Source: a virus. From it: a stretch of 64,000 bases of DNA. This document shows positions 1-64,000 of this stretch, piece by piece (the first letter of the stretch is position 1; each line of letters opens with the position of its first letter). The notes below the pieces were generated by a model. That model was not told the DNA's origin and made no database searches. It was given only the letters and a program-made list of their open reading frames with translations. Where the stretch lies: positions 1-64,000 of IMG/VR virus record IMGVR_UViG_3300031566_000014. One strand, given 5' to 3'. Both the position numbers and the translations under genes were made by a program.

Positions 1-1
1 T

Positions 2-277
2 TCATTCTGGCTGCTCCTTTCTCTCATTGCGGCTGCCCACCGCCGCGTCGAGCGCGAGGTAGAGCAAGTCCCACGGGCCGCGCGTCTTGCGGCGGAAACC
101 CGCCACCGTCGAGTGCTTCCACGCCTCAGAGGGGCGCCCCCATTTCGAGAACGTCGCTTCGTAGGCGCCGACCGTGCCCTGCTCGGACACGCCCTTGAGG
201 CTGATCGTCGCCGTGCCCATGTGGCGGGCGCGCGCCTTGTCGCCCCCTGGCAGAAGCTCAACGGTGATTCTGAGCAT
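2..277 (-). CDS. phage hypothetical protein
   Basis: 91 aa ORF MLRITVELLPGG, AGGAG RBS, overlaps upstream gene. Confidence 0.75.
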   Translation of the reverse strand: MLRITVELLPGGDKARARHMGTATISLKGVSEQGTVGAYEATFSKWGRPSEAWKHSTVAGFRRKTRGPWDLLYLALDAAVGSRNERKEQPE

Positions 278-515
278 CGGTAGGCCACTCCTTTCTCCTG
301 AGGCCCTCGGGGAACTTCGCCGCGTCGTGCAGCACCTTGGCCCCCGCCGGTGTCACCACCCCGCATTGGTCTGTCAGCCCACGCTTGAAGACGCTCAGCC
401 GCGCTCCCGGCGGGCAGAGGAGCACGACGGCGGATTGAAGGCCGTCAGCGCAGCCCGTGAGCACTGCGAACTCGTCGGCACTCAGGGCGGCGTTCGCGTT
501 ACTCGGCCTTGGCAT
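258..515 (-). CDS. hypothetical protein (MPRPSNAN start)
   Basis: Internal ATG with AGGAGG RBS; tiles with neighbours. Confidence 0.65.
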   Translation of the reverse strand: MPRPSNANAALSADEFAVLTGCADGLQSAVVLLCPPGARLSVFKRGLTDQCGVVTPAGAKVLHDAAKFPEGLRRKEWPTDAQNHR

Positions 516-741
516 GTGCCCGCCTCCTTCGCAGCAGTTGCGCCTCGACGGCTTCACACGCCGCGCAGATGAACTCCGCGAGTTCCTCGGAGTCCACTTC
601 GCCAACGTGGGTGCCGGTCGAGGATTCCAGCAGGCTTCTGCCGTTCGGTTCAAGCGGCAGATAGGACGGGACGGTTAGCTGTTGGTCGTACAGCGAGTCC
701 AACTCGTTCCAGTTGATGCGTCGATCACTCGGCCTTGGCAT
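499..741 (-). CDS. hypothetical protein (MPRPSDRR start)
   Basis: ATG at 741 with AAGGAGG RBS. Confidence 0.65.
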   Translation of the reverse strand: MPRPSDRRINWNELDSLYDQQLTVPSYLPLEPNGRSLLESSTGTHVGEVDSEELAEFICAACEAVEAQLLRRRRAHAKAE

Positions 742-1018
742 TGGAGTCCTCCTTGAGCGCTTCGGCTCCTGAGATTGTGATAGTCCATACGCCGCCCCTA
801 CACCACACCAGTCCCTTGCGTTCGAGCTTCCATAGCCACGACCCTGCGGCTCTCCACATTCCGCAGCCCCTCCGCGCCGCGTTGTAGGCCCCCGCACGGC
901 TGACCTTCTTCCACCCGTGGGCATCTGGCCACATGTGCCCGGCAAACTCGGTAGAGCTCATTCCTCTTTTGCCAGCAGCGGATAGGATGCTCAGGGCTTC
1001 ATGCGCCTTGGGAGTCAT
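725..1018 (-). CDS. hypothetical protein, possible winged-helix
   Basis: MTPKAHEALSIL start with AGGAGG RBS. Confidence 0.6.
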   Translation of the reverse strand: MTPKAHEALSILSAAGKRGMSSTEFAGHMWPDAHGWKKVSRAGAYNAARRGCGMWRAAGSWLWKLERKGLVWCRGGVWTITISGAEALKEDSNAKAE

Positions 1019-1349
1019 CACGGTCCTCCTTGGCATCGGGGGCCTCCTGGTTCTTGGCATCGGCCAGTTTCTTCGCATAGTAGGCATTGCACAGAGGGCA
1101 TCCCACATCGCCATGCCCCCACGGGAACATCTGCCGGCCACGGGCGGGCGACAGATAGGCCCCGCGCCGCTTGACCTCCCGCCGGAGGTCGGTAATCGCC
1201 TTGGCCGTGCCGTGCACATGCGCCAGCGCGACCGCCGAAAAGCAGTGCTTTGTCGAGCCGGAGATGTCCAGCCCGATCTTTTCTGCGAACGACCAGATGG
1301 CGCGCCAGTCATTATCCAGAGCATTGAATACGATGTGCGCCATGCTCAC
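999..1349 (-). CDS. hypothetical protein
   Basis: 116 aa, GTGA overlap, CPLC motif. Confidence 0.65.
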   Translation of the reverse strand: MSMAHIVFNALDNDWRAIWSFAEKIGLDISGSTKHCFSAVALAHVHGTAKAITDLRREVKRRGAYLSPARGRQMFPWGHGDVGCPLCNAYYAKKLADAKNQEAPDAKEDRDDSQGA

Positions 1350-1558
1350 TGTTCGTCCTCCTCCCCCTCGCCTTCAGCCACGAAATCGTCAGCCACGAAC
1401 TCGTCGTACCCGAAGTCGTGCTCATCGAGCGTCACCCTCCCATGAACGGCGCAGACGCCAGTCACGGAAACGAGGCGCTCGATGTTCAGAAGGCCAATCA
1501 CGTCCCGCACGAAGCGGCCGCAGAGGGGACAGCGTGCGAGGAGACGTTCACTGTCCAC
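1346..1558 (-). CDS. small Zn-ribbon protein
   Basis: GTG start with AGGAGG RBS; CPLC...CAVH; acidic tail. Confidence 0.55.
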   Translation of the reverse strand: MDSERLLARCPLCGRFVRDVIGLLNIERLVSVTGVCAVHGRVTLDEHDFGYDEFVADDFVAEGEGEEDEQ

Positions 1559-2669
1559 GCGATTCCTCCTTCCCCTCGCCCGCGGCCTTGGCTGGTCCAA
1601 AGTAGCGCGCGGGTTGGTGCCCACACTGCGGCGAATTGCCTGGGCACTTGTGCTCCCAGATGTTCCCGTTCCACCGCCATGCAGGGTCCGAAGCATCGTC
1701 GTGCAATTCGCCGCAGCACGAGCAGCGCCACACGCCGGCCATCGCTGCGTCGCCTGCGCCCTCGCGGAGCGCGGCTAGTTCGCAGACAGGGCGCATCCGC
1801 TCGATTCGGGCCTCAAGCTCGGCAACGCGCGCACCGCGCTGCCCAATGTCGCCTTGAAGGCTGGCGATCACCGCGTCCTTCTCTGCCAGGCAGTTCTCAA
1901 ACCACGCCTGGCCCGTGGTCCGCACCTCATAGGGCGGGCAGGCCGTATCTACGGGGTGGCGCTCATAGCACGCCCCGCACAGGCGGCTGTTGGCGAGAGC
2001 CTCAAGTTCGGCCACGCGCGACTTCATCGCCCGCCACTCCTCGGCGGCCGCTGAGGCGGGGACAGAGAGGGCGGCGGCTGCGGCGCAAACGATGCGTTCC
2101 GCCCAATCTTCCCCGCTCAGTGTGTCTACGTCAGGGTCGTCGGACAGGTAGTACTCCGCATCCCGCTTCAAGCTGGCCCACGCCTCGGCCAGCCTCCCGC
2201 AGAGCTCCTTGAGGCGTTCATATTCACGGATGACTACCGCGTCGATATTCTCTGGGTCGAGCGGTAGCAGACCGTCACGGCGCGCGATCTCAGACAGCGC
2301 CGCGCACATCTCTCGGCGACTTGTTTCCATCGCCCGCAGCGCCCGCCACTCCTTGCCGGCCTCCGAGGCGGTGGTGGAGAGGGCGGCGCGGCCAGTGTCG
2401 CTCAGCCCATCGCCGCCGCATTGGGGGCAGTCGTCATGCGATCTCTGGCCGTTCGGCCCAGCCGTGATACTCACGCTGTAGCCCATGCCCCCACACCGCA
2501 TGCACCGCCCGAAGCGGACCGCATCGGCCAGCCTCCCGCAGAGCGCCTTGTAGGCGAGGGCCTCGCGGGCTGCATCGAATAGCTCGCTCGCGTCCAACAC
2601 GCGCCCATTGCTCATGGCGAGGCCATTCACATCCCCTTGCAGGTCGGCAATCCTCTCAGCGGTCAACAT
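1548..2669 (-). CDS. mosaic hypothetical protein with Zn-finger and coiled-coil segments
   Basis: MLTAERIAD start with AAGGAGG RBS; DnaJ-like CxxCGGxG pair; internal LCGRLA repeat. Confidence 0.7.
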   Translation of the reverse strand: MLTAERIADLQGDVNGLAMSNGRVLDASELFDAAREALAYKALCGRLADAVRFGRCMRCGGMGYSVSITAGPNGQRSHDDCPQCGGDGLSDTGRAALSTTASEAGKEWRALRAMETSRREMCAALSEIARRDGLLPLDPENIDAVVIREYERLKELCGRLAEAWASLKRDAEYYLSDDPDVDTLSGEDWAERIVCAAAAALSVPASAAAEEWRAMKSRVAELEALANSRLCGACYERHPVDTACPPYEVRTTGQAWFENCLAEKDAVIASLQGDIGQRGARVAELEARIERMRPVCELAALREGAGDAAMAGVWRCSCCGELHDDASDPAWRWNGNIWEHKCPGNSPQCGHQPARYFGPAKAAGEGKEESRGQ

Positions 2670-2913
2670 TGTCGGCCTCCTTTCCTTCAAGGGCGTGGAG
2701 GGCCTCCTTGAGGCCCAGGATGTTGCCGCCGGTCTCGGCGGTCTCCTGCGCCGCCTCCACCACGGCGAGGAGTTTGGGGAGGGCGTCTCTCGCCGCGTCG
2801 AAAGCGCTGGCGAGGGCGTCGCGCATATCCTCTGTGGTGCCGTAGCTGGCAATGCAGTCGCCATCGAACTCTGCCAGCATCTCCGCCGCCGCCTTGAGTT
2901 CCGCGATGTTCAT
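2656..2913 (-). CDS. hypothetical protein (Ead/Ea22-like helical)
   Basis: 85 aa, ATGA overlap; 'DAARDALPKLLAVVEAA' segment. Confidence 0.65.
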   Translation of the reverse strand: MNIAELKAAAEMLAEFDGDCIASYGTTEDMRDALASAFDAARDALPKLLAVVEAAQETAETGGNILGLKEALHALEGKEADNVDR

Positions 2914-3119
2914 TCGGCCTTCTCCTTTGCTTGCTTGTGGCCTTCGATGAAGCCGAGCGCCTTGTAGAAGGTGCGGTGGCCGTCCAGCGCCTTGCCCACG
3001 GCCACCTGCATGCAGCCGTCGCCCAAGGGCACGCCGGCGCAGGCGCGGTCAAACGCCTGCGCGGCGGCATCAACCGCTTTCGCGTTGTCCAGAATCACAC
3101 GGGCCTGTTCGTAGGTCAT
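2910..3119 (-). CDS. hypothetical protein
   Basis: 69 aa, AAGGAG RBS, ATGA overlap. Confidence 0.65.
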   Translation of the reverse strand: MTYEQARVILDNAKAVDAAAQAFDRACAGVPLGDGCMQVAVGKALDGHRTFYKALGFIEGHKQAKEKAE

Positions 3120-3313
3120 TGGGCTTTCTCCTTGTAGGCTTCGCAGGGTTCGGCGTCGGCGCGCTGCTGCCCGCCTCTGCCGCCGATTGCGGCGCAGTCG
3201 CGGACCTCGCGCGTCACGCGCACGTTGGGCCAGGGCAGCACGACGGCCACCGTTCGCGGCGGCATCCCCAGCCGCTTCCAGTGGGAGCAGGTGCCGCAGC
3301 GCTTGTCAGGCAT
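3116..3313 (-). CDS. small Cys-rich protein
   Basis: MPDKRCGTCSHW...C...C. Confidence 0.6.
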   Translation of the reverse strand: MPDKRCGTCSHWKRLGMPPRTVAVVLPWPNVRVTREVRDCAAIGGRGGQQRADAEPCEAYKEKAQ

Positions 3314-3515
3314 TGGTGGCCCCCTTCGGTTCCCCCAGATCGAGACAGGTTTCACCATCGCTGGCGATGTTCCATCCCTCTGGCAGATTCTTGCCAGTCT
3401 CCCGCATGAACGCCTCGTTGAGCATCTGTACGACATCCCCGTGAGCAGGCCCAAAGTCGGCGTTGCACCGGAACCATGTCAGGTATTCCAATGCCGTTGC
3501 ACGCTCTCTAGCCAT
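3306..3515 (-). CDS. hypothetical protein
   Basis: 69 aa, AAGGAGG RBS. Confidence 0.65.
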   Translation of the reverse strand: MARERATALEYLTWFRCNADFGPAHGDVVQMLNEAFMRETGKNLPEGWNIASDGETCLDLGEPKGATNA

Positions 3516-3891
3516 CCGTGGCCTCCTTCACTGTCTGGCAGGCGTTCACGACGAGGCTCACGATCTGCCTGTCGTCGCGGTACGCCAGCGTGTTCAAGGC
3601 ATCTTCCACCGCTTTCGCAATGTTGGACAGATCGCCGCGCACCTTCGGCGTCTTGCTGTCGAGGAAATGCAGCGTGACGCGCACCCCGTCGGGAGCTACG
3701 TCGAGTTCCATGCGCACGTCGCCAGCGTGCGGGGGCCTGCCCTTCCGAACCGTGGCATACCACTGCGCCACGACCTTCTCATATGCCTTCGTCTCGCGCG
3801 GGGTGTAGAAGTTGTCGTACTTGCCCTTGCGCGGGCGGTCCTTCGGCACTGGCGGACGCGGCACGGTGAAGGTGACGCTTGAGGCCATCAC
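3508..3891 (-). CDS. rusA: RusA-family Holliday junction resolvase
   Basis: PVPKDRPR N-terminus and RGDLSNIAKAVEDALN...DDRQI catalytic signature. Confidence 0.92.
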   Translation of the reverse strand: MMASSVTFTVPRPPVPKDRPRKGKYDNFYTPRETKAYEKVVAQWYATVRKGRPPHAGDVRMELDVAPDGVRVTLHFLDSKTPKVRGDLSNIAKAVEDALNTLAYRDDRQIVSLVVNACQTVKEATDG

Positions 3892-4187
3892 TTGCCCTCC
3901 TTCTTGTCGCGCAGCGCGGCGACGGCCTTGGGGAGCGATCGGTCGCAGAAGAACATGGTCGGGTCTTCCTCGTCCGGCTTGGCGTCTACCTCCCAGATGC
4001 CGCCGCCATAGTCGCGTTTGACCTCTACCTCGCGGTTGGCGTCAAGCCACTCGACCGCCTCGGCCACGGCGACCGCCTCCTTGAGCGCGGCGATAACCTC
4101 TTGGGTGAAGGCGGCCAGCCCCGCCAGCCCCATGAGCAGCTTGCCCTCCTCAAAGAGCCGAACCTTGCGTTTCAGTTCATCCTTCAT
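3888..4187 (-). CDS. hypothetical protein
   Basis: 99 aa, AGGAGG RBS. Confidence 0.65.
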   Translation of the reverse strand: MKDELKRKVRLFEEGKLLMGLAGLAAFTQEVIAALKEAVAVAEAVEWLDANREVEVKRDYGGGIWEVDAKPDEEDPTMFFCDRSLPKAVAALRDKKEGK

Positions 4188-4734
4188 CGGGGGCCTCCTC
4201 GCAGGCGGCGCGGAAGGCGGCGGTCAACTCGTGCCACTCGCATCCAGGTGCCGGCTGATTCTTGGGACGCCCACACAGAATGCAGGTGATGCGGTTGCCC
4301 TCCGGCGCGTTCTCGTCGAAGCCCGCGAGTCCAAGCGCAGCTTCCGCCAGCCGCATGGCCGCCTTCCACTTCGCGCCGGGCGAGGGCGAGGAGAGGGCGG
4401 TGCGGAGCCATTTGACCGCTTGGTAAAGGCAATCGGGCGTGTGTCCCGTCGCATCGTGGGGTCCGTAGGCTTCATCGGGGTTGCAGAACGAACAGTCGCC
4501 GTGCGTCTCCTCGATGCCCTCTAGTTCCTCGACGATGGCAAGGGCAGGCTTCCTCAGCCGCTTGTTGGCAGCCGCCAGCGCGGCAAGCTCCGCCTTGAGG
4601 CGGGCGTTGTCGGCCTTGAGCGTGTTCGCTTCTTTGGCGTGAAGGATGGCGCAGCGGATAGCGTTCCAATCGAGAGGCGAACGCGATTCATTCACGGCCC
4701 GTAGCAGGGCGTCCCATTCCTCATTCGTGGGCAT
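4177..4734 (-). CDS. hypothetical protein (C-terminus shared with 4721-5140)
   Basis: MPTNEEW start; CxxC-H-C motifs; ALSSPSP..KW.AAM and AAFRAAC shared. Confidence 0.7.
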   Translation of the reverse strand: MPTNEEWDALLRAVNESRSPLDWNAIRCAILHAKEANTLKADNARLKAELAALAAANKRLRKPALAIVEELEGIEETHGDCSFCNPDEAYGPHDATGHTPDCLYQAVKWLRTALSSPSPGAKWKAAMRLAEAALGLAGFDENAPEGNRITCILCGRPKNQPAPGCEWHELTAAFRAACEEAPDEG

Positions 4735-5140
4735 TTTCCTTCTCCTCATTGCAGGCGGCGCGGAAGGCGGCGAGCGCACGCGCCTTCGCGTTGAAGGCCG
4801 CGCCGTGGGCCTCAAAGAGTTGCTTGCCCTCTGGCTGCGCCCACATCAGCGTCGGAGTCGTTGACCGTGCGTAGGTTGCCCACGACTGCCACGCATCATC
4901 GGCGGCAACGTCTGCTAGGGCGCACGCCATGGCCGCCTCCCACTTCGCAACGGCCGGGGAGGGAGAAGAAAGGGCGGCGCGGGCAAGCCTGTCCGCAGCG
5001 TCTAGGTCTGCCAGCGGGACAGAACAATGCCCGGCCCATGGCGTGAGAGCAACTACGAAGGCTCGGCATGCCCCCCTCAGCTTCGCGCACTCCGCCGCGA
5101 GGGCGGCGATCTCGGCACGCAGGCGGGCGAGTTCATCCAT
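4721..5140 (-). CDS. hypothetical protein
   Basis: 139 aa, GAGGAG RBS. Confidence 0.7.
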   Translation of the reverse strand: MDELARLRAEIAALAAECAKLRGACRAFVVALTPWAGHCSVPLADLDAADRLARAALSSPSPAVAKWEAAMACALADVAADDAWQSWATYARSTTPTLMWAQPEGKQLFEAHGAAFNAKARALAAFRAACNEEKENAHE

Positions 5141-5360
5141 CAGTTGGCTCCTCTCTTACAACAACGCCCGGCAGATCGCGGATGGCCGCGATGCAAGGCT
5201 CGTCGCGTTCGCTACCGTTGTCCTCAATCCATGCCCCGCGCCGAGCGTCCCAATGCCAGCCCCACGAGATGAACTCCTCGCGGTGCGGATAGGTGTCGCC
5301 GGTCGCAATGAATGTGATATGCCTACAAGACAAGAGCGCGTCAGCGTCAAGGGGTTCCAT
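5133..5360 (-). CDS. hypothetical protein
   Basis: 75 aa; GDTYPHRE...GWHWD motif seen in small phage proteins. Confidence 0.65.
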   Translation of the reverse strand: MEPLDADALLSCRHITFIATGDTYPHREEFISWGWHWDARRGAWIEDNGSERDEPCIAAIRDLPGVVVREEPTDG

Positions 5361-5766
5361 CGCTAGGCTCCTCTGTCAAAAGCCCGGCCGCCGCCATGGC
5401 CGCGCCGGCGGCGCGGTGGGGGCTGGACTGGTTGCTGCACTTGCCTTCACGAATGCGTTCTACCGAGCCGGCCACGATGCGAAAGAACGTTGAAAACTCG
5501 GCGGACACGGGGCCGCGGCTATGCAGCGCCTTGACCATCTTAGCGAGCCACTGCCAGCCCGCGAAGGGGTCGGAGTCCCCAGCCGTGACGTAGGGGGGAG
5601 GCTGGATGTCCATTGTGGTCCCCTGCGGCGAGTACCACGTTTCATGCGTGGTGCCGTCGCTAGGCCAATGCCTGCGCTCGCAGCGCCATCCCCTCGCCCT
5701 CGCCACGGCGGCGTTCTTCTCAGCGTCGGGCAGGGCCTCGTAGGCTTCGGGCGTCAGCGTGCTCAT
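5347..5766 (-). CDS. hypothetical protein, phage ABA-sandwich-like
   Basis: 'NAAVARARGW...PPY...SPHRAAGAA' pattern; family call tentative. Confidence 0.6.
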   Translation of the reverse strand: MSTLTPEAYEALPDAEKNAAVARARGWRCERRHWPSDGTTHETWYSPQGTTMDIQPPPYVTAGDSDPFAGWQWLAKMVKALHSRGPVSAEFSTFFRIVAGSVERIREGKCSNQSSPHRAAGAAMAAAGLLTEEPSDGTP

Positions 5767-5966
5767 TGCGGGGGCTCCTTGAAGCGTCTCGGTACGAAGC
5801 GTCTTTCGGCTCTAGCGCGCGCCCGCGCCGCCGTTTTGCTGTCGCACTCCTTGTGGCCCTCGCCGGAATGCGCCTCGCGGAACACTCCGACGATCTCCTC
5901 AATGACGGCAACGGGTGCCTCTAGGACCATTGAGCCGCCACATGTGCAGTAAACGGACACCTTCAT
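5763..5966 (-). CDS. small Zn-binding protein
   Basis: MKVSVYCTCG...H..GH; AGGAGG RBS. Confidence 0.6.
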   Translation of the reverse strand: MKVSVYCTCGGSMVLEAPVAVIEEIVGVFREAHSGEGHKECDSKTAARARARAERRFVPRRFKEPPQ

Positions 5967-6130
5967 TTCTTCCTCCTTCCGCGCGTCTTGATGGGCGCGG
6001 CCAGCGGCTTCCCACGCAGCGCCGCGAACTTCTCGGCGCAGCCCTTGCACACGAGCGCGAGGTAGCGGATGCGCGCAGGCTCTCGGCAGGCGTCACAGCG
6101 CTGCAGCTCGCGCTTCGGCTTACGCTTCAT
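5963..6130 (-). CDS. small basic Zn-finger protein (55 aa, below ORF-track cutoff)
   Basis: Read by hand: MKRKPKRELQRCDAC...CKGC; fills the gap with ATGA overlap. Confidence 0.55.
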   Translation of the reverse strand: MKRKPKRELQRCDACREPARIRYLALVCKGCAEKFAALRGKPLAAPIKTRGRRKK

Positions 6131-6353
6131 AGCCTGCCTCCTCGCTGCTGACGAAGCAGACCGCGTGGGACTTCGCCATCGGCGGCATACCGTCCGCCAC
6201 CCGCGAGCACGGCGGGCACAGTCGGTTCCACGGCCCCTCGGACAGGAAGGGCCTATTGCACCCGAGACATGTCCGCATCGCCACCGTGGGGCCGCGACGC
6301 TCGGCCGCCGTGTTGTGTCGGCCCCGGAACTGCTTCTGCTTGCCCTTTCCCAT
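6120..6353 (-). CDS. small Zn-finger protein
   Basis: RTCLGCNRPFLSEGPWNRLCPPC; AGGAGG RBS. Confidence 0.7.
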   Translation of the reverse strand: MGKGKQKQFRGRHNTAAERRGPTVAMRTCLGCNRPFLSEGPWNRLCPPCSRVADGMPPMAKSHAVCFVSSEEAGYEA

Positions 6354-6367
6354 CAGAAGCCCTCCTG

Positions 6368-6670
6368 TTAGCAGAACATGTACAACGAATCTGTGTCGGA
6401 CGACAGGGCGACCCCGCAGCGGCTCAGGTACACGGCGTCCTCCTGCGTAATGTTCCGCAGGTCGTCGGCCTGTGCGAGATACACGCAATCGTGCTCGGCA
6501 CAGACATCGAATGACTTCGGGCCTTTCTTGAGCAGGCTTGCCACCTTCATCATCCCGCAGACGCAAGCGCTGGGGTGCAGCCGCTCGCCCTCCGGGATGC
6601 GCTCAAAGTGAAGGAACTCGTCGTCATCGTCCGAAAACAGCGCAGCCAACTTCTCACTGTCCATTGTCAT
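6368..6670 (-). CDS. hypothetical protein
   Basis: ~100 aa, GGAG RBS; AEHD motif. Confidence 0.7.
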   Translation of the reverse strand: MTMDSEKLAALFSDDDDEFLHFERIPEGERLHPSACVCGMMKVASLLKKGPKSFDVCAEHDCVYLAQADDLRNITQEDAVYLSRCGVALSSDTDSLYMFC

Positions 6671-6777
6671 TCTCCCGTGCGAAGGTGAAGGTGCGGACAG
6701 GGGCCGCGGCCTTGTAGACACCGGGTACAGTGGGCGACTGCGCGGCCCCCGCCCCGTCTGCATGTCGGCTCCTCCTA

Positions 6778-8133
6778 TTACATTTCCAGGACGTCCATGT
6801 GCTTGTGAACGTCCTCAGCCGTCATCGGCGGCGTGTTGTCCCGCAGCCACGCCTGGGCGCTCGCCGTGAAGGCGTCCCAAGTCGCCACGTCCTGGCACAC
6901 GCCCGGCAGCGTCGTGGGGTTCCGCACCGTCAGCGCGCGCGCGTCGATCCCGCCGGCCTTGAGCAGTTGGGCGGCGGCCTCCGGGGCGAGCTTCTCCACG
7001 TCGCGGAGCGCGTTCCAAGCGGCCCGCGTGGCCTCCACGATGGTCCGCGCGGGCGGCGCGCTGGTGCCAGGACCCTTCGGAGGCTCCCCGGACGCATCCT
7101 GGGGCTTCTCAGGGGCACTGGCGGCCTTGCCGTCGAAGGCATCCTCCGGCACGTCCATGAACTGCACGAGGTCGGCTAGGAACATGAACGGTTTGCTGCT
7201 CGTCTTGCTCTCGCCGGTGTAGGCCACGGTAGCCTCCATACCGATGCCGACATGCACCCAGGCTGGCACCATCGCCTTGCTACCCCGTGGTTTGCTGAGG
7301 GCGCATCCCGCATTGATGTGCTCCAGACGCCACCAGCCAGTCTCCTCCAGTTCCGTCACCTTCCCGCGCACCTTGTCGCCCTTCTTGAGCGCGTCGATCT
7401 GGAGCGGCTGCGCTTCGGTGCCGATAAAGACCTTGGCGTCGGCCTTGGCCGGGGCAGGGGAGGTGGCGCGGCGGGTGCCTTCCTCCTTTCTCGACTCCGC
7501 GCCCCCTGCCCCGGTATCCTCTTGCCGCGCCGCCCCGTCCCGGTCCGGCCGCCCATCCGTGTCCTCCGTGTCGCTCAGGCCAAGGGCCGGGACCAGCGTG
7601 TAGCGCCGAAGGTACGTCTGCCCGCTGCCGATGGCTTGAAGCGGGTTCTTGCTCCCGCTGTCGTCTGCGGGGGCCGTCATGCTCGTGCGTTCGGAATGGC
7701 CCTGCACATGTGTCACGATGCAGGTCACGGTCAACCGGCCATCATCATGCGGGGTGGTCTCCCACCGGTAACTCAGCCCGTTCGCTTCCAAGGCGTCGCG
7801 GATGGTGTTGGCGATGGCGCCGAGACTCGCGTGCCGGTAATGCGTCCTGATGCCAGACTTGGAGGTATAGTCCACGGTCGAGTCCTTCGGAAGCGCGGGC
7901 ACTTCCTTTTGGAACTTCGCCATAGCCTCGAAGAATGCCCGCTTGGCGCTTCTGTCCTCGAAGTCCTTGTAGAGCGTCGCCAGCCGCTCGATCACGTCGA
8001 TTCCCGCGCCCTTCTCCAGCGCCAGTGTCATCAGTTGGGCCGGCGGGCCGCCCTCCCGCACGGCGGGCGGCAGAAAGCGGGCCTCGCCCGTGCGTTCGTC
8101 TACCTCGATGGTCTTGGGGCTGTCAGTCGCCAT
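6778..8133 (-). CDS. erf: ERF-family single-strand annealing protein with long C-terminal extension
   Basis: MAKFQ...YRHASL...GLSY...QAIGSGQTYLRRY...GL....DTDG ERF signature. Confidence 0.9.
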   Translation of the reverse strand: MATDSPKTIEVDERTGEARFLPPAVREGGPPAQLMTLALEKGAGIDVIERLATLYKDFEDRSAKRAFFEAMAKFQKEVPALPKDSTVDYTSKSGIRTHYRHASLGAIANTIRDALEANGLSYRWETTPHDDGRLTVTCIVTHVQGHSERTSMTAPADDSGSKNPLQAIGSGQTYLRRYTLVPALGLSDTEDTDGRPDRDGAARQEDTGAGGAESRKEEGTRRATSPAPAKADAKVFIGTEAQPLQIDALKKGDKVRGKVTELEETGWWRLEHINAGCALSKPRGSKAMVPAWVHVGIGMEATVAYTGESKTSSKPFMFLADLVQFMDVPEDAFDGKAASAPEKPQDASGEPPKGPGTSAPPARTIVEATRAAWNALRDVEKLAPEAAAQLLKAGGIDARALTVRNPTTLPGVCQDVATWDAFTASAQAWLRDNTPPMTAEDVHKHMDVLEM

Positions 8134-8136
8134 TGC

Positions 8137-8298
8137 TCAGTCCTCCTTTTCGTCGTCGGGCGGGAACTCCGCCGGGTTCGCGTGAAGGCCGGTGCGCTGC
8201 CAGGGGCGCCGCTTCGGCGGGCGCCAGCCCTCCTCCGGCGGCGGGCACTCCGGCTCGTCGCGCCTGTCGTCAAGTTCCAGAAGCTCGCGGGAAAGCAT
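8137..8298 (-). CDS. small hypothetical protein
   Basis: MLSRELLE start with AAGGAG RBS. Confidence 0.4.
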   Translation of the reverse strand: MLSRELLELDDRRDEPECPPPEEGWRPPKRRPWQRTGLHANPAEFPPDDEKED

Positions 8299-8576
8299 CA
8301 GAAGCTCCTTTCGTGGTATGCTTCGTCGCCCCTGTCGGCCTCCCTGTCCTCGCGGCTCGCCAGAATGGGGACGCATGTCCAGCTTCGGCACGAGCGGCAC
8401 CAGAAGTTCACGTGGAAGTTGTCGTGGTCGTCGTACATCGTCGGCTCCCCGCACCGGCACCGGGGGGCAGGCCCCTCCCTGATGGCCCTCAGCGCGTCGA
8501 GGAACGGCCCGTCGTCGCGCCCGCCGGCGCTGTCGTCGTCGCTCGGCTCGGGGTGCGAGGATTGGTACACGCTCAT
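8298..8576 (-). CDS. small Zn-ribbon protein
   Basis: CRCG...CRSC; AAGGAG RBS. Confidence 0.6.
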   Translation of the reverse strand: MSVYQSSHPEPSDDDSAGGRDDGPFLDALRAIREGPAPRCRCGEPTMYDDHDNFHVNFWCRSCRSWTCVPILASREDREADRGDEAYHERSF

Positions 8577-8752
8577 CGCCGGGTCTCCTTGAGCGTGTTC
8601 TTGCACCGTTCGATGACGAAGCGATAGTCCTTCTTCGTTTCCATTCGCAGCACGTCGGCATCCAGAAACCGCTCCATCATGGAATTCATGCAGTTGACAG
8701 CGTCCTCAAGGGCAGTTCTCAGCATGGCGAGACGCATGTTGTCATCTATCAT
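8573..8752 (-). CDS. small hypothetical protein
   Basis: MIDDNMRL start with AAGGAGG RBS. Confidence 0.6.
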   Translation of the reverse strand: MIDDNMRLAMLRTALEDAVNCMNSMMERFLDADVLRMETKKDYRFVIERCKNTLKETRR

Positions 8753-8753
8753 G

Positions 8754-8879
8754 TCACGCCTCCTTCCTTTCCGCCTCGCACCGCTCGGCGGCGCGGGCGG
8801 CTCTGTCGGCCTCCCGTTCGCTCGCGTCGTCGCCCTGGCCGGGCAGCCCGTAGCTAAGACCGAAGGGCACGCGGGGCAT
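8754..8879 (-). CDS. 41 aa ORF duplicating the C-terminus of 9215-9571
   Basis: Read by hand; ends EADRAARAAERCEAERKEA. Confidence 0.4.
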   Translation of the reverse strand: MPRVPFGLSYGLPGQGDDASEREADRAARAAERCEAERKEA

Positions 8880-8880
8880 G

Positions 8881-9213
8881 TCACTCCACCTCCATTACCA
8901 TCGTTCCGTCTGCGCGCATAGGGCGCCAGCGGGTGGACGACGTTGGCAGTTCGTGCTTTCCCTTGCGCAGCATGGTTCCGAAATGGCTCGGCTTGGGGAG
9001 CACATGGACAGGCCCCCCGCCCGGTTCGGCAAACTCCCGCTTGCCAACCCGCTTGTAGCCGACGGCCTCCAAGTATCGGCAGTGGCAGGCAAAAGCGTCC
9101 TGTGGGGTGCCGTGGATGCGCGCGGTGTACACGCCCCCGGCAATGTCGAGTTGCGTCTGACCGCCCGTGCAGTGGTCCTCTGGTGTACCACAGAGCCAGC
9201 GTCTTGGGTTCAT
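8881..9213 (-). CDS. hypothetical protein
   Basis: MNPRRWLC start with GAGGAGG RBS. Confidence 0.65.
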   Translation of the reverse strand: MNPRRWLCGTPEDHCTGGQTQLDIAGGVYTARIHGTPQDAFACHCRYLEAVGYKRVGKREFAEPGGGPVHVLPKPSHFGTMLRKGKHELPTSSTRWRPMRADGTMVMEVE

Positions 9214-9214
9214 G

Positions 9215-9571
9215 TCACGCCTCCTCACTTTCTGCCTCGCACCGCTCTGCGGCGCGGGCGGCTCTGTCGGCCTCTGCCTCGCTCGCGGCGGCGCGCTCGC
9301 TGTCGCCCACGACGCGCCAGACGCGCGCCGACTGACGCCAGTAGCCCTCGTAGCCGCGCTCGTACTCGGCGCAGTCGGCCAGCACGGCGGCGCGCTCCGT
9401 CAGCCCGTGGTTCATTGCCATGGCCTTCCCCTTTGCAGGATAGGTGGTCCGCTCGCGGCAAAAGCCCAGGAAGCGCAAGACCAGCACCAGCAGCCCCAGG
9501 TAGCACAGCCCGCCCACGATGGCGAGCAAGGGCCTGTGCTCAGCACACCAGCGCGCGAACTCGCTGCTCAT
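9215..9571 (-). CDS. hypothetical protein with one TM helix
   Basis: LLAIVGGLCYLGLLVLVLRFLGF hydrophobic stretch. Confidence 0.6.
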   Translation of the reverse strand: MSSEFARWCAEHRPLLAIVGGLCYLGLLVLVLRFLGFCRERTTYPAKGKAMAMNHGLTERAAVLADCAEYERGYEGYWRQSARVWRVVGDSERAAASEAEADRAARAAERCEAESEEA

Positions 9572-9855
9572 GCCTTCGCTCCTTCAGTGTTGCTCCCCTC
9601 GAAAAGCCCCTCGGCCACGCCCAGCCGCTCGCCATCCTCCCGCAGTAGCCGCGCCAGTTTCCGATTGCCGGGCAGGAGAAGCTGGTAGGCCGTCCCAACG
9701 AGCACAGACAGGCCATAGACCTTCGTGCGCGCAGCCTTGATGTCGGCCTCGCGCGCCTTAGCCTCGGCCTCAAGGACGTCGATCCGCTCCCTGAGTTCGT
9801 TCATGGTCACGGAGCCGGAGCGGTGGTTGACGACGCGCGGGCTACGGCGACTCAT
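9568..9855 (-). CDS. hypothetical coiled-coil protein
   Basis: 95 aa, AAGGAG RBS, ATGA overlaps. Confidence 0.65.
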   Translation of the reverse strand: MSRRSPRVVNHRSGSVTMNELRERIDVLEAEAKAREADIKAARTKVYGLSVLVGTAYQLLLPGNRKLARLLREDGERLGVAEGLFEGSNTEGAKA

Positions 9856-11924
9856 TCGTTGGCTCCTTTGACGGCCCAGATAGTTTGCTCGAAGTCGATG
9901 CGCGGCGAACCCTTCGCCTCGGCCAGTCGGCGAAAGAAGCCCTTACTCTCCTTCTGCGGTACGGCTCCGCTCCACATCGTCTCCTGCTTGGTGCGGGAGA
10001 CCTGCCACATTCGCCAGCGCTCGAAGACGCGGAATCCGCAGGCTTCGAGGAGCCGGCACCAGTCGTCACAGAAGGGGATGCGCTGCTTGTTGCGAACGAA
10101 GTCCTTGCAGACCCAGGCGGTGACGGCTCCGGGCTTGAGCACTTGGGCGCATTGGAGCACGATGTCGCGGGCGGCCTGCCAGAAGGTCTCGCCCCGCTCG
10201 TTGCCGAGCTGGCCCGCGGTGGAGCCGTAATCCGCGCCGTTCTGCCGCTCCATTGACGCCCGAATGGCCTCAGCGCTCGCAGGATGGCCTTTGAGTTCGC
10301 CCGACCGGTAACGGCGCGCCTGCTCAGCGGCGAACGCCTCTGGGTCCGCGAACTTCTTGGCAGCGAAGGCTCCCTCAGTTCCCTCAAACGGCGGGCTAGC
10401 GACTGCCCCGTCCACGGTCCCGGCGGGCATTTCCCCGAGTTGGCCTGGGCTTTCGCCGTAGGCGGTCACGTCGGGCTGACTAGGGCCGGCGGCGCGTCCC
10501 GTCTGATCGTCGCTGCCCTCGCGCGGAGGGAGCGTGTTGAGGCCGCCCTGGCCGGGCGTGATCGCCGCGTAGGGGGGCGACGACACCGCGCCCTCCACGG
10601 AGCCGGGCTTGAGCGCCCCAAGCTGGCCGGGGCTTGCGCCGTAGGACGTATGCTCAGGGCGCTTGCCGGCGTGTTCTGGATGCGCTTGCCGATAGCGCTC
10701 CTGTGCCGCGCGAGCCTTGTCCTGGTCACGGTACTCTTGCGTGAGGCTTTCTGAGTATGGCGGGCTAGACACGACGCCTGCTGTGCTCCTGCCGAGCTTG
10801 AAGCCTTCGGGGGCGTTGGGCGTGCGCGACCCGCCGGGGTTCTGTAGGCTCTCGGCGTAGGGCGGCGAGGTCGCCAGCCCGTCGCCCATCGGCAGCGCCG
10901 CGAGGTTGCCAGGTGAACTCTGCCCGCCCCCGTTCCAGCCCTGCGCCTTGAGCATCTTGGCGGCGGTCGCGTCGGTGCGCGTGTGCAGGCTCTCAGGGCC
11001 GGCGCTGTCCTTGGAGCCGAAGGGCGGAGAGCACACGGCCCCCTCGACGCTCCCAGGGCGAAGGTTCCCGAGGTTGCCAGGGGTCGATCCGTACTCTGCC
11101 TGCGTCCCGTTGAAGGATTCCCTTCCAAAGCGGGCGCTGTCAGGTTGCGTTGCGCGCTTTCTGTCAAACTCATCTTGACCCGGCAGAATACCCTGAAAGG
11201 GCGGGCTCGTCGCCAGCCCCGCCGCGGCCCCCAGCAGCTTCGCAAGTTCCCGGCTGTCCCCGTGCAGCATCGTCGGGCGCGGGCACTCATCGCCCCATCG
11301 GTGTATCTCGACGCTGCCCGTGATATGATGGGCCTCGTGCGATTCCTGCTGGCCGCAGAGAGCGGGCTTCGTGCAGACCCATTTTGGGCTGGGCGGCTCT
11401 GCGTCGAAGTGCACTGCCCTGTACGATTCTGGCCGCCACACGTCCTCGTCGCTGTTCATAACCCGTCGAACGGCCTGCTCCGCGAGTGCTTTGGACGCGA
11501 AACCATCGCTCTGAGGACCTCCATTGCTCTCCTCCATGTCGGCGCCCCAATAGCGGGCGGTGCCGCGGTGCCGGACGAACCACCCGCTCCAGGGTTGACC
11601 GGGGTTGCCGGTGGGGTTGATGTGACCTTCGACTTTGCCATCGCACTCGCCGCCCCTGGTCAAGGCGACGAAGCGCTCCTCAAGCTCCGCCCCCACCATC
11701 CGAAGGCCCGCCCACGCGCCCGTCAGCAGGAAGCCGCCGATGCCCGCGAAGGGGTCGATCAGTGTGCTGCCCTTGGGCCAGTAGCCTTGACTGATGCCGT
11801 GCTCGAAGATCGCACGGGCGACGGCCGGCCGCACCTTGGCCGGGTGCGCCATGGCCTCGGGCACGAGGCGGTCGCCCCAGGACTCAGAGTAAAGCCCGTA
11901 GATGTCGCGCCACTTCACGCTCAC
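9852..11924 (-). CDS. DNA amino-methyltransferase (probably N4-cytosine) with six repeated SPP(Y/F) motif-IV modules
   Basis: HPAK, DPFAGIGG (motif I), GAELE, GDSR, six SPPY/SPPF, VLKPG...KDFVR. Confidence 0.88.
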   Translation of the reverse strand: MSVKWRDIYGLYSESWGDRLVPEAMAHPAKVRPAVARAIFEHGISQGYWPKGSTLIDPFAGIGGFLLTGAWAGLRMVGAELEERFVALTRGGECDGKVEGHINPTGNPGQPWSGWFVRHRGTARYWGADMEESNGGPQSDGFASKALAEQAVRRVMNSDEDVWRPESYRAVHFDAEPPSPKWVCTKPALCGQQESHEAHHITGSVEIHRWGDECPRPTMLHGDSRELAKLLGAAAGLATSPPFQGILPGQDEFDRKRATQPDSARFGRESFNGTQAEYGSTPGNLGNLRPGSVEGAVCSPPFGSKDSAGPESLHTRTDATAAKMLKAQGWNGGGQSSPGNLAALPMGDGLATSPPYAESLQNPGGSRTPNAPEGFKLGRSTAGVVSSPPYSESLTQEYRDQDKARAAQERYRQAHPEHAGKRPEHTSYGASPGQLGALKPGSVEGAVSSPPYAAITPGQGGLNTLPPREGSDDQTGRAAGPSQPDVTAYGESPGQLGEMPAGTVDGAVASPPFEGTEGAFAAKKFADPEAFAAEQARRYRSGELKGHPASAEAIRASMERQNGADYGSTAGQLGNERGETFWQAARDIVLQCAQVLKPGAVTAWVCKDFVRNKQRIPFCDDWCRLLEACGFRVFERWRMWQVSRTKQETMWSGAVPQKESKGFFRRLAEAKGSPRIDFEQTIWAVKGANE

Positions 11925-12547
11925 TGCGCTTCCCCCTTCTCTGTTCGGGGCTTGCCCCCCCCTGCACCCCCCGGAAGAGAACTGCCAGTACGGCGCAGAC
12001 TCTTAGAACCCAAGAGAACCCCAGAAGAACTTCTTCTCTTCTCTTCTTCTTCAGAGCGTAAGCGATCTTCCATGGGGTTCTCTTTGCTTCTCTTGGGTTT
12101 CTCTTTGTCTTCATGGGGGGTCTGGGGGGGGACGGTCTCGGCAAGCGCGCCCGAAATGTGGGTAACTTGTGGATAACTCGGCTTGCCGTGTCGGCTATCC
12201 TGACATGGCCCTTGTCGGCTGTCCTTACATGCTTCTTCTTTATATGTGGGCAGACGAGTGGGCCTGCCCTTGTCGTCTGTGCTGACATGGAGCACGTAGG
12301 CTTTCGGCTCCCAGCGCCCGTTCGGTTTCCGCTCCTCGGCGGACTCGATCAGCCCCTGGCTTTCGAGCGTGGCGAGCGCGGCGGTGACGCTGGGGCGGGT
12401 CATCTGGGTGTCAGCGGCCAAGGCGGCGTGGCTCGGCCAGGCGCGGTGCTGGCGGTCGGCGTATGTGGCGAGATGCACGAGCACTGACTTGTCTCCCGGT
12501 GTATCACAGCGTTGTAGCTTCGCCCAGCGGACCGTCAGCCACGACAT
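11921..12547 (-). CDS. phage replication initiator (N-terminal helix-turn-helix, lambda O-like layout)
   Basis: KSVLVHLATYAD...AWPSHAALAADTQM...V...L..LE..GLI HTH pattern; low-complexity C-terminal half contains iterons. Confidence 0.82.
   Translation of the reverse strand: MSWLTVRWAKLQRCDTPGDKSVLVHLATYADRQHRAWPSHAALAADTQMTRPSVTAALATLESQGLIESAEERKPNGRWEPKAYVLHVSTDDKGRPTRLPTYKEEACKDSRQGPCQDSRHGKPSYPQVTHISGALAETVPPQTPHEDKEKPKRSKENPMEDRLRSEEEEKRRSSSGVLLGSKSLRRTGSSLPGGAGGGKPRTEKGEAQ
12157..12289. promoter_or_regulatory. Putative replication origin: three 19-bp iterons plus two DnaA boxes
   Basis: TGTCGGCTATCCTGACATG (12189), TGTCGGCTGTCCTTACATG (12213), TGTCGTCTGTGCTGACATG (12271); TTATCCACA (12168-12176, minus strand) and TTACCCACA (12157-12165, minus strand). 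Confidence 0.7.
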
Positions 12548-12813
12548 GGGCTACTCCCATCAGAGGGCGGGCGCGGCCCTTGGGCGTCCCCGTGTTCGAG
12601 GGCAGGTGCGCCCGCCGTGAATGGGGGCCGGCCCGCGCCGCGCCTCTGGAGGGGCATAGGGCACGTTGCGGCGGAGGGCGCGGGCCGGGAGGGATTGGGG
12701 AGCGGCGGCTGGCACCCTGCGAGGTCGGGAGGTGCCGCGGCGTTAGGTGACGGGCCGCTTTGAGTTCGGCCACGCCCGACGTTCGCCCCGTTAGGGAGCC
12801 GCCGCGTTGATAA

Positions 12814-12934
12814 GGTGCCCTGCGGGAATCGAACCCGCACCTCCGGAGCCGTCCTGCCCGTCGGCAGGCATTGCCCCGGCGAGGCGTCCACAGGTGCCGT
12901 GCGCACGGTCCTGACGCTTACCTCCGAGGGCACC
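12814..12934 (-). ncRNA. tRNA-like structured RNA with expanded D and anticodon arms
   Basis: GGTGCCCT/AGGGCACC acceptor, GAGG/CCTC D stem, CCGGG/TCCGG anticodon stem, AGGT variable loop, GCGGG-TTCGATT-CCCGC T arm; both loops replaced by hairpins. Confidence 0.7.
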
Positions 12935-13031
12935 AAAGAGAGAGCGGGCGCGCCGTGCCGGCTGGGGGCACAGGCTGGGGAGGGAGCAGCCTGCCTGAAG
13001 GCGGCGCGCCCGCGGGTTGTCGCTGGTGAGG

Positions 13032-13364
13032 TCACGCCACTTTCTCCGAACGCAGCCGATCCTCCATCGAGCAGTCGATCTCCCGCGCGAAATACCGCTC
13101 ACGAGGCACGTCCACGCGCAGTTTCTCGCCGGGTGCCAGTTTGTGCTTGCCCGTGGCGAGCATCGCCAGAGCCTCCGGCTCGGTGAGATCGACGGTCGCG
13201 CACTGTTTCGAGTGTTCGCGCGAAATCCACCAGCCGTCGAGAACCGGAGCGGTCGTGAACAGCGCGTAGCCGGACGTGTTCGTGACTTCCGCGCGGTGCA
13301 TGTCGAGGTCGCGCGTCAGCCAGTGATATGCCCCCGTCGGGATCGCATCGGTGGTCGGGTCCAT
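13032..13364 (-). CDS. hypothetical protein
   Basis: 110 aa, AAAGGAG RBS. Confidence 0.7.
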   Translation of the reverse strand: MDPTTDAIPTGAYHWLTRDLDMHRAEVTNTSGYALFTTAPVLDGWWISREHSKQCATVDLTEPEALAMLATGKHKLAPGEKLRVDVPRERYFAREIDCSMEDRLRSEKVA

Positions 13365-13417
13365 GTCGTCTCCTTTCGCCCGTCAGGGCAGTTGGGTGAA
13401 CTCGCGCCCGCGGAGTG

Positions 13418-14137
13418 TCATGGGGGAGACTCCTGATATGGAGCGGTCCCCGGGGGTTGAACCCGGCTCTCAGCGCTGGAAGCGCCGCGTGTCACCATCG
13501 ACACTTGGACCGCTGGCTTTGGGTAGGGGGAACATCGCAGGCCAAGGCGAGTGGCCTTTTTCATGCCATGGCGAGACAGCGCCCGCCAGTACAGGTGCTT
13601 GCCTTCGTCGTAGTGGGGCTGAATATCCCAGCGGCGGTGTTCATGCCTGAGTTGGTTCGGACTACGGGTGCCCCACAGGTTGAAACACATACGCCCCGGC
13701 ACAAACTTGCCGTTCACGACGAGGCCGTCTTGCGCCCGTTCGCGCTGGCCGTCGTAGTTCCATGAAGCGGCTTGGTAGATGCCGCCGTGGTGTCCTTGAG
13801 TCCAATCGGCGTAAGACACTAGCAAGTCGAAGGTTCCGCGTCGTCGCACATCTTCGCAAGTCGCAGAGATCAGCCCTGTCAATGGCACGGAAACATCGTC
13901 ACGCCGCACCAAGCGTTCGAGTTCCAGCACGGCTTCTGACCAGCGTGTGGGGGGTATGCCGAACACACAGGCGGCGACGGCTTCCCCAAGGTTCCCGAAT
14001 AGGCCGCCAGGCTGGTGCAGGGTGCCACAGGCTTCTATGACAGAAGGCCAGCGGTGGCTGTAGTGGTACTTCATCACCAGCGCCTTGGCAGCGTCCAGTT
14101 GCCCAAAGGAGACATGAAGCGCGCATGTGGGCTTCAT
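13418..14137 (-). CDS. mom: Mom-family (GNAT-fold) DNA adenine hypermodification enzyme
   Basis: HYS, LELERL, VSYADxxQGHxGxIYQAASWxYxG, KHxY and terminal YPK motifs typical of phage Mu Mom homologues. Confidence 0.88.
   Translation of the reverse strand: MKPTCALHVSFGQLDAAKALVMKYHYSHRWPSVIEACGTLHQPGGLFGNLGEAVAACVFGIPPTRWSEAVLELERLVRRDDVSVPLTGLISATCEDVRRRGTFDLLVSYADWTQGHHGGIYQAASWNYDGQRERAQDGLVVNGKFVPGRMCFNLWGTRSPNQLRHEHRRWDIQPHYDEGKHLYWRALSRHGMKKATRLGLRCSPYPKPAVQVSMVTRGASSAESRVQPPGTAPYQESPP
13439..13513 (-). tRNA. tRNA-Gly(TCC), non-canonical core, encoded CCA; lies inside the mom CDS
   Basis: GCGGTCC/GGACCGC acceptor, U73, CCA, CGGCG-CT TCC AG-CGCTG anticodon arm, CCGGG-TTCAACC-CCCGG T arm; 75 nt. 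Confidence 0.85.
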
Positions 14138-14607
14138 TGGGCAGACTCCTGATAGCTCCGCTTCCCGTGCGCGGCGTTGTGGCAGCGCCGGCACAGCCGC
14201 CGCGGCTTCCTGCCGTCGTAGGCTTCATGGTGATTCTGGGAGACGTGCCGCCCGCACACCTCGCACGGGCCAGCGGGCAGGGTGCCGCGCTGCACCCGCT
14301 TGTTGTCGGTGTCCTGGTGTCGAGCTTCGATGGGGTGATTGTGCCGCCAGCGCTTCACGGCGGCGTAGCCCGTGGCGTAGCCGTGTCTCTGCTGGCTGAT
14401 GACGTTCTCGGCGCTTTGGCAGGCTCGGCAGCGCCCCGATGGCGTGCCGTCCTTGCGGAAGCGCCAGAACTCATCGCTCGGTTTTTCTTGGCCGCACTTG
14501 GAGCAGACAAAGAGGGGACCTGGCCGGGCCGGTGGACACACTCGGTCGAGGGCAACGAGAGGGGCGGCGCCGGCCAGGAGCTTGTCGTTTTGCGTCGTCA
14601 CGGTCAC
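14134..14607 (-). CDS. HNH-type nuclease / Zn-finger protein
   Basis: CSKC...CRAC finger plus CEVCG...HHEAY..KP..LCRRCH...H. Confidence 0.7.
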   Translation of the reverse strand: MTVTTQNDKLLAGAAPLVALDRVCPPARPGPLFVCSKCGQEKPSDEFWRFRKDGTPSGRCRACQSAENVISQQRHGYATGYAAVKRWRHNHPIEARHQDTDNKRVQRGTLPAGPCEVCGRHVSQNHHEAYDGRKPRRLCRRCHNAAHGKRSYQESAQ

Positions 14608-14638
14608 TGGGGAACCCTCGACTCGTGTGTCCAAGAGG

Positions 14639-14667
14639 AGTATACCCCACGCGTTGGCGCTTGTCAA
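14639..14667 (-). promoter_or_regulatory. sigma70-type promoter upstream of the HNH-mom-tRNA-replication genes
   Basis: TTGACA-17 bp-TATACT in an intergenic gap. Confidence 0.85.
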
Positions 14668-14699
14668 GGGCCGGAAACAAAATCGGCGCGCCCTTTCTC

Positions 14700-14942
14700 C
14701 TACTCGCCGGCCTTGTCGAGGATCGCGCGGGCGGCGTTCACGGCGTCGTACAGCAGGCTCCAATCCTCCATGTGCACCGGTCCGCCCGCATGGTGCTTTG
14801 CGTCCACGGTGCGAGCGCAGCGCGCCAACTCCCTCAGTGCCTCCTTGGTCCCCTTGGGGCAGACCTCGGCCTCTCGATAGAGGGGGTAGTGACAGGCTTG
14901 GCACTCAAAGCCGGTGGGTTCGCCGCAGATTGGGCATTTCAC
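14700..14942 (-). CDS. small Zn-finger protein
   Basis: CPIC...CQAC; GTGA overlap. Confidence 0.65.
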   Translation of the reverse strand: MKCPICGEPTGFECQACHYPLYREAEVCPKGTKEALRELARCARTVDAKHHAGGPVHMEDWSLLYDAVNAARAILDKAGE

Positions 14943-15289
14943 GGCTTGTCTCCTTTCCCAAGGGCGAGGGCGGCACGGAACACGCCCAGCGCCTCGTCGC
15001 GCTGGCGATTGTGCGCCGTTCGCATCTCGTCATCTGGTTCGGCGTAATACCCGTGAAAGGCCCCTAGCTCGTAAAGTCGCTCGGCTCCCTCGCAGGCATC
15101 CACAAGGGCGGCGTACGCCTTCCAGCGGCGATCCAACTCCCGGACCAGCGCCTCCAGGTACCGGCACTGAGCGTCCTGCGTCGCGGGGTATGGGTGCGGC
15201 GGAATCAAGGGCGCGCAGCGCACGCTGAGCGGTTCACAGTCGGCGTCAAAGGCGAGCGCGTCAGGGGGCCTCGGTATCGCTTCGCTCAT
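14939..15289 (-). CDS. hypothetical protein
   Basis: 116 aa ORF tiling with neighbour. Confidence 0.6.
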   Translation of the reverse strand: MSEAIPRPPDALAFDADCEPLSVRCAPLIPPHPYPATQDAQCRYLEALVRELDRRWKAYAALVDACEGAERLYELGAFHGYYAEPDDEMRTAHNRQRDEALGVFRAALALGKGDKP

Positions 15290-15456
15290 TGCCTTTCCCT
15301 TTCACTTGGCGGCGTAGAGCCACAGGATGAGCGCCAGCGCGGCGAGCGCCAGCGCGACGAGAAGGCGGTCAGTCCAGGTCACGGCTGCGCCCTCCTTAGG
15401 CCCCCGGCCGTGGGCGCCGGGGGCTGCCGGCGTGGGGGAGCGCCGGCGGTTGTGTG

Positions 15457-15744
15457 TCAGTGGCCCGCCATGGCCTCATGGTTCGCCAGGGCGTCGGCGG
15501 CGGGGTCGTCGGCGTCACAGCCGCCGTAGGCGTCCCACAGCTTCACCATGTCGGCCACGGTCGGATCGATCTCGATTGCCGCCTCCCACACATTGGCGTC
15601 GTCGCCGTCGGGCAGCCGTGCAAGGTCGCCATCATCGCCGTCAGTGTCCTTGTCCACGACGATGATCCGCAGGTCCGTGGGCGGTTGCTCCGCCGCGTAG
15701 ACTCCGCGCAACGCGCCGCCCTCGATCTCGATTACCAGGTTCAT
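15457..15744 (-). CDS. hypothetical acidic protein
   Basis: MNLVIEIEGG...IIVVDKD; AAGGAG RBS. Confidence 0.7.
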   Translation of the reverse strand: MNLVIEIEGGALRGVYAAEQPPTDLRIIVVDKDTDGDDGDLARLPDGDDANVWEAAIEIDPTVADMVKLWDAYGGCDADDPAADALANHEAMAGH

Positions 15745-15773
15745 GGTTCTCTCCTTCTGCCCCTTGGGGCGTT

Positions 15774-16121
15774 TCACTCCCCCTCAGCCGCCGCGAGGGC
15801 GGGGCGGAGTATGGCCTGAATCCTGTCGAGCAACTCGCGCTTGGCCTCAAGCGCAGGGGCTATCTCTCGCGCCCACTTCTTCGGCGGCGGCCCCTGGTAC
15901 GCGCAAGCCTTTAGGGCGCTTGGGACGTACATGCAAAGGACGGCCTTGCACGCCGCGAGGAGGGCCGGGGCGGCCGCGATCTGCTGCGCGTTCGCCGCTC
16001 GTTCGGTGTCAACGTGCGTGTCGTGGACCTCGCAGATCACGAGGCCCCCGCTCGCCTCGACGGTACGCCTGCCTGTAGTCCACACATTCACTGTCCACGG
16101 TCCCGGTGTCGCTGTTCCCAT
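15774..16121 (-). CDS. phage protein of the TPGPW...ANAxxIAAAP family
   Basis: TPGPW and ANAQQIAAAPALL motifs. Confidence 0.75.
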   Translation of the reverse strand: MGTATPGPWTVNVWTTGRRTVEASGGLVICEVHDTHVDTERAANAQQIAAAPALLAACKAVLCMYVPSALKACAYQGPPPKKWAREIAPALEAKRELLDRIQAILRPALAAAEGE

Positions 16122-16206
16122 CGTCGTATCCCTCAAAAGGTTCCAGGTCGGTCACAGCGGCCCTCACTCCTTCCCCCCGCAGTGCAGGGGGTCGGGGAGG
16201 GTCGTG

Positions 16207-16491
16207 TCAGGTAGTGTGCAGAAGCCGCCCTGCCATCCGAGCAATCCCCGCCAGTTCGTCGGCGGCCTGCAATTCCATGCAGATGTGGCAGAGAGCGCCG
16301 GGCACGAGCCACGTCCCGCATTCGGGGCATTCTCGCGCTCCGCCCTCATAGGCGGCCTCCTCCATTTCCCTTTTCAGATCGTCGGACAGATCGCACCCGC
16401 CGTCGGATACGCTGTCGCTCTGCGTGTTGAGCGCCCACAGCACAGCCCCCAAGATGCGTTCATTCGTCGCGGTCATCGTCCAATCCCCCAA
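16207..16491 (-). CDS. hypothetical Zn-ribbon protein
   Basis: CPECGTW...CHIC; start uncertain. Confidence 0.65.
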   Translation of the reverse strand: MGDWTMTATNERILGAVLWALNTQSDSVSDGGCDLSDDLKREMEEAAYEGGARECPECGTWLVPGALCHICMELQAADELAGIARMAGRLLHTT

Positions 16492-16571
16492 AAGTGCCCC
16501 AGGTCAGAGCCGCCGCGCGGCCCGCTCGCCGTGGCCCCGCCCCTCAGGGGCCACGAGCGGCCGGGCAGGGG

Positions 16572-16781
16572 CTAGTCCTTGCGGCACAGGGGGCAGGTCG
16601 CCTGCCGCGCTTCGCCGGAGTGCTCGTACCGCTCCTTGGAGTCGGCAGAACCGAGGTAGTGGTCAATGGCCTCGTGGACCTCGGCGAGGTTGCATGCCTT
16701 TGTCGAGAAGCCGCGGCAGCCGCTGCCCGGGTCCGAGAAAGCCACCTTGTAGCCGTTGCCGGCGCGCGTGATTCGGATCAT
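16572..16781 (-). CDS. hypothetical protein
   Basis: 69 aa, AGGAG RBS, CPLC. Confidence 0.65.
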   Translation of the reverse strand: MIRITRAGNGYKVAFSDPGSGCRGFSTKACNLAEVHEAIDHYLGSADSKERYEHSGEARQATCPLCRKD

Positions 16782-16824
16782 CGTTGTCTCTCCTGTCTGG
16801 CGGAATGCGCCGCCGCGCTCGGTG

Positions 16825-17067
16825 TCATGCCCTATGTCTCAGCGCCCAGGCGTTCTCGATGCACGGATCGGGCCGCGGCAGGCTGGTGGGCGGGAGTTCG
16901 CTGCCGTGCCCCTGCCCGATCCGCCGCCGCCCGTCCAGGGTGAACAGTATCCAGGCGCGCCCGTTGCCATTCGCTTGCACGTAGCGCCGCGCCCGGCGCA
17001 AGCTGCGTAGCGGCAGGCGGCCACCGTCCTCGAAGCGAAGCTCGTAGCGGTATACCACCATCGTCAA
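16825..17067 (-). CDS. hypothetical protein
   Basis: ~80 aa; upstream repeat shared with the 16781 gene. Confidence 0.55.
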   Translation of the reverse strand: MTMVVYRYELRFEDGGRLPLRSLRRARRYVQANGNGRAWILFTLDGRRRIGQGHGSELPPTSLPRPDPCIENAWALRHRA

Positions 17068-17104
17068 CCCCCTGTCTGGCGGGAAGCGCCGCCGCGCGTA
17101 GAGG

Positions 17105-17287
17105 TCAGGCTTTTTCTTCTTCTTCCGCCTCAGAGAGGCATTCTTGAATCGCCCAGGCCCGTTCGTCGAGTTCCGCGAGTTCCTCCGTCATGCCCTCGTA
17201 AGTGTTGCCCTGCCTGACGAGGGTTTGCAGTTGCGCCAGTGCCTCAATGGTTGAGCACACGTACTCTGCCGCGGTTGCCATGCTCAA
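17105..17287 (-). CDS. hypothetical protein
   Basis: 60 aa, AGGAGG RBS. Confidence 0.6.
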   Translation of the reverse strand: MSMATAAEYVCSTIEALAQLQTLVRQGNTYEGMTEELAELDERAWAIQECLSEAEEEEKA

Positions 17288-17691
17288 TCCTCCTGTGTCA
17301 CGAGTAGCCGCTGCGCGGGCGGGGGCTCGACAAAGAGCCGCCCTTGCTCCCGCGCAGCGCGATCGGTCCAGCCCCGGCGCGCGGGGCGGTCCTTAGGCCA
17401 GTTGCATTGGAACATTCGCCCCAAGTCGTCTCGAGGGGCCACTTGGCAAGGCGCGGCCAGCGGCTTTGTCTCGTCGGCCCTTCGGTGCCAGGCGCACGGC
17501 GAATCATCGAAGTCCCGCGAGTAGCCCGCGAACGGCGATCCGATATGCCGGCACTGGCCGCTGCCGCGCTCCGGCTTGCGGGCCTTCAGGTGCCGGCAAT
17601 CTCCGCACGTCCGGTCCGTCGGGGCAGGATCGTGCCGCTCCAGGCTCCACAGAGCGGCCCCAGTGCGTCGGCGGGCGGGCGATAGGGTCAT
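17284..17691 (-). CDS. hypothetical Cys-rich protein
   Basis: CGDCRH...C...C. Confidence 0.6.
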   Translation of the reverse strand: MTLSPARRRTGAALWSLERHDPAPTDRTCGDCRHLKARKPERGSGQCRHIGSPFAGYSRDFDDSPCAWHRRADETKPLAAPCQVAPRDDLGRMFQCNWPKDRPARRGWTDRAAREQGRLFVEPPPAQRLLVTQED

Positions 17692-17694
17692 GGC

Positions 17695-17901
17695 TCATTC
17701 CCCCTCATTCAGTTCCACAGGATAGGCGTCCGCGTAGTCTCGCGGGCGCCCGACGCGCTCTGCCTCATCCAAGGCACGCCGAACCGATGCGGCCATGTCC
17801 ACGGCGGCGGCGGCCGTCTGCGCCCGTGCGATCAGTAACTCGCGGCCGGACCAGAGCCGGCACACTACGCCATGGCTGAAACGCTTGCGCTGCATGCTCA
17901 A
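17695..17901 (-). CDS. hypothetical protein
   Basis: 68 aa, overlaps ATPase stop. Confidence 0.55.
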   Translation of the reverse strand: MSMQRKRFSHGVVCRLWSGRELLIARAQTAAAAVDMAASVRRALDEAERVGRPRDYADAYPVELNEGE

Positions 17902-18593
17902 TCCCCTTCGCTCATGGCCTCTTGATAGGCCAGCACGATTGCCAAGCCGATGTTCGTTTCCGCCTTGCGCACGATCCCTTGATAGTACTCTAGCGGCCGG
18001 CCGTCAAGCCCTTCCTCAGTGAGCACGGCGCGGACCAGCTCGGCGGCCGGGCCGGGCACGCGCTCCCCGCCAACCGTGCGCGTCTGCAAGCCATCCTTGC
18101 CGAACTTGATCGCGGTGACTCTCCTGTGAAACGCGATCCCGTGGGCGCCGGGCAGCAAGCTCCCCGGCTCCAGGTTGCTCGTCATCACGACGATACAGCG
18201 CTTCGGCAAGCGCTCTAGCCACGTCAACAGCCGCCCGATAGCCGCGGCGCTTCCCGTGTCCACTTCCTCGATGATGTACGCCCGCGTCCCATACAGGCTG
18301 GTATAGCCCGACTCCGCAATGATGGAGTCGATGCGGCCCACGTCAAGCGCCCCGCTTGACACCTCATCGACCTGCGCTTCGCACGCGCCCGCTTCGCGCG
18401 CCGCCAGCGCCGCGCAGAGCGACTTCCCCGTTCCCGACTCCCCCCATAGCAGGATAGCATCAGACTCACCGGTCCGCGCCACGTTCTGCGCGAGCCGCCG
18501 CACGAGTCTGACTGACTTCTCATTCCCCACGACTCCCTGCCAGCGCGGGCCGGCCAGTATCCGTTGACGGTGACGGTCCAGTACGACGGCCAT
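17898..18593 (-). CDS. AAA+ ATPase, clamp-loader clade (DnaX/RFC/RarA-like)
   Basis: P..WQGVVGN, Walker A GESGTGKS, Walker B IIEEVD, LLTWLE, sensor-1 TSN. Confidence 0.82.
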   Translation of the reverse strand: MAVVLDRHRQRILAGPRWQGVVGNEKSVRLVRRLAQNVARTGESDAILLWGESGTGKSLCAALAAREAGACEAQVDEVSSGALDVGRIDSIIAESGYTSLYGTRAYIIEEVDTGSAAAIGRLLTWLERLPKRCIVVMTSNLEPGSLLPGAHGIAFHRRVTAIKFGKDGLQTRTVGGERVPGPAAELVRAVLTEEGLDGRPLEYYQGIVRKAETNIGLAIVLAYQEAMSEGD

Positions 18594-18679
18594 GTCGAGT
18601 CCCCCAAAGTTTCCGCTCCCCTATGAGGCCCGCCGGGGCATTGCACCCCGTAGCCGGCTCCGCCGGCGGGCCGAAGGCG

Positions 18680-18925
18680 CTAGGCCAAGCGCCCGTTCTG
18701 CCACCAGCCGTACCATTCAAAGCCGACGGACGCCACCGAGCACCAGCGCGGCGCTACGATCTCGCCGCTGGGCAGGGACACGAGGGAAAGCCGAAGGGAG
18801 GTGCCGTAGGGGTGATGCGAGTCGACGGCCAGCACCTTTACCCGAGCGCCTAGCGGCACGAAGATGTTGTTGACTACGTAGGCGGCAGCTTGCACGGTCG
18901 CAACGGTTCCGGGGGTTACGTCCAT
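18680..18925 (-). CDS. hypothetical protein
   Basis: AGGAG...GACAATG start context. Confidence 0.6.
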   Translation of the reverse strand: MDVTPGTVATVQAAAYVVNNIFVPLGARVKVLAVDSHHPYGTSLRLSLVSLPSGEIVAPRWCSVASVGFEWYGWWQNGRLA

Positions 18926-18973
18926 TGTCTTTGCTCCTATTGGCCGGGCCGCGGGCGCCCGGCGGTGAGGGTG

Positions 18974-19267
18974 TCAAGCTACGTGCGCCCCGCCGATCTG
19001 ATTGTGCTTCGGCGAGCACCACATCCGCGTCGTGCCGTGATCAACGTCCATGAGATAGACGCGCTGCGCCCCGTTCGCATGGCGCCACTTGATCCCGCCC
19101 GCGAGCACTTCGGCCACTGTGAAGCGCTGCACCACGTTGCCGAAGTTGTTGCACCGCACGGCACCCGCGCACGTCCACTGCCCGGACGGGGCCACACCCG
19201 GGCGGGAGATCATCCCATTGTCGTGGATTGTGAAGTAGTTTGAGCCGCTAAGGATCGTGATCGCCAT
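18974..19267 (-). CDS. hypothetical protein
   Basis: GGAG...GACAATG start; DVDHGTTRMW motif. Confidence 0.7.
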   Translation of the reverse strand: MAITILSGSNYFTIHDNGMISRPGVAPSGQWTCAGAVRCNNFGNVVQRFTVAEVLAGGIKWRHANGAQRVYLMDVDHGTTRMWCSPKHNQIGGAHVA

Positions 19268-19317
19268 TGTCTGATTCTCCAGATTGCCGGGGCCACGTGG
19301 CCCCGGCGGGTTGCGGG

Positions 19318-19566
19318 TCAGACCTCGATATCGGTGTCTTCGGCTACGTCGCGCTCCGTCAAGCCGCGCTCGATAGCCGTGCAGATCGCGGTTTCCCGCG
19401 CATACCGCGCCAAGGTTGCCTTGCCGAGCGTACCCGCCGTGCCCGGCTCAAGCCGCGCCGTCGAATCGTGTTGCGAGTTGCCGGCCTCAATCTCCTCGAT
19501 GATCTGTCCCGCGTCAATCACCTCGACGCGGTAGCCGTAGCCGCTGGAGTTGTAAAGGACGTGCAT
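19318..19566 (-). CDS. hypothetical protein
   Basis: AGGAG...GACAATG start. Confidence 0.7.
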   Translation of the reverse strand: MHVLYNSSGYGYRVEVIDAGQIIEEIEAGNSQHDSTARLEPGTAGTLGKATLARYARETAICTAIERGLTERDVAEDTDIEV

Positions 19567-19618
19567 TGTCTTTTCTCCTGTAAGGCCGGGCCGCGGGCGC
19601 CCCGGCCGGGGAAGGGGA

Positions 19619-19834
19619 TCAGAGCTCGTCATTCTCCGCGAGCGCCGCGTCAACGTCGAACTCCCCGCGCTTCTCGTAAGCGTAGTCGTCGGCGCGGGGC
19701 TTGCGCCGCATCGCATCGGGCCGGCAGTAGGAGCACAGAGCGCCCCAGCGCCACCCGTCGTCGGGCGCCCACCAGGCACGGTCGGGGTATCTCACGTCAG
19801 ACTCGGTATCGCCGCAGATCGCACAGTAAGCCAT
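19619..19834 (-). CDS. small Zn-finger protein
   Basis: CAICG...CSYC; AGGAG...GACAATG start. Confidence 0.7.
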   Translation of the reverse strand: MAYCAICGDTESDVRYPDRAWWAPDDGWRWGALCSYCRPDAMRRKPRADDYAYEKRGEFDVDAALAENDEL

Positions 19835-19879
19835 TGTCGTTTCTCCTATCAAGGCCGGGGAGGCCCGGCGGGTGGGGGA

Positions 19880-20377
19880 TCAAACCTTGCACGCCGCGAG
19901 CCGGCAATAGTCGCCCGCGCTCTTGTAGTACGTGCCGTGGTAGCGCCGGCCATTGCTCCCGCGCACTGACACCGGCACGCGGGTTCCGCCGAAGTTGTCG
20001 CGCCACTCGCGCCCGAATGATACCGCGCCGAGCACATCGCCCATCCAAGTCGTGATCTGGCCGGTCGACTCCTTGACATAGGCGAAGTATCGCACCGGCG
20101 GGTCAACGAGCCATTCGTATAACTCCATCTCTGAGCGCTCCTCATTCGTGATCTGCGCGTCTGCCGGCCACTGCGCGATCTCCGCGCTGGCAACGGCGCA
20201 GCGCCCCGCCCACATGGCCTCATGCCGAGCCGAGCGGGCCTTGCACTCCCTGTACTCTTCTGCCGTCAACATGTCCAGACTCCTACATGGGCCGGCCCCG
20301 GCGGGGGCCTTGAAGGAGTCAAGGTAGGCTCCTAATCCCGCGCGGGGCCGGCGACCACGATTGTCAGTTTTGGGCAT
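19880..20377 (-). CDS. hypothetical protein (first gene of the early-type leftward block)
   Basis: AAGGAG RBS; ITTWMG...YHG..GDYCRL. Confidence 0.7.
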   Translation of the reverse strand: MPKTDNRGRRPRAGLGAYLDSFKAPAGAGPCRSLDMLTAEEYRECKARSARHEAMWAGRCAVASAEIAQWPADAQITNEERSEMELYEWLVDPPVRYFAYVKESTGQITTWMGDVLGAVSFGREWRDNFGGTRVPVSVRGSNGRRYHGTYYKSAGDYCRLAACKV

Positions 20378-21333
20378 TTCAGACTCCTTCAAGGCTACCT
20401 GTAGCACAAGCAATCCTCATGCCAAACTGCATCACGCAAGCAAGTATCAACGCAAGCCCTTGACAGCGCAGAGCATACGGCGATACCAGCCAATTGTAAC
20501 ACGACCCGCGAGTCTGAACCCAACTTCACACTTTCCGGGGCATTCCGCCGCGCCAGCAACGCAAACATAACCCACCACACGACTTAGCACACCTGCACGA
20601 TAGCACACAAGTCGGAATACAAGTGCAGACTCCAAAAGGTGAACGCACCGCTACACTGTCTGAACCTGACTTCCGACTGTGCGATATCACACAGCCCAGT
20701 GGGGGAAAGGGGGTAAGGGGGTATAGGGGTCTTCCGGAGAGACTCCATGAAACCCGAGACTCTAAGACAGAGAGAGTAGATACCAGTAAGGGGATGAGTC
20801 CCAGATAGAGGGCATGGTAAGTCAACGGGCGCTCCCTCGCCCCTACCCCCGCCATGGGTCAAGGGGGTGCGCCAGGTGTGCGCAGTGGCCGCGCGGGGCT
20901 TGCGCCGTGTCCAGTGGGCGGATAGCTCGAGGGGCCGTCGAGGGCGTCGCGCCAGGCAGGCGCATTCCCCGACGCGCCCGACGAGCCGATGCCGCTATTC
21001 CCTGACCGTTGAATATAATAGTGAGATCGGGCGCTACCCGCATCGCCATAAGTCTAGCAGTAGCAAGGCGCTGCGCCCGTGGCTATACCATATAACTACT
21101 ATTATATTCAGGGCCGTGGGCGCTGGCCTCGCGCGAGGGTCGCGCACCCCCTGCGCACCAGCCGCGCACGATCTGCGCAGATTCCTCGATCATGCCCCTT
21201 GACAAACAGTGGGCGCGCGGGTACAGACTCATAGCTTGCGCTTGGGGTGCAGAAGGGGCCGGGGGCGTTAGGAAAAAAGGGGAAACCCCGCGCGATGCTA
21301 CGTTATACGGGTCTGGTGCGGGGGTCTGGTTCC
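20378..21333. other. ~1 kb non-coding control / possible genome-end (packaging) region
   Basis: No convincing CDS; G-run tract, 13-bp inverted repeat, strand-composition switch. Confidence 0.55.
21010..21110. repeat. perfect 13-bp AT-rich inverted repeat
   Basis: TGAATATAATAGT (21010-21022) / ACTATTATATTCA (21098-21110). Confidence 0.85.
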
Positions 21334-21663
21334 CTAAGTCGTATTCGGGTCATGCTTTGCGGGGGATGGATTGGAATAGGTGATTGGTTGTTTTGGTTCG
21401 TCTGGTGAGATGAGGTCGGCGAGTGACCTTAGCCCTTCGACAACGGCTTCACGTTCTGTTTCGACCCATCCTATGTCGTATGGTGCCAGTTCGGAAGGTG
21501 AATTGGGCTTATTATCGAGGCAGGTCATCCATATCCACGGGAGTTTTCCTGGTACCGCGTTTTCTCTGACGAACCATGCGAGTCGAGCATCAGCGACAAT
21601 GATTCCCCTGACGCAGGTGGCCTGATCGGGGACTTCGGTATCGTATCGGCAGTTGGTGCACAT
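21334..21663 (-). CDS. hypothetical protein
   Basis: 109 aa ORF. Confidence 0.55.
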   Translation of the reverse strand: MCTNCRYDTEVPDQATCVRGIIVADARLAWFVRENAVPGKLPWIWMTCLDNKPNSPSELAPYDIGWVETEREAVVEGLRSLADLISPDEPKQPITYSNPSPAKHDPNTT

Positions 21664-21732
21664 GGGAGGGGTTGTCCTAAGGGTTGGGTGTGGAGCGGGG
21701 GTTGTATCCCTGGGTGAGGTGCGGGTTGGGGC

Positions 21733-21960
21733 TCACGGGACATCTCCGATCTGTGCGCGGATTCGCTTGCCCTCGACTTGGCTGGGGAAGTCGATAGCAA
21801 TCCTCCTGCACTCGTGCTTGGCGTGGTCGATAGCGGCGTAGAGGGCAGGGAGGTTGGATGCGTAGAACCTCAGTGCGACTGATGGGTCGTTGACATCAGA
21901 GAGTTCGATCCAGATGGGGGAAGGGCATCCGATGGTGACGTTGAAGGGTCCGAATGTCAT
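21733..21960 (-). CDS. hypothetical protein
   Basis: MTFGPFNV start, ATGA overlap. Confidence 0.6.
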   Translation of the reverse strand: MTFGPFNVTIGCPSPIWIELSDVNDPSVALRFYASNLPALYAAIDHAKHECRRIAIDFPSQVEGKRIRAQIGDVP

Positions 21961-22217
21961 GGTTTGGCCTCGAAGCGGTTGCATGTGAAGGCGAACTGGC
22001 CTGGCATGCAGATGGGGAGTGCTGGGACAGCGCGTTGGATTTCATCGGGGTCTCGCCAGGGGTAGAGGGTTCGCGGGCAGCAGTTGCATCCGCGCCAGCG
22101 GCAGTCCCCGCAGGTTGCGGTCTTGACTGCGTTTCTGCGGGTGAGCCACCCGGCCAACAGGACATATCCGACAGTGCTCATGCAGCCGAACAGGAAGCCC
22201 CATGATGCCGCGTTCAT
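21957..22217 (-). CDS. membrane-anchored Cys-rich protein
   Basis: N-terminal hydrophobic helix; CGDCRW. Confidence 0.6.
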   Translation of the reverse strand: MNAASWGFLFGCMSTVGYVLLAGWLTRRNAVKTATCGDCRWRGCNCCPRTLYPWRDPDEIQRAVPALPICMPGQFAFTCNRFEAKP

Positions 22218-22258
22218 TGTGGCTAGTCCTTACTGTCCCTTCGGGGGCTTGAAGTCGC

Positions 22259-22546
22259 TCACGGGGTTCTCCTTCCAAGCTCTTGGGGCGGGAGCAGCTG
22301 TGCGCCGGGTCGGTGGCCGTGCAGGGTGCCGTCGGTGGCTGCCCAGTTATCGAGGCCGAGTCGGATGGTGACGTTCATGAGGGCGCATGCGACAGCGGCT
22401 CGTTGGCATGGGGTTCCGTGCGGATCGGTGGCGTGGAGGATTTGGTCGAAGGTCACTGGGCCTGCCGGCGTGAGGAACACGGTCTCGTCGTGTGCGGCGA
22501 GCTTCTGCTCCTTGATCATCTTGGCGAGGGGGTCGAGCGGGTTCAC
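22259..22546 (-). CDS. hypothetical protein
   Basis: GTG start with GGAG RBS, GTGA overlap. Confidence 0.55.
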   Translation of the reverse strand: MNPLDPLAKMIKEQKLAAHDETVFLTPAGPVTFDQILHATDPHGTPCQRAAVACALMNVTIRLGLDNWAATDGTLHGHRPGAQLLPPQELGRRTP

Positions 22547-22875
22547 TGCGGGGTCTCCCCTGGGTTCATCAGCGGCATTGTCGTGCCGCATTTGTTGCAC
22601 ACGGGCACGTCCCCGCCATTCGGGGCTGTGCGGAAGATGCTGAAGCTCTCGTGTCTTTCGCCGCAATCGCCGCAGGGGGGCCATTCGGGATGTTCGAGAG
22701 CCCTTCGCTTCTCAGCGAGCTTCGGATGCTGCCAGCACCAGTCGTCGGCCCCCATGGATACCTGGACGGGCATCAGGCGGCATTTCCTATAACCGGGCGG
22801 GAGAAGTCCACCATCGAGGCTTTCGCAGAGGAACGGGCAGGTGGCGCAGGTGGCGCCAGGGACGGGCGGGTTCAC
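22543..22875 (-). CDS. Cys-rich Zn-finger protein
   Basis: CATC...C...WCWQH...CGDC...CNKC. Confidence 0.6.
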   Translation of the reverse strand: MNPPVPGATCATCPFLCESLDGGLLPPGYRKCRLMPVQVSMGADDWCWQHPKLAEKRRALEHPEWPPCGDCGERHESFSIFRTAPNGGDVPVCNKCGTTMPLMNPGETPQ

Positions 22876-23381
22876 TTGGGCTTCTCCTTCCCTTCGCGGG
22901 CCTTGAGCCAGCGTTCGGCGGCCTCGGCGAGCGAACGTTCCGCAGCGTCGAACCGGCGCCTCGCAATCCGCATTACCGGCCGCGGCGGGTTGGCGTCGTA
23001 GAGCTCGATCCATTCCCTTGCCCACTCCTTCAATGCCTCGGCGAGTTCGTCGTCGAGGGGGTCGGGCGCTGTCTGGATGGCCAAGCGTCGCGCGACGGAC
23101 TTGCTGGGTGCGATGGGCGTTTCGGGGCGCTTGCACGGCCCGAGCCAGACGCCGCCCATCGAGGCGACGGTGCGGGCGGTCATGGTGATGTTCTTGGTCC
23201 AGCAGATGTAGCGCAGCGTCAGGGGGCGGTCACGGCTGTCGGGATCTGGCCCTGGGAGCATAGGAAACCATTCCTCTGGCGGATCGCCACCCATGTATTG
23301 GCCTACATAGATGGGGAAGCGTTCGCGGCTGTCGGGCGACGGTGCCCACCACCACCATCCTGGCGCGGTCGGCAGTTTCAT
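22872..23381 (-). CDS. hypothetical protein
   Basis: PTAPGWWWW...WLGP motif; AGGAGG RBS. Confidence 0.7.
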   Translation of the reverse strand: MKLPTAPGWWWWAPSPDSRERFPIYVGQYMGGDPPEEWFPMLPGPDPDSRDRPLTLRYICWTKNITMTARTVASMGGVWLGPCKRPETPIAPSKSVARRLAIQTAPDPLDDELAEALKEWAREWIELYDANPPRPVMRIARRRFDAAERSLAEAAERWLKAREGKEKPK

Positions 23382-23827
23382 TGCCCATCCTCCTGGATGA
23401 ATCCCTTGGCCTTGAGTAAGGCGAGGGCAAGGGCTGCGTTTGGGGTCTTGCACCAACTCCCCCACCACGGGAATATCTTATCGTCGTCCTCGAAAGTGTA
23501 CGACACCCTGTATCCGATGCACTGGCCTTCCTCATCCGACGGGTTGTGCATCATGGCGGTTGTTGATCCCGCCGGTACAGACGCGAGCAGTGCCTCCCAC
23601 ATCTGGCCGAAGAGTTCCCACGAGTCGCCAGAGGCATAGCGCCCAGTGGCATCACATGGAAGTGGCTGATGTTCCCTGATTGCACGGGCCAAGGCAGCAT
23701 GCCCCAGCGCCTCGGCCACCATGGCATCGGCCTCCCTGGGCTTCTCCTTGAGCAGCGCGAGCCATTCCGATTCCGTCATCGGAATGCCCGGCGGGCCTTG
23801 AGGCCCCTGGTGCCCTTTGTAACTCAC
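23378..23827 (-). CDS. hypothetical protein, phage ABA-sandwich-like
   Basis: EADAMVAEALG...TPNAALALALLKA; family call tentative. Confidence 0.6.
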   Translation of the reverse strand: MSYKGHQGPQGPPGIPMTESEWLALLKEKPREADAMVAEALGHAALARAIREHQPLPCDATGRYASGDSWELFGQMWEALLASVPAGSTTAMMHNPSDEEGQCIGYRVSYTFEDDDKIFPWWGSWCKTPNAALALALLKAKGFIQEDGQ

Positions 23828-24183
23828 GGCTGGGCCTCCTTCGGCGCTGTCTTTGGAAGCGTTACGATGCCAGACGCCACCAGCGTCCTGCCGAGTGCTG
23901 TGGATAGCGTTCCGATGAACTCCTCCTCTCGTTCCCCGTTTACGCAGGTGTGGAGCAGCGGAAGCTCGTTGAACAGCGCATGTATCGTCTCGTGCAAGAT
24001 GCCGTCGAAGATTTCGGTGGCCGGGCTGTTTCTTCCGCCCTCTAGGCGCGTGGCAATGCGGATGATGCGCTTCCCGTGCTGCGCCTGTCCGAGCAGGACT
24101 CGCACATCGTCAACGACGGTGCGTTCATATCGGATGGCGTCGTCGCCTCTGAGGCAGCGGATGCGCGTCGGCCAGTCCTTCAC
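23824..24183 (-). CDS. HExxH zinc-metallopeptidase-like phage protein
   Basis: ILHETIHAL followed by EEEF. Confidence 0.6.
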   Translation of the reverse strand: MKDWPTRIRCLRGDDAIRYERTVVDDVRVLLGQAQHGKRIIRIATRLEGGRNSPATEIFDGILHETIHALFNELPLLHTCVNGEREEEFIGTLSTALGRTLVASGIVTLPKTAPKEAQP

Positions 24184-24590
24184 GACTTGGTCTCCTGAGC
24201 GAGTTGGTGAATGCAGTCGGCCTTGTGGCAGAGCGCCCCATTGTGGAACTGTCCGCTGCCGCAGTAGTGGCAGACGCGTTCTCCGTTGAGGCGGCCCAAC
24301 TCCTGCGGGTCCACGTCCGCCAGCCTCTCCAGGGCCTCCAGCCGCTCCGGCGTGGGGAGGCGGGGGCCGATCTCGATGTCCTTCTCGCTCTCATAGTGAA
24401 GCGCGTGACCGAGCCACCCAGCGAAGATGCAACGGCGTCCGTCATCGAGCGTGACCACGGCGGCGGGCCACCAAGTGCCCTCAGTCCAGCCCTCCTTCCG
24501 GCACCAGTGGAAGGTGTACTGATACCTGCTGGGGGCGGGTCCGGTGTCGGGCGCCTCGGGGGGCAGGACGATGCCATTGGCTTCGCTCAT
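24180..24590 (-). CDS. hypothetical protein
   Basis: 136 aa, CHYC...H..DC. Confidence 0.65.
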   Translation of the reverse strand: MSEANGIVLPPEAPDTGPAPSRYQYTFHWCRKEGWTEGTWWPAAVVTLDDGRRCIFAGWLGHALHYESEKDIEIGPRLPTPERLEALERLADVDPQELGRLNGERVCHYCGSGQFHNGALCHKADCIHQLAQETKS

Positions 24591-24829
24591 CGGGCTTCCT
24601 CCTTGACCATCGTCCAGCGGTTTTCCGTCTCCTTCACCTCAAGCCGTGTGGGATATTCGTCACTGTCGAGCGTGATCTTCGGTTCTCCCTTGTGTTTGCC
24701 CTCCACCTCGATCCTGAAGTGGTCATACATTAGGATATGCGTCTTGCCATCCTTCTCCCAGACGTGGAATGAGCCGTTGCCCGTGTCGATGATGACGCAG
24801 TTCTTCTCACAGGGCCAGATTTGCAGCAT
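24587..24829 (-). CDS. hypothetical protein
   Basis: 80 aa, GGAGG RBS. Confidence 0.7.
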   Translation of the reverse strand: MLQIWPCEKNCVIIDTGNGSFHVWEKDGKTHILMYDHFRIEVEGKHKGEPKITLDSDEYPTRLEVKETENRWTMVKEEAR

Positions 24830-25037
24830 CGGCTTCCTCCAGGGGGCGGCGGGCGCAGAGCGGCGGTCTCTAGCTAGGGCTCCGCGGGAGCAGGCCCCCG
24901 ATGCACCTGCCGCCCCGTGATGTTGATGGTCCCGCCGCCCGGCCGAGTGAGAGACTCGCCGGAGGCGGGTAAGGCTCGGCGCGGGTGGCGGAGTTGTTGT
25001 TCATTGGGCAGTTCTCCAGCTAGTCTCTCTAGTTCAG

Positions 25038-25066
25038 AGTCTACCATACAAAACGCCCCTTGTCAA
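25038..25066 (-). promoter_or_regulatory. leftward sigma70-type promoter
   Basis: TTGACA-17 bp-TAGACT with TG extension. Confidence 0.8.
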
Positions 25067-25136
25067 CTCCGGGCGACTCGGATTTCCGCTCCGCCAGACA
25101 GATTCTTGTGGCATTCAGAAAAATCAGACCAGCGGC

Positions 25137-25165
25137 TTGACAAACTAGCTTACCTCATGTATGCT
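25137..25165 (+). promoter_or_regulatory. rightward sigma70-type promoter (divergent pair)
   Basis: TTGACA-17 bp-TATGCT. Confidence 0.8.
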
Positions 25166-25217
25166 TTGGATAGGCGTTGTCCAGTCCGGCTGACAGTCCG
25201 AGTTGAGGAGAAGGCCA

Positions 25218-26276
25218 GTGTGTGACGGCCCGATTCGTTGCGAGTGCTGGAAGGATGGCTTCGCCCGTGGGCGCAGTGACTACAAGGCCATTCGCGCCCG
25301 TGCCGAGAAGGTCGAGGCTGGATGGGAGCGCGCCGAGTCTGCGGTATCCGCCGAGATGGAGCGTGCCGAGAAGGCCGAGGCGAAGTTCACCGAGATGATG
25401 GATTCAGAGCACGCGCTGTCGGACGCCTACGTTCGGCTTCGTGTCATTCTAGGGGCGATGAATCCGCCGCGCACGACGCGGGATGGCGCCCTGTTTGAGT
25501 ACGTCGAGAACATCGCCGCAGATCGGATGATAGCGCTGGGAAAGGCCGAGGCGCGCGTCCGCGAAGTTGAGGCCGGCGCTCTGCCGAAGGACTGGGAGGC
25601 ACATGTCCGCGCGCTGCGCCGCGAGAATGCCGAGCGGGGGAGGCGCATCCGCGAACTTGAGAAAGAGTTCGCCGCGGCGCAAGACCTCAACCGGCGGCTT
25701 GAGGCGGAGCTTCGGCAGTTCCCCTGGCGTGCGACGGGGGACCGGCTGCGGGTGGCTCAGGCGCGGTGCAAGCGGATGGAGGAGGCGATGAGCCGCAATC
25801 CTCCCCCTGACAGTGGGCTTCCGCAGGCTTTGGCAGTCCATGCCGAGTGGGGTTGGAATGAAGCCTACGCCCACATCCGCCGCAAGGCGGGCCTCGACGC
25901 CCCCGACAGCCACATAGACGCGCAGTTGGCCGACCTGTTCAAGCAGGCGGATCGTCACTGCCGCGACTGCCGCAACCACGTGCAGGGGTTGCCGAACCCT
26001 CAGTGCGACCAGTGCTCGTTCCCGGAGCGAACGCATTTCGCCGCGAAGGAGGCGGACCGCGGCCCCAAGGGCGAGCCGGGCAAGCCCGCCGCGATCTGGG
26101 TGTGCGGCTTCTGCCACCATGCAGTCAATGAACTGCCTGACGGTGAGCCTGCCGAGTGGTGTTCGCACGATGGGGAAGCGCGCCTGTGCCACTCATGCTG
26201 CGCCACTATTCAGGAGTCGCGCCTTCGCCGCCACGTCTGGGACGGGGAGAAGTTCGCCCCGGAGGAGAAGCCATGA
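25218..26276 (+). CDS. mosaic coiled-coil / Zn-finger hypothetical protein
   Basis: GTG start with GAGGAG RBS; RAEKAEA repeats; several CxxC. Confidence 0.7.
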   Translation: MCDGPIRCECWKDGFARGRSDYKAIRARAEKVEAGWERAESAVSAEMERAEKAEAKFTEMMDSEHALSDAYVRLRVILGAMNPPRTTRDGALFEYVENIAADRMIALGKAEARVREVEAGALPKDWEAHVRALRRENAERGRRIRELEKEFAAAQDLNRRLEAELRQFPWRATGDRLRVAQARCKRMEEAMSRNPPPDSGLPQALAVHAEWGWNEAYAHIRRKAGLDAPDSHIDAQLADLFKQADRHCRDCRNHVQGLPNPQCDQCSFPERTHFAAKEADRGPKGEPGKPAAIWVCGFCHHAVNELPDGEPAEWCSHDGEARLCHSCCATIQESRLRRHVWDGEKFAPEEKP

Positions 26277-26482
26277 CCTCACTGTGGCTCAGAGACGCTG
26301 CCGTCGTGCGCTTTGCCGGAGAGGGGTGGCTGAATAGGATCGGCTCGTTCTGGGATTATTCAGCCGCCCATTTCCTGTGCGAAGACGCCCTCGACTTCGC
26401 GTACGCATGTCTTGGATGGGAAGAAGCGGTTCGTCGATTTGGCATTGAGCACGAGGAGAAGCCCCCATGCCCGCCTCAGTGA
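26273..26482 (+). CDS. small protein, MTSLWLRD start
   Basis: GGAGGAG RBS, ATGA overlap. Confidence 0.6.
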   Translation: MTSLWLRDAAVVRFAGEGWLNRIGSFWDYSAAHFLCEDALDFAYACLGWEEAVRRFGIEHEEKPPCPPQ

Positions 26483-26733
26483 AACCGAGCGTCCGCGTAG
26501 GTGTTCTGGACTGCCTCTCGACCGGCGCTCTGCTATCGGAACTTCGCAACCGAGCGTCAGACGTGCCGAACACGCTTCTGGTGCAGAACGAAGCCGGCGA
26601 GCAAAGCGAAGCGATTGTGACGGACGCTCTGTGCGTTGGCGAAGGGCGCTTTCTCGTGTCCTTCGACGGCGACGTGTACCAGCGGCTCAACATGCTCGTG
26701 CTTGAAGCGGATAAGCCCAAGGAAAAGCCATGA
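26467..26733 (+). CDS. small protein, MPASV start
   Basis: GAGGAG RBS. Confidence 0.65.
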   Translation: MPASVKPSVRVGVLDCLSTGALLSELRNRASDVPNTLLVQNEAGEQSEAIVTDALCVGEGRFLVSFDGDVYQRLNMLVLEADKPKEKP

Positions 26734-26951
26734 CCTCGCTGTGGCTCAGAGACGAGTTCGCCAAGCCGTGGGGAGGCCCTAACGGCCCAGGAATCTGGTG
26801 CGGCAACTTCTGGGACGTGATCGTCGGCATTCACATGTGGGACATGACCACGCGCGAAGTCATTGATCCTGAGTTTGGCGTTGGCTATGAGACGACGGTG
26901 CCCATCGGTGTATGGGAAGAAAGCGGCCATGTGGCCGTGATGGAAGCATAG
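26730..26951 (+). CDS. small protein, MTSLWLRD start
   Basis: ATGA overlap, repeated start. Confidence 0.65.
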   Translation: MTSLWLRDEFAKPWGGPNGPGIWCGNFWDVIVGIHMWDMTTREVIDPEFGVGYETTVPIGVWEESGHVAVMEA

Positions 26952-26962
26952 GAGAAGCCCCC

Positions 26963-27178
26963 ATGCCCGCCTCAGTAATCACCATTCCTGTTGGCAACCC
27001 GTCGATGTGGCACAGGAACATGACAGTTCTCGTCGTTGGCTATGCCTCCGGCAGGATTCTGTCTGTGAACCATCATGAACGGACTATTCGGGTCCTGCTT
27101 GATGGTCGTCTTGAGACTTCGATACCGAAAGGCACGCTCATCCTGCCTAGAGGGAAGCCCCCATGCCCGCCTCAGTAG
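26963..27178 (+). CDS. small protein, MPASV start
   Basis: AGGAG RBS, repeated start. Confidence 0.6.
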   Translation: MPASVITIPVGNPSMWHRNMTVLVVGYASGRILSVNHHERTIRVLLDGRLETSIPKGTLILPRGKPPCPPQ

Positions 27179-27345
27179 TCCGCTGCCGGTACCCAGACGG
27201 GACGCTTCAGCAGATGCGCACCAGCACGTCGAGCGGGCCGCTGGCCATTCAGGCGTTTCGGCTCTGGGAGCGCGTCCAAGCGTTGAAGCAGAGAGCAGCG
27301 ATGCCGCATCAGGGAGCAGAGCGCAGGGAGGCCCCGAATGCCTGA
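27163..27345 (+). CDS. small protein, MPASV start
   Basis: Repeated start. Confidence 0.55.
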   Translation: MPASVVRCRYPDGTLQQMRTSTSSGPLAIQAFRLWERVQALKQRAAMPHQGAERREAPNA

Positions 27346-27577
27346 CCGCCTGTGCCCCGGCCCGAAGGGAGAACCGCACGCCGGCATTCCGCCGCCGCTG
27401 CTGCGACGCAAGAAGCTGTGCCCAGCCTGCCGGGCCAAGGCGCGGCGCGCCGTGAACCGCCGGACGCAGCGGGCGTTCCGAGCGAGGAAGAAGCGGCGGG
27501 CCATGGAGCTGCTGGACAGTCAAATCGCCTACCTGACTCCAGACGGGCCTGTGTTCAAGGAGAAAGCCGATGGCTAG
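27338..27577 (+). CDS. small basic Zn-binding protein
   Basis: C...H...CPAC; GGAGG RBS. Confidence 0.6.
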   Translation: MPDRLCPGPKGEPHAGIPPPLLRRKKLCPACRAKARRAVNRRTQRAFRARKKRRAMELLDSQIAYLTPDGPVFKEKADG

Positions 27578-27941
27578 GGTCAAGTTGCTTCGCTTCGTCA
27601 ATGAGGGCGGCCTGGACGTGTGGCTGCCCGGCACCGAGGGCCTGTGCGAGTGGAGGCGGGTCGTGCATGCGCGACGCTTCATTGTCCAAGACGGTCAACC
27701 TACAATTACGGTAGAAGAGGACATTCTAGGAACTCCGAAACTGTTCATCATCCGCGGCCTCGGCCCGCGCGAGGACGACGCCCTGTGCCTGCCCGTTGTA
27801 CGGCGCGAGGACGGCACGCTCGAAGCGGACACCTCGCAGGGTGCCGCTGGCCAGGTGAAGTCCTGCCGTGAGCTTCCTGCGGGCTACTGGACGTTCATCC
27901 GCCCGCTGCAAGAGGGCGACCCCGAGATTCCAGGAGCGTGA
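27570..27941 (+). CDS. hypothetical protein
   Basis: 123 aa, AAGGAG RBS. Confidence 0.7.
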   Translation: MARVKLLRFVNEGGLDVWLPGTEGLCEWRRVVHARRFIVQDGQPTITVEEDILGTPKLFIIRGLGPREDDALCLPVVRREDGTLEADTSQGAAGQVKSCRELPAGYWTFIRPLQEGDPEIPGA

Positions 27942-28120
27942 CAATGAACCCTGACTGCCTGACGCGATCCGAGAAGGACGCTTTGCGGCGCGGCGAACCG
28001 GTGCAGGTGGGCAATCACAGATACCTGCTCTGCCCCCAGTGCGGGAAGATCGTCTGCATGACGAAGCGCCTGTTCGGCGCGCTGCATGTGTGTACTGGTC
28101 GCAAGATTCCGGGGGCCTAG
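27938..28120 (+). CDS. small Zn-ribbon protein
   Basis: CPQCGKIV...LHVC. Confidence 0.65.
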   Translation: MTMNPDCLTRSEKDALRRGEPVQVGNHRYLLCPQCGKIVCMTKRLFGALHVCTGRKIPGA

Positions 28121-28148
28121 CATTCACGGGGAGGGAAAGGAGAAAGTG

Positions 28149-28367
28149 ATGATCTTTGAGATTGGTGACGTTGTAGTGCTCAAGAGCGGCGGCTCGCTGA
28201 TGACGGTAGCTGAACAAGAGCAAGTTGACGGCAGAGCCATCAAGTGTGTGTGGTTCGTCGGTAGCTACCTCCTGAGCAACACATTTCGCAACGAGTCGCT
28301 GAGAAAGGCGACTGACGCAGAGATGGCGCAGATAGTGGGTTGTGGCAAGGCCTCGCCAGAGTCTTGA
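28149..28367 (+). CDS. YodC/DUF2158-family small protein
   Basis: FEIGDVVVLKSGGSLMTV...CVWF signature. Confidence 0.8.
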   Translation: MIFEIGDVVVLKSGGSLMTVAEQEQVDGRAIKCVWFVGSYLLSNTFRNESLRKATDAEMAQIVGCGKASPES

Positions 28368-28478
28368 CAAGCCCGCGCCGGGTAGCTCAGCGGTAGAGCA
28401 AGAAGCCTCATAAGCTTACGCGCAGGTTCGATTCCTGCCCCGGCGGCCATCTGCCGCCCTCGCCAGAGTCTTGACAAG
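28351..28478 (+). repeat. 21-bp direct repeat flanking the tRNA
   Basis: CCTCGCCAGAGTCTTGACAAG at 28351-28371 and 28458-28478. Confidence 0.9.
28376..28449 (+). tRNA. tRNA with CAT anticodon (Met or Ile2), irregular anticodon stem
   Basis: CGCCGGG/CCCGGCG acceptor, TAGCTCAGCGGTAGAGC D arm, CT CAT AA loop, GCAGG-TTCGATT-CCTGC, G73, CCA. Confidence 0.85.
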
Positions 28479-28499
28479 GCCGCGCTGAGGCGGTAGAAT
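28471..28499 (+). promoter_or_regulatory. sigma70-type promoter
   Basis: TTGACA-17 bp-TAGAAT. Confidence 0.75.
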
Positions 28500-28660
28500 T
28501 AGTAGAGCAGCCCAGCTCTATCCATGCTGGCGCCCTCGCTTCGGCGGGGGCGTCGGCATGTCCGCCCCGCCTTGTCAGATTCCTCCGACATTTCGGCCCG
28601 CCGAGTCCGCTCCGCCGGACTCCGCGCGTGATGCAGATTGCAAATTGCAACAAATTTCTC

Positions 28661-28689
28661 TTGCAATATGCACGATGGCGGGCCATACT
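28661..28689 (+). promoter_or_regulatory. possible sigma70-type promoter
   Basis: TTGCAA-17 bp-CATACT after an AT-rich tract with further TTGCAA copies. Confidence 0.5.
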
Positions 28690-28737
28690 ATACCACTGGT
28701 GGTGGATACTACGCCCTGAGCGCCCAAGAGGGAAGCA

Positions 28738-29127
28738 ATGCCAGAGGCGAGCGTCTACGAGGCAATGCGGTGTCTCATCTGCACCCGCGAGCTTGACGGC
28801 CTCGAAAACCTGTCGCTCTACGGGCGGCGGAACATCACGGATCACTGGCTCCCTGGAATATGTGTGTTTTGTGCCCCACGGCTGCATAGGGCGTGGCGAA
28901 AGCCGAAAATGACACCACGGAGCGGGGGGCCGCGCGAGCCATTGAGCGGGCTTCTGCGGCGGTGCGGGTGCGGGGCGATCCTTCGCAAGTGGCGGAAGAA
29001 GTGCAACGTGTGCGCGGGCGTGGCACGCAAGGCGACGTATCGTGCCGCGAACGCCCGACGGAAGCGGGGTACAACAAAACCTTTCCGCCGCCGGCGGCAC
29101 GCGCGGAAAAGTCACGCAGCAGGGTAG
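28738..29127 (+). CDS. basic Zn-finger hypothetical protein
   Basis: CLIC...CVFC...CGC...CNVC; 3' end overlaps the tRNA. Confidence 0.45.
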   Translation: MPEASVYEAMRCLICTRELDGLENLSLYGRRNITDHWLPGICVFCAPRLHRAWRKPKMTPRSGGPREPLSGLLRRCGCGAILRKWRKKCNVCAGVARKATYRAANARRKRGTTKPFRRRRHARKSHAAG

Positions 29128-29193
29128 AGAAGCGGCCTCTCGCCGGCCCCATAAGTCGGAGATACGTGGGTTCGACTCCCACCCCTGCCACCA
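29118..29193 (+). tRNA. tRNA-Met(CAT), initiator-like (1:72 mismatch)
   Basis: AGCAGGG/CCCTGCC acceptor, GAGA/TCTC D stem, CCGGC-CC CAT AA-GTCGG, GTGGG-TTCGACT-CCCAC, ACCA end. Confidence 0.85.
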
Positions 29194-29260
29194 TCTACGG
29201 TGACGCCCTCGCATCCTGCGGGGGCGTTGGCATGTCAGGGGAGCGCGAAAGGAGCCAAAT

Positions 29261-29563
29261 GTGTCTGACGAACAGGTCGTGTCTGACGAGGAAAAGCTGG
29301 CCGGGTTGGTTGGTTTGACTCGTGACACACTGGAGGATGCCAGGACCATTGAGGAGTTTGGTGAGCGCTTGAGCAAGCATCTCATCCACAAGAGAGCCGA
29401 CGACGAAGTGAGGCCCAGGGTGCGCGGCCATTATCACAACGTCGAGAAGAACGTGAAGGCAATCCACTGTTGCATCAAGCGGGTGTTCTACCAGCTTGGT
29501 GAACTGCTGAATTGCGTCATCCCGGAGATGCAGGACGACCAAGAACCTGCTGCCAAGGGATGA
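29261..29563 (+). CDS. hypothetical protein
   Basis: AAAGGAG RBS within a repeated leader. Confidence 0.65.
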   Translation: MSDEQVVSDEEKLAGLVGLTRDTLEDARTIEEFGERLSKHLIHKRADDEVRPRVRGHYHNVEKNVKAIHCCIKRVFYQLGELLNCVIPEMQDDQEPAAKG

Positions 29564-29679
29564 GTCCCCGATTGCCTGTGTTGGATTAGCTGACCGCCCA
29601 CGTGGCGGAACAGTACAGGCGCCCTCGGCTAGACAGCCGGGGGCGTCGGCATGTCAGGGGAGCGCGAAAGGAGAAGTCG

Positions 29680-29811
29680 GTGCCTAAGAAGCTGCACGAC
29701 AAGCTAGCGCGCGAGGCCCGCCAGAAGGGCTACACCGGTGAGCGCGCGGACCGCTACATCTACGGCACGATGGAGAACATTGCGAAGGCCAAGAAGCGGA
29801 AGGGCAAGTAG
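29680..29811 (+). CDS. small basic phage protein
   Basis: PKKLHDKLAREARQKGYTGERADRYIYGT; AAAGGAG RBS, GTG start. Confidence 0.7.
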   Translation: MPKKLHDKLAREARQKGYTGERADRYIYGTMENIAKAKKRKGK

Positions 29812-29812
29812 C

Positions 29813-30361
29813 ATGGCCCGTCTCAGCCTCCCAGAGCAAGCCTTCCTTCGCAAGCTGGCGCGGATCGACCCGCGCGATCACAAGGCCGTCTACGCTGCCT
29901 ACCGCGAGGCGTTCAAGCTGCCGGAGGACACGCCGGCGGACAAACTGGCTCCGAGCGTCAGGAAGATTCGCGGCAAGTTCGAGGCGTTGGACTTCCTTGA
30001 GAACGAGCGGGCGCGTGCGGAGGAAGGGCAGGCGGCGGCGGCGGCGCGTCAGGACGTGGCTATGTTCGACCGCGACAGAGCGTTGGCGGAGATGGAGCAG
30101 GTGACAATCAATGCCGTCACGGAGAAGTTGCGCGATCCGGAGACGGGAGCGCGCGGCGTTTCGGACCTCGGCGGAACGGCGGTGAAGTTGCTCGCGCGCA
30201 CGAAGCAGGGCAAGTTCGACGCGGCGGTCATCCGCCAGAAGTCGGCGCTCCTTCGCCAGTTGACGGATGCGAAGAAGCAGCGCGACGAGGACGCCGCGCA
30301 TGGCGAGAAGCCGGAAGACCCCCCCATCATCGCACCTGGGCAAGACTATGGCACAGCCTGA
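29813..30361 (+). CDS. putative terminase small subunit
   Basis: Helical 182 aa protein directly upstream of and overlapping TerL; positional call. Confidence 0.55.
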   Translation: MARLSLPEQAFLRKLARIDPRDHKAVYAAYREAFKLPEDTPADKLAPSVRKIRGKFEALDFLENERARAEEGQAAAAARQDVAMFDRDRALAEMEQVTINAVTEKLRDPETGARGVSDLGGTAVKLLARTKQGKFDAAVIRQKSALLRQLTDAKKQRDEDAAHGEKPEDPPIIAPGQDYGTA

Positions 30362-32042
30362 AGCTGACGTGCTGGATGCAGAGCTTGAGGGTGACGACCT
30401 CGACGCGCGGATCGCGCGCCTCACACGCGAGCTTCTACTGGACAATCCAGCGGCGGCGCTCAGCGGCTTCGAGCCGTGGAAGTCCCAGCGGCCGTTCTTC
30501 TACGACGACCACATGGTCTGCTACGTGACGGGCGGGAACAAGTCGGGGAAGGACTACATCCTGTGCACGCGGCTGGCGATTGCGGTGACGCGGATCGAAC
30601 CGCTGTCACTGCCCGGTTCGCTGCGGTTCGTTCCTGAAGCGCCCATCTTCTGCCGCTACTATGTGCCCGTGGCGCAGACGTGGGAAAAGAGCATCCTGCC
30701 GATGCTCTTGGAGATGATCCCCGTCGAGTTCCGCAACAGTTCCCGCAGTTCCGATGGCAGCGGCTACAACCAGAAGGACTGCACGGTGCATCTGGTGGAC
30801 GGGGGCTGGATACAGGGCTGCACCTATACGGCGCACAAGCAGGACGAGTCCCGGTCGCAGGCGGTGCGGTTGAATCTGGCGTGTCTGAGCGAAGTTCCGC
30901 CGCAGGACTTGCACGATCAGTTGACGGGTGCCCGCACGATACTTGAGCCTGGTGCGAAGGTATGGGGCGCCATGACGATGGACAAGCGGCTGTCGAAGTA
31001 TCCGATGGGCTGGGTTCGGAAGCGGATCATCATGGGCGGCGACGGCCCGATGGTGACGCGGATGAAGATCAGCACGGTGGAGAACGTGTACGGCATGGCC
31101 GCCTTGTATGAGAAGGCAGGCCAGCCAGAGAAGGCGAAGGCCCTTATCGCAGGTCTTGAGGCGCGGCGCAGGATGCTTCCGCCGCAGGACTACGCGGCGC
31201 AGGTTCTAGGCGAGTGGGCGGGCATGGAGGGCATCGTCTACAACCGATTCGACGAGCACGACAACGCCTATCTGGACGGCGAGGACGTGGACCCGCAGGT
31301 GTGGCGGACGCTGGCCGACAAGGGCTACGGCATCATCGAAGCCGGCTGGGACTACGGGAAGGCGGCACCGACGAGCATCCAGTACTACTTCCTGTGCCGC
31401 GAGGGTGTCGAGGACTTGCAGCTTGTCGAGGGCGACGTGATTCAGTTCGCGGAGTACTACCGGGCGGGCGCGCGGGTGCCCGAGCATTTGCTCAGGGTCA
31501 TCGAGCTTCACAAGCAACTGCGGCCTTCGGCGTACTTCTTCGACCCGCACATGGACGACAGCCAGGACGACGCGCCGAGCGTCATCAAGCAGTACGTCGA
31601 GGCCATGTCGAAGGCGTGCGGCCCGATCAATGTGCATCCTGGCAACAACTCGCCGGGGTCTGTGGACGCTGGCGTCGAGTTCGTGGCCCGGCTTCTGACA
31701 AAGCGTGAGGAGCCGTTTCCGTGGCCGCAACTGCGGGTGGTGGTTCCGCGCTGCCCGAATGCCTGGGAGTCGTACATCTGCTGGGCGCTGGTGAAAGGCG
31801 CGGAGAACATGTCGTCTGGCGAGAAGTACGAGGAGGAGTACAAGCACGCCAACGACTGCACGCGGTACTTCCTGTCGCATCACGGCGAGTTGCGTCCGCC
31901 GGAGCCGGCGTGGGAGCAGCCGCGCCAGCCGCTCGTGTGGCTGATTGACGGCGAGCGGCGGCGGCCGCGCGCCGCGACTCCGAACGGCAGGCTTGCGGCG
32001 CAGATGAATTCCATGGTCGAAGCATACAGGGCGCTGGCATGA
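30348..32042 (+). CDS. terL: terminase large subunit
   Basis: Walker A GGNKSGKD, GEW...GIVY.RF linker, RNase H-like GWDYG and HANDCTRY; upstream of portal. Confidence 0.92.
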   Translation: MAQPEADVLDAELEGDDLDARIARLTRELLLDNPAAALSGFEPWKSQRPFFYDDHMVCYVTGGNKSGKDYILCTRLAIAVTRIEPLSLPGSLRFVPEAPIFCRYYVPVAQTWEKSILPMLLEMIPVEFRNSSRSSDGSGYNQKDCTVHLVDGGWIQGCTYTAHKQDESRSQAVRLNLACLSEVPPQDLHDQLTGARTILEPGAKVWGAMTMDKRLSKYPMGWVRKRIIMGGDGPMVTRMKISTVENVYGMAALYEKAGQPEKAKALIAGLEARRRMLPPQDYAAQVLGEWAGMEGIVYNRFDEHDNAYLDGEDVDPQVWRTLADKGYGIIEAGWDYGKAAPTSIQYYFLCREGVEDLQLVEGDVIQFAEYYRAGARVPEHLLRVIELHKQLRPSAYFFDPHMDDSQDDAPSVIKQYVEAMSKACGPINVHPGNNSPGSVDAGVEFVARLLTKREEPFPWPQLRVVVPRCPNAWESYICWALVKGAENMSSGEKYEEEYKHANDCTRYFLSHHGELRPPEPAWEQPRQPLVWLIDGERRRPRAATPNGRLAAQMNSMVEAYRALA

Positions 32043-34261
32043 GCTACTTCGATGACAAGGTGTACGACGACGACGGCAAGCTGTCCGCCGAGATACAGCA
32101 GTTCGTGGACGACTCGAAGGCGGCCACGAGCGTCCTGCGCAACGAGGTGTGGCCGCGCGCCTACAAGTACTACCACAACATCCCCGACCCGAGCATGTTC
32201 AAGGGTTCCGACGCGCTTCCCGTGGGCGCCAACAAGTCGCCACTGGACAGTTCGGTGTTCCGCGCGCTCGTTCACCCGCAGGTGGAGAACACCGTGGCGC
32301 GGCTTCGGCCTGCAATCCTGAATGCGGACCCGCCGTGGCGTTGCGTTCCATACATCGACGACGCGGAGTTCTGCGATAAGGACGTGCTGTGGAAGTACGC
32401 CGAGGCGATGCAGCACCTTCTGCACAACCAGTGGCACCGCGACGCGAAGGCCCCGTGGCTCGTTGGCCCGGCGTTGCGCGAGGCGTGCCTGTATGGGACG
32501 TGCGTGCTGCGGGTGGAGTGGATGCGTCGGTTCGCGCCGCGCTGGCGCCAGATTGCCCACGTGGACGGGCAGGCGTACCCAGACGGCGTGCCCGATGACA
32601 TCCGGGAGAAGGGCGGGAAGCGGACGTGGGCATTTGGGAAGCTGACAAGCCGCCGTCCCGTGGAGGACAGGGCGCGGGTGAATATCGTTCCGCTATGGAA
32701 TTGGTTCCCCGATCCCTTTGGGCGCTCAATCGACGGCGAGAACGACACGCAGCCGATCCGTGGGTGCGCGGAAATGCTGATCATACCCGAGGATGGGCTT
32801 GTGGATTGGATTGCCAGTTCGCCACGGCGCGGCTGGAACAAGAAGTTCTTCAAGCGCAGCGGCGAAGTGAACGAGAAGAAGCTGCGGGAGATGCTTGAGC
32901 CGGTTCGTGGCGGCATCACGTCGGACGACGACTGGATCAAGAACCAGCAGGTTGACGTTGGCAAACTCTCGGCGGACGGCTACGGCACGACTTCGGCCAA
33001 CGAGAGGTTGGTGCGCGTCTATGCGTGGAGCGAGAACTGGCCGGAGCCGCGCTACATCCTGTCGGCAGGGAAGCCCGGCGCTGGTCTGACGCTGTTGGAT
33101 GAAAGCGGGCCGCAGCATCCCGGCCTGAATGCGGGCATCGGGTATGTGCTGATCAAACTCATTCCGTTGGCGCACGAACTTTACGGCCTGAGCAAGGTGG
33201 AGCAGATTGCGGGTATCCAGCACGAGATGAACATCCTGGTGAATCTGCGCATTTCGGCTCTGTCGCGCAGCATCAGCGGGATCACGATTATCTCGACGCA
33301 GGGCGGCCTGCACGCAAAAGACTTCCTGGCGCAGGTTGGCGGGTTTGTGGAACTGAATGGCTACTATGACCCGGCGAAGCAGGCTCACCACATCGACTTC
33401 AAGGACCCCAGTTCTAACGTCTACCGCGAGGTAGACGAGTTGCACAATGACGGCACCGTGGCCTTCGGCAATACGGACCCGATGATGGGGAACGCCGGCG
33501 GCGGCGGCGGCCAGATACCCGACACGGCGCGTGGGCTGGGCGTCATCGTGGAGCAGGGCACGGTTCGCCAGACCATGGAAGCGGAGGATGCGGGCCTGTG
33601 CTTCTGCCAGCTTGGCTACAAGCTCAAGGCATTGGACGAGCAGTTTATCACGGCTCCGAAGTACGTTCGGATCGCGGGCAAGAAGGGTGCGGACGCCTGG
33701 GACGTAATTGACCCGGACATGATCGGGACGCGCGTCGAGTTGACATTCGACACGCGCCCCGTCGTTGCGAACCCGGCGCTTGCGGAGCAGAAGTTCGTGA
33801 ACTTCGCGCAGTTGTGGGGAGAGGCTCCGGAGTTCCCGCGCGGGCTTGCGATGCGGGCGCACGCGAAGATGCTGCGGATACCTGACGCCGAGCAGTACGG
33901 CGGCCCGCCGGTGAACGACGCGGAGTGGGAGAACGTCGAGTTCCTTCGCTCGGGGAAGTTCCGTGGCGTGCTGCAGGCTGACGCGCACGACTTCCACCAG
34001 GACGTGATGAGCCGTGCGGAGATCATTCAGGCGGCGCAAACGAAGGGTGCTGAGGCGGTCGCGTCGTGGAACGCCCACTACGAGCAGCACGAGAGTTTCA
34101 AGCAGCAGGGAGCCATGGGCGCTGGCGCAGCCGCTGGCGCAGAGCCGCCGCCCCAACCGCCCGGAGCGCCAGCGCCCGAAGGCCCGCCCGCTGGCGGCGA
34201 ACCGTCGCCGCAGGGCTTGAACATCCCCCTTCCCGAACCCGGCGTTGAAGCCGCCGCCTGA
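32039..34261 (+). CDS. portal protein
   Basis: 740 aa after TerL; WFPDP, ELYGLS.VE...QHE.N...N.R, TA.G motifs of P22/SU10-like portals. Confidence 0.9.
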   Translation: MSYFDDKVYDDDGKLSAEIQQFVDDSKAATSVLRNEVWPRAYKYYHNIPDPSMFKGSDALPVGANKSPLDSSVFRALVHPQVENTVARLRPAILNADPPWRCVPYIDDAEFCDKDVLWKYAEAMQHLLHNQWHRDAKAPWLVGPALREACLYGTCVLRVEWMRRFAPRWRQIAHVDGQAYPDGVPDDIREKGGKRTWAFGKLTSRRPVEDRARVNIVPLWNWFPDPFGRSIDGENDTQPIRGCAEMLIIPEDGLVDWIASSPRRGWNKKFFKRSGEVNEKKLREMLEPVRGGITSDDDWIKNQQVDVGKLSADGYGTTSANERLVRVYAWSENWPEPRYILSAGKPGAGLTLLDESGPQHPGLNAGIGYVLIKLIPLAHELYGLSKVEQIAGIQHEMNILVNLRISALSRSISGITIISTQGGLHAKDFLAQVGGFVELNGYYDPAKQAHHIDFKDPSSNVYREVDELHNDGTVAFGNTDPMMGNAGGGGGQIPDTARGLGVIVEQGTVRQTMEAEDAGLCFCQLGYKLKALDEQFITAPKYVRIAGKKGADAWDVIDPDMIGTRVELTFDTRPVVANPALAEQKFVNFAQLWGEAPEFPRGLAMRAHAKMLRIPDAEQYGGPPVNDAEWENVEFLRSGKFRGVLQADAHDFHQDVMSRAEIIQAAQTKGAEAVASWNAHYEQHESFKQQGAMGAGAAAGAEPPPQPPGAPAPEGPPAGGEPSPQGLNIPLPEPGVEAAA

Positions 34262-34272
34262 GAGGAGACCCG

Positions 34273-34896
34273 ATGACGCGCGTGAGTGCTCTGCCGGAGC
34301 CGCTTCCGTTCCGCGAGATGATCCCTGAGTTGGCCGTTCGCGTCGCGGACGAGTGCAAGGCTCTGCGGAAGTTCTTCGAGAGTCCGCTGTGGGCGGGCCT
34401 CAACGACCTGTTGCAGTCGCATCGGCAGGCGCTTCGTGGGCAGATGCTCACGACCTCGGAGGACTCCGAGTTGCTGGCGCAGCAGATCGGCGTGCTGGTC
34501 TGCGAGTTGCCGGGCCGTATCGCGGCGGAGCGTCTCGGGTTGGAGGGAGTTGCCGACGACGAGACGCAGCATCGCCAGTTGAATCGCTCGGTGACATTCG
34601 AGACGGAGCAGGCCGCAGATGCCGCTATCGCGCGTGGGCAGACTGCGGTAGAGGCCGTGGGGTCGGACGGGTACGCCGTGTGGGCGCGAATGATGACGGC
34701 GCTGACGTGGGCGCACTACTTGGCGCTGACGTGGTGCCAGCCGTCGGAACGCGCCGTTCACCAGGCGTGGATACGCGAAGTGAAGCACATGTTCGACCGC
34801 ATACAGGACACAATTGACCTCGGCATTGTAGCCGAGGAGTTCCGAGAGAGGCAAGTGAAGGAGCAGATCGCAAAGGAGAAGGGCAATGGCAGATGA
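34273..34896 (+). CDS. hypothetical head-module protein
   Basis: 207 aa helical, GAGGAG RBS, between portal and scaffold. Confidence 0.75.
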   Translation: MTRVSALPEPLPFREMIPELAVRVADECKALRKFFESPLWAGLNDLLQSHRQALRGQMLTTSEDSELLAQQIGVLVCELPGRIAAERLGLEGVADDETQHRQLNRSVTFETEQAADAAIARGQTAVEAVGSDGYAVWARMMTALTWAHYLALTWCQPSERAVHQAWIREVKHMFDRIQDTIDLGIVAEEFRERQVKEQIAKEKGNGR

Positions 34897-36025
34897 GACC
34901 GGAACGGACTCCCAAGGGCAGGCTCAAGCTGGCGGCCCTGGCGCCCCGACGGGGGATGCCGGGACTCCCGCCGCGCCGGCTGCGCCCGCGGCCCCGACTG
35001 GTCCCGGAGCCGGTGCAGGCGCTTCGGCCCCCGGCGGTGCAGGCGGCGGCGAACCCGCCCCCAAGGTGCCGTCAGGGCTTCCCGACTTGCCGCCCGCCGT
35101 GTGGGACAGCGAGAAGAATCCGTACCAGAAGCGCTTCAAGGACACACGCACTGCGCTCAACCAGAGCCAGGAGCGCCTGAAGCAACTCGAAGCCGAGAAG
35201 GCCGAACTGGCAGCGAAGCTCACCGCCCCGTCTGTGACGGATTCGCGGTCAGTTTCCGCCCCAGTTCCGGCACCGTCCGCTGGCGACGCGCAGGGCTACT
35301 CCGATGAGGAGTACCTGACCGTCTGCACGCGGACGCTTGACCAGTGGAAGCAAGATGCCGTCGCGCAAGCCCAGCAGCAAAGCGACGTGAGTGGCGTTCA
35401 GGTGCAGCCCGTCTGGCCGACTGTAGAGGCCCGGCGATTCGCTGCGACCATGGACTCCGAACTCGCGCGCAGGGGCATCCCTCAACCCTGGCAAGCCTAC
35501 GGCATGCTCGTCAAGCGGCAGCAGCCGTCCAGACCTGAACCCGAACCCGTGAGGCGGGTAGACCAGCCCGCCGCTCCTACTGACCCGGACGCCGTGCGCA
35601 ACATGCTCAACGAGGAATTGAACCTCAGAGGGCAGGTTGATGAGGGTATGAATGGCGTCAGCCAGTCGTACCCGCAGGGCTTCCTTCAGCAGAAGGTGAC
35701 GCTGGACAATGGGCGGACCTCGACGCTCGGAGCGGCGCTGAAAGGCTTCTGCCTTTCCAACCGCCTCGGCGACGTTGAAGGGGCGCTCAAGGTCTACTTC
35801 ACGGGGTTCTGGGAGAAGGCGCTTGCGGCCAAGTACGAGCAGAACCGTCCCGGCATGGCAGCGGGTCAGCAGTTCACCGGCGTGCGCACCAGCCCGATTC
35901 CCCAGCACAACCCGAGCGATGACGTGCAGCGCCTCTACGAGGGCGTCGGCATGAATCGCGGCGGAACCTCGGTAGCACCGGGGGCCGATGAAGCGGACTG
36001 GGAGTACGTGCAGCCTGACCGGTAG
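34886..36025 (+). CDS. putative capsid scaffolding protein
   Basis: Pro/Ala/Gly-rich N-terminus, YQKRFKD coiled coil, immediately upstream of capsid gene. Confidence 0.7.
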   Translation: MADETGTDSQGQAQAGGPGAPTGDAGTPAAPAAPAAPTGPGAGAGASAPGGAGGGEPAPKVPSGLPDLPPAVWDSEKNPYQKRFKDTRTALNQSQERLKQLEAEKAELAAKLTAPSVTDSRSVSAPVPAPSAGDAQGYSDEEYLTVCTRTLDQWKQDAVAQAQQQSDVSGVQVQPVWPTVEARRFAATMDSELARRGIPQPWQAYGMLVKRQQPSRPEPEPVRRVDQPAAPTDPDAVRNMLNEELNLRGQVDEGMNGVSQSYPQGFLQQKVTLDNGRTSTLGAALKGFCLSNRLGDVEGALKVYFTGFWEKALAAKYEQNRPGMAAGQQFTGVRTSPIPQHNPSDDVQRLYEGVGMNRGGTSVAPGADEADWEYVQPDR

Positions 36026-36083
36026 GCTGCCACCAGCCCGCAAGGCTCCTTCTCATTGCCTCGCGCAATGAAGGAGAGGACAG

Positions 36084-37403
36084 ATGCCACAGTACACCCC
36101 GGGGTCCACGTTCACACCGTCCCTGGACGCCGCTGGCGTTACCACGGTGAACGATGGGTACGCGTCGACCCTCATTCAAGCGATTACGTCGATCAACGCC
36201 GACGCTACGGCGGGCGCTCTCGCCACGACCTGGCCCACTATGCAGGTCCCTATCGAGAAGACCATCTGGGTCAGGAACGCCAAGCTCGGCCCGTGTCGGG
36301 TGCTGCTCGACAAGAAGCCGATGCGGCACATTGTCTCCCACGGGAGCAAGTACTTCTGGAAGGAACGGGTGATGATGCCTGAGCGGGACCGGCCGACCGG
36401 CTCGTTCAGCGCAGGCACCACGATGACCATCGCCGTCGGCAACGCCGGCATGTGGACGGTCAACGACATCTGCGTGGGCTTCTCGCCTCAGTTCCAGGGC
36501 TGGGTGACTACTACCCCGGCAAGCGGTGGCGCTGCGGGCAGCATCACCGTGTCGTGCGGCAACAACCCGCCCGCTACGGCGCTGAGCACGAGCACCATCC
36601 TGCTCCACATCGGCAGCACCCGCCGGGAACTGGCGATCCCCTACACCAAGCCCCGCACCCAGGAGACGCAGTTCGAGAACATCTACGCCTTCCCCGAGGA
36701 CTGGCTGATCATCTCCCGCAAGGAGGCCAACACGGTCGAGGACATCACCCTGCCCGTGGGCGGCCGCTGGGAAGGTGAGATGAATCTCCTGAAGGAGGAG
36801 CACCTCACCTGCAACGAAAAGATGATCCACTGGGGCATGTCGGACATCGACACGACCGGCTCGAATGCCGTGGGCTTCCTGGACGGGCTTTACAACCTGA
36901 CCACAACCCACATCTACGACGCCGCGACCACGGTGCCCAACATCAACAGCATCGAGCAGTTCCTCAGTGACTTCTGCGCGGAGTCCATCTCGCAGGAGGG
37001 GAACATTTTCGGCTTCACTGGCCGGCATCTGTTCCAGATTCTCTCGCAGCAGGCGTCCTCGAAGCTCCAGATCGTCAACCAAGACGAGACGATGTACGGG
37101 ATGCACGTCTCGAAGTACAGGGTGGCTGCGACGGGCGAGATCATCACGCTCATGTACCACCCGCTCTACACGCAACTGGACAACACCTTCGATGGGTATG
37201 CCCAGTTCGTGCGGATGAACCCCGAAGCCGTTGCCATGGTGTGGCACCGTGCGTATCCCGCGACGAAGCGGATCGACGCTGTGCTGCCCTACGGCCTCGA
37301 CGGGCTCATGGCAGGCTTCCGCAGCGCGTTCACCGTGATGGTGAAGGACGAGGCGCTGCACCTCGCAAAGATTGAGAACATCGGCCGGCCCACCATGTCC
37401 TAG
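36084..37403 (+). CDS. major capsid protein (SU10/DUF5309-like)
   Basis: 439 aa, AAGGAG RBS, highly biased codons, FWKE early motif, YGM.V..Y...G.I.L..HPL, followed by a strong hairpin. Confidence 0.82.
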   Translation: MPQYTPGSTFTPSLDAAGVTTVNDGYASTLIQAITSINADATAGALATTWPTMQVPIEKTIWVRNAKLGPCRVLLDKKPMRHIVSHGSKYFWKERVMMPERDRPTGSFSAGTTMTIAVGNAGMWTVNDICVGFSPQFQGWVTTTPASGGAAGSITVSCGNNPPATALSTSTILLHIGSTRRELAIPYTKPRTQETQFENIYAFPEDWLIISRKEANTVEDITLPVGGRWEGEMNLLKEEHLTCNEKMIHWGMSDIDTTGSNAVGFLDGLYNLTTTHIYDAATTVPNINSIEQFLSDFCAESISQEGNIFGFTGRHLFQILSQQASSKLQIVNQDETMYGMHVSKYRVAATGEIITLMYHPLYTQLDNTFDGYAQFVRMNPEAVAMVWHRAYPATKRIDAVLPYGLDGLMAGFRSAFTVMVKDEALHLAKIENIGRPTMS

Positions 37404-37432
37404 TGGCCGTGGTGAAGGACGGTAGGACTGTT

Positions 37433-37468
37433 GCGGGCCGGGCGGGCCTTCGGGTCTGCCCGGCCCGC
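37433..37468 (+). terminator. 16-bp GC hairpin with cUUCGg loop after the capsid gene (terminator or mRNA stabiliser)
   Basis: GCGGGCCGGGCGGGCC-TTCG-GGTCTGCCCGGCCCGC; no U-tract. Confidence 0.55.
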
Positions 37469-37491
37469 TCCACATCAGGAGATGATTCGAG

Positions 37492-38289
37492 ATGGCGAAG
37501 TCAACTGCCCAAGAGGGTGCTTCCGGCGATGCGGGCCTGAAGTCGCTGCCAGGGCTTCAAGAGATCCAGAACGCCGAGCCTGCCCCCGGCGGCGCGCGGA
37601 AGATCAGCAACGAAGCGGCCTCGGCGGCTCAGCACAAGATGGTGGCAGGCGCTCCGCTCCTGTCGCCCAAGCCGCCCGTGCTGGACTTCCGGCAGATGGA
37701 AGCGCAACTGTCGGCTATCAAGACGAAACTCGCCAACGGCGAGGAGCCGGACGACCTCGGCCAGGAGACGTGGCAGGCGGTGGGCCACGCGCAACTGAAG
37801 CTCGCCGTCATGCAGGGCGGCTTCACGCGCTTCGGCGGGCAGCAGATGCCCTACGCACCGATCACCATTGAGTTTGGGAAGCCGAGCGGCAACCCGCCAG
37901 AGATGTACGTCACGCCTGACTACTACACCGAGTGCGCCGCCGAAACGAACAAGCGCATCCTCGCGGGCGCTGCGGTTGACGACGCGGCGCTCGATGCCAA
38001 GGCGTTTGTGGCCTACAAGGTCGGCCTCATCAAGGAGCATCTGCGCAACGCGGCGTTCTACCACCCGCAGTACGCCGGCCGGCTGCGCTGCCCTGAGAAG
38101 GAAGCCGACCACCTCGAAGACGCCCAGATTCAGGCCGGCCTCGAAGCCATGGAGCGCAAGGCGAAGAAGGCAGGCAAGAAGATCGACGTGTCGGGCATCG
38201 CGGCGCAACTGGCGAAGATCGACCAGCCATTCGACGCCGAACACCCGAACATTCGGCCTGGGATGCAGATTCCGGGCATAGCGAGGTAG
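37492..38289 (+). CDS. hypothetical protein
   Basis: 265 aa, AGGAG RBS. Confidence 0.8.
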   Translation: MAKSTAQEGASGDAGLKSLPGLQEIQNAEPAPGGARKISNEAASAAQHKMVAGAPLLSPKPPVLDFRQMEAQLSAIKTKLANGEEPDDLGQETWQAVGHAQLKLAVMQGGFTRFGGQQMPYAPITIEFGKPSGNPPEMYVTPDYYTECAAETNKRILAGAAVDDAALDAKAFVAYKVGLIKEHLRNAAFYHPQYAGRLRCPEKEADHLEDAQIQAGLEAMERKAKKAGKKIDVSGIAAQLAKIDQPFDAEHPNIRPGMQIPGIAR

Positions 38290-38295
38290 CCCACG

Positions 38296-38979
38296 ATGGC
38301 GAACGACACCTTCGGTGACATCATCCAGGCGTGCCTCGACTTCCTGCCTGGGCCGACGGATGACCGCACGGAGCGCATTCTGAAGCGCCAGATCAACATG
38401 GCGCACGGGAAGTTCGTCAACATGGCGCGTTGGTCGTTCCGCCGGCGCTCATGCGTGTTGGCGATCACGTCGAGCACTACGGCGGTGACGCTGCCCGACG
38501 GGACCACGGTTCTGGACACCGACGGCGCGACGCCAGACTACTGCGCCCTCGTCACGTCGGTAAGCCTTGGAAGCAGCGGACGGCCTCTGGATTTCAGGCC
38601 GCAGGAACTCGTGGCACGGGCTGGCGGGACAATGACGTTCCGTGGTCGTGGGATGCCGCAGTGGTGGGACGTGGTTCGGCGCACGCTGATCCTCATGCCC
38701 TATCCAGGTGCCGCCGACACGATCACCCTGTCCTACCTCGCGGGGCATTCGGACATGTCTGACGACGCGGACATCCCCATCATTCCTGCCGAGCACACCG
38801 ACGTACTCATCTGGGAGCCGCTGAAGTTCATGACGCTGGCTGGCGGCAACCCCGATCTGTACCCCTTGGCGAAAGATGAGGCGCGTCGGGCCGAGGAGAA
38901 TCTGAAGTACAACGGCGACGTGATCGGGCCTGAGTACTTCGCGCAGTTGAAAATCACCGGCCTAACGAATCGGGGATGA
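38296..38979 (+). CDS. head-tail adaptor protein
   Basis: TFGDII...IN.A...WSF...G.P..W...L.PYP...IIP.EH..LIW pattern of podovirus adaptors. Confidence 0.78.
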   Translation: MANDTFGDIIQACLDFLPGPTDDRTERILKRQINMAHGKFVNMARWSFRRRSCVLAITSSTTAVTLPDGTTVLDTDGATPDYCALVTSVSLGSSGRPLDFRPQELVARAGGTMTFRGRGMPQWWDVVRRTLILMPYPGAADTITLSYLAGHSDMSDDADIPIIPAEHTDVLIWEPLKFMTLAGGNPDLYPLAKDEARRAEENLKYNGDVIGPEYFAQLKITGLTNRG

Positions 38980-38980
38980 C

Positions 38981-41308
38981 ATGCCCCAGCCTGTGCAGCC
39001 ACTCTACTTGTCTGCCTCTGCCGCCAACGGCATGCGCGACCGCGCCGAGCGGGGCCAGGCCGGCTTCGGCGACAAGCTCGAGCTCCGCAACGTCGAGGTT
39101 CGAGACGGCAACTACACGACACGCCGGGCGTGGGCGAAGACGCTGACAGCCGCCGTCGCTGGCGTCTCGCGCTGGATCGGCGGCACATTCTACAGGGACA
39201 CGACGGGCGCGCCGCACTGGCTTCTGGCGGGTGACGACGGCTACCTCTACCACTGCGGCACCGAAGCGTTGACGGCTCTGACTCAGGTGACGGTCTACGC
39301 CGATAGCGCCGTGACGTGGGACGCCACGTATCGGGCGAAGTTCGCCCCGTGGCAGGATGATTGCTTCGTATGTGTCTCTCAGCCGAGCGAGATTGCCGAT
39401 GACGTGGCCGCGACGGCGCAGAATCTCCGCTACGACGGCATGTCCGACCCGCCGGCGGCATTCGGCGTGACGGTCGCCAGACCCGCGACGGAGCCTACCC
39501 TTGCCGATGGCGGGGCGGGGGCCGTCCCCTATGGCGAGTACTACTACAAGGTCACGTTCAAGGACGTGGACACGGGGTGGGAAAGCCCGGCGTGCGATGC
39601 CGTCAACATTGAACTGGCGAGGCCCGACGCGCCCTCGATAGCGAGTATGACGGCGACGCCCGTGGCTCCCGGCGCCCTCGCGGCAGGCTACTACCTCTAC
39701 GGCGTCACGTTCTATGAGGCAACGACGCTAGTCGAGTCCGTCATGGGGCCGACGATTGGCGTGGACGTTGCGGCTGCCGAGAACGTGGACTTGGCGGGCA
39801 TCCCCAGATGCGCCGAGACGGCGGGCACGTGGCATCGGCGCATCTGGCGGTCGAGCGGCGGCGGGGCCTTCTACCTGCTCGCCACGATAGCCGACAACAC
39901 CACCGAGACGATCACGGACAACACGCTGGCAGTGCCGCCGAGTGCGACGCTCTACGCCGCCGACACCACGGGCCGCAGGGTCAATCTCACTGTTGTCCCA
40001 ACCTACGCTGGCGCGGGAAGGGACATCCACCGCTGCATCTACCGCAGCGACGACGGCGGCCTGACCTACACCATGCTCGTGCCCGTTGGCAACGCGGACT
40101 CGATAGACGACAACACCACCACAACCTATGCCGACAACGATGAGGAAGCCACTGGCGACGTGTACACGCAGGTGTGGGCAGTGCCGCCGATGGCGTTTGT
40201 CGAGGTGTTTTCTGACGGGCAGGTGGCGTGGGCGAACGACCGCGGCAATGTGGTGCCCGCCGGCATCTACCCAGCGGATGGCCCGGACACGCCCGAGGGC
40301 CTTGCTCTGCTCATTGCGGAGTCTGGAGCGGCGTCGTTGGACCGCGCCTACGCGGGTTCACACAGCGAGCCAATTACGGCCTTCAAGGCGGCGCGCGACG
40401 TCATCTTCAGCGGCAAGACGCGCAGCATCTACTTGATGGGCCGCCGCTGCAAGACGGCAGACTGCCGACGGATCATCGAAGGCGTCGGGGTGGTGAACGA
40501 CGCCAGCGTGCAGGTGATCGACTCGCGCGTGGCCTTCCTGTCGCCCGAAGGCCCGCGACTCCTGACGCACTACTCGCAGGGCGACGTGATCTTCTGCGGG
40601 AGCGACCCTTACCGATTCGACTTGGCAACGACGTGGGATAGCGTGGTCAAGGCGCGACTGCCCTACGCCTTCAGTATCCACATCCCCGACCAGACGCTCG
40701 TGATCTGGTTCCTTCAGGCGTGTTCGTCGTGGCCTCTGACGCCGCCGCACAGCGACCTCGCCATCGTGTGGGACTACGGGGCGGCGAACGACGCCAATCC
40801 AGGCGGCAAGGTGTGGGTTTCAGATTACGTCGGGCTGGACTGCGCGTGGCAATACTACCCCGTGGGCAACGGAAGTCCGGTGCCGTATGTGGGCGCGGCA
40901 TTCGGCTGGGCGGGGAAGTTGCTAGGCGAGCGCACGGGCAACACGGCCTACGGCGACGGCACGACGGGAGCGCTGACGGGCCTGGTTACGTCCATTGCGG
41001 GCAACACTGTGGTGGTGCCCACGGCCGCCCTTGGTGGGAAGAACGTCATTGGCTCGCGGCTGTTCCCGACGCGCGGGACTGGCGGGCACATCGACGACAC
41101 GGAAGTGACTGTCTGCGATGGCCCGAACGAGTTGATCACGAGCCAATGCGGCGGGACGCTGACGACGGCCGGGGCGCTCGCGCTCGCGGCGGGCACGAAG
41201 TTCTGGATTGGGGGGTTTCAGGTAGTGGACCACGGGGTTGTGAACAACAGGCGCGACCCCGACAGCGTGACGATCTGGCAGAGTTTGCAGATTCAGAGAG
41301 CACCATGA
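38981..41308 (+). CDS. tail nozzle / packaged-DNA stabilisation protein (P22 gp10 / tubular B-like); C-terminus apparently truncated
   Basis: Follows adaptor; beta-propeller-type segments (PITA...IF.K..SIY...GVG...S...VAFLS.EG) with inserted Y.YKVTF...ES / IYRS domains. Confidence 0.78.
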   Translation: MPQPVQPLYLSASAANGMRDRAERGQAGFGDKLELRNVEVRDGNYTTRRAWAKTLTAAVAGVSRWIGGTFYRDTTGAPHWLLAGDDGYLYHCGTEALTALTQVTVYADSAVTWDATYRAKFAPWQDDCFVCVSQPSEIADDVAATAQNLRYDGMSDPPAAFGVTVARPATEPTLADGGAGAVPYGEYYYKVTFKDVDTGWESPACDAVNIELARPDAPSIASMTATPVAPGALAAGYYLYGVTFYEATTLVESVMGPTIGVDVAAAENVDLAGIPRCAETAGTWHRRIWRSSGGGAFYLLATIADNTTETITDNTLAVPPSATLYAADTTGRRVNLTVVPTYAGAGRDIHRCIYRSDDGGLTYTMLVPVGNADSIDDNTTTTYADNDEEATGDVYTQVWAVPPMAFVEVFSDGQVAWANDRGNVVPAGIYPADGPDTPEGLALLIAESGAASLDRAYAGSHSEPITAFKAARDVIFSGKTRSIYLMGRRCKTADCRRIIEGVGVVNDASVQVIDSRVAFLSPEGPRLLTHYSQGDVIFCGSDPYRFDLATTWDSVVKARLPYAFSIHIPDQTLVIWFLQACSSWPLTPPHSDLAIVWDYGAANDANPGGKVWVSDYVGLDCAWQYYPVGNGSPVPYVGAAFGWAGKLLGERTGNTAYGDGTTGALTGLVTSIAGNTVVVPTAALGGKNVIGSRLFPTRGTGGHIDDTEVTVCDGPNELITSQCGGTLTTAGALALAAGTKFWIGGFQVVDHGVVNNRRDPDSVTIWQSLQIQRAP

Positions 41309-41772
41309 TAAAGCCGACTTGGGAATATCGCCTCCAGCAGTATGCCGCGTGCCAACTGGTGGCCGCGATCAACGCGCGCATCTACCTGGGCGGAGGTGAT
41401 GTATCGGATGATGAGTTTGAGCGATTGGTGGATGTGACGTTGTGCCGTTACGGGGCGGCGCTCAGAATGGAAAAGGCCGTGCCCGAATTGGGCTTGACCG
41501 CGTTGCATGGAGAACTCTCGCTGGAGTGGATTGCGGCGCATCTTCCCGTTGCGGTCTCGACGCATGAGATCGAACACCACGGGTTCCACCAAATCCTCGT
41601 GGTGCAAGTGGACGGCGACATGTTGGGAGTTGTGAACTTCTACAAACCGCGTCTCACATGGCATGAACTGGTGGACCTGCAACCGCCGCCGCACGTGAGA
41701 CAGTGCATCGCCTACACCATCGAGAAGGCGCCTGCTGCCCGTGACGCGCAGTTGCCGTTCAAGGTCGCATGA
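41305..41772 (+). CDS. hypothetical protein
   Basis: MIKPTWEY start, ATGA overlap with nozzle stop. Confidence 0.6.
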   Translation: MIKPTWEYRLQQYAACQLVAAINARIYLGGGDVSDDEFERLVDVTLCRYGAALRMEKAVPELGLTALHGELSLEWIAAHLPVAVSTHEIEHHGFHQILVVQVDGDMLGVVNFYKPRLTWHELVDLQPPPHVRQCIAYTIEKAPAARDAQLPFKVA

Positions 41773-41785
41773 GAGGAACCGTTGA

Positions 41786-42109
41786 ATGCCAATGGCGAGA
41801 AGCAAGGGCGGCATCATCCTCCCCTTCGCGTGGAAGGGCGACTTCCCCGATAAGAGCGTCAACGAGGCGGCACAGGACTTGGGCCTGGCCCCCAAGGGCA
41901 TCGGGCGGCGCTCGTACCACTGCAACAGGTGCCAGCGCGACCTGACCAGCTACATCAAGGACGGCAAGCAGCCGCCGCTGGTGTGCGAGGATTGCGTGGC
42001 GGAGTTGCAGGCGCAGGTGGAAGCGCAGAACGCCGAAGGCGTGCCCATCGGCAATCGAGGCCCTGGTTTCGACATCGTGAAGGGCGGCGTGGCGCCGCCG
42101 AGAGCCTGA
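41786..42109 (+). CDS. Zn-finger hypothetical protein
   Basis: CNRC...CEDC; GAGG RBS. Confidence 0.7.
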   Translation: MPMARSKGGIILPFAWKGDFPDKSVNEAAQDLGLAPKGIGRRSYHCNRCQRDLTSYIKDGKQPPLVCEDCVAELQAQVEAQNAEGVPIGNRGPGFDIVKGGVAPPRA

Positions 42110-42125
42110 AAGGAGACTCAATCGC

Positions 42126-43343
42126 ATGCGTGCCGAGTTTGCGGCGAAGATGATGTGGCTTGAGCCTGAAATCATCAAGCGGCGAAAGGGAAGGACAGCG
42201 GTTATCACGGCGGAAGGCCGTGGCGAGGTTGCCCGCGCCATCGCCACAACGGCGGCCATCCCGACGCCGAAGGGCGGCGTTGATTTCTACGTGCCATACG
42301 ACGGCACGGCGGCGAAGCACGACATGTGCGCCAAGGCCGTCGAGGACGGGATCATCGCGCAGATGATCCCGACGCCCGACCTGCCGCGCACGATGCGGCT
42401 GACGGCGCTTCTGCGGCACTACCGCGAGGTGTGGGACATGTGCTCCGTGGTTCCCGTCTGCCACGACCCCTACGGGCACATCCACATCGCGGCGGACTAC
42501 GGCGACCTGTACTACGGCTACCCGCAAGCCAACTGGCGGCTGAAGTATCTGGGGGAGCCGTGGTGGGAAATCGCGTGGCACGCGCTCGGGGTGCCTGTGG
42601 ACCCGAAGCTGCTGAAGCACGCCGCACCCGTGGGCCAGTGTTCGGCCATTGACGACGCCCTGCTGCCGCCGCCGCACCTGACGGGCAAGTGGGACGAGCG
42701 CTGCAAGGGCCAGGTGGAGAACTGGGAGAAGGTGGCGCTGCACGGGGTTCCGCGCTACGCGGTGATCTTGACGAGCGCGGGCGCTGGCAGCCAGGTCAAG
42801 TGCGCTCCGAAGGCCGTGTGGGACGCTATCGTGGGCCACTTGGGCCGACTCGGCGTGCGGTGCGTGCAGGTTGGCTTCAAGATGGACGGGCAGCCGGACG
42901 GCGACGTGATCGACCGCCGGGGTACGCGGCTTCCGCTTGTGAACCGTCTGCTTCAGGGTGCTCTCTGCTGCATCGCCAACGAGGGCTTCCTGCACTACAT
43001 GGCCTATGGCTTGCAGGTGCCCGCCGTAGCGCTCTACGGCCCGACGCCCATAGACGCCTACGGCTTGCCTGGGCATCTGCCGCTGATCCGTGGCGACGGC
43101 AAGGGGCACGCGGCCTGCCCGATGGGGACGTGCTTCTGGACGGCGCGCGAGAACTGGGGCCACGAGTGCATGATGGCAGGCGCCTACACCAGGGATGAGC
43201 AGGGCAATGAGCATCTCGTGAACCCGTGCGACAAGGTGTGCATCAACATGTCTGAGCCGGACGCTGCGGCGGGTGCCGTTGGGGAGTTCGTCATGGCCCT
43301 GATGGGCAAGTTCAAGGGCCGCGAGGAGGATGGGAAGGCATGA
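42126..43343 (+). CDS. glycosyltransferase, GT9 (heptosyltransferase-like GT-B)
   Basis: VQVG...DRRG...IANEGFLHYMAYGLQVPAVALYGPT. Confidence 0.82.
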   Translation: MRAEFAAKMMWLEPEIIKRRKGRTAVITAEGRGEVARAIATTAAIPTPKGGVDFYVPYDGTAAKHDMCAKAVEDGIIAQMIPTPDLPRTMRLTALLRHYREVWDMCSVVPVCHDPYGHIHIAADYGDLYYGYPQANWRLKYLGEPWWEIAWHALGVPVDPKLLKHAAPVGQCSAIDDALLPPPHLTGKWDERCKGQVENWEKVALHGVPRYAVILTSAGAGSQVKCAPKAVWDAIVGHLGRLGVRCVQVGFKMDGQPDGDVIDRRGTRLPLVNRLLQGALCCIANEGFLHYMAYGLQVPAVALYGPTPIDAYGLPGHLPLIRGDGKGHAACPMGTCFWTARENWGHECMMAGAYTRDEQGNEHLVNPCDKVCINMSEPDAAAGAVGEFVMALMGKFKGREEDGKA

Positions 43344-43639
43344 AGCCTGACCTGCCGGACATGGCGATAGAGGACGCGGCGCGCAGGGCGCTTGGCCTGC
43401 CGCCTATCGAGCGCCTAGCCATGCCTCCCGCCATTCTGCCCGACGCCGAGACGCAGCGTGAGAACCCGTGCGCCGGCTGCGAAATGGAGCAGCGAAACCT
43501 CCCGCAGTGCCAGCGCGACGCCGCCCACTGCATCTACGGCATGGGCAACAACCATCGCGGCTACTGGAACGGGCAGCTTCACAAGACGGCGCGCGGCAGG
43601 CGCAAGCCCGATGCGGACGGCCATGAAGAACGGACATAG
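43340..43639 (+). CDS. Cys-rich hypothetical protein
   Basis: PCAGC...C...C; ATGA overlap. Confidence 0.55.
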   Translation: MKPDLPDMAIEDAARRALGLPPIERLAMPPAILPDAETQRENPCAGCEMEQRNLPQCQRDAAHCIYGMGNNHRGYWNGQLHKTARGRRKPDADGHEERT

Positions 43640-43642
43640 CGC

Positions 43643-44521
43643 ATGCCAACGCGGCGGGAACGAATCGCACAACGGCGGCAGGGCCGGAAAGGCGGGCACC
43701 TCGTCGTTGGCAAAGTGGTTGCCGAGTTCGGCTGGGAGTTGATGAGCATTGGCCCGTTGCGGTATTACGTGCACCAGCACGGCTTTGACAAGGTAACGGT
43801 TTGCACGAGGCCGGGCCGCGAGGCGCTGTACGCCGACTTCGCCACGGAGTTCAAGCCGCACGACATCCAGTGCGAGAGCGCCCTCATGTCGGGTTACAAA
43901 TTGGTGGACGGGAACCGTGTGGACTTGCCTGTTGAACGCCCGCGGATTCCCAACGCCGACGACTGGTATCGTCCGCAGACGTACAACGGAGGGCGTGCTG
44001 AATGGCGCGTCTACGGCGAAATGCGCGCAGAGCGGCTTGGCGTGACCGTGTTCCACGCTAGGAATCGCCCGCACTGCCCTGAGCGGAATTGGCCGGTGAA
44101 GAATTGGACTGCCCTAGCCGATAATCTGCGGAAGGCAAGTCTTGCGGAGAAGATCGTGTGCATCGGCACGCCAGAGGCGGCGGCGATGGTCCCTGGCTGT
44201 GATGATGCTCGTTCTGTTTCGTTGGCGGGCCAGATGGACATTTTACATTCGGCAGCCTATGCAGTGGGTGTGTCGAGCGGGCCGATGCACTTGGCGCAGC
44301 ATTGCAAGTGCCCTGTGGTGGTGTGGTGTGGTGGAGGGGCAGGTGAACAGGCGAATACGCAGCGCCGGTATAAAGAGGCGTGGAATCCTTTTCTTGTGCC
44401 ATTCATCGCCGTTCGGGAGGGTTCATGGCAGCCGCTTGTGAATGACGTTGTTGATTGGACAACGCAGTTTGGCGCCATGCTCAGTGCGCTAGAGGAGAAT
44501 GTGGCTATAGATGAACAATGA
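43643..44521 (+). CDS. glycosyltransferase, GT9-like
   Basis: EFGWEL, RNWP..W, VGVSSGPMHLA..C..P.VVW. Confidence 0.8.
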   Translation: MPTRRERIAQRRQGRKGGHLVVGKVVAEFGWELMSIGPLRYYVHQHGFDKVTVCTRPGREALYADFATEFKPHDIQCESALMSGYKLVDGNRVDLPVERPRIPNADDWYRPQTYNGGRAEWRVYGEMRAERLGVTVFHARNRPHCPERNWPVKNWTALADNLRKASLAEKIVCIGTPEAAAMVPGCDDARSVSLAGQMDILHSAAYAVGVSSGPMHLAQHCKCPVVVWCGGGAGEQANTQRRYKEAWNPFLVPFIAVREGSWQPLVNDVVDWTTQFGAMLSALEENVAIDEQ

Positions 44522-45185
44522 AACCCCAAGGTGCTACCTGACGCTTCGTTGCAATCTCAAGTGTTCCTACTGCTCCAACGGCCCGAGGCTGGCGGCCTAC
44601 AAGGAGATGAGCGCCTGTGAGTGGGACCAGATTCTCCACTGCCTGCCGGGCAAAGAGGTGGTGTTCACCGGCGGCGAGCCGACGCTCTACCCCGACTTCT
44701 ACGCCTTGGTCAACGGCCTGGTGCGCAGCGAGTACTACGTGAACGTCTACAGCAACTTCGCCCGGCCGCTGGACTTGGGGCGGCTGCCGCGCGGGCGCAT
44801 CCACTGGCGGGCTTCGTGCCACGCCCAGACGCCAGAGGACGGCCAGGACTGGTTGAAGAACGTCGAGGCGGCGCGGAACCGTGGCGACCTCGTGACCTGC
44901 ACGACCGTCCTGTGCCCCGGCGACGTGCTCGAAGTGCTGCGGCCCCACGAGGTCGTGGTGGACGCTCCGCAGGAGAAGCCCACCCCGCTGCCCGGCCCGG
45001 TGCGATGCACGCTTCCACGCCGCCTCATCGCGCCGGACGGGCGGCGGTTCCACTGCGTGGGGAAACTGGTGAGAGCCGATCCCACGGGCGTAGTGGGGCT
45101 GAGCGACCCCTGCGATACCGTCGTGTGCCAGACGCCAGATCAGTGCGCCAAGTGTGACTTCGCAAGCCGAAAGAGCCCAATGTGA
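44511..45185 (+). CDS. radical SAM protein with Cys-rich C-terminal domain
   Basis: CNLKCSYC and TGGEP; C-terminal C...IAPDG..FHC...C....C..CD. Confidence 0.9.
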   Translation: MNNETPRCYLTLRCNLKCSYCSNGPRLAAYKEMSACEWDQILHCLPGKEVVFTGGEPTLYPDFYALVNGLVRSEYYVNVYSNFARPLDLGRLPRGRIHWRASCHAQTPEDGQDWLKNVEAARNRGDLVTCTTVLCPGDVLEVLRPHEVVVDAPQEKPTPLPGPVRCTLPRRLIAPDGRRFHCVGKLVRADPTGVVGLSDPCDTVVCQTPDQCAKCDFASRKSPM

Positions 45186-45715
45186 GCGTTGAAAAGGCCG
45201 AACAGGTTGTGTCCAGCATCGTTGCCGTTGTCGGCGATCAGGCGCATTCTCAGTCGTCTGTTGCCGATGGTCTTGCCAAGCAACTCGCCGGGCGCAGGTG
45301 GAACACCATCCTTGAGATTGGGACGTTGCGCGGGCTGTCCGCTGCCGTGCTGGCGTGCTTCGCAGAGAAGGTGTTCACGATTGACGTGGAGAATACTCCA
45401 GGAAGGTCCGATGTGTTCGGGGCACTGACGCGCGACATTCGCAATCGCATCTGCTCCATCATCGTGCCCGACAACGACGCGAAGGTGCTGCTGGTGCGGG
45501 CACTGTCCTTCGACTTCGCCTACATCGACGCGGGGCACACGGAGGGGCAGGTAGCCATCGACTTCAGTCTGACGCAGAAGTGCGGCGAGATGCTGTTCCA
45601 CGATTACCCTGCGTCTGGCTCCGGGGCGAATGGGGTCTCGCTGGTGCTGGACGCCCTCACCGAGGGGAAGGTGACGGCCTGCAAGCCCTTCGCGTGGTGG
45701 AGGGCGAAGGAATGA
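45182..45715 (+). CDS. class I SAM-dependent methyltransferase (Methyltransf_24-like)
   Basis: ILEIGTLRGLS, IDAGH, FHDY. Confidence 0.85.
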   Translation: MSVEKAEQVVSSIVAVVGDQAHSQSSVADGLAKQLAGRRWNTILEIGTLRGLSAAVLACFAEKVFTIDVENTPGRSDVFGALTRDIRNRICSIIVPDNDAKVLLVRALSFDFAYIDAGHTEGQVAIDFSLTQKCGEMLFHDYPASGSGANGVSLVLDALTEGKVTACKPFAWWRAKE

Positions 45716-46929
45716 TCGTCCGCGTTGATGATTTCCCGCATGGCAAAGAAGGTTGCATGCAGCCGATAATGGACCATTGGGCCGTGTTATCGAGATTTCA
45801 GGATGCGGTGCGAGTTCCATTCTGTATCGGGATGATGACAGGACCGCTGTCTGACGATGAGAAGGAACGCCTACTGGCCTTTTCGGAAGACATCGAAGTC
45901 GCCTATCACGGGCACATGCACACGCACACGGATGGGGAAAAGCCCGATGAACTCAGGGCGGCGAAGCCGATGCTTGGCATAGACCCTGTATTCATCCCGC
46001 CCTACAACGCCCTCACGCAGAAGGCGGTGGATACCCTTGAGGCGGAGGGCTACCGCTACATCTGCACCGGGCCGGAGACGCCGGCTGGGTTGAAGGCGGA
46101 ATTTGCCAAGTTTGTTCCGTCGAAGTTCTACGGAACAGCGAAGGAGTTCCTGGCTCACGATCCTGACCTTCGGGCGTTTGATTGCATAACCCTGCATCTG
46201 ACGTGGGAGAACAATGACGACATGCGCAGCCTGCGCGAGTTGGGCGACGTCGTTGCCGGTGACGTATTCACATGGAAGACCTTCTTTGACGCCGCGCGCT
46301 ACAGGTTTCCAATAGTCCGAAAGGCGGTGGCGGACCTTGGCATGCACATGTGCCAGAAGATGACCTACGATTGGCTTTTGGACGCCGTTGACGTGCGTGG
46401 CCTGAAGGTATTGGATTTTGGGTGTTCTGATTACCCGCTGTCGAGTTTTCTAGCCGGCCTCGGCGCCCAAGCCTGGTGGTATGACAGGGATGCTGAGGCG
46501 TGCAAGATGCAGGCCAAACGCGCCAGCCAGGCCGGCGTTGCGACGCGCATGCTTGATGCCGATGCGGGTCCATTCGACCTCATTATCTTTTCCAATACTC
46601 TCCAGCACAACAAGGATGGCGCGCATGCGATTCTCGCATCAATGGTAGCTAGACTGAAGCCGGATGGCAGGGTGTTCATTGCGGAGAAACTGACTGGCCA
46701 AGCATCGAGGTGGGATGATGGCAGAAACGACCCATGCTGGATTCGGAACATGAAAGACCACAAGGCGCTGTGGCGAAGCGCTGGGCTTGTTCCATCCATG
46801 CGCCAACATCGGGAAGTCATAAGCTACTTGGTCTACTCATGGGAACGAGACACGGCAAACGAAGTTGGGGCGTGGACTGTTGAGACAGAAGCCGGCGAAG
46901 TGTGCGCCCTTTTGGAGCGCATCGCATGA
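45712..46929 (+). CDS. polysaccharide deacetylase-like domain fused to SAM methyltransferase
   Basis: RVDD...HGHMH...FIPPYN (CE4/DUF2334-like); VLDFGC...FDLI...LQH...LKPDG. Confidence 0.8.
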   Translation: MIVRVDDFPHGKEGCMQPIMDHWAVLSRFQDAVRVPFCIGMMTGPLSDDEKERLLAFSEDIEVAYHGHMHTHTDGEKPDELRAAKPMLGIDPVFIPPYNALTQKAVDTLEAEGYRYICTGPETPAGLKAEFAKFVPSKFYGTAKEFLAHDPDLRAFDCITLHLTWENNDDMRSLRELGDVVAGDVFTWKTFFDAARYRFPIVRKAVADLGMHMCQKMTYDWLLDAVDVRGLKVLDFGCSDYPLSSFLAGLGAQAWWYDRDAEACKMQAKRASQAGVATRMLDADAGPFDLIIFSNTLQHNKDGAHAILASMVARLKPDGRVFIAEKLTGQASRWDDGRNDPCWIRNMKDHKALWRSAGLVPSMRQHREVISYLVYSWERDTANEVGAWTVETEAGEVCALLERIA

Positions 46930-47912
46930 GAATCGTGTCGTGTTGTCGAGCTTATCCGACGTTCAACCCAGGCGGCATGGAAGCCGTGTGCCAAGTTCGC
47001 GCGGAAGAATTGGTTCGCCAGGGGCACGAGGTCCATGTAGTCACCGCCGGTGGCAAGGCTGCGAGCCTCGTCCATAATGGCGTGATGCTGCACTATACCG
47101 AAGGCCCGATGGCCAAGTATAGCCAAGCATACTCGGACGAATGCTACAAACTGGCATGTCAACTGCGGCCCGACGTGCTGCACCTAGACTCCTTCGATCA
47201 AGAGCGGTTGTGGTGGAAAGATCGGCCTGGTTCGCCGCGCCGAATCGCTATGACCTATCACGGGTTCGGGTGGCAACGTATCCTCACAGATTGGGCGATG
47301 TACCGCGATGGCGTGGATACGCATCCATGCAAGGTCGATCTGGACATGGTAGACAAGCAAGTGCGTGGCGTGAAGTCGTTCGATGTGGCGATCTCTATCA
47401 GCCTGTTCGAGCAATGGCAGATTCAGGACTTGTACGCGGTCGGGTCGCCGCTGGTCTACAACCCGATTGCCATCAGGTTCTTTGATGAACCGCCGGTTCC
47501 CGATAGACCCAAGCGTCCGTGGGTTGTGAATGGCAAGCGCTTTCCAGCAGTTGCGCAGAAAGTTGCCGAACGGGCCGGGATTCCCGTGATTCCCCTAAGC
47601 GGAATCAGGCCCGAGGACATGCCCAAGACCTACGATGGCGCAGCAGGGCTTGTGCTGCCAACCTACTTCTATATTGGGTTTGACTTGATGGTAGCTGAAT
47701 CGCTTGCTCGCCGCCGGCCCGTCGTGACGTTCGCGCTAGGAAGTTACTACTGGGCTGCCCGCATCTTTGAGGGCATTCATGCCGTGCTTCCCGGCGACAT
47801 TGAAGCCATGGGTGAGATGATATCGTCAGATCTGCCGCCTGTGCCTTCCGGGGTTGTCGATCAGTTTCGCCCAGAGCGGCATGTCAAGAACTGGGTGGAG
47901 GCCGTGCAATGA
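46926..47912 (+). CDS. glycosyltransferase family 4
   Basis: PGGME...L..QGHEVHV, PDVLH, YNPI, GF.L..AES...PVV. Confidence 0.85.
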   Translation: MRIVSCCRAYPTFNPGGMEAVCQVRAEELVRQGHEVHVVTAGGKAASLVHNGVMLHYTEGPMAKYSQAYSDECYKLACQLRPDVLHLDSFDQERLWWKDRPGSPRRIAMTYHGFGWQRILTDWAMYRDGVDTHPCKVDLDMVDKQVRGVKSFDVAISISLFEQWQIQDLYAVGSPLVYNPIAIRFFDEPPVPDRPKRPWVVNGKRFPAVAQKVAERAGIPVIPLSGIRPEDMPKTYDGAAGLVLPTYFYIGFDLMVAESLARRRPVVTFALGSYYWAARIFEGIHAVLPGDIEAMGEMISSDLPPVPSGVVDQFRPERHVKNWVEAVQ

Positions 47913-48472
47913 GTTCAGCGAAGAACTGGGAGTTCCCTCATCGGATGTTGGCGTGCTATAGCCTGCTGCCTTGGGTCAACGAAGATTTCCCGCCATTGGT
48001 GCTCGATGCCTGCACGGCCTACGTGGACCCTCGATGTAAGCGCATTGCGGAGGAGCGCGGTTACAGGTTGCAGGGTTGCGACATCACTGCTGGGGACAAA
48101 CTGATTGACCTTGTGGACATCCAGCGTCTTCCCTACAAGGCTAGCCAATTCCGTGGTGTCGTGAGTTCGGACACGCTTGAGCATGTTCCCGACATGGACG
48201 TGGCTCTCCACGAGTTGCATCGCGTCACCGAGCCTGGCGGGTTTCTCGTCTTGTGTCTGCCTGTGTGCTTTCTGCCTGACGGCACAAAGCGCAAGAACAC
48301 GGAAAAGGCGGCGCCGAATCATCCTGCGCATCATTTGTGGAATCCTGGCATGGACATGGAGGCTCGCGTGATCAAGGTTGGCTACAGCCTTGTGGCTCGT
48401 CTTGAATGCGTTCGATGGGACAAGATGAAGACCTCGGCAATCTGGCTCATGGAGAAGCCGGTCACATCCTGA
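47909..48472 (+). CDS. SAM-dependent methyltransferase (Methyltransf_11-like)
   Basis: DIQRLPY...TLEHVPD...ELHRV..PGG. Confidence 0.82.
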   Translation: MSSAKNWEFPHRMLACYSLLPWVNEDFPPLVLDACTAYVDPRCKRIAEERGYRLQGCDITAGDKLIDLVDIQRLPYKASQFRGVVSSDTLEHVPDMDVALHELHRVTEPGGFLVLCLPVCFLPDGTKRKNTEKAAPNHPAHHLWNPGMDMEARVIKVGYSLVARLECVRWDKMKTSAIWLMEKPVTS

Positions 48473-48486
48473 TTGGAGGCCGTCCA

Positions 48487-49098
48487 GTGACCTTCGATGA
48501 GATGTTCGCCATCTGCAAGCCGCACAGCGTCGTGAATCGTGAACGGATGATGGGCCTCTACGGAGCGGTGTGCCATGTTGACAAGCTGGGCATTCCTGGC
48601 GACATCGTTGAATGTGGATGTTTCAGAGGTGGCACTGCCGCGATGATGGCGCTCGCCAACGACTTCAAGCGCCACGTCTGGCTCTTTGACTCATGGGAGG
48701 GCATGCCGCCGCCTACCGCTGACGACCCGCCAGATGCGATGCATGGCACGAGCGGGTGTCGCGTGGATTGGGTGGAGGTCGTTAGCTTCCTTACGAGCGT
48801 CGGTGTGCTGCGCAACGGCACGATGGTAAAGGGCTGGTACAAGGACACCTTTCCAACGCACAAGATCAAGCAGATTGCCGTCCTGCATGTGGATTGCGAC
48901 TGGCATGACAGCGTGAAACTCTCTCTTGAGACCTTTTACGATCTCGTATCGCCCGGCGGTGTCATTCAGATTGACGACTACGGTCACTGGTCTGGAGCAC
49001 GCAAGGCGGTAGATGACTTCTTCAGGGCGCGCGCCATTGACCCGTGCTTGCACCCTCTGGACTACACCGGAGCTCAACACATCAAGGCGACCGCATGA
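48487..49098 (+). CDS. TylF/MycF/NovP-family sugar O-methyltransferase
   Basis: GDIVECGCFRGG, LFDSWEG, KGWYKDT, LHVDCDW, PGG...DDY..W.G..KAVD. Confidence 0.9.
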   Translation: MTFDEMFAICKPHSVVNRERMMGLYGAVCHVDKLGIPGDIVECGCFRGGTAAMMALANDFKRHVWLFDSWEGMPPPTADDPPDAMHGTSGCRVDWVEVVSFLTSVGVLRNGTMVKGWYKDTFPTHKIKQIAVLHVDCDWHDSVKLSLETFYDLVSPGGVIQIDDYGHWSGARKAVDDFFRARAIDPCLHPLDYTGAQHIKATA

Positions 49099-49724
49099 CG
49101 CGCACAGACTACAGCCAGTGGGGCGAGCAGCAGATCATCCTCGACTTCTTCGGGGGCAAGGTCGGGCGCTTCCTCGACCTCGGTGCCTTCGACGGGTTGA
49201 CGGGCAGCAATGTGCGGGCGCTGGCTGAGGATGGCTGGTCGGGACTGTGCGTGGAGGCCAGCGCGATGACCTTCCCCTCGCTCCTTGAGAACATGGCCGA
49301 GTTCCACCGAGTCCAGTTGGTCAACGCGGCCGTCATGCCGCGCGCGGAGATCGTTCGTCTCTATGAGACCGGAAGCCAGATTTCCACCTGCATGCCGGGG
49401 CACAACGTCGGCAAGTGGGTGAAGGCATCCTACTGGGTGCCTGGGATCACGCCTGAGCAGATCGCGGAGACGTTCGGCGGGAACTTCGATTTCGTGTCCA
49501 TCGACATAGAGGGCATGGAGCTTCCGCTACTGTCCGCGATGGGGTCCACCCTCATCGAAGCCCAACTGGTCTGCGTGGAGGAGCGGATTCACAACGCACC
49601 GCGCGACGCGAGGTACGGCGACGCTCTCCTGGCGGCTCTGGCGCGGCACGGTTTTGTCCGCCAACTCGCCCGAACCAATCAGGGCAGCGGCAATCTCCTG
49701 TATGCCAAAGAAAAGGCGGTGTAG
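49095..49724 (+). CDS. FkbM-family methyltransferase
   Basis: YSQWGEQ, FLDLGAFDG...SN...GWSG..VE, SIDIEG. Confidence 0.88.
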   Translation: MTRTDYSQWGEQQIILDFFGGKVGRFLDLGAFDGLTGSNVRALAEDGWSGLCVEASAMTFPSLLENMAEFHRVQLVNAAVMPRAEIVRLYETGSQISTCMPGHNVGKWVKASYWVPGITPEQIAETFGGNFDFVSIDIEGMELPLLSAMGSTLIEAQLVCVEERIHNAPRDARYGDALLAALARHGFVRQLARTNQGSGNLLYAKEKAV

Positions 49725-49728
49725 CGCA

Positions 49729-50562
49729 ATGATCTTCGCAGGGCCATGGCTGGGCGAGTTCGGCGTCTATTTGGGCTGGATTGCAGGTGTTCGCTATCAT
49801 GCGCAGCTTACTCGTGTTCCTGTGACGGTGTGCGCTCGTCGTGGCTGGGAGTATCTCAGCGAGGATTTTCACGGTGATTACATTCCGCATAGCTTCGGCG
49901 GAATTGCCGTGGGGTCTGGTGTCAGATGTGGCACCGGGCCATCGAATGAGGCTGTCGCCGCTCTCATTCCGGCGGATGCCGACGTATTCGCTCCGGTTCA
50001 CACCTTCATGTTCGGCAACGTCTATGCCGAGCCTGTTGGCGACAAGCAGTTGTGGATCAAGTATGGGCGCACAATCTCTGGATGTGGCAATACCATCCTG
50101 TTTCATGCTCGCGCCAGGCAGGAATGGGGCGTCGCGCGTAACTGGCCTCAGCATAAGTGGGACGAGTTGGCGGATCGCTTCTCTTGTGGGCCGTGGCAAC
50201 TTGTCTCCGTTGGCACGCGGACAGCTTCCTTGCGGGTATCTGGTACAGAAGACCTGCGCGGCATACCGCTGCATGAGTTGGCAAACATTACGCGGTCATC
50301 TGCTCTGGCTGTTGGCCCATCAAGCGGCTACATACACTTTGCGGCGTTGTGTTGCTGTCCGCACGTACTCTGGTTTGGAGGAGACGACGGCTCACCATCG
50401 CAGGAGAATGACGAGGTCAAGATGCGCGTTCTGAATGAACGCTATCGAAGCGCGTGGAACCCATGGAACACTCCGGTCCACGTTATCGCTCAATCGGACT
50501 GGCAACCGAGCATTCCTCGTGTAGCAGCCGGCGTCCTATCCATGCTTACCGTGAGCGCATGA
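49729..50562 (+). CDS. glycosyltransferase, GT9-like (paralog of 43643-44521)
   Basis: GEFG, FHAR..RNWP..W, DLRG, VGPSSG..H.A.LC.CPH..W, RY..AWNP. Confidence 0.82.
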   Translation: MIFAGPWLGEFGVYLGWIAGVRYHAQLTRVPVTVCARRGWEYLSEDFHGDYIPHSFGGIAVGSGVRCGTGPSNEAVAALIPADADVFAPVHTFMFGNVYAEPVGDKQLWIKYGRTISGCGNTILFHARARQEWGVARNWPQHKWDELADRFSCGPWQLVSVGTRTASLRVSGTEDLRGIPLHELANITRSSALAVGPSSGYIHFAALCCCPHVLWFGGDDGSPSQENDEVKMRVLNERYRSAWNPWNTPVHVIAQSDWQPSIPRVAAGVLSMLTVSA

Positions 50563-50601
50563 CCAATGGGTAAATGATGCAACCAACCGAGGGGCGCTCA
50601 G

Positions 50602-51633
50602 TTGAGCGCGAATGACAGACGGCTTGAACGCATAAGCCGCAAACGGCAAGAGAGGAAGCAAATGCCATATCCTCTGCGCGATGATACTCTATCGGGGATG
50701 CTGGGCATACCAGCGGCGATACCAGACAAAGGGCTGTCTCCACATGCAGTGCATGAGTCCAGCGCTGCGACGCCGGTTGTCGCTCCGCTTCGATTATTCT
50801 CAATGCGTGACCGCCGCCTCGAAGCGACGCGAGCGCTCGCCCGTGGACCGCTGCCCAACGAACGACCACCGCAAGGCCCAGGCGCATTCAGACCATCCTT
50901 CATGTCCAGCAAGACAATGGAAGGAATTGGGATAGGGATCATCACCTATTATGGTCTGGAAGACGTGCAGAAGGCCATTGATAGCATCTATGCAAATGGA
51001 GGGGAGAAGTACCACGTCGTTATCTTCGACAATACCGAGGACCAGAGCATTGGGGACTGGGTGATTGCCAATGCTCCTCTGGTGAAGTACATTCACAGCC
51101 CGCAGAACGTAGGTTGCTCGAACGCGCGCAACCGCCTTGCCGAAGTGTTCGCTGCCCTTGGTATCAGGCATTTCATCATCCAGGACCAGGACGTGGAGTG
51201 GCTTATTGACCCTGTACCTGAAATGCTGAAAGTGTTCACCGATTACCCAGACACCGGTCAGGTAACGGTACCACTCGCGATCCGGCAAATGCAAAGTGCT
51301 GACCCGGATTCGTGGGATGAATCTGGACTGCTGAAACTGCCTGAGACGCCTGGCATGTGCTGCATGTACAGCCTCGATTGCGTGGCTGGCATCGGCGGGT
51401 GGGAACCCACGATGTTCATGTTTCTGTTCGACACGCTGTTCAGCCTTCGGGCGAACCATGCTGGCTACAAGATTCGTACCATTCTGAATGAAGGCGACGT
51501 GGTAAAGCACGAACGCCGTGGTTCTGGCACAGGCAGGTATCCGCTCAAGATTCAGGAGCAGATGTGGTCTCGGCGGCGCTTCCGCGAAGTGATGGAGGCA
51601 GAAGGTATCCCTGCACCGTCCCGGTTCACGTAG
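50602..51633 (+). CDS. glycosyltransferase family 2 with N-terminal extension
   Basis: IGIITY...DN...NVG.S.ARN...QDQD...IGGW; start uncertain. Confidence 0.82.
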   Translation: MSANDRRLERISRKRQERKQMPYPLRDDTLSGMLGIPAAIPDKGLSPHAVHESSAATPVVAPLRLFSMRDRRLEATRALARGPLPNERPPQGPGAFRPSFMSSKTMEGIGIGIITYYGLEDVQKAIDSIYANGGEKYHVVIFDNTEDQSIGDWVIANAPLVKYIHSPQNVGCSNARNRLAEVFAALGIRHFIIQDQDVEWLIDPVPEMLKVFTDYPDTGQVTVPLAIRQMQSADPDSWDESGLLKLPETPGMCCMYSLDCVAGIGGWEPTMFMFLFDTLFSLRANHAGYKIRTILNEGDVVKHERRGSGTGRYPLKIQEQMWSRRRFREVMEAEGIPAPSRFT

Positions 51634-51646
51634 GTAGGATGCGATA

Positions 51647-52255
51647 GTGGGCACACCTGTCTGGAATCGTACCGGCGTGCCCACGCTGCGCTACTACTGG
51701 CGCCTGCTGCGCAACATTGCGAGCGTCGTCCTGCCGCGCAAGATCATCCTGATCGGCGATGGCGCCGTCAAGGAAGCGGAGCGCATCGTGTCCGGGTTCT
51801 CATTCCGGCCCAAGCGCTGCCCCAGGCCCAGCGATGTGCCACGGATTCTCGTCTTCTGCTCACGCGCCAGAGACTACGCGGAGGGCAATAGGGAGGTTGG
51901 CCGAAGCCCTGGGGTGTACCGAAGGGAGCGGCGCATCAACATCCGCTACATCGACATGCCGTGGCACGAGGCGATCCGCGAGTTGGTGGTTCCGCCGGTG
52001 AAGGATTCGCCTCACTGGGTTCCGTTTGTGGCTGGCGCGGTATTCCTGTTCGCGGACGGCGACTCGGCGCGGGCGCTGAGACGATTCAAGCTGATGAAGC
52101 CGCTGCTGGGCGACGGCACTCTGATTGTCGTCCCGCGCATCCAGGAGGAGGCGCAAGCCGAGACCGTGGAGATGCTGGGACGCCTGGGGTATGCCGGCAT
52201 CACATTGGGCGCGGTCGCTATGATGCGACGCGAAGCTGAAAGGGGCAGGGGATGA
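51647..52255 (+). CDS. hypothetical protein (possible degenerate methyltransferase fold)
   Basis: FLFADG...LL..G.LIV pattern. Confidence 0.55.
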   Translation: MGTPVWNRTGVPTLRYYWRLLRNIASVVLPRKIILIGDGAVKEAERIVSGFSFRPKRCPRPSDVPRILVFCSRARDYAEGNREVGRSPGVYRRERRINIRYIDMPWHEAIRELVVPPVKDSPHWVPFVAGAVFLFADGDSARALRRFKLMKPLLGDGTLIVVPRIQEEAQAETVEMLGRLGYAGITLGAVAMMRREAERGRG

Positions 52256-52497
52256 CAGATGCTCACTGCGAGAAGGCCCGGCGCCGCTGCCAGGGAATCA
52301 TCGGCACCATCCTGCTTCTCCTGTGGACGGCGCTGGGCGTCCTGCTCTGGCGCGGTGTGGCAACCGAGACAGCGGTTGCCTCTGGCAAGGCCACGCGCGA
52401 GGCGCAGTACGAAAGTATCAAGGGATCGCTCGAAGAAATCAAGAGGTCTCTGGCGCACCTGAAGCGCAGCGACCTTCGCGCGGAGCCAAGCCCATGA
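52252..52497 (+). CDS. single-TM membrane protein (possible lysis accessory)
   Basis: Hydrophobic helix followed by short coiled coil. Confidence 0.6.
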   Translation: MTDAHCEKARRRCQGIIGTILLLLWTALGVLLWRGVATETAVASGKATREAQYESIKGSLEEIKRSLAHLKRSDLRAEPSP

Positions 52498-52578
52498 GCA
52501 TCCCCACCGTCGGCCCCTGCTCGGAACGCCTGCTCGCTGGGCGGCTCAAGTTCCCTGACCCTGAGAAGGAGATGTGAC

Positions 52579-52794
52579 GTGGCTGGAGTCACATACGTTC
52601 ACGACTCTGAACTGAGCAACCTCATCACGGCCATGGAGGAACGCACCGGCGGGCCGTGGTTTGTCAGTGACATGGAATGCACCCGTTGCGGCGAACGCTG
52701 GGTGCTCGCTCACCAAGGCGCACAGGAGCGGTATCACTGCCCGAACTGCAAGTGGCTTGAGCAGTGGCCCCCAACCGCTCAGAAGGAGACGTGA
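52579..52794 (+). CDS. small Zn-ribbon protein
   Basis: CTRC...CPNC; AAGGAG RBS. Confidence 0.65.
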   Translation: MAGVTYVHDSELSNLITAMEERTGGPWFVSDMECTRCGERWVLAHQGAQERYHCPNCKWLEQWPPTAQKET

Positions 52795-52795
52795 C

Positions 52796-53323
52796 ATGGC
52801 ACAGTTGGACATGGCTCTCTTGGCTGCGATGGCTGGCGTGATCGTGTTTTTCACTCAGGCGGCGCGCAAGGCCCTCGGCGACGCGGCCATCGAGCGGTTC
52901 GGCCCCTTCATCAGCATCGGGTTCGGATTCATCGTGGCTGCGGTCTATGGCCTGTCCTTCGGCGTGATCCCGCCTGACATGTCGAAGATCGGCTACATCG
53001 TGGGCTATGGGCTGTTCGCCGGCATCTCCGCAGCGGGCGGATTCTCCGCTGGCAAGCGGCTACTCACAGGCGGGAGCAACGGCGCGGCGAAGCTCCTCAT
53101 CTTCGGGTTACTCTCCGTGGGTATGCTCCTGCCCGGCTGCGCCACAGGGATCACGACGAGCGAGAAGCCGCACGCCACGCTTCAGGTGTGCGTGCTCGCC
53201 GCCGATCCCATCATCGTTGGCGAGGTGAAACCGGCCTGCCGCGTGTGGGGCTTCGCCTACGACCGCGTGCTGCTGGGCGCGTCGATCAATAGCGCCTATG
53301 TGCGCTCGACGGGGATTTCATGA
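52796..53323 (+). CDS. holin-like multi-TM protein with internal lipobox
   Basis: Three TM helices ending G.SAAGGFS.GK, then a fourth hydrophobic helix ending LLPGC. Confidence 0.6.
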   Translation: MAQLDMALLAAMAGVIVFFTQAARKALGDAAIERFGPFISIGFGFIVAAVYGLSFGVIPPDMSKIGYIVGYGLFAGISAAGGFSAGKRLLTGGSNGAAKLLIFGLLSVGMLLPGCATGITTSEKPHATLQVCVLAADPIIVGEVKPACRVWGFAYDRVLLGASINSAYVRSTGIS

Positions 53324-53409
53324 CTGAAGCGCATCCACGTAGGCTACGTGGGCATCTTTGCGGACGTTGACTGGACTAGGCCCCTTTACTGGATTGCAGG
53401 AGGTTTGCG

Positions 53410-53862
53410 ATGAAGGTGCTGCTCTGTGTGTTGCTTGTGGTGCTCCCCGGCTGCGCGGGCATCCTGACGGCAAGGGACGCGGCGCCAGCCGTGCCCGCCG
53501 CGGCCCCCATGCCCCCCGGCTGGGCCTATGCCATGACCATCGAGTTTCTCGACACCCCTAGCACCGCGCCGCTCACCGCTGAACAGCAGAAACTCCTCGG
53601 CCTCGATGTGCAGACGAAGGATACTGCCTTCGGCATCACCGCCGCGCTGAGCAAACTGCCCCTCGTCGGCTGGATGTTCGCGGCCAGCAAGGTCGCCGAC
53701 ATCGCCCAGGGCGGCATCGGCGGAACCTCCGGCGGTGGCCCCGTGACGGACGGCGTGTTCAAGGCAGCCATCGCCAGCGGCCGCGTCAAGAGTATTCGGT
53801 GGATCCCCGTCAAGGCTGATGAAGTCGTCAAGGCGCCTGAAGTGGCCAAGGAGGTCGAATGA
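53410..53862 (+). CDS. lipoprotein
   Basis: MKVLLCVLLVVLPG|C signal peptide II; AGGAGG RBS. Confidence 0.7.
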   Translation: MKVLLCVLLVVLPGCAGILTARDAAPAVPAAAPMPPGWAYAMTIEFLDTPSTAPLTAEQQKLLGLDVQTKDTAFGITAALSKLPLVGWMFAASKVADIAQGGIGGTSGGGPVTDGVFKAAIASGRVKSIRWIPVKADEVVKAPEVAKEVE

Positions 53863-53897
53863 CCGCCCGCTCCGCAACCGCTCGAAAGGAGACCGTG

Positions 53898-54305
53898 ATG
53901 AAGCGAATCGTGACCGTGCTGGTGCTCGCCCTCGTGGCGGGCGTGGCGTTCGCCGGCGAGTTGCCGGAGAACTGGGAGACCGCGAAGTTCGGCCTCGCCG
54001 ACCTGGATGCAGCGGTCAAGACGGCCGGCGGGTTGCTCGACTCTGCTGAGAAGTCGGCCACGACCGCGAGCAACAACATGGGGACCTTGACGGAGGTCAA
54101 AAAGGCTATTTTCGACGTGATCGACGCCGGTGTGGCCGCCGCGTCCACGGATGCCAAGTGGCTCTGGGCCAAGTCGAACGCCGATAGCCTCAAGGCCCTG
54201 GCGGCGAAGCGCAAGGCCACCGCCGACGCGGTGCTGCTCCTGTTCACGAAGCTCAAGACAAACGACCCGGCGGCCATTGTGACAAAGCTCAAGGAACTCC
54301 CGTGA
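53898..54305 (+). CDS. exported helical protein
   Basis: MKRIVTVLVLALVAGVAFA| signal peptide I. Confidence 0.75.
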   Translation: MKRIVTVLVLALVAGVAFAGELPENWETAKFGLADLDAAVKTAGGLLDSAEKSATTASNNMGTLTEVKKAIFDVIDAGVAAASTDAKWLWAKSNADSLKALAAKRKATADAVLLLFTKLKTNDPAAIVTKLKELP

Positions 54306-55477
54306 TGCGCCGAGTGCTGGCCCTGCCCATCCTCGCGGTCTGCTGCCTCTCCGCCTTGGCCGTGGAGCCGTGGCGCGACGCGGCGTTTGCCAAGCGCGTC
54401 CAGATTGCGATTGACCACAACGCGGTGTCGGCCACGCTTACCTGGCATCCTCTGTTGGTCAAGGGCACAGATACCTGGCTGCCAGGTGGCGTCGGGATTC
54501 CGTTCGCGGACGTCGAAGAGGATAAGTGGGCCTTCTACGATGCGGCCGGCAACAAGATGAACTCCGACAAGGAGAAGTACGCCGACAACGCCGGCGCGGG
54601 GTATGCGAACTTCGAGATTTGGGTGAGCCTTGACGGCTGGCAGATCGACTCCGCCTCGGACACCTACATCTGGATGTACTACTCACCCACGGCGAGCGAC
54701 CCCGGCACCGCCACGGGCGTGTGGGACGTGAACTTCAAGGCCGTCTACCATCTATCCGAGGCGAGCGGCACGGTCTACGATTCGACCTCCAACAACCTCG
54801 ATCTCGCCGCGAGCGGATCTCCCTCGTATGCGCAAGCGGGCAAGATCGGCAGTTCCATGCGGTTCGTCGCCGGCACGAGCGATTATCTCTCGACAGGCAC
54901 TGCGGCACTTGCCGATTTCCCTGTGACGCTGTCATGCTGGTTCTCCGGCACGGACGCGGGCCAGAACATGATTTATGTGGGCGACAAGGACCACGCCTAC
55001 GGGAAAGTCGCACTCTCGGCATTGGGAGCGACGGCTGGCGATCCGGGCCTGAGTTACGCCGACTCCAGCGGCAAGTACACTTACTCCCATAGCACCGACG
55101 GCTTTTCTGCTGCCACATGGACTCACCTCGTCGGCACGATGGACGATGGCGACACGGCAGACGCCTACCTCAACGCCGGGACGAGCCAGGCCGAAATCAC
55201 CACCGGAACGGTTGGTCATGAGTACCCATGGGACACCACGAGCATTGGGGCGCTGCGTGATAGTACGCCCAGCTACAGCGCGGATGTCTACATAGACGAG
55301 GCCCGCATTTCTAATATTGTCCGCTCCTCCTCCTGGATCGCCTTCGAGCACAGCAACGTTTCCGAGGCCGACAACGAGCTGACCGCAGGCTCGCCTGAGA
55401 CCTACTCGCCCCCGGCGGGCGGGATTCCGGGACACCTGAACTTGCGTAACCCGCACTTGGATGGAGGTCATCTCTAA
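54302..55477 (+). CDS. DUF2341 + LamG/ConA-like domain protein with signal peptide
   Basis: WVS...DTYIWMYY...VWD.NF.AVYHL.E; WTHLVGT...IG...IDEARISN..RS..WI. Confidence 0.8.
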   Translation: MMRRVLALPILAVCCLSALAVEPWRDAAFAKRVQIAIDHNAVSATLTWHPLLVKGTDTWLPGGVGIPFADVEEDKWAFYDAAGNKMNSDKEKYADNAGAGYANFEIWVSLDGWQIDSASDTYIWMYYSPTASDPGTATGVWDVNFKAVYHLSEASGTVYDSTSNNLDLAASGSPSYAQAGKIGSSMRFVAGTSDYLSTGTAALADFPVTLSCWFSGTDAGQNMIYVGDKDHAYGKVALSALGATAGDPGLSYADSSGKYTYSHSTDGFSAATWTHLVGTMDDGDTADAYLNAGTSQAEITTGTVGHEYPWDTTSIGALRDSTPSYSADVYIDEARISNIVRSSSWIAFEHSNVSEADNELTAGSPETYSPPAGGIPGHLNLRNPHLDGGHL

Positions 55478-56700
55478 TGAAGCGCTTCCTACTCATCGTG
55501 GCGCTCGCGCTTGCTGCGATTGTGCAGGCGGCGCCCCAGGAACTCGGCAACGTTGCGGACGATTCCACCGTGATCTTCTCGTGGAACACCTTCGACGACG
55601 ACGGCGCCAGCGTGACGCGCGCCACGGACGGCACGGTCAAAGTGCTGCGCTTGGTAGACGACACTGACTGCACGGCAGGCGTCGTGACAGATAGTGAGGA
55701 TGATCCTCTGACGGGCATCCACAAATGCACGCTTGACCTCAGCGGTAGCGCGAACTGCATCGCAGATCGTGACTACATCGTCTATGTGGAAGGCATGGTG
55801 GTAGACGGCGACACGATCAACGCCGTGCTGGCGCGGTTCAGCATCCAGAAGCGGTATGACGTGGCATCCAGCGTGACGGCCGGCGTCACCCTTGCCGACG
55901 ATGCGATCACCAACGCGAAGTTTGACGAGACGACCGCCTTCCCCATCACGGGCGCGGCGCTCAACGGCACGAACGCCAACACCCTCAGCGGCCACGACCC
56001 CGGCGAAGCGATCATGGGAACGAGCGACCTCGGCACGGGCGCCGGCCTAACCAGTCTCGCCCCATCCGCCACGGCGCTCGACAACACCGTGTGGACTAAC
56101 GCCAAGGCGGCCTTCCTCACGGGCGACGCCTACGTGAGGCTCGGGGCGCCAGCGGGTGCCAGCATCGCGGCGGACATCGCGGACATCCCGACGAATGCCG
56201 AGTTGAACCTGCGGACCCTACCCACGGCCAGCTACTTCGACCCGGCGGCGGACACCGTGGCCCACGTGACGCTCTGCGATACGACCACGACGAACACCGA
56301 CATGCGCGGAACCGACAACGCGGCGCTCGCGGCTACGGCTCTGAGCACCGCGCAGTGGACGGCGGCACGCGCTGGCTACCTCGACGAACTGGCCGCCGCG
56401 AACCTGCCGGCCGACGTTGACGCCATTCTCGCGGACACCGCCGTCATCGGCGCGGCGGGCGCCGGCTTGACGGCCATCCCCTGGAATGCCGCATGGACCG
56501 CCTCGACCGCAGGTGCCGTGTGGAACGCCCTGACGGCGACCTACGGCACGGCAGGAACCTACGGCGCCCTCGTGGAAACCACACTGGATGGGACCATCAC
56601 GTCGCGCCCGACCGCCGCGCAGGTGCAGGCGGCAGTTACCGCCGCTCTGACGGCCTTCCCCGTGGCGCGGCCCGCAGATGTGATCATCATCAACAGGTGA
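55477..56700 (+). CDS. Ala/Thr-rich structural-type protein with signal peptide
   Basis: MKRFLLIVALALAAIVQA|; Ig-like N-domain then repeats (W...A.YL..., AVW, LD..I.SR). Confidence 0.75.
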   Translation: MKRFLLIVALALAAIVQAAPQELGNVADDSTVIFSWNTFDDDGASVTRATDGTVKVLRLVDDTDCTAGVVTDSEDDPLTGIHKCTLDLSGSANCIADRDYIVYVEGMVVDGDTINAVLARFSIQKRYDVASSVTAGVTLADDAITNAKFDETTAFPITGAALNGTNANTLSGHDPGEAIMGTSDLGTGAGLTSLAPSATALDNTVWTNAKAAFLTGDAYVRLGAPAGASIAADIADIPTNAELNLRTLPTASYFDPAADTVAHVTLCDTTTTNTDMRGTDNAALAATALSTAQWTAARAGYLDELAAANLPADVDAILADTAVIGAAGAGLTAIPWNAAWTASTAGAVWNALTATYGTAGTYGALVETTLDGTITSRPTAAQVQAAVTAALTAFPVARPADVIIINR

Positions 56701-56703
56701 GCC

Positions 56704-57585
56704 ATGCGCGTCTACCACAGACCCATCGAACGCTACACCCACGCCACGGGCTGGGTCTACATAGACCCCGATGCAGCGCCCAGCGTCATAACGCGGCCCG
56801 CAGGCGGCGGGGCTACCATCGAGACGCTCACCGGCGTCCGATACGCCACGGGTCTTTGGTTCATAACCATAACGGACGCGCTGTACTCTAGCGGCACTGA
56901 TTATGAAATGGTGTGGACCGTCACGATTGACGGCGACACCGGCGACGCGCCGCCAGAAATGTTCCGCCACGTCACCGCCGTCGTGTCCGGCGCGCCCACG
57001 GAAGCCGTCACCCTCAGCAGCCCGCGTCTCGCCGCTGGTGGAACGAGCGCTTCCTTCACACTTACCTTGCCCACAGACGCCAACCGCCATCACGTCCTGC
57101 TCCTGTGCATCCCGCGCACCACGGGCGGCGCCGCCATCGAGTCTACCTCGAGCACGACGGCCATAAGCAGCGGCACGCTCACGCCCGTCACAACCTACTA
57201 TGCCGTCGCCATCCCCGTGAGCGCCGACGGCAAGTACGGCCCCATCGCGCAGGGCAGCATCCGCAGCTTCACCACGCTCGGCACGACGCACGCCTACTCC
57301 AAGCCCGACGAGACGGCACCAGACGCCTGCCTGGTCATCAACACGCGCGTCAACGACTACGACTCCTTCCAAGCCGACGGCCCGCACTACCGCGACCTCG
57401 CCGACGTGGACGGCTCCCAGAGCATCCAAGTCGGCAACGACATCCGCGCCGTCGGGCAGGGCCGCAACTTCGAGTACCGCTTGACCTGTTGCGACCCCGT
57501 GGTGTTCCGCGAGCGCGGCATCGTCTTCCGCATGCGCCAGCGCGACGAAGGGCCGCGCGGCACGCAGGAGAGGAGCAAGGCGTAA
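56704..57585 (+). CDS. Ig/FN3-like protein whose last ~87 aa resemble a nozzle C-terminal segment
   Basis: LTP.TTYY...FTT FN3-like end, then DACLVIN...GQGRNFEYRL... Confidence 0.7.
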   Translation: MRVYHRPIERYTHATGWVYIDPDAAPSVITRPAGGGATIETLTGVRYATGLWFITITDALYSSGTDYEMVWTVTIDGDTGDAPPEMFRHVTAVVSGAPTEAVTLSSPRLAAGGTSASFTLTLPTDANRHHVLLLCIPRTTGGAAIESTSSTTAISSGTLTPVTTYYAVAIPVSADGKYGPIAQGSIRSFTTLGTTHAYSKPDETAPDACLVINTRVNDYDSFQADGPHYRDLADVDGSQSIQVGNDIRAVGQGRNFEYRLTCCDPVVFRERGIVFRMRQRDEGPRGTQERSKA

Positions 57586-58961
57586 TGCCAACCCACGCCG
57601 TCAGCAAGCGCACGCTCGACGCCTTCGACGCGGCGGGCGTCTGCCTCGATTGGGACTTGACGGACATCGCAGACCCGGCCGCAGCCGCGCTGTTCAACGA
57701 CATTCTGAACCTGGTGAAGGTCCAGTTGCCGCGGGCCGTGGATAATGCGCTGCCAGAGGTGACGGCGCTGAGCGATCCCGATGATATTCAGGGCGACAAC
57801 ATCTGGACGCAGCGGGGGGGAGCGATTCCCGCTGGCCTTGGGGGAGGGGCGCAAGGCCCCAACGTCATAGGGCATGTCAACTGGGCCGTGGGCGGCCTGA
57901 CAATGGCACCCCCCGACGATGCAGCGCCGACTCACGGTCAGTACGTGGCCGACGTGATTATAGACGCGGTGAAGCATACGCATAGGGTGGTCAAGGGCGA
58001 TTTGCCGAGCAACTTCAGTGGTTTCAGTGGGCCGCCCGGAAGCGGTTTCAGTTCCCCATGGTCGGGTTATTCTTCGCCATGGTCGGGATTTAGTTCACCA
58101 TGGAGCGGATTCTCTGGCCCAAGTTCACCATGGAGCGGATTTTCAAGCCCATGGTCGGGTTGGTCCTCGCCATGGAGCGGTTTCGGAGGGCCACCAGGCA
58201 GCGGATTTTCCGGCTTCAGTTCGCCATGGTCCGGGCATTCCGCATGGCCGCAACTCAGCGGATGGTCGGGGTACTCAGCGTGGCCTCAGCTTAGTGGGTT
58301 TTCAGGATCGCCAGGACAATCCATGTCCGGCTGGAGCGGGTTCAGCGCGGGGCCACAACTCAGCGGATGGTCGGGGCCGCCGGGCGAGTCAATGTCGGGC
58401 TGGAGCGGTTTCAGCGCTCATGCCTATTCGGGCTGGAGTGGCCCTCCAGGTGCCGATGGGTCTGGACTTTCAGGATGGTCATCCTGGCCTCAACTGTCGG
58501 GTTTCAGCGGATGGTCTTCCAGCGGCTACGTGTTATCTGGCTGGAGTGGGCGCTGTGGCTGGTCGGGGAAGCAGGCGATCCTCGCCTTCACAGACGGCGT
58601 GAACCGAGCGCTGTTCTGCACCGAAGCGCCGATGGCGATCTTCGATGACATCGTGGAACTCACGGTGATTGCAGATCAAAGCTATGCGTGGGTGCCCATC
58701 GACTCCCTGTTCATCGAGGCGTGCGAGCCGGATACCATCGTTCCTACGGGGGCCGTTGCAGAAACGCCAGTGATTGGTCTGGCGGCCAGCGTGTCGGCTG
58801 GCGCAGTGCGGGTGGACTTGGCTGAACCCACAATGAAAGACGTGAAGGTTCACGTCCGGCTCACGGGCAAGCGGCGGGGGATGACCTGCCGATTCCCTGC
58901 CAGGTCGGACGAAGCGATGCGGCGCAACAGCGCTTTCTGGGCACAGGCCCACCATAACTAA
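57585..58961 (+). CDS. putative tail fibre/needle protein with Ser-Gly-(Trp/Phe/Tyr) repeats
   Basis: ~185 aa S-G-aromatic tract; C-terminal ALFCTEAP..FDD domain of the kind found at fibre tips. Confidence 0.7.
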   Translation: MPTHAVSKRTLDAFDAAGVCLDWDLTDIADPAAAALFNDILNLVKVQLPRAVDNALPEVTALSDPDDIQGDNIWTQRGGAIPAGLGGGAQGPNVIGHVNWAVGGLTMAPPDDAAPTHGQYVADVIIDAVKHTHRVVKGDLPSNFSGFSGPPGSGFSSPWSGYSSPWSGFSSPWSGFSGPSSPWSGFSSPWSGWSSPWSGFGGPPGSGFSGFSSPWSGHSAWPQLSGWSGYSAWPQLSGFSGSPGQSMSGWSGFSAGPQLSGWSGPPGESMSGWSGFSAHAYSGWSGPPGADGSGLSGWSSWPQLSGFSGWSSSGYVLSGWSGRCGWSGKQAILAFTDGVNRALFCTEAPMAIFDDIVELTVIADQSYAWVPIDSLFIEACEPDTIVPTGAVAETPVIGLAASVSAGAVRVDLAEPTMKDVKVHVRLTGKRRGMTCRFPARSDEAMRRNSAFWAQAHHN

Positions 58962-58971
58962 GGAGTCGAAC

Positions 58972-61065
58972 GTGGCCTTGGTGCATTGGGATGGCGAACG
59001 ATGGAAGCCGATGACGTTCAAGGGAGCGTTCCACGGGGCAGACGTGTACCTGTGCTGCCCAGGCCCGTCGCTTGCTACTCTCGACCCGTCCCTATTGCAG
59101 AAGCCGGGCATCGTGACAATCGCAGTCAATAGTGCCTACCCAAAGGTGCGTCCGACCATCTGGGCGGGCACCGACCACCCGACGTGCTTTGACCAGAACT
59201 TCCTCTGGGAGCCGTTCATCAAGGTGCTGCGAATGTGCTGGCGCGACCAGTGGGTATTTGGCAAGCCCATCAAGGAATGCCCCGGCGTCTACTTCGCAGA
59301 CGTGGACGACAAAAGCCATGCCCTTGAGATGTGGGATAGGCAAACCGACAACTTGGCGCTCGTGGCCCCTGTGCGCAACAGCTTCGAGGCGGCGCTGCAT
59401 CTTGCTCTGTGGATAGGAGCGCGTCGCATCCACCTCGTTGGCTGCGACTTTGGCGGCGGGAAGGACTATCATGATGATCGGCAACTCACGGATCATCAGC
59501 GGGTCAACAACCAAAGGCTGTACCACCAACTCGCCCGACGGCTCATTCACCACCGCGTCGAGGGAGCGTTGCGGAAGATCGAGTTGATTAGCTGCACCGA
59601 AGGCTCGCCCATCAATTCGATCATGCCCCACGTGCCCCTCGATGACGCCATCGCGGCGTCCGTGGCGCGCGTCCCCGTCGGTTGGTCGCCAACCCTTGAT
59701 GCGCGTGACGCAATGAAGTGCCGCTGGCAGGGAGAGGTGAAGGCCGAGCAGGGCGTCGTTGTCGGCGTGATCGAGGGCCACGCATGGATGCTGGACTGGT
59801 GGTACGAGAACTTCCGCAAGCACAACCCCTCGCTGGCAGTCGTCTTCGCGGATTTTGGCTTGTCAAAGTCGAATCAGGACTGGTGTGACGCTCACGGGGG
59901 TCGCATCGTCGTCAGTTGCCCAGACACAGTAGAGGGATGGTTCCGCAAACCTTTCGCTATCCTTCAAGCGCCCTACAAGAAGATTCTGTGGCTCGACCTG
60001 GACACGGAAATCAGGAAGCCATTGACGCCCTTCTTCGATGCCATCACAGGCGACAACCTTCTGATCTGTGGCGTTGACGAAGTGCTCGGCCCGCACTACG
60101 GCACGTCCCACGACCACGGGTGGTTCCTCATGCTGCCCGAGGTCAAGGTGGATATGTGCAGTGGGATGGTTGGCGTGATGCGCGGCAATCCGCACATTCA
60201 AGAATGGGCAGCCAACTCCGTACCGCCCCGCGAGTTCAACTACAAGGGCGACCACGAGATTCTTGGCGTCGGGATTCACCGCCGCGACCCGAAACTGCAT
60301 CGGGTCAAGGGCACCGAGTATACGCTGGCTCGCTTTCCTGCATCGGATGATCCTTGCGTGCTTCATCACGCCGGCATTCCTGCCAAGGAACGCTTGCGGG
60401 CGCGCCTGTTCGGGGGCGGGCAGGCGCCCGCAAGTGGGGCACCGTTGATGCTCGCAGAGGAAACGTGGCGGCTTCAGGAACTTGTCAAGGAACTGGCAGG
60501 GCGGGCCGATCCCATCCGCATCCTTGAGATCGGCGTAGCAGAAGGCGCTACCGGTTCCGCAATGATGCAGGCTGCCATCGGCGTTGGCAGGCGATTCCTC
60601 TACGTGGGCGTGGACCCGATGACGTGGAAGCGCCCATCATTCGCCCCTTCGTTCGCCCAGGGCGGCGACGTGCATCTTGTGCCGAAACCTAGCAGCCTCG
60701 CCGTGCCCGATGTGACGGCGCTGTCAGAAGTCTTCGATCTGGTGCTCATCGACGGCTGCCACTGCGAGAAGTGTTGCCGGTTCGACTGGGAGCACTATGG
60801 GCCGCTTGTGGGAGAAGGTGGCTATCTGGCGTTCCACGACACGGCCACCCCCACCGATACGCATTCGCGCCAGCCGGGCAACAATCATGTCGGTCACGGC
60901 GTCAGGGAAGTCTACCTGCCCGCGCTCAAGACGGAGGGATGGGAGGATGCGGGCCACGTGGGCGAGTGGGGTCTTGGCAGAAAGTATGGCCTTGGCCTCT
61001 TGCGCCGCGTCAGTCCTTCGGCAGCGGCGGCGGCACTGGCGGCTTCCATACCTTGTAGGACGTAG
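58972..61065 (+). CDS. three-domain protein: Maf/DUF115-like transferase + GT-A glycosyltransferase + Methyltransf_24
   Basis: PGPSL...IAVN...GARRIHLVGCDF; WFRKP.AI...WLDLD; LEIGVAEG...IDGCH...FHDT. Confidence 0.8.
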   Translation: MALVHWDGERWKPMTFKGAFHGADVYLCCPGPSLATLDPSLLQKPGIVTIAVNSAYPKVRPTIWAGTDHPTCFDQNFLWEPFIKVLRMCWRDQWVFGKPIKECPGVYFADVDDKSHALEMWDRQTDNLALVAPVRNSFEAALHLALWIGARRIHLVGCDFGGGKDYHDDRQLTDHQRVNNQRLYHQLARRLIHHRVEGALRKIELISCTEGSPINSIMPHVPLDDAIAASVARVPVGWSPTLDARDAMKCRWQGEVKAEQGVVVGVIEGHAWMLDWWYENFRKHNPSLAVVFADFGLSKSNQDWCDAHGGRIVVSCPDTVEGWFRKPFAILQAPYKKILWLDLDTEIRKPLTPFFDAITGDNLLICGVDEVLGPHYGTSHDHGWFLMLPEVKVDMCSGMVGVMRGNPHIQEWAANSVPPREFNYKGDHEILGVGIHRRDPKLHRVKGTEYTLARFPASDDPCVLHHAGIPAKERLRARLFGGGQAPASGAPLMLAEETWRLQELVKELAGRADPIRILEIGVAEGATGSAMMQAAIGVGRRFLYVGVDPMTWKRPSFAPSFAQGGDVHLVPKPSSLAVPDVTALSEVFDLVLIDGCHCEKCCRFDWEHYGPLVGEGGYLAFHDTATPTDTHSRQPGNNHVGHGVREVYLPALKTEGWEDAGHVGEWGLGRKYGLGLLRRVSPSAAAAALAASIPCRT

Positions 61066-61468
61066 TGACTTGGTAGCAGTAGAGAACGGCATCCAAGGAC
61101 TTGAGATCGGGCGCGATGCAGGTGAACTTCACCGCCTTGTCGGGTGCTGGCCGCTCAATCGTCGCCCGCGCGCCGCCGCTCTGCTGTGGCATCTTGAGGG
61201 AGCCGCAATTCCGCACGAGGTTGAAATCCACATAGACGACCCAGTTGTCATTGGGAAGGTGCGTGGTGATCGTACCAGTGATGATGGTGCAGGGCTGGCT
61301 CTTCTCTGCCAGTTTGCAGGAATAGAAGGTGACGCCAGCGACCTCAATGAACTCGAAGGCGGGAAAGCGCGGGCCGGGGATGACTTCCTTGCCTTCGACT
61401 TCCTTGGTCTTCACCGTCGCCCCCATCGCAGCCGCGGCGCACAGCGCCAGAAGCATCAGAGCTTTCAT
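61010..61468 (-). CDS. exported protein (moron gene)
   Basis: MKALMLLALCAAAAMGA signal peptide; AAGGAGG RBS. Confidence 0.7.
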   Translation of the reverse strand: MKALMLLALCAAAAMGATVKTKEVEGKEVIPGPRFPAFEFIEVAGVTFYSCKLAEKSQPCTIITGTITTHLPNDNWVVYVDFNLVRNCGSLKMPQQSGGARATIERPAPDKAVKFTCIAPDLKSLDAVLYCYQVTTSYKVWKPPVPPPLPKD

Positions 61469-61483
61469 CGCTTCTCCTCCTTT

Positions 61484-61990
61484 TCACGAGGACACATGTT
61501 TCAGGGTCAACTCATGCTCTTTCGCCAATGCCAAGATGGCGTCAAGCCATTCGCCGTCCAGATACCACAGGCGGTCCTTTCTCTTACCCACGCAGGGCTT
61601 CGACTCGTAGTTGCCCCGCCGCAGAATGGCGAGATCGCGCAGTTGCCCCCGCTGGGTGAATCCAGTCAGGCAACCGCCAATCGCCTTGCCAGTCGGCGCG
61701 ATCCTTCCATTGGCGCGCGCGACATGTTCGGCCAGCGCGGCGATCTGGCTTGTAGTCAGGCAGATGCTTCCTGTCTTGGTGCGAACCATCGGCTCGCCGG
61801 AAGCAGAGTAGAAGGCGCACAGGACGAACAGTTCCCCATCGGTGTTTACGGCCTCCCGCAACCTCCCAAGCATGTCCGACTTCGGACACGACTGCGTGGA
61901 TTCATGAGTGCTGACGCGCCTGCCGAGGCCCTCCAAGATGAGGCTCAGCCCGTCTCTCACCAAGTCCAGGCCATCCGCGCTAATCGTCAT
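61484..61990 (-). CDS. hypothetical protein, possible DNA-binding (moron gene)
   Basis: AAAGGAG RBS, own promoter. Confidence 0.7.
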   Translation of the reverse strand: MTISADGLDLVRDGLSLILEGLGRRVSTHESTQSCPKSDMLGRLREAVNTDGELFVLCAFYSASGEPMVRTKTGSICLTTSQIAALAEHVARANGRIAPTGKAIGGCLTGFTQRGQLRDLAILRRGNYESKPCVGKRKDRLWYLDGEWLDAILALAKEHELTLKHVSS

Positions 61991-62027
61991 GCGTCTTCTC
62001 CTTTCATCCGTTTCTCCCCTCGTTATG

Positions 62028-62056
62028 AGTATACCACGGGACATTGCGGATGTCAA
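62028..62056 (-). promoter_or_regulatory. sigma70-type promoter of the antisense moron
   Basis: TTGACA-17 bp-TATACT with TG extension. Confidence 0.85.
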
Positions 62057-62091
62057 GGCCCCGCTCTATCCCCTTGTCAAGGAGTTCCGCC

Positions 62092-62976
62092 ATGTTGTCC
62101 CTAGCCTCGCAGAAGAAGACCTACGACCCGAATGCCGCTGGACTGACTGGCGGGCTGGGGCCTCTGGCCAGCATGGCGTCGGGCGCTCCTGGCTCGCAGG
62201 TGGCCTCGCCGTCGCCAGTGAAGCCCATCATGTCATCCGGCGGCGTGCCGCTGGGGGCGGGCTGGTCGAATGCCAGGGCCGGCGCTGGCGGCGTCGTGGC
62301 TCCCGCCTACACGACGCGGGGCGACATCGCTGCCCAGCGCGGAGTGGAAGCTGGCAGGGAGGCGCAGCGCAACGAGTATCTCTCGGGGGCCATGGCGGCG
62401 GGCGCGCCGGGCGCCTGGCAGCAGGCCGGCTACGGGCAGGAGTACTGGGAGAATGAGCGCAAGACGCAAGAGGCCCTGCTGAGCCGGCGTATCGCGGCCA
62501 AGCGGGCGCAGCTAAATGCCCGCCGCCGGGCGGGCAGCATCGACGCGGCGGATTACGACCTTGAGATGAGCAATCTGGCCGCGCAGCAGAGTTCCGGGCT
62601 TACGGCGATCCGCAACAGCATCGCGGCGCAGCGGATGGAACAGGGCCAGTCTGCGGCGATGCAGCAGGCCCAGTTGGGCATCGCGGCGGCGGGGGCCGTG
62701 CCGAGCGACCGCATGTCGCCCGTGGACACGACGCCGAAGCTGCCGAACGTGAGCGCCATGGGTGGGGGGAGGGGAGGGGGCAGCAGGACGGAACTCGGGC
62801 AGGAGATGGCGGCAATCGCCCAAGACCTCGCCAAGTATGGGAGTTGGGACAACGTTCCGAGGCCCATACAGGACGCATACAGGCAGCGATACCCGAATGC
62901 CGGGTTGCCCGCTCCGGCCCAGCCTAGTACGGGCAGTTTCGTAGATGCATCCGGCAACACGCAATGGTATGGCTAG
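62092..62976 (+). CDS. putative internal virion / DNA ejection protein
   Basis: Ala/Gly/Gln-rich helical protein, AAGGAG RBS, position after tail genes. Confidence 0.6.
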   Translation: MLSLASQKKTYDPNAAGLTGGLGPLASMASGAPGSQVASPSPVKPIMSSGGVPLGAGWSNARAGAGGVVAPAYTTRGDIAAQRGVEAGREAQRNEYLSGAMAAGAPGAWQQAGYGQEYWENERKTQEALLSRRIAAKRAQLNARRRAGSIDAADYDLEMSNLAAQQSSGLTAIRNSIAAQRMEQGQSAAMQQAQLGIAAAGAVPSDRMSPVDTTPKLPNVSAMGGGRGGGSRTELGQEMAAIAQDLAKYGSWDNVPRPIQDAYRQRYPNAGLPAPAQPSTGSFVDASGNTQWYG

Positions 62977-62995
62977 CAATACATAGGGGCACCCC

Positions 62996-64000
62996 ATGGA
63001 AGTTGACACCGACAAGGACATCGCCTCCTGGTCCGACGAGGAACTCGCGCGGGCCAAGAGCGAGTACGAGGCGAAGATGGCCGGCTTGCAGAGCAAGCTC
63101 TACAGCGCCCAGATCATCGGCGGCAACACGGCGGCCATGGAGGCGCTGAAGTATCAGGGGCGCGTGGCCAAGATCAACCAGGAGACGGCGAAGCGCAACG
63201 CCGCCGCAGTGAAGGGAGGGGAGGCCGCAGATGCCCAGAAGATGACGGCCCGCAGCATTCAACATCAGGGCCTGCGGGCGGCTGGGCGGACGCCGACCAT
63301 GGCCCCGTCGACTCCGAATGCTGGAGCGCCTCTTGCCGAGGCTTCGGCTGGCCCGCTGGCGCGGCCCGCTCCGCCGTCGGTGAGTGTTGCGGACTTCTTC
63401 GGGCGCGGGGCCGATGTGGGGCCGGCGGCCGGCGGGGGCACGTTCGCTTCGCTCGGCGAGGCCCCCTCGCAGGAGGGCGGCGGGGGGCAGACACTCTACA
63501 CCACGCCAGCGCCCGCGCTTCTTCCCAACGCGCCGGCCCCACGGGCGCGCATGCCGCTGGGGGTAACGCCGCCGATGCAGCGGTACGATCGCGTGGCACC
63601 TGAGCCGCGCTCGCCCGCGCAGAGGGACATCGCCCATAGTGAGTACATCGTGAAGTTGGGGATGGCCGGCCTCATGGCCCCGCCGCACAACCTGACGGCG
63701 GAGCAGGCGCAGAAGCAGCTCGCAGTGGCGATGCAGCACCTCGAAGGCGTCAAGGCCATGGAGGGCGCCGTGGCGCCCCCTATCCCCGGAGTGGGGCAAG
63801 GGGTAGGGCAGGCCGTAGACGAGTTCGGCAACCCGCTACCCACAGAGGCCGACCTTGCCGCCGCTACCCCGCGCGTCGGTATCCCAGGCACATATCGCGG
63901 CGCGACGACCATGGAGCAGACCAAGGCGGGGCAGGGGCAGTTCCTCGGAGCATATCAGAACGAGGCGCCGGGTATCAGTCACGGCGGCATGATTCCTGCC
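62996..64000 (+). CDS. putative internal virion / ejection protein (runs off the window)
   Basis: Read by hand: MEVDTDKDIASWSDEELARAK...; no stop seen before the window end. Confidence 0.65.
   Translation, partial: MEVDTDKDIASWSDEELARAKSEYEAKMAGLQSKLYSAQIIGGNTAAMEALKYQGRVAKINQETAKRNAAAVKGGEAADAQKMTARSIQHQGLRAAGRTPTMAPSTPNAGAPLAEASAGPLARPAPPSVSVADFFGRGADVGPAAGGGTFASLGEAPSQEGGGGQTLYTTPAPALLPNAPAPRARMPLGVTPPMQRYDRVAPEPRSPAQRDIAHSEYIVKLGMAGLMAPPHNLTAEQAQKQLAVAMQHLEGVKAMEGAVAPPIPGVGQGVGQAVDEFGNPLPTEADLAAATPRVGIPGTYRGATTMEQTKAGQGQFLGAYQNEAPGISHGGMIPA

Follow-up and report, generated by a model that had tools for sequence, protein, structure and literature searches.

A phage tRNA-Gly gene inside the mom reading frame belongs to a family of Mom-linked RNAs and is the probable glycine carrier of Mom

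Where does the Mom enzyme of a phage, which disguises DNA, obtain its glycine when a tRNA-Gly gene lies within the mom reading frame itself? That Mom uses a charged glycine tRNA was settled only in 2026, when Mu Mom was reported to transfer glycine from Gly-tRNA-Gly (Silva et al., Nat Commun 2026, PMC13219725), and the phage was assumed to take this tRNA from its host. All three E. coli tRNA-Gly isoacceptors were accepted by Mu Mom and Gly-tRNA-Ala was rejected, and Silva et al. suggest that the enzyme reads the acceptor end; gene context and tRNA-like RNAs are not mentioned in their paper (PMC13219725). The same work confirms the donor, Gly-tRNA(Gly), that an earlier note on the DNA analysed here had named. 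From another direction, a conserved 76-bp tRNA-Gly-like “pseudo-tRNA” has been described as embedded in a mom homologue of the Dehalococcoides ssrA islands (McMurdie et al., BMC Genomics 2011, PMC3146451), a locus for which these authors proposed no function. Our full-text literature searches returned no paper linking a phage-borne tRNA-Gly to Mom, and none that joins the Mu Mom donor work of 2026 with the Dehalococcoides locus of 2011.

The DNA under study, hereafter the window, is a stretch of 64,000 nucleotides comprising the first 64 kb of one 78,510-bp virus record, whose completeness is estimated at 91% (CheckV). Among the sequencing runs listed, the sequence is contained in three soil DNA metagenome runs only, and no RNA run contains it.

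The mom gene and the tRNA in its 3′ tail

The reading frame that holds the tRNA (ORF 13418..14194, minus strand) encodes a Mom homologue, as the earlier note had claimed: it matches the Pfam Mom family PF25680 with 69.2 bits against a cut-off of 27.1, and phrog_1384 with 85.8 bits. The PF25680 match spans residues 32-226 of the 258-aa ORF and ends at the motif YPK. The gene probably starts at the ATG at 14137, behind an AGGAG, which gives a protein of 239 aa, numbered accordingly below. The parts of the gene and the RNA within it are:

13517..14137, minus strand: conserved Mom domain, residues 1-207, ending in YPK (PF25680, phrog_1384)
13418..13516, minus strand: unconserved 32-residue mom tail, P208-P239, with the TGA stop; reads through the tRNA and the left repeat
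13439..13513, minus strand: tRNA-Gly(UCC), 75 nt, with encoded CCA (ARAGORN); contained in full within the mom 3′ tail

In Mu Mom, YPK forms the very end of the protein. Among the 675 Mom homologues in our protein collection, many terminate 5-10 residues past this motif and others carry tails of 25-35 residues; several of these tails resemble that of the window Mom, while others differ or are absent. A single-sequence PDB search with the window Mom returned no Mom structure. A clade profile of its close homologues matches 8bv8, the crystal structure of Mu Mom, with E 1.2e-5; in this alignment, which scores only 27.9 bits, Mu R111, D149 and Y159 correspond to the identical residues R75, D111 and Y121, Mu S124 corresponds to T87, and the essential R151 falls on T113 and is unmatched. 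The last of these correspondences was counted against the donor model discussed below.

The junction between protein and RNA is tight. K207 of YPK occupies 13519..13517 and P208 occupies 13516..13514, and the next codon, GCG, is already tRNA bases 1-3, such that the tRNA begins 3 nt past the YPK codons. The mom frame stays open across all 75 tRNA bases and a further 18 before it ends at the TGA at 13420..13418. The stop thus sits 19 nt past the tRNA, and excising the tRNA would indeed remove the stop codon from the mom message, as the earlier note had stated.

The RNA has an acceptor stem of 7 bp, a D stem of 4 bp and anticodon and T stems of 5 bp each, made of 20 Watson-Crick pairs and one G-U, with an anticodon loop of 7 nt (CUUCCAG), a T loop UUCAACC, a variable loop AGAG, G18G19, the discriminator U73 and an encoded CCA. 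The fold of lowest energy (-39.2 kcal/mol, z -3.2) is the cloverleaf, in which C14 pairs with G21 as a fifth D-stem pair. In nearly all tRNAs the core carries U8, A14 and A21. The core read here is A8, A9, C14 and G21, with G15 and G48 in place of an R15-Y48 pair. Probably because of these atypical bases at 8/14/21 and 15/48, the Rfam tRNA model RF00005 gives no match to the window tRNA-Gly, either at the gathering threshold or at E<=10; it does detect both tRNA-Met genes of the window. The decoding features U33, U34 and the 7-nt loop are retained. Also present are all six elements that we take to be the bacterial glycyl-tRNA synthetase (GlyRS) identity set, namely G1-C72, C2-G71, G3-C70, U73, C35 and C36. 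The description in the earlier note, of a complete 75-nt tRNA-Gly(UCC) in the 3′ end of the mom ORF with A8, a D stem extended to 5 bp by C14/G21, G48 opposite G15, the GlyRS identity elements and an encoded CCA, therefore agrees in every part with the ARAGORN call, the minimum-energy cloverleaf, the open frame and the bases themselves.

Across the whole record, ARAGORN finds three tRNAs, of which the tRNA-Gly(UCC) is encoded on the minus strand and the other two, both tRNA-Met, on the plus strand. The mom gene belongs to a leftward early gene group in which the order, with the tRNA included, is Erf-like annealing protein, 690-residue ORF, O-like replication initiator, 110-residue ORF of unknown function, tRNA, mom and HNH; the 690-residue ORF was taken for a methyltransferase in the earlier note. 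Around the mom-tRNA unit we locate the following features:

14134..14508, minus strand: HNH endonuclease gene, directly upstream of mom, joined to it by an ATGA stop/start overlap
14639..14667, minus strand: sigma-70-like promoter match (TTGACA, 17 nt, TATACT), ahead of HNH-mom-tRNA
13418..13438, no strand: left copy of a 21-bp direct repeat, minus-strand sequence TATCAGGAGTCTCCCCCATGA, directly after the tRNA CCA
14134..14154, no strand: right copy of the 21-bp direct repeat (repeat family D2, repeat search)
13383..13421, minus strand: putative 12-codon mini-ORF, starting at the ATG of the left repeat and overlapping the mom stop as ATGA

The HNH assignment comes from phrog_2340 and phrog_2255, which match residues 133-250 of the ORF 14134..14904; the true start of the gene lies upstream of 14508. 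The promoter match scores 11/12 in a consensus scan that found one such site where 0.2 are expected, and is a pattern match only. The two repeat copies agree at 19/21 bases and flank a 716-bp mom-tRNA unit, the left copy containing a ribosome-binding site, an ATG and the mom stop, the right copy the HNH stop together with the ribosome-binding site and ATG of mom. This bracketing of mom and tRNA as a cassette was counted in favour of the donor model. A contig joint that skips mom and the tRNA was seen in the soil runs; with its low depth and short sides it is too weak to count.

Mom-linked RNAs across 235 loci

We assembled 235 Mom loci from metagenomes, viral contigs and genomes. In four of them ARAGORN detects a tRNA-Gly that starts a few bases at most from the YPK end, and in four more one that overlaps the mom 5′ end; tRNAs of other specificities lie nearby in two loci only, where mom stands among tRNA arrays. 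The sequence that follows YPK shows many further elements that ARAGORN misses. A scan for the acceptor stem and T arm alone returned 750 matches in loci and genome, a background too high to be of use, and it was replaced by a scan restricted to mom 3′ ends and then by covariance models. Two models, R1 (class A elements only, as defined below) and R2 (the window type with class B), were searched against the window and the 235 loci, 1.09 Mb in all, on both strands.

The merged matches number 95, and every one lies on the mom strand (a single minus-strand match, with E 0.67, was left out of this set). Of the 90 that abut mom, 68 do so at the 3′ end and 22 lie over the 5′ end; the remaining five of the 95 are found farther downstream. 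When identical proteins are removed and only genes with judgeable flanks are kept, 61 of 158 distinct Mom genes (about 39%) have an abutting element. Its presence tracks clades in the Mom tree, and it is absent from many clades, including enterobacterial, Bacillales and actinobacterial groups and the nearest relatives of the window Mom (loci L016 and L009). Since some 60% of Mom genes, that of Mu included, have no such RNA, the RNA is not required for Mom activity. Standard tools see little of this family: on 15 related loci RF00005 matches just two, the canonical tRNA-Gly genes of L044 and L131, and most Mom-linked RNAs are missed by standard tRNA finders and by Rfam alike.

The elements fall into two structural classes. 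Class A is 69 nt long. Its 7-bp acceptor stem starts GCG and bases 8-9 are missing; there is a small arm of GUC/GAC, a stem of 4-5 bp that carries CC in its loop of 3-6 nt, and a T stem of 5 bp closed by UGCAACC or AGCAUAC, with U73 followed by CCA. A cultured strain, Bradyrhizobium sp. Tv2a-2 (locus L166), is among the bearers of a class A element. Class B is 76 nt long and forms a full cloverleaf with A8-A9, a 7-nt loop NN-N-CC-A-N, the variable loop AGAG and a conserved bulged A in the T stem. Both classes covary strongly. In class A, 99.8% of cells are paired and 12 of 19 pairs show compensatory change, with acceptor pairs 1-3 invariant and pairs 4-7 varying freely with compensation; none of 500 shuffles was as good, and slid registers were 34-52% paired. 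In class B the corresponding values are 96.1% and 15 of 21 pairs, with 0/500 shuffles as good and slid registers 33-42% paired. The entropy of class A elements, taken by codon position, is even (0.63, 0.76, 0.60), whereas the 23 codons with which mom ends in these loci have the third-position excess of a coding sequence (1.12, 0.92, 1.61), from which we conclude that the constraint acts on the RNA and not on a peptide. The comparison of Mom homologues that the earlier note had proposed has hence yielded a same-strand, covarying tRNA-Gly or tRNA-Gly-like RNA that bears no codon-position signature.

What the family keeps and what it gives up is informative. Among 88 distinct elements, 81 start with GCG, 82 have CGC at 70-72, 85 have U73 and 70 encode CCA. 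Of the 48 whose loop is 7 nt long, 47 retain C35 and 46 retain C36, but only 17 have U33, and position 34 is A in 22, U in 19, C in six and G in one; the other 40 have loops of 3-6 or 8 nt, or no clear hairpin. The conserved bases are, on our understanding of tRNA identity, the bacterial GlyRS set plus the acceptor end, and the drifting parts are presumably those needed for decoding. Loss of constraint on U33, N34 and loop length, next to retention of this set and of CCA, points to RNAs that are charged and do not decode.

The Dehalococcoides pseudo-tRNA resembles these elements in being a tRNA-Gly-like locus within the reading frame of a mom homologue, and a Dehalococcoidia locus in our set (L182) bears a class B element. 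It differs in lying within the first 150 bp of mom and on an integrative island, whereas the window element belongs to a phage, occupies the 3′ end of mom and has the most tRNA-like form. These islands, together with the general habit of integrating elements to target tRNA genes, are what would recommend a different origin, in which the window tRNA would be what is left of a phage attachment site, or else a tRNA gene picked up from a host where integration had taken place. We consider this origin highly improbable and rejected it: no tyrosine integrase (PF00589) was found in the 78.5-kb record, the tRNA is whole and stands 13 kb into that 91%-complete sequence, amid replication and recombination genes, and its relatives are deformed RNAs that would be unusable as host tRNA genes.

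Reading-frame overlap and the window copy

The overlap with mom could be read as the primary fact, with no RNA gene at all and the cloverleaf a chance property of a conserved C-terminal Mom peptide. In keeping with this, the mom frame crosses the element without a stop in 55 of 63 distinct 3′-end cases, and the other two frames do so in 37 and 32. Against it stand the compensatory changes in both classes, the even codon-position entropy, the occupation by the element classes of three different frames relative to mom, the several relatives in which the mom frame stops inside the element, and Mu Mom, which has nothing beyond YPK. These observations rule out the protein-tail explanation and leave it a negligible probability. 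For the same reasons the description “dual-coded” in the earlier note proved too strong, as the tail peptide is unconserved. At the 5′ end of mom, the CGCUCCA of the element can encode the Leu-His of the N-terminal LHF motif of Mom, and CCATGA often joins an element to the next gene. In our reading, the overlap reflects dense packing about an RNA under constraint and would have no second protein-coding function.

The embedding might also be a control device, by which each transcript yields either enzyme or donor, or by which the tRNA-like end is glycylated in place; we regard this as unlikely. Were it so, excision of the tRNA would leave a mom message without a stop, on which ribosomes would stall and whose product would be tagged for destruction, and a toxic enzyme would be kept in step with its private glycine carrier. 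In the in-place variant, the tRNA-like end would be kept on the message and Mom would meet its donor while being made.

A related proposal, to which we assign a rather low probability, is that the element acts in cis on the mom transcript instead of serving as donor, either as a processing or stability signal that would recruit RNase P or shield the 3′ end, or as a sensor or decoy that would bind Mom or GlyRS and so tune mom or the next gene. The elements always lie within the mom ORF or adjoin it, at one end or the other and often with the CCATGA link, which speaks for such a signal, and the loss of the stop codon upon excision and the deformation of many relatives beyond what a normal tRNA would tolerate are likewise in its favour. 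A mere structural signal, however, would have no need of the presumed GlyRS identity set, U73 and CCA, which stay fixed. Moreover, a role in cis is compatible with the donor role and does not exclude it.

The window copy belongs to this family in spite of its more regular appearance. R1, built without it, scores it at 52.6 bits (E 2e-9), and R2 at 80.4 bits; R1 picks up no further tRNA, either in the window or in the loci to which it was applied, among them L054 and L061 with their tRNA arrays. The bases A8-A9 and the D arm GUGUCGAnGGUGACAC are common to the window tRNA-Gly and the element of L186, whose Mom is just 31% identical to that of the window. The variable loop AGAG is that of class B, and the 3′ half is that of class A. 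Given that these core hallmarks are shared with L186 and with the Mom-linked classes, the odd core is a family trait. Judged by its sequence features, the window copy is the most canonical and most tRNA-like member of the family.

This regularity qualifies the suggestion of the earlier note that the RNA is diverted from translation. The suggestion fits most relatives, with their lost U33, free N34 and loops of 3-6 nt, but in the window copy itself the anticodon loop is canonical, the T loop is normal and G18G19 is present, and, with U33 and a 7-nt loop retained, this copy may still decode. Should it, then, be taken as a phage tRNA-Gly(UCC) of the usual kind, used to translate GGA and GGG codons, its adjacency to mom being without functional meaning? 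The canonical loops, G18G19 and encoded CCA would suit such a role, as would the two tRNA-Met genes in the same phage and the share of GGA and GGG, together 35% of its glycine codons. Codon usage was dropped as an arbiter, since the individual values (GGA 11%, GGG 24%) fit decoding and donor roles alike. Like ordinary phage tRNAs, the window RNA is a tRNA gene with encoded CCA in a phage genome. Ordinary phage tRNAs usually come in arrays and match codon needs. The window tRNA-Gly, in contrast, is single and breaks the U8-A14-A21 core, and its family abuts one enzyme gene across many unrelated phages. The A8-A9, C14 and G21 that it has in common with Mom-linked RNAs of distant phages, its R1 score from a model of non-decoding relatives only, its escape from the Rfam tRNA model and its start 3 nt past the YPK codons, as in relatives, all speak against a purely translational role, which we hold to be quite improbable.

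A probable glycine donor for Mom

The occurrence of tRNA-Gly look-alikes beside about four in ten sampled Mom genes leads us to the view that they are most likely Mom's own glycine carriers, and the comparative evidence, which comes from sequences, strongly supports such a private role. For the window, we consider it probable that mom and the tRNA form one compact unit, in which the phage-encoded tRNA-Gly would be the glycine carrier of its Mom. A leftward early transcript, possibly from the promoter-like site at 14667, would span HNH, mom and the tRNA. Host tRNA-processing enzymes would excise the 75-nt RNA, its CCA already encoded, and host glycyl-tRNA synthetase would charge it by way of G1-C72, C2-G71, G3-C70, U73, C35 and C36. 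Mom would then move the glycyl group from the 3′ end of the RNA onto adenine N6 in double-stranded DNA, where the adduct would rearrange to N6-carbamoylmethyl-adenine, as for Mu Mom. The phage would thereby supply the donor along with the enzyme. The odd core (A8, C14, G21) may lower the use of the RNA by EF-Tu and the ribosome, by analogy with the staphylococcal cell-wall tRNA-Gly; such reduced translational use, like processing, charging and use by Mom, is something that we infer for the window RNA.

The comparison with Mu both supports and complicates this model. The window Mom and Mu Mom belong to the same family, PF25680, and in both the domain ends at YPK; we assume that the donor chemistry is the same. 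Mu differs in having no tRNA gene beside mom and in taking any host tRNA-Gly isoacceptor, whereas in the window phage the RNA is encoded inside the mom ORF. That Mu Mom works with each of the three E. coli isoacceptors weighs against the model, which offers no reason why a phage should need a donor of its own. The published Mom assay allows a direct test of the donor question.

The closest functional analogy is that of the non-proteogenic tRNA-Gly isoacceptors of S. aureus, which serve FmhB, FemA and FemB (Rietmeyer et al., NAR 2021, PMC7826273). These have changes in the D and T arms, are poorly used by EF-Tu and the ribosome, and are confined to staphylococci (PMC7826273). The likeness holds in outline, as dedicated glycine carriers for a tRNA-dependent transferase, and is a functional analogy only. 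The staphylococcal RNAs are chromosomal genes of one bacterial lineage and act in cell-wall synthesis; the window RNA, on the other hand, is virus-encoded and fused to the gene of its enzyme, and its acceptor would be DNA.

If the donor model is true, DNA hypermodification in many phages draws on a donor that they encode themselves, which changes the picture of a reaction fed by host tRNA, and a large, co-evolving family of virus-encoded glycine carriers is fused to mom genes. The staphylococcal cell-wall tRNAs, so far the one known case of tRNAs reserved for a transferase, would be joined by a second, the first in which such tRNAs are encoded by viruses and aimed at DNA. The parts that the elements keep (acceptor stem, U73, CCA, C35 and C36), set against those left free, would serve as a natural map of the requirements of GlyRS and Mom. 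Because gene callers carry mom on across the elements, current annotations at such loci are wrong.

A repeat-bracketed unit of mom and its tRNA

The Mom-family gene (mom), together with the 75-nt tRNA-Gly(UCC) inside its 3' tail (13439-13513, minus strand), is enclosed exactly by two copies of a short repeat.

13418-13438 and 14134-14154: the two copies of the 21-bp repeat, bracketing mom plus the tRNA

In run X1, made from the source soil sample, a low-depth contig of 151 nt joins position 13395 to 14174, across a joint with short sides and low similarity; the mom-tRNA unit is missing from it as a whole, and 21 other letters stand at the joint. The contig could represent a relative that does not carry the cassette, but flanks this short and this dissimilar weaken such a reading.

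At the other end of the gene, codons 6-9 of mom read GCG CTT CAT GTC (A-L-H-V; 14111-14122, minus strand) and resemble the CGCUCCA-UUU junction, coding for L-H-F, of other loci, where a tRNA-like element overlaps the 5' end of mom. These codons may be the relic of an upstream element, or they may be just the protein motif itself.

A possible promoter and the upstream HNH gene

14639-14667, minus strand: near-consensus sigma-70-like promoter match (TTGACA, 17 nt, TATACT), within the long listed open reading frame of the HNH endonuclease gene directly upstream of mom

Because this match sits inside the listed HNH frame, the sequence suggests that the true HNH start lies downstream of the predicted promoter, and that HNH, mom and the tRNA would form a single transcription unit.

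Relatives at other Mom loci

Among the 235 Mom loci compared, a class A element (the 69-nt structural class) follows a Mom homologue in a cultured bacterium, Bradyrhizobium sp. Tv2a-2 (NZ_AXAI01000008.1; L166:3068-3136), a strain suited to checking expression of the class A RNA. The 76-nt class B element occurs twice on one Planctomycetaceae MAG contig (L220:2908-2983 and L220:5135-5210), the copies being 2.2 kb apart and only one of them at mom. At L061:437-4800, mom is embedded in an array of tRNA genes (Ser, Ser, Leu, His, mom, Ser, Pro, Pro, Leu, Leu) from which tRNA-Gly is absent; this locus is a counter-example to a simple Gly linkage of mom.

Other RNAs of the window

12814-12934, minus strand: putative tRNA-scaffold RNA lying 500 nt downstream from the tRNA-Gly, in which hairpins replace the D loop and the anticodon loop
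29118-29193, plus strand: second tRNA-Met

The putative scaffold RNA is ruled out as a member of the Mom-linked family, since it is matched neither by the class A covariance model R1 (E<=0.1) nor by R2, built from the window type and class B (E<=1). In the second tRNA-Met, A1 and C72 are unpaired at the top of the acceptor stem, and its Rfam score, 45 bits, is below that of the first.
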